The translations under genes were made by a program, and so were the position numbers. The notes beneath the pieces are model-generated. The model was not told the origin of the DNA, made no database searches, and saw only the letters and a list, made by a program, of their open reading frames with translations. This document shows, one piece after another, positions 1 to 6,068 of a DNA stretch of 6,068 nt; position 1 is the first letter of the stretch; the number at the start of each line of letters is the position of its first letter. Source of the stretch: a virus; IMG/VR virus record IMGVR_UViG_3300020026_000002, positions 1 through 6,068 of that record; one strand, 5' to 3'.

Positions 1-119
1 CAGATACGAATTTTCGCGTATAACGGCGATGTTGGAGGAGGCAAGATAAAGGTGTAAGATTTCCATCTACGGTAACATATTTATCCGAAATTTCTTCGGG
101 GTTGAACTGAATCTGTTTA
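1..119. repeat. Terminal direct repeat, left copy; exact duplicate of 5950..6068 (circular genome linearised with overlap)
   Basis: Base-by-base comparison: cagatacgaattttcgcg...gaactgaatctgttta occurs at 1..119 and again at 5950..6068 with no mismatch I could see. The repeat lies inside one continuous reading frame (Rep). Confidence 0.95.
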
Positions 120-664
120 GTGACATATTTAACGCAGTATCGAGCACGCTTGTGGGTGGCTTTTGCTAGCCACACGAAACCAAGGTCTCGAACAGCAGAA
201 CGAATAGTGTTATAGAGAACATTTGTGCCAAACAAAAAACCGTGAAAGTGCAACCGGGGCTCATTTCCTGTTTCCGGATGAGTACCGAACTCCTGAAAAA
301 AGGCATGTTTAAATGAGTGACCGAGCTTGTGGCGTAGGCGTTCATTGAATTTCCGAATAAACCAGGACGGATCAAGCAGGGCTTCGTTATAATGCCTTGG
401 AGCAATCGTTATTGTAATGAAAATAGCCTGCTGACTATCAGCCTTACAACGAGCAAGTTCACGCTCTAAGCGAACAAACCAGTCATTGCGTTGACGACGC
501 AAGCAATCTTCACACTTTCCACACGGAACCATCAACCATTGACGGGAGATGTCCCAAGGACGAAAAGCAAGCGCAGACTTGGCAACGTCAGAGCCATTTC
601 GACAAGGATTCTTCTTATCAAAGTAGCGACGGTTGCGTATCCATATGGGAGAAGAGCAAGGCAT
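1..664 (-). CDS. VP4: Replication initiation protein VP4 (HUH rolling-circle endonuclease), N-terminal part; continues at 5949 on the circle
   Basis: The minus-strand frame is open from ATG 664..662 to the window edge. It is missing from the ORF track because it has no in-window stop. Hand translation: MPCSSPIWIRNRRYFDKKNPCRNGSDVAKSALAFRPWDISRQWLMVPCGKCEDCLRRQRNDWFVRLERELARCKADSQQAIFITITIAPRHYNEALLDPSWFIRKFNERLRHKLGHSFKHAFFQEFGTHPETGNEPRLHFHGFLFGTNVLYNTIRSAVRDLGFVWLAKATHKRARYCVKYVTKQIQFNPEEISDKYVTVDGNLTPLSCLLQHRRYTRKFVS. Rolling-circle Rep motifs present: motif 1 FITITI (404..421), HUH motif HFHGFLF (230..250), and two-tyrosine motif YCVKYVTK (116..139). The MPC...P start and PCGKCxxC element are typical of Microviridae VP4. 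Confidence 0.9.
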   Translation of the reverse strand, partial: MPCSSPIWIRNRRYFDKKNPCRNGSDVAKSALAFRPWDISRQWLMVPCGKCEDCLRRQRNDWFVRLERELARCKADSQQAIFITITIAPRHYNEALLDPSWFIRKFNERLRHKLGHSFKHAFFQEFGTHPETGNEPRLHFHGFLFGTNVLYNTIRSAVRDLGFVWLAKATHKRARYCVKYVTKQIQFNPEEISDKYVTVDGNLTPLSCLLQHRRYTRKFVS

Positions 665-870
665 CAGAGTAAACTTCGAAGGCAATCAAATTTAATGCTA
701 GGATGATCAAGACGACAACGAATAAGGTAATCATTTGCAGGAATCTCGTCAGCAAACCAAGCAATAACAACTCGCTTCCTACCTCGATATGCACCAATAG
801 AATAGCGATAAGGGATGCTATTGATAGTAGGAAAAAACCTAGGTCTAAAATCGAAATAATCCATAATCAA
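664..870 (-). CDS. Doubtful 68-aa ORF upstream of Rep (TTG 870 or ATG 864), stop overlapping the Rep ATG
   Basis: The open frame reads MIMDYFDFRPRFF...IRCRLDHPSIKFDCLRSLL. Its TGA (664..666) overlaps the Rep ATG (662..664) as TGATG, a common coupling arrangement. Against it: the first codon is non-ATG, I recognised no motif, and a promoter-like -7 box lies inside its 3' end. Confidence 0.3.
   Translation of the reverse strand: MIMDYFDFRPRFFPTINSIPYRYSIGAYRGRKRVVIAWFADEIPANDYLIRCRLDHPSIKFDCLRSLL
687..694 (-). promoter_or_regulatory. Second TAnnTTTG (-7-like) box, TAAATTTG, 22 nt upstream of the Rep ATG
   Basis: Plus-strand caaattta at 687..694 gives TAAATTTG on the minus strand. Only a partial -33 element is present (GTTG at 716..719, 21-nt spacing). 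My manual scan found four TAnnTTTG matches on the minus strand (687, 1167, 1791, 5263). Two of them lie 22-26 nt upstream of start codons. The other two are inside genes and are likely chance matches. Confidence 0.3.
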
Positions 871-884
871 AAAAGTAATACCTT

Positions 885-913
885 GCGCTTCGAAAGACGG
901 TACTTTCGAGCGC
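885..913. other. Stable hairpin: 11 bp with a 1-nt bulge and a 6-nt loop
   Basis: gcgcttcgaaag (885..896) pairs with ctttcgagcgc (903..913), with t890 bulged and loop acggta (897..902). On the minus strand it lies about 20 nt upstream of ATG 864 and is followed, after 10 nt, by a T6 run. Confidence 0.6.
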
Positions 914-1002
914 GAAAACTGCTCCGTTACGCCGCTCGACGGCCTTAACGGCCGGGACGCTGCGCGTCTTCGAGCTCCATGGCTTCACTTCGCAACATGT
1001 AT

Positions 1003-1018
1003 ACCGAACAAGTTCGGT
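1003..1018. repeat. 16-bp near-perfect palindrome ACCGAACAAGTTCGGT
   Basis: accgaac (1003..1009) is the reverse complement of gttcggt (1012..1018). It sits in the noncoding region near a second small hairpin, gacgc-tgc-gcgtc (956..968). Confidence 0.7.
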
Positions 1019-1030
1019 GAGCTTAGAGAC

Positions 1031-1066
1031 AAAAACTCCCGGGGGAGAAGAAAACTCTCCCGGGAG
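1031..1066 (-). terminator. Rho-independent terminator candidate on the coding (minus) strand
   Basis: Minus-strand RNA: CUCCCGGGAGAG-UUUUCUU-CUCCCCCGGGAG-UUUUU. The arms 1055..1066 and 1036..1047 pair over 12 positions (11 Watson-Crick pairs and one C/A mismatch). The loop is 7 nt (1048..1054) and a T5 tract follows (1031..1035). On the plus strand no T tract follows the hairpin, so it would act on the minus strand only. Confidence 0.6.
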
Positions 1067-1111
1067 CTTCGTAATCAAAGAACCTTTCCACCAAGAGGGC
1101 GGGTTACAATT

Positions 1112-1435
1112 CTAGTTCCCTTTCCCTTCTTCTTTCGACGTGCTTTCATCGTAATCAAGATCAAGATCAAACATAAGGACAAGTGTATTATCGAAAAATT
1201 CAACACTAAAGCCAGAGAGGACTACGCAAGCATCAATAAGGTTGGCAATCTCCGAATGATCAACATAAAGCGAATCGCTAATATGCGAACTCTTAAAATA
1301 ATGCGCAACGGGGGAGCTGGCGATAGCATCGAGAGAGAGAGTGTTAAACTGACCATCCTTGATATGACCTATCTGGACAAGATCAATTTTGAGGGCCGGG
1401 TTAATTCGACGGATAACAACATGAATCTGCGTCAT
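1112..1435 (-). CDS. Hypothetical protein, 107 aa with acidic C-terminal tail (accessory, unknown function)
   Basis: ATG 1435 lies 11 nt after the preceding stop, and the ORF ends at TAG 1112. The composition is protein-like and the tail is acidic (DLDLDYDESTSKEEGKGN). A strong terminator-like hairpin follows 46 nt downstream. Confidence 0.6.
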   Translation of the reverse strand: MTQIHVVIRRINPALKIDLVQIGHIKDGQFNTLSLDAIASSPVAHYFKSSHISDSLYVDHSEIANLIDACVVLSGFSVEFFDNTLVLMFDLDLDYDESTSKEEGKGN

Positions 1436-1446
1436 AATAATAAGAT

Positions 1447-1764
1447 TTAAAAGATAGACTTGAATTTACAACAAAAACGGCACCAAGCGTTCGACTGATC
1501 TACCCAAAAATTATAACCTTCCGGGGTCATAGCAAACGGGAAAGACGTAGAAATGATGCTTTCGGCGCCCAAAATAGACGAATGGCATAGACGGCGAAGT
1601 TTAGTACGCAAATTATCGCGAAAAGATCGATGATTCGGATAAAATTTCTCAAAATTCGCTTTGTATACGGAAAATAAACCTTGGCGAACAAGCCATTCAG
1701 TGAACATGTATTCAACAACATCGACAGAGAGATCAGAGATCATAGACTTTTTATTTGCTTTCAT
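1447..1764 (-). CDS. Hypothetical protein, 105 aa (accessory, unknown function)
   Basis: ORF from ATG 1764 to a stop at 1447, with protein-like composition. It is preceded by the only sizeable AT-rich intergenic spacer, which carries a Bacteroidetes-type promoter match. The C-terminal segment FPFAMTPEGYNFWVDQSNAW resembles a T-x-E-G-x-x-F-W pattern I have seen in small phage proteins, but I cannot name a family. Confidence 0.65.
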   Translation of the reverse strand: MKANKKSMISDLSVDVVEYMFTEWLVRQGLFSVYKANFEKFYPNHRSFRDNLRTKLRRLCHSSILGAESIISTSFPFAMTPEGYNFWVDQSNAWCRFCCKFKSIF

Positions 1765-1790
1765 GGTAATATGGTTATTGGTTTACAATG

Positions 1791-1821
1791 CAAATATAAG
1801 GTAAAAAAGGCAAACAGCAAA
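1791..1821 (-). promoter_or_regulatory. Bacteroidetes-type promoter candidate: TTTG (-33) N19 TATATTTG (-7)
   Basis: The minus strand reads gcTTTGctgtttgccttttttacctTATATTTGcattg. The -33 TTTG is at 1818..1821 and the -7 box is at 1791..1798, a perfect match to TAnnTTTG. I counted a 19-nt spacer, and the box ends 26 nt upstream of ATG 1764. It sits in the 86-nt VP2-to-ORF spacer. Confidence 0.5.
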
Positions 1822-1850
1822 GCTCTAAAAGTCGAAAAAGTTGTTCAATT

Positions 1851-3107
1851 TCACCTTACATAACGACGGCTAGATTTTGTAGTACCGGCATAACGGCCAT
1901 CTTTGCCATAAATCTCCCTACTTTCATCGTAATCGACAGCAGTAGGACGTTTAGTTGCGGCCGTGCCGGCAATAGCCATAGCGCCAACCAAAGCAGTTCT
2001 AGCAAGGCTGTAACCAAAAGCATTCTTGCTTGAGCGATTCTGAAACCAGCGACCCGAGAGGTCTTGTTGACCTTCCGAGGCGGCGAGACCCATAAGCTTT
2101 TGATGAATCTGGCGGCCGGTCATTTTTATTGTCTTACCGGTAGGCTTGCCTTTTTCATCAACCTCGGGAACGTCAATCTCGGAGTCCCAATTGAGACTAA
2201 ACCACTCGCGAAGGTCAGCAAGGTTGACCTTGCGTATCTCAGACTCAACATTTAAGACATCGCCAGAGGCAGCAGATTCGTAAGCGGCGGCGAAATCCCG
2301 GGCGATTTGAGCGGCATAAACAGAATCAAAATACTTGTCGTTATACTTCTTAATCTGATTCGCTTCTTCGACATGTTTCGAATACATAGCAACAAAATCT
2401 TGAAACTTATACGTAGCCATAAGATCAGCGTACTCAGCATCAGCAGCATGAATATCAGCCAAAGCACGATTAAGACGAATCAACTCGGAAACGTTGTTAA
2501 TCTGATGTTCAAGAGACTTCTTCTCTAAATTGTCCATCTCTTTTCGCCAGTCTGCACTATGAGTGTTGCCTCTCATAAGTTCAGCCTCAGCATTATCGCG
2601 ATTAGCAGCAGCAGTGTTGCGATCGACCGAAGAGCGGGCCATCATATTCTGCGCAATAGCAGTAGGATCGCCGGGAGCAAAAACGCCAGGGCCAACAGGA
2701 GCGCCACCTGAAGGACCAGAAGCGGAAGGCATAGATGCGGAGCCACCCGACATTGTAGCGTTTACTCCGACACCTGAAGAACCTAAAACGGCTGCGGGGG
2801 TAACACCAGCCTTCAAATAACGGTCGAAAACCTTCGAAGGATCATTATAGGCATTTTCGTAATCAAATTGTTTCTGCCAATTAGCATAGGAAAGCTCAGA
2901 CTGCTTCTGCATCTGCTCGAGAGCATACTGTTGTTGAAGCTTCATCTGTTTTTGCTGAAATTTCCACTGGCGGCGAGCGTTCATGCCACCGAAAAGTTGA
3001 CCTAAAAAGCCGGTAATGAGGCCATTAGTTCCGGTAGAGGCAGCAGATTCACCAAGAGCGCGACCGAAAGAGGCGGAGGAGGCAGCAGCAGCAACGGGAA
3101 CAGCCAT
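1851..3107 (-). CDS. VP2: Minor capsid / DNA pilot protein VP2
   Basis: 418-aa ORF starting at ATG 3107. It has an Ala/Gly-rich N-terminus and a Q/K-rich probable coiled coil (RRQWKFQQKQMKLQQQYALEQMQKQ). The block YNDPSKVFDRYLKAGVTPAAVLG resembles the conserved P..Q..R...AG(L/V)NP element of microvirus VP2/H proteins. This is followed by a Gly/Ser/Pro-rich linker. Size and position fit the pilot protein. Confidence 0.82.
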   Translation of the reverse strand: MAVPVAAAASSASFGRALGESAASTGTNGLITGFLGQLFGGMNARRQWKFQQKQMKLQQQYALEQMQKQSELSYANWQKQFDYENAYNDPSKVFDRYLKAGVTPAAVLGSSGVGVNATMSGGSASMPSASGPSGGAPVGPGVFAPGDPTAIAQNMMARSSVDRNTAAANRDNAEAELMRGNTHSADWRKEMDNLEKKSLEHQINNVSELIRLNRALADIHAADAEYADLMATYKFQDFVAMYSKHVEEANQIKKYNDKYFDSVYAAQIARDFAAAYESAASGDVLNVESEIRKVNLADLREWFSLNWDSEIDVPEVDEKGKPTGKTIKMTGRQIHQKLMGLAASEGQQDLSGRWFQNRSSKNAFGYSLARTALVGAMAIAGTAATKRPTAVDYDESREIYGKDGRYAGTTKSSRRYVR

Positions 3108-3108
3108 A

Positions 3109-3411
3109 CTACAAGTTGATTAAATTATTAGAACGAATAATGTAGTCGACACGCACTGTGTCAATGTGAACACCACTACGCTGCATCCTAGCCTGGGCAG
3201 CACATGATGACAAGAAAAAAGCAGCTAAAGCAGCAACAATGGAAGAAACGAGCGTCCAAAAAGCCTTAGACTTATAAAAAGGTTGTTTTATGTCAGACAT
3301 GGGAATAAAATTTAAAGAACGATAGAAAAATGCGCGGCCTCTCCTGCAGTCGTTACCAATAACCTTCAGCAATTCACGAACTCTTGCAGAAGGGGTCCGC
3401 GCACGTAGCAT
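3109..3411 (-). CDS. Small membrane / putative lipoprotein ORF (100 aa from ATG 3411; more likely 63 aa from ATG 3300)
   Basis: From Met38 (ATG 3300..3298) the sequence is MSDIKQPFYKSKAFWTLVSSIVAALAAFFLSSCAAQ.... This gives a basic n-region, a hydrophobic h-region and an LSSC lipobox, the arrangement of a signal peptidase II substrate. The TAG stop 3109..3111 is 1 nt from the VP2 ATG. The upstream 37 codons are Arg-rich and coincide with a long imperfect stem (3331..3403), so the start site is uncertain. Confidence 0.6.
   Translation of the reverse strand: MLRARTPSARVRELLKVIGNDCRRGRAFFYRSLNFIPMSDIKQPFYKSKAFWTLVSSIVAALAAFFLSSCAAQARMQRSGVHIDTVRVDYIIRSNNLINL
3331..3403. other. Long imperfect inverted repeat / stem enclosing about 34 nt
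   Basis: tgcgcggcctctcctgcag (3331..3349) pairs with cttgcagaaggggtccgcgca (3383..3403). The pairing is 7 bp, a 1-nt bulge, 5 bp including one G-T, one mismatch, then 5-6 bp. It lies between the acidic ORF and the internal ATG 3300 of the membrane ORF. Confidence 0.45.
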
Positions 3412-3433
3412 ATATCTTCAAGTAAAGGATATA

Positions 3434-3730
3434 CTATTTTTCTTCAGAATTAGAGGGCGTTGAAGCGGGTTTGGGCTTATCGAGCTGAGAATCAATAAGT
3501 TCCTGACCAACCTCGAGGCCGTCGAACTTGTCCATACGGGAGAAGGAATTAGGATCAAAATCGATCTCAGGGTTGAATCTTTCGCCCTTGTCAAAGTCAG
3601 AGGGTTCGGCCGCCACGTCCGGACGACCGGGAAGAACTTCAACGGAACCGGAGCCGTCGAGAACAGAAAGAATGCGCTGACCGCGAGAAATATAGGCGGG
3701 AGCGTCTTCGAGAAGCCAATCAAGTGCCAT
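3434..3730 (-). CDS. Hypothetical acidic 98-aa protein; possible internal scaffolding protein (function not established)
   Basis: ATG 3730 lies 12 nt after the VP1 stop, and the ORF ends at TAG 3434. The composition is protein-like and D/E-rich (PEIDFDPNSFSRMDKFDGLEVGQELIDSQLD). The scaffolding role is guessed only from position next to the capsid gene and from size and charge. I recognised no motif. Confidence 0.6.
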   Translation of the reverse strand: MALDWLLEDAPAYISRGQRILSVLDGSGSVEVLPGRPDVAAEPSDFDKGERFNPEIDFDPNSFSRMDKFDGLEVGQELIDSQLDKPKPASTPSNSEEK

Positions 3731-3742
3731 ATAATCAACATA

Positions 3743-5539
3743 TTAACGGTTAGACAAACGGGTCGCAAATGTTTTATTAATCAAATTCTTCTTCTGAACT
3801 GCGTAGGAAATGTTTACAAAAAAATTGTCTTCCACCTTTGAACTGAAAGGCGAATTCACCTGCGACAAGTCAGTAAAAAGTATCGGGTGATAATAGGATT
3901 CAGGAAGAGAACCGGTACCGCTAGAAGTCAGGACAGCGCGCTGCTGAACCCAATAGGAGTAAAGTGGAGTACCGGAGCCACCTTCAGCCTCATCTTTGCT
4001 ATAAGCCTGGAGTTGACCAAGAACTTCATCATAAGACGAACGAAACTCATTAAAACACGGCTCGGAAGCAGAACTGGCGCCAGGATTGCCGTTAAACGCC
4101 AAACGAAAGGCTGGAACGTCCTGATAACCAATATCGTTATAAATAGGGTTGAAGTAATCGGAACCGGTATAGTTAAGATAATCAGGCTTGATAAAACTCC
4201 AATAATAAACAGGCCTAATGCTCAACATATCAATCATATAACCAGGTTCGCGGAAATAGTAAGACTGACGACGACCTAAGCGATCATTAAACGCAATAGA
4301 ACCTCCTTGTTGACCGAGAGGTTGGTTGCCAGAAAAATTATTATTTCCTGCTTGATTCATCACGATCTGCACGTTAACAGTTTGAGAGGCGCTAAAAAGA
4401 AGCTTGGGACGATCGACATGCTCAATCTTGGAGGCAAAAAATGTCTCCAGCCAGTCGCTGTAGCGGCTGCCTCCAGCACCAAGCAAATCCTTGTATTCCT
4501 GAAGACGAGAGGCAATAGCAAGCTGCGGAATAGTCGTGACACCCGACATGGAAACAGCAGACGAGGTACCTACGGGGATAAGACGGCTAAAACGGTCAGG
4601 ATTTGAAGGTACGACAGCCATAGGGTGGGCGACCAAGAAATAGGCCAAGCTCGAGGAAGAATTACTACTAGGAGCCGGTGAAGTTTGCGAAAGTATGCCA
4701 GTAGAGCCAAGCCGGGCTGCGCCCGGAAGAGTTGGGACAACGGGGAAACCATCAGCAGACGCGCCTCCACTCGCCAGGTCAGAACTAATAATTTGAAAAA
4801 AGAGATTGCCGCGATTGTATGTATTATTGCTGGAAGCTACAGAAGACGGATAAAACTGGCTCTCATAAAAGGCATCCAAAAACTCGAGATTACCATAACA
4901 TTGCGTGAAAAATCTAGAATCACCCGAGTTGTCAGGGTCAAGGATATACGAACTACCCGAGTAAATAAGCTTATTCGCCATAGGCCACGCAAAAGAATAA
5001 AGACTCCACTGCGAATAGCCGTAATAATTACGAACAATGTCCCAATAAGCTAGATACGTATCAGCGGTAGACCACTGACTAATGGAAGCGGATGCTGGGA
5101 GTTCAACATCAGTTAGCGGACTTCCACCGACGTTGTACTTATTGCCGACACGGAGCCAAGCAAAAAGCGAATTGGTGTAAGACGCACCGAAAAAATCAGA
5201 ATTCAAAGAACCCGTAGAGGGGGTTGTAGAACAAATCCAATTAAGGCTCAACTCGTTCATATCAAACTTACTACTGTTCGTCCGAAGTTCAGGGTGATAC
5301 AACTGAAGCGGCACCCAAAAGCGATGAAGTCGAACAGTGTAGGGGTTGAACGTCGGAACAGCGAGAGGATTACTGCGAACGTCAATACCCTGCTCAATAG
5401 ACACACGGTCTCGAGCGTTAATAAAATCAATTCGCACCGGATACAAAATACCCGGCGTGCACGTAAAGGCCTTACTCTCCGGAACATCGTAGCGAGAGTA
5501 GCCATTGACAGCGTGAGAAATAAAAGGTTGTTTTCCCAT
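3743..5539 (-). CDS. VP1: Major capsid protein VP1 (Microviridae F-protein family)
   Basis: 598-aa ORF from ATG 5539 to TAA 3743. The N-terminal block FTCTPGILYPVRIDFINARDRVSI...VRLHRFWVPLQL matches the layout of the conserved microvirus capsid N-terminus. The internal block RLQEYKDLLGAGGSRYSDWLETFF (4436..4507) matches the conserved (R/Q)xxE...GGxRYxE/D...F capsid motif. It starts 3 nt after the Rep stop. Confidence 0.93.
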   Translation of the reverse strand: MGKQPFISHAVNGYSRYDVPESKAFTCTPGILYPVRIDFINARDRVSIEQGIDVRSNPLAVPTFNPYTVRLHRFWVPLQLYHPELRTNSSKFDMNELSLNWICSTTPSTGSLNSDFFGASYTNSLFAWLRVGNKYNVGGSPLTDVELPASASISQWSTADTYLAYWDIVRNYYGYSQWSLYSFAWPMANKLIYSGSSYILDPDNSGDSRFFTQCYGNLEFLDAFYESQFYPSSVASSNNTYNRGNLFFQIISSDLASGGASADGFPVVPTLPGAARLGSTGILSQTSPAPSSNSSSSLAYFLVAHPMAVVPSNPDRFSRLIPVGTSSAVSMSGVTTIPQLAIASRLQEYKDLLGAGGSRYSDWLETFFASKIEHVDRPKLLFSASQTVNVQIVMNQAGNNNFSGNQPLGQQGGSIAFNDRLGRRQSYYFREPGYMIDMLSIRPVYYWSFIKPDYLNYTGSDYFNPIYNDIGYQDVPAFRLAFNGNPGASSASEPCFNEFRSSYDEVLGQLQAYSKDEAEGGSGTPLYSYWVQQRAVLTSSGTGSLPESYYHPILFTDLSQVNSPFSSKVEDNFFVNISYAVQKKNLINKTFATRLSNR

Positions 5540-5542
5540 AAA

Positions 5543-6068
5543 TTAAATAATTAGTTGAAGTTTATAATGATCTCTCCAAAACTGAAGAATATCCAAATCC
5601 AGCCAAGTGGGAGGGTCAAAGTCGGGCATCTTACGAGAGGAGGCGGAAAAACGCATTATTTGCTTCTGCTCCCACGTATATGACGCTCTACGGGATACGG
5701 CGGAATCGAGGCCAAACCGCTCAACGCACAGAGACACAATACGCTTAACCAGAGGAGACTCGCTAAAACGTGCATAAGAATCAGCAGCGGTAATCGAGCG
5801 TGTAACCTCGTCTTCCGGTTTGAGATATCTAAGATAGTACCGAGGAATCGAGTAATTATAATTGATACGCTTCTCAAAATCAAAATAAGACCACGACGAA
5901 ACACGAGCAGAAGGGCAAGGCATATAACCAAGAAAATCACCAACGCCAGCAGATACGAATTTTCGCGTATAACGGCGATGTTGGAGGAGGCAAGATAAAG
6001 GTGTAAGATTTCCATCTACGGTAACATATTTATCCGAAATTTCTTCGGGGTTGAACTGAATCTGTTTA
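5543..6068 (-). CDS. VP4: Replication initiation protein VP4, C-terminal part (5950..6068 duplicates 1..119)
   Basis: The same frame reads across the junction as ...RKFVSAGVGDFLGYMPCPSARVSSWSY... and ends at TAA 5543..5545. The 126-aa track ORF 5543..5923 is only the tail, starting from an internal Met. The full gene on the circle is complement(join(5543..5949,1..664)), 1071 nt, 356 aa. Confidence 0.9.
   Translation of the reverse strand, partial: KQIQFNPEEISDKYVTVDGNLTPLSCLLQHRRYTRKFVSAGVGDFLGYMPCPSARVSSWSYFDFEKRINYNYSIPRYYLRYLKPEDEVTRSITAADSYARFSESPLVKRIVSLCVERFGLDSAVSRRASYTWEQKQIMRFSASSRKMPDFDPPTWLDLDILQFWRDHYKLQLII
5950..6068. repeat. Terminal direct repeat, right copy (identical to 1..119)
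   Basis: Same comparison as for the left copy. The offset is 5949 bp, a multiple of 3, so the Rep frame is preserved across the junction. Confidence 0.95.

Follow-up and report, generated by a model that had tools for sequence, protein, structure and literature searches.

The closest GenBank genomes to the window (the 6,068-nt stretch of DNA analysed here) are listed as 'Family 18', for which the host is given as Alistipes on the basis of CRISPR matches (Kirchberger et al., 2022). Members include MG945664.1, MG945141.1 and MG945713.1, all from pig faeces, and Tortoise microvirus 102 (MK765655.1), with genomes of 5.2–6.0 kb and 44–49% GC. The window agrees with them in gene order and gene sizes, in VP1 (68–80% identity) and Rep (63–85% identity), in its set of small ORFs and in the +1 ORF within Rep, which their records leave unannotated. 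It is nevertheless a distinct genome, and one small gene (ORF66) and a 108-nt non-coding block vary from relative to relative.

Likeness to the Alpavirinae, represented by the BMV1–7 proviruses of Bacteroides and Prevotella (Krupovic and Forterre, 2011), was seen in the genome size of about 6 kb, in the Bacteroidales host order, in the order VP4-VP1-VP2 with unassigned ORFs after VP1 and only VP1, VP2 and VP4 recognisable, and in the presence of small lipobox-bearing ORFs (gp2 of BMV1/2). Rep, however, is 356 aa in the window as opposed to about 500–580 aa in alpaviruses, with alignment over just about 60 residues, and no integrated relatives were found. Assignment to the Alpavirinae was rejected, as VP1 is only 15–21% identical to that of the BMV proviruses and falls in a separate clade.

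With the Gokushovirinae (Chp2, SpV4 and phiMH2K; capsid structures 8DES and 9CGM), the window shares the Phage_F core and a pilot protein (VP2), along with a Rep of roughly 300–350 aa that has two tyrosines in motif III and a lack of external scaffold or spike genes, whereas VP1 is only 15–16% identical and matches solved structures only over its C-terminal core (profile positions of about 320–520). Homologues of VP3, VP5 and VP8 were not detectable in the window by Pfam, PHROG or structure searches. The window also resembles phiX174 (Bullavirinae): in both, the coding strand is circular and rich in T, Rep is of the rolling-circle kind and bears HUH and YxxKY motifs, and its gene is drawn across the start of the record. 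A further parallel is that phiX174 genes B and K overlap the Rep gene or are overprinted in it. In contrast, VP1 is 16% identical to phiX174 F, with no PDB match at E<0.01, and no homologues of phiX174 D, G, J, C or E were found in the window. An ORF embedded in the Rep gene is also known from phiMH2K (orfN) and reekeekeevirus (OG63). The former likewise lies in frame +1, includes a hydrophobic segment and carries the annotation 'similar to phiX174 E and K' but belongs to another lineage and occupies Rep codons 116–225 of 315, as opposed to codons 200–319 of 356 here.

The Rep gene

Rep (VP4) starts at an ATG at position 664 on the minus strand, runs off the left end of the window and re-enters at the right end to stop at 5543. 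The N-terminal part (1..664, minus strand) comprises codons 1–221 and the first base of codon 222, which spans the junction, and the C-terminal part (5543..5949, minus strand) the remainder of codon 222 through the stop, for a total of 356 aa; linear ORF calling gives only a 126-aa tail (5543..5923). A CxxCxxC motif at nt 523–503 is followed by rolling-circle motifs I (FITITI, residues 82–87, nt 421–404), II (HUH; HFHGFLF, residues 139–145, nt 250–230) and III (YxxKY; YCVKYVTK, residues 176–183, nt 139–116), the last with two tyrosines. The split gene, its joined length and its three motifs, all noted in the preliminary description, were thus reproduced, and circular ORF calling returned the earlier coordinates of Rep, VP1 and VP2 exactly. 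Residues 1–356 of joined Rep align with VP4 genes that run uninterrupted in closed genomes from GenBank (up to 85% identity, in MG945141) and with Rep at interior positions of 80 IMG/VR contigs at 87–95% identity, reaching residue 354–356 in 79 of these and ending at 346 in the other. These alignments indicate that the joined frame did not arise by chance. A Rep gene that crosses the record start is routine, being annotated so in phiX174, phiMH2K, PP511663 and PQ006809.

Rep matched PF23343 (REP_ORF2-G2P; 37.7 bits, cut-off 27.8) and PHROG 942 (6e-20). The Phage_GPA profile, which had been proposed as a check on VP4, was not the one matched (15.7 bits, cut-off 31.4). The dN/dS of Rep was 0.09–0.15.

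An overprinted ORF within Rep

A conserved second gene appears to be hidden in Rep. The candidate is an ORF of 119 aa in frame +1 (5656..6015, minus strand; on the circle, from 66 through the 5949/1 junction to 5656) that overlaps Rep codons 200–319. Its predicted product is hydrophobic, helical and of membrane type, with a conserved PPYP tail, and the ORF is intact, with both ATG and stop conserved, in all 83 distinct Rep homologues. Synonymous differences in Rep were 0.13 within codons 189–310 compared with 0.45 outside, a 3.5-fold drop for which Fisher p values calculated per relative ranged from 1e-6 to 1.5e-11. Differences at first, second and third codon positions were 0.11, 0.07 and 0.12 inside this zone versus 0.06, 0.03 and 0.44 outside. 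The 29 GenBank matches to the ORF all lie within annotated Rep, and none of the GenBank relatives' records annotates it. A homologous and collinear +1 ORF of 121 aa was present in a distant relative, contig L009, the Rep of which is 41% identical (E 9e-9). The ORF fell in only 5 database clusters, matched no Pfam or PHROG family and showed no sequence similarity to phiX174 B, K or E and no detectable similarity to phiMH2K orfN. In the NN/NS test, the values were 0.50 for the upstream control versus 0.39.

Suppression of synonymous change over Rep codons 189–310, approximately, could also reflect a cis-acting element, such as an origin, a packaging signal or a structure, with the +1 ORF an untranslated by-product. 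This explanation, which we regard as unlikely though deserving of weight, has a precedent in phiX174, where the viral-strand origin is located inside gene A (rep_origin 4306). It also agrees with the finding that chance alone can produce long +1 ORFs in this Rep, so that length by itself was not significant (P = 0.31), and with the Leu, Arg and Ser content of the ORF (44%), a composition associated with non-coding or overprinted ORFs in a paper that also warns of conserved non-coding ORFs overlapping Rep (PMC9865509). Against it, the suppressed zone extends for about 360 nt, has almost the same limits as the ORF, includes none of the Rep motifs and is not unusually structured (z = -0.9). Moreover, first codon positions of Rep, which are the wobble positions of frame +1, are more variable there and Rep amino acid identity drops, while the ATG and stop of the ORF are kept in 83 of 83 relatives and a collinear homologue survives at 41% Rep identity. 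On the preferred reading, Rep codons 200–319 would be dual-coding, with a 119-aa membrane-type protein read in frame +1, comparable to phiX174 B and K. Our best guess is that this product may serve as a lysis or membrane-targeting factor.

Structural and small genes

Every gene is on the minus strand of the window, in the order Rep (VP4), VP1, ORF98, ORF100, VP2, ORF105, ORF107, a structured intergenic region and ORF66, which leads back to Rep. VP1 (3743..5539, minus strand) is a major capsid protein of 598 aa and of the Phage_F jelly-roll type, which passed the profile check suggested for it (PF02305, 40.3 bits, cut-off 25; PHROG 514, 6e-25; dN/dS 0.06–0.08). VP2 (1851..3107, minus strand; 418 aa, dN/dS 0.2) gave a match of modest support to PHROG 8689, 'pilot protein for DNA ejection' (1.3e-8), and its homologues are annotated as DNA pilot protein in MK765655, PP511663 and PQ006809.

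Directly 3' of VP1, ORF98 (3434..3730, minus strand) encodes an acidic protein of 98 aa that matched no Pfam or PHROG family. Its size and position are kept in contigs L005, L007, L001 and L008 (dN/dS 0.06), and it is, by position only, a candidate VP3-like internal scaffolding protein, the positional argument for such a gene after VP1 being drawn from PMC3091885 and PMC3394797. ORF100 (3109..3411, minus strand; dN/dS 0.11–0.13), also without a Pfam or PHROG match, encodes a predicted small lipoprotein with a signal peptide and lipobox (FFL-S-S-C; FFL[ASTV][SA]C among homologues), the cysteine of which is invariant in all 86 homologues that cover the motif. Since signal peptide and lipobox come after Met38, the true start may be at 3300 rather than 3411.

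The remaining small genes are ORF105 (1447..1764, minus strand), which is fast-evolving (dN/dS 0.36–0.38 versus about 1 off-frame), with amino acid matches of 35–45% in L005 and L001, where they occupy the same position; ORF107 (1112..1435, minus strand), the last gene of the block that begins with VP1, with 55–59% amino acid identity in the same two contigs (dN/dS 0.25–0.28); and ORF66 (664..864, minus strand; dN/dS 0.2), which ends in TGATG on the Rep start codon. ORF66 is present in some relatives, with 79% amino acid identity in L005, where it is called as a gene, and 36% in L008, and is absent from others, no match being found in L001 or MG945664. Judging from these ratios, all five small ORFs are under purifying selection. 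The earlier claim of a full Microviridae set of VP1, VP2 and VP4 was borne out in that all three match microvirus profiles but understated the gene content, given the five further constrained ORFs and the overprinted ORF.

Lineage and mosaicism

The window nests beside MG945664 in a VP1 tree, the placement that the preliminary description had called for, and the distance of VP1 from phiX174 and gokushovirus references noted there was evident from identities of 15–16%. The suggestion of a poorly sampled lineage, on the other hand, does not hold, as the clade has been sampled densely and was delimited before as 'Family 18'. Relatives comprised 72 full-length VP1 sequences in GenBank, up to 80% identical (MG945664), 177 Rep sequences in IMG/VR and, in a large protein collection, more than 120 protein clusters with VP1 at least 80% identical (best, 94%), and, among the genomes compared, the best whole-genome match reached about 86% identity across 91% of the unit. 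Leaving the hidden ORF aside, the genome is an ordinary member of a well-sampled animal-gut lineage.

Dozens of strains with 77–86% genome identity came from one sample series, and the window could therefore be circular yet a chimera of strains, its mosaicism an artefact of assembly and the sequence not that of one real genome. Consistent with this, identity to MG945664 is 80% for VP1 but only 74% for Rep, identity to MG945141 is 85% for Rep but only 68–71% for VP1, and contig L004, which contains the exact 119-mer found at the window ends, is 95% identical in Rep (97% over residues 1–223) but only about 86% over the whole genome. However, independently deposited GenBank genomes show the same mosaicism, which makes real recombination at least as likely as assembly artefact, and all ORFs are intact and syntenic. 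We consider a chimera improbable.

Circularity of the genome

Positions 1–119 and 5950–6068 (terminal redundancy copies 1 and 2, the second collapsible) are identical, this being the longest exact terminal overlap, and define a repeat unit of 5,949 nt (3 × 1983), precisely as described before. The overlap falls inside Rep, at codons 182–222, where local synonymous conservation is the highest in the gene. Among 29 complete related contigs, the terminal overlap was 121 nt in 20, 119, 120, 99, 97, 80 and 64 nt in one each and 0 in three; breakpoints fell at arbitrary positions and overlap length varied with the assembly. The 5949/1 junction is continuous in the interior of contigs L002 and L003, the longest related contigs (L005 and L007) are head-to-tail concatemers that read through it, and GenBank relatives are all deposited as circular. 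The overlap arose in the assembly of a circular contig and is not a biological terminus. Profile matches and permuted relatives agree with the earlier description of a complete, circularly permuted microvirus genome with Rep cut by the linearisation point, and we hold with high confidence that the window is a de novo contig of a complete circular Microviridae genome, opened in Rep, with Rep codons 200–319 probably dual-coding. Closure of this particular molecule is indicated by the terminal overlap and the relatives.

That the window derives instead from an integrated provirus like the BMV elements of the Alpavirinae, or from a piece of a larger replicon, is very improbable, even though temperate microviruses exist in Bacteroidales and, lacking an integrase themselves, integrate via dif-like sites (PMC3091885). 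The unit is self-closing, the check for flanking host sequence, run on relatives, found the longest contigs L005 and L007 to be purely concatemeric, with no host flanks there or in the window, and VP1 is remote from the BMV proviruses; in addition, a search with two peptide patterns only found no integrated VP1 relative in 185,579 bacterial and archaeal species genomes. A linear molecule bearing a true direct terminal repeat of 119 nt, as the identical ends and the start of L004 at the same base with the same 119-mer might suggest, can be dismissed almost entirely. Relatives are opened at arbitrary points, with overlaps ranging from 0 to 121 nt, concatemers cross the junction uninterrupted, joining the ends makes whole an essential gene that they otherwise interrupt, and every GenBank relative is deposited as circular. 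For the common start, a better explanation is that no stretch is more conserved among co-occurring strains than the 119-mer, which would then be a shared node of the assembly graph.

Intergenic structure and proposed replication cycle

As all genes are on the minus strand, which is T-rich (32% T), we infer that the minus-strand sequence is the packaged viral strand. The genome is presumably ssDNA. By analogy with the family, VP2 would pilot this ssDNA into a Bacteroidales host (Alistipes, from CRISPR matches of close relatives), host enzymes would make the double-stranded form, the HUH/two-tyrosine Rep would nick the viral strand and drive rolling-circle replication, and progeny strands would enter T=1 capsids of VP1. 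The likeliest origin and terminator signals would be the 108-nt block and hairpins of the intergenic region.

This region (865–1111) folds as ssDNA with z = -4.5 and has no match in Rfam. The block (884..991, minus strand) is GC-rich (61%) and non-coding, contains three internal hairpins, is almost invariant in relatives, except that a different sequence replaces it in MG945141, and is a candidate replication origin. A small hairpin at 1004..1017 (minus strand; CCGAA-cttg-TTCGG) is CCGGC-ttt-GCCGG in relatives, which by direct reading amounts to two compensatory pairs, the formal pair count having failed due to misalignment by one base of loop length. Another hairpin, GC-rich and followed by a T-run (1029..1066, minus strand), lies about 45 nt after the ORF107 stop. 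In it, 87% of cells were paired and both sides had changed in 7 of 12 pairs, a result that none of 500 shuffles and none of the slid controls equalled. This hairpin may be terminator-like or a hairpin of the ssDNA form; the T-run, read directly from the alignment, was seen in 6 of 7 relatives.

Circularity of the genome unit

The first and last 119 bases of the window (1-119 and 5950-6068) are identical, as had been claimed from inspection of the sequence, and no longer overlap is present. Collapse of this overlap left a unit of 5,949 nt, a length divisible by three, and ORF calling on the resulting circle reproduced to the base the coordinates of the preliminary description. Linear ORF calling recovered only a 126-aa tail of Rep (5543..5923); joining of the ends restored the proposed intact ORF of 356 aa, which on the minus strand starts with the ATG at 664, passes over the left edge to 5949 and stops at 5543, with codon 222 straddling the junction.

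Several independent lines of sequence comparison argue that the unit is circular. The joined Rep aligned without a break, from residue 1 to 356, with VP4 of closed circular GenBank genomes at identities of up to 85%. In two IMG/VR contigs about 88-90% identical to the window (L002 and L003), the homologue of window 5550-6068 continues into that of 120-500 at an internal site of the contig. Scanning of IMG/VR with Rep returned 177 relatives, and among the best 80 of these (87-95% identity), Rep was located at interior positions and extended to residue 354-356 in 79, the remaining locus being cut off at residue 346. Among 29 complete related contigs, the distance between contig start and Rep ATG ranged from 563 to 5,424 nt. 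The terminal overlap measured 121 nt in 20 of them; three had no overlap, and the other six had one of 119, 120, 99, 97, 80 or 64 nt, each length occurring once. Since both breakpoints and overlap lengths vary among these contigs, the redundancy belongs to the assemblies and not to the DNA. Two further contigs, L005 (12,995 nt) and L007 (9,153 nt), are head-to-tail concatemers that carry the same gene set in 1.5-2.2 copies without host flanks; these represent either rolling-circle products that were sequenced or concatemers made from the circle in assembly. When 185,579 bacterial and archaeal species genomes were scanned with a VP1 alignment, at a sensitivity limited to two peptide patterns, no relatives emerged, and nothing therefore points to an integrated element.

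The split of Rep between the window ends is an artefact of linearisation with textbook precedent, Rep being annotated across the record start in phiX174 (gene A), phiMH2K, PP511663 and PQ006809, and is a reminder to collapse and rotate circular contigs ahead of gene calling. A related contig, L004 (IMGVR_UViG_3300020026_000005), about 86% identical to the window overall, has the same start base, an identical 119-mer at 1-119 and the same 119-nt overlap. The shared start is best explained by window 1-119 covering the part of Rep in which co-occurring strains are most conserved, both contigs having presumably been opened at a common, highly conserved node of the assembly graph.

Identification as a microvirus

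Judged from its sequence, the window is a microvirus (Microviridae), as indicated by its VP1, VP2 and Rep genes and by its layout, a small circle within the microvirus range of about 4-7 kb on which all constrained ORFs occupy the minus strand. The major capsid protein, VP1 (598 aa, 5539 to 3743, minus strand), matched Pfam PF02305 Phage_F with 40.3 bits (cut-off 25), as anticipated in the preliminary description, and PHROG 514, 'major head protein', with an E-value of 6e-25; the solved microvirus capsids 8DES and 9CGM matched by profile in the C-terminal core only. VP2 (418 aa, 3107 to 1851, minus strand) matched PHROG 8689, 'pilot protein for DNA ejection' (1.3e-8), and related genomes list its homologue as the DNA pilot protein.

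Rep passed the cut-off of PF23343 REP_ORF2-G2P (37.7 bits, cut-off 27.8) and matched PHROG 942, 'replication initiation protein' (6e-20); a PDB search gave no relative. The family named for it beforehand, Phage_GPA, was rejected because Rep scored 15.7 bits where 31.4 were required, but as that profile is built on gene A proteins, this failure leaves the Rep assignment standing. All three predicted rolling-circle motifs were located in the joined protein, motif I (FITITI) at residues 82-87, motif II (HUH, HFHGFLF) at 139-145 and motif III (YCVKYVTK, with two tyrosines) at 176-183, following a CxxCxxC cluster at 48-54. These motifs agree with the superfamily I pattern for microviruses (motif table, PMC3091885 Fig. 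S1).

Lineage and host

VP1 is, as had been noted from the sequence, far from the classical references, being 15-16% identical to phiX174 F and to VP1 of Chp2, SpV4 and phiMH2K, and it falls in a clade separate from Gokushovirinae. Distance from old references is not, however, equal to poor sampling, and the suggestion of a poorly sampled lineage was not borne out. Among GenBank phages, 72 records gave a full-length match to VP1 (58-80% identity) and 67 to Rep, from pig, musk deer, civet, rodent, lemur, tortoise, bird and human faeces, in addition to the 177 Rep relatives in IMG/VR. A large protein collection contained more than 120 clusters with at least 80% VP1 identity (best 94%) and, at E<=1e-10, 1,280 VP1 matches, mostly on contigs of 5.9-6.2 kb.

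Membership in Alpavirinae, plausible from a layout and habitat that resemble those of the window, was ruled out by direct comparison of VP1 and Rep with the proviruses BMV1-4 (reference proteins from PMC3091885 Table S3). Thus, VP1 was 21% identical to BMV1 by BLASTP (E 1e-6) and 15-18% identical in the alignment, where it formed a separate clade, and Rep, at 356 aa, was much shorter than the BMV Rep of about 500-580 aa and aligned with BMV1/4 VP4 only at residues 40-101 (about 60 residues). Moreover, BMV proviruses are integrated in Bacteroidales chromosomes, in contrast with the lack of VP1 relatives in the species genomes scanned with the two peptide patterns.

The closest GenBank genomes, MG945664, MG945141, MG945713, MG945730, MG945784 and MK765655, are all listed as 'Family18' by Kirchberger et al. 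(2022, Table S1), where entries of this family have 44-49% GC and genomes of 5.2-6.0 kb, and where CRISPR spacers (CrisprOpenDB) assign many of them to Alistipes (Rikenellaceae). In that study, Family 18 arises from within Family 4, and a family is defined by VP1 identity of at least 30% (aa) over at least 80% of the length. VP1 of the window was 80%, 68% and 68% identical over 100% of the length to that of MG945664, MG945141 and MK765655, respectively, far above this threshold. In a neighbour-joining tree of VP1, a simple distance tree without bootstrap, the window was placed beside MG945664 in the Family 18 clade, apart from BMV, gokushoviruses and phiX174. The host, as judged from these relatives, is a Bacteroidales bacterium, probably Alistipes.

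The best whole-genome match compared was about 86% identical over 91% of the unit, and no record of the exact VP1 was found. The window is thus a new genome in a known, heavily sampled microvirus clade and not a new lineage; as a genome it matters little, adding one more sequence to a gut clade with hundreds of members. Relationships differed between genes. VP1 was closest to that of MG945664 (80%), but Rep of this genome was only 74% identical, and Rep was closest to that of MG945141 (85%), yet VP1 of this genome was 68-71% identical. Similarly, VP2 was nearer to MG945664 than to L005 while the reverse was seen for Rep. Such mosaic relationships reflect either module recombination or assembly chimerism.

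A conserved reading frame within Rep

The sole point of wider interest in the window is a conserved, unannotated ORF in frame +1 of Rep. This ORF encodes a hydrophobic protein of 119 aa and extends on the minus strand from 6015 to 5656, across the junction, over Rep codons 200-319; it was found in L001-L005, L007-L012 and 80 IMG/VR loci. Its length was not counted as evidence, given that in synonymous-codon shuffles of Rep the longest open stretch in frame +1 was 112 +/- 35 codons (P = 0.31 for the observed 119).

Evidence for a second constrained frame came from the distribution of synonymous changes, which in Rep drop roughly 3.5-fold over the extent of the ORF. The first ~90 bases of the window are near-invariant among relatives, at synonymous sites as well. 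As distant relatives that drop out partway could distort a pooled sliding window, the analysis was rerun for each relative on full-length ungapped alignments. Synonymous differences in Rep fell from 0.44-0.52 in codons 1-185 to 0.08-0.20 in codons 200-318 (Fisher p of 1e-6 to 1.5e-11 in five relatives and 2e-3 in the 63%-identical L008), and returned to about 0.4 in codons 320-355 in four of five relatives (0.21 in L005). Amino acid identity of Rep was lower, not higher, within codons 200-318, and the overlap stretch is not unusually structured (z = -0.9). A fit with two change points placed the suppressed zone at Rep codons 189-310, that is, from 11 codons ahead of the +1 ATG to within 10 codons of the +1 stop. 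Differences at codon positions 1, 2 and 3 of Rep, usually 0.06, 0.03 and 0.44, were 0.11, 0.07 and 0.12 in the overlap zone, the pattern expected if a second constrained frame has its middle base at Rep position 3 and its wobble base at Rep position 1.

The alternative frame was itself conserved over the same stretch of Rep. Thus, frame +1 identity in the zone was 0.76-0.90 for six relatives down to 85% Rep identity, compared with 0.42-0.58 in the control region, and 0.53 compared with 0.36 for MG945664. The ORF was intact from its ATG in all 83 distinct ungapped Rep homologues, which are relatives and not independent samples, with a length of 119 aa in 81 and 116 aa in two. Changes synonymous in Rep but non-synonymous in the +1 frame occurred at 0.19 per site in the overlap versus 0.66 and 0.55 in the flanks. 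A collinear, homologous +1 ORF of 121 aa was noted in Dulem virus 210 (33% identity over 72 aa, E 9e-9), the Rep of which is only 41% identical, and long hydrophobic ORFs occupy the same place in frame +1 in two further distant members.

Other measures call for caution. An OLGenie-style NN/NS ratio of 0.39 for the +1 ORF is not decisive, given the 0.50 of an upstream control. The content of Leu, Arg and Ser is 44%, a type of composition linked to non-coding or overprinted ORFs (PMC9865509), and an AlphaFold model was helical but of low confidence (pLDDT 67, pTM 0.28). On balance, with a conserved frame and synonymous suppression coinciding, the +1 ORF is likely to be a real protein-coding gene, of whatever function.

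The ORF appears to have escaped annotation. Its peptide matched 29 GenBank genomes, always within the annotated Rep and in none as an annotated protein, and only 5 of 5.8 billion protein clusters; no description was found in the literature, within the incomplete coverage of the search. Kirchberger et al. state that overprinted genes were omitted from their analysis, an exclusion made explicit in the large taxonomic surveys. Other microviruses offer precedents for ORFs that overlap Rep. In phiX174, gene B lies within A, and K overlaps it; in phiMH2K, frame +1 of Rep holds orfN, for which the annotation reads 'similar to E and K'; and in reekeekeeviruses, OG63 is located at the Rep end. The +1 ORF has no sequence similarity to any of these precedents, and BLASTP comparisons with phiMH2K orfN and with the B, K and E proteins of phiX174 were likewise negative.

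To our knowledge, lysis of hosts by microviruses outside the phiX174 group is largely obscure. No lysis gene is annotated in Family 18, and the window genome encodes no peptidase. The +1 ORF encodes hydrophobic segments and has the helical model of low confidence already mentioned, and its sequence is not similar to that of phiX174 E, the single-gene lysis protein. If translated, it could conceivably be a small membrane protein by which Family 18 lyses Bacteroidales hosts such as Alistipes, a single-gene 'protein antibiotic', although we hold this function to be doubtful. A conserved membrane-type protein that is invisible to databases, in a clade with abundant gut Bacteroidales as hosts, would be a concrete candidate for such a role.

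Small open reading frames

Five small minus-strand ORFs had matches by translation at corresponding positions of related genomes, with dN/dS below 1 in their own frame and about 1 or above in off-frame controls. These were ORF98 (3730 to 3434, dN/dS 0.06), ORF100 (3411 to 3109, 0.11-0.13), ORF105 (1764 to 1447, 0.36-0.38), ORF107 (1435 to 1112, 0.25-0.28) and ORF66 (864 to 664, 0.2). None matched a Pfam or PHROG family, and no homologue of gokushovirus VP3 or VP5 was recognised among them by these searches. ORF98 is acidic and occupies the position at which a VP3-like scaffold has been proposed in related groups (PMC3091885, PMC3394797), which makes it a positional candidate for such a scaffold.

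ORF100 has a predicted lipoprotein signal after Met38, with a lipobox resembling FFL[AS]SC, the Cys of which was invariant in all 86 homologues that covered the motif. Small gp2 ORFs with ...LVSSC and ...LCVSC are present in the unrelated alpavirus proviruses BMV1 and BMV2 (PMC3091885 Table S3), and small lipoproteins may be recurrent in Bacteroidales microviruses. One might speculate that the ORF100 lipoprotein, the +1 ORF or both act in lysis or at the envelope.

The stop codon of ORF66 overlaps the Rep ATG as TGATG. This ORF was present in L005, L007, L008 and MG945141 (L012) and absent, without a match, from MG945664 (L001 5762-6039); the gene called at its position in L007 (6431-6754) has 107 aa. 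A search for repeats gave only short ones at chance level. The repeat family 'CTTTCATCGTAAT' corresponds to a DYDES peptide common to VP2 and ORF107, encoded in the C-terminal regions of both by near-identical DNA (repeat family D1, window 1132-1155 and 1910-1933) within the contexts ...AVDYDESREIY... in VP2 and ...LDYDESTSKEE... in ORF107. The shared peptide could be a common binding motif or a product of chance.

Proposed life cycle and non-coding region

The gene set, the circular topology (by way of relatives), the catalytic motifs of Rep, the constraint found for the small ORFs and the signature of dual coding are results of the present analysis, and the steps of infection would be those of established microvirus biology. 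The packaged strand would be the minus strand of the window, which is T-rich (32.4% T). VP2 would pilot this strand into the cell, host enzymes would make the replicative form, and Rep would nick at the origin and drive rolling-circle synthesis. VP1, as a member of its family, would then be expected to form T=1 capsids in which ssDNA is packaged.

The non-coding region (window 865-1111) is strongly structured as ssDNA, with a folding energy of -49.7 kcal/mol compared with -33.7 +/- 3.6 for shuffles (z = -4.5). No Rfam match was noted at E<=1, and scans for sigma-70 promoters and terminators were at chance level and also missed a covarying hairpin with T-run. This GC-rich hairpin (1029-1066, minus strand), followed by the T-run, lies about 45 nt past the last gene of the block, and compensatory changes have preserved its stem; 87% of cells were paired, 7 of 12 pairs had changed on both sides, and the signal exceeded that of all shuffles and slid controls. 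Hairpin and T-run together resemble an intrinsic terminator. The other hairpin is small (1004-1017, minus strand), with CCGAA/TTCGG replaced by CCGGC/GCCGG in relatives; it was compensatory by direct reading only, the formal pair count being lost to a misalignment caused by a one-base difference in loop length. Within the same region, a non-coding block of 108 nt (884-991, minus strand; 61% GC) with three internal hairpins was near-invariant among relatives that show about 45% difference at synonymous sites. MG945141 carries a different sequence at this position. The 108-nt block is the likeliest candidate for the origin region.
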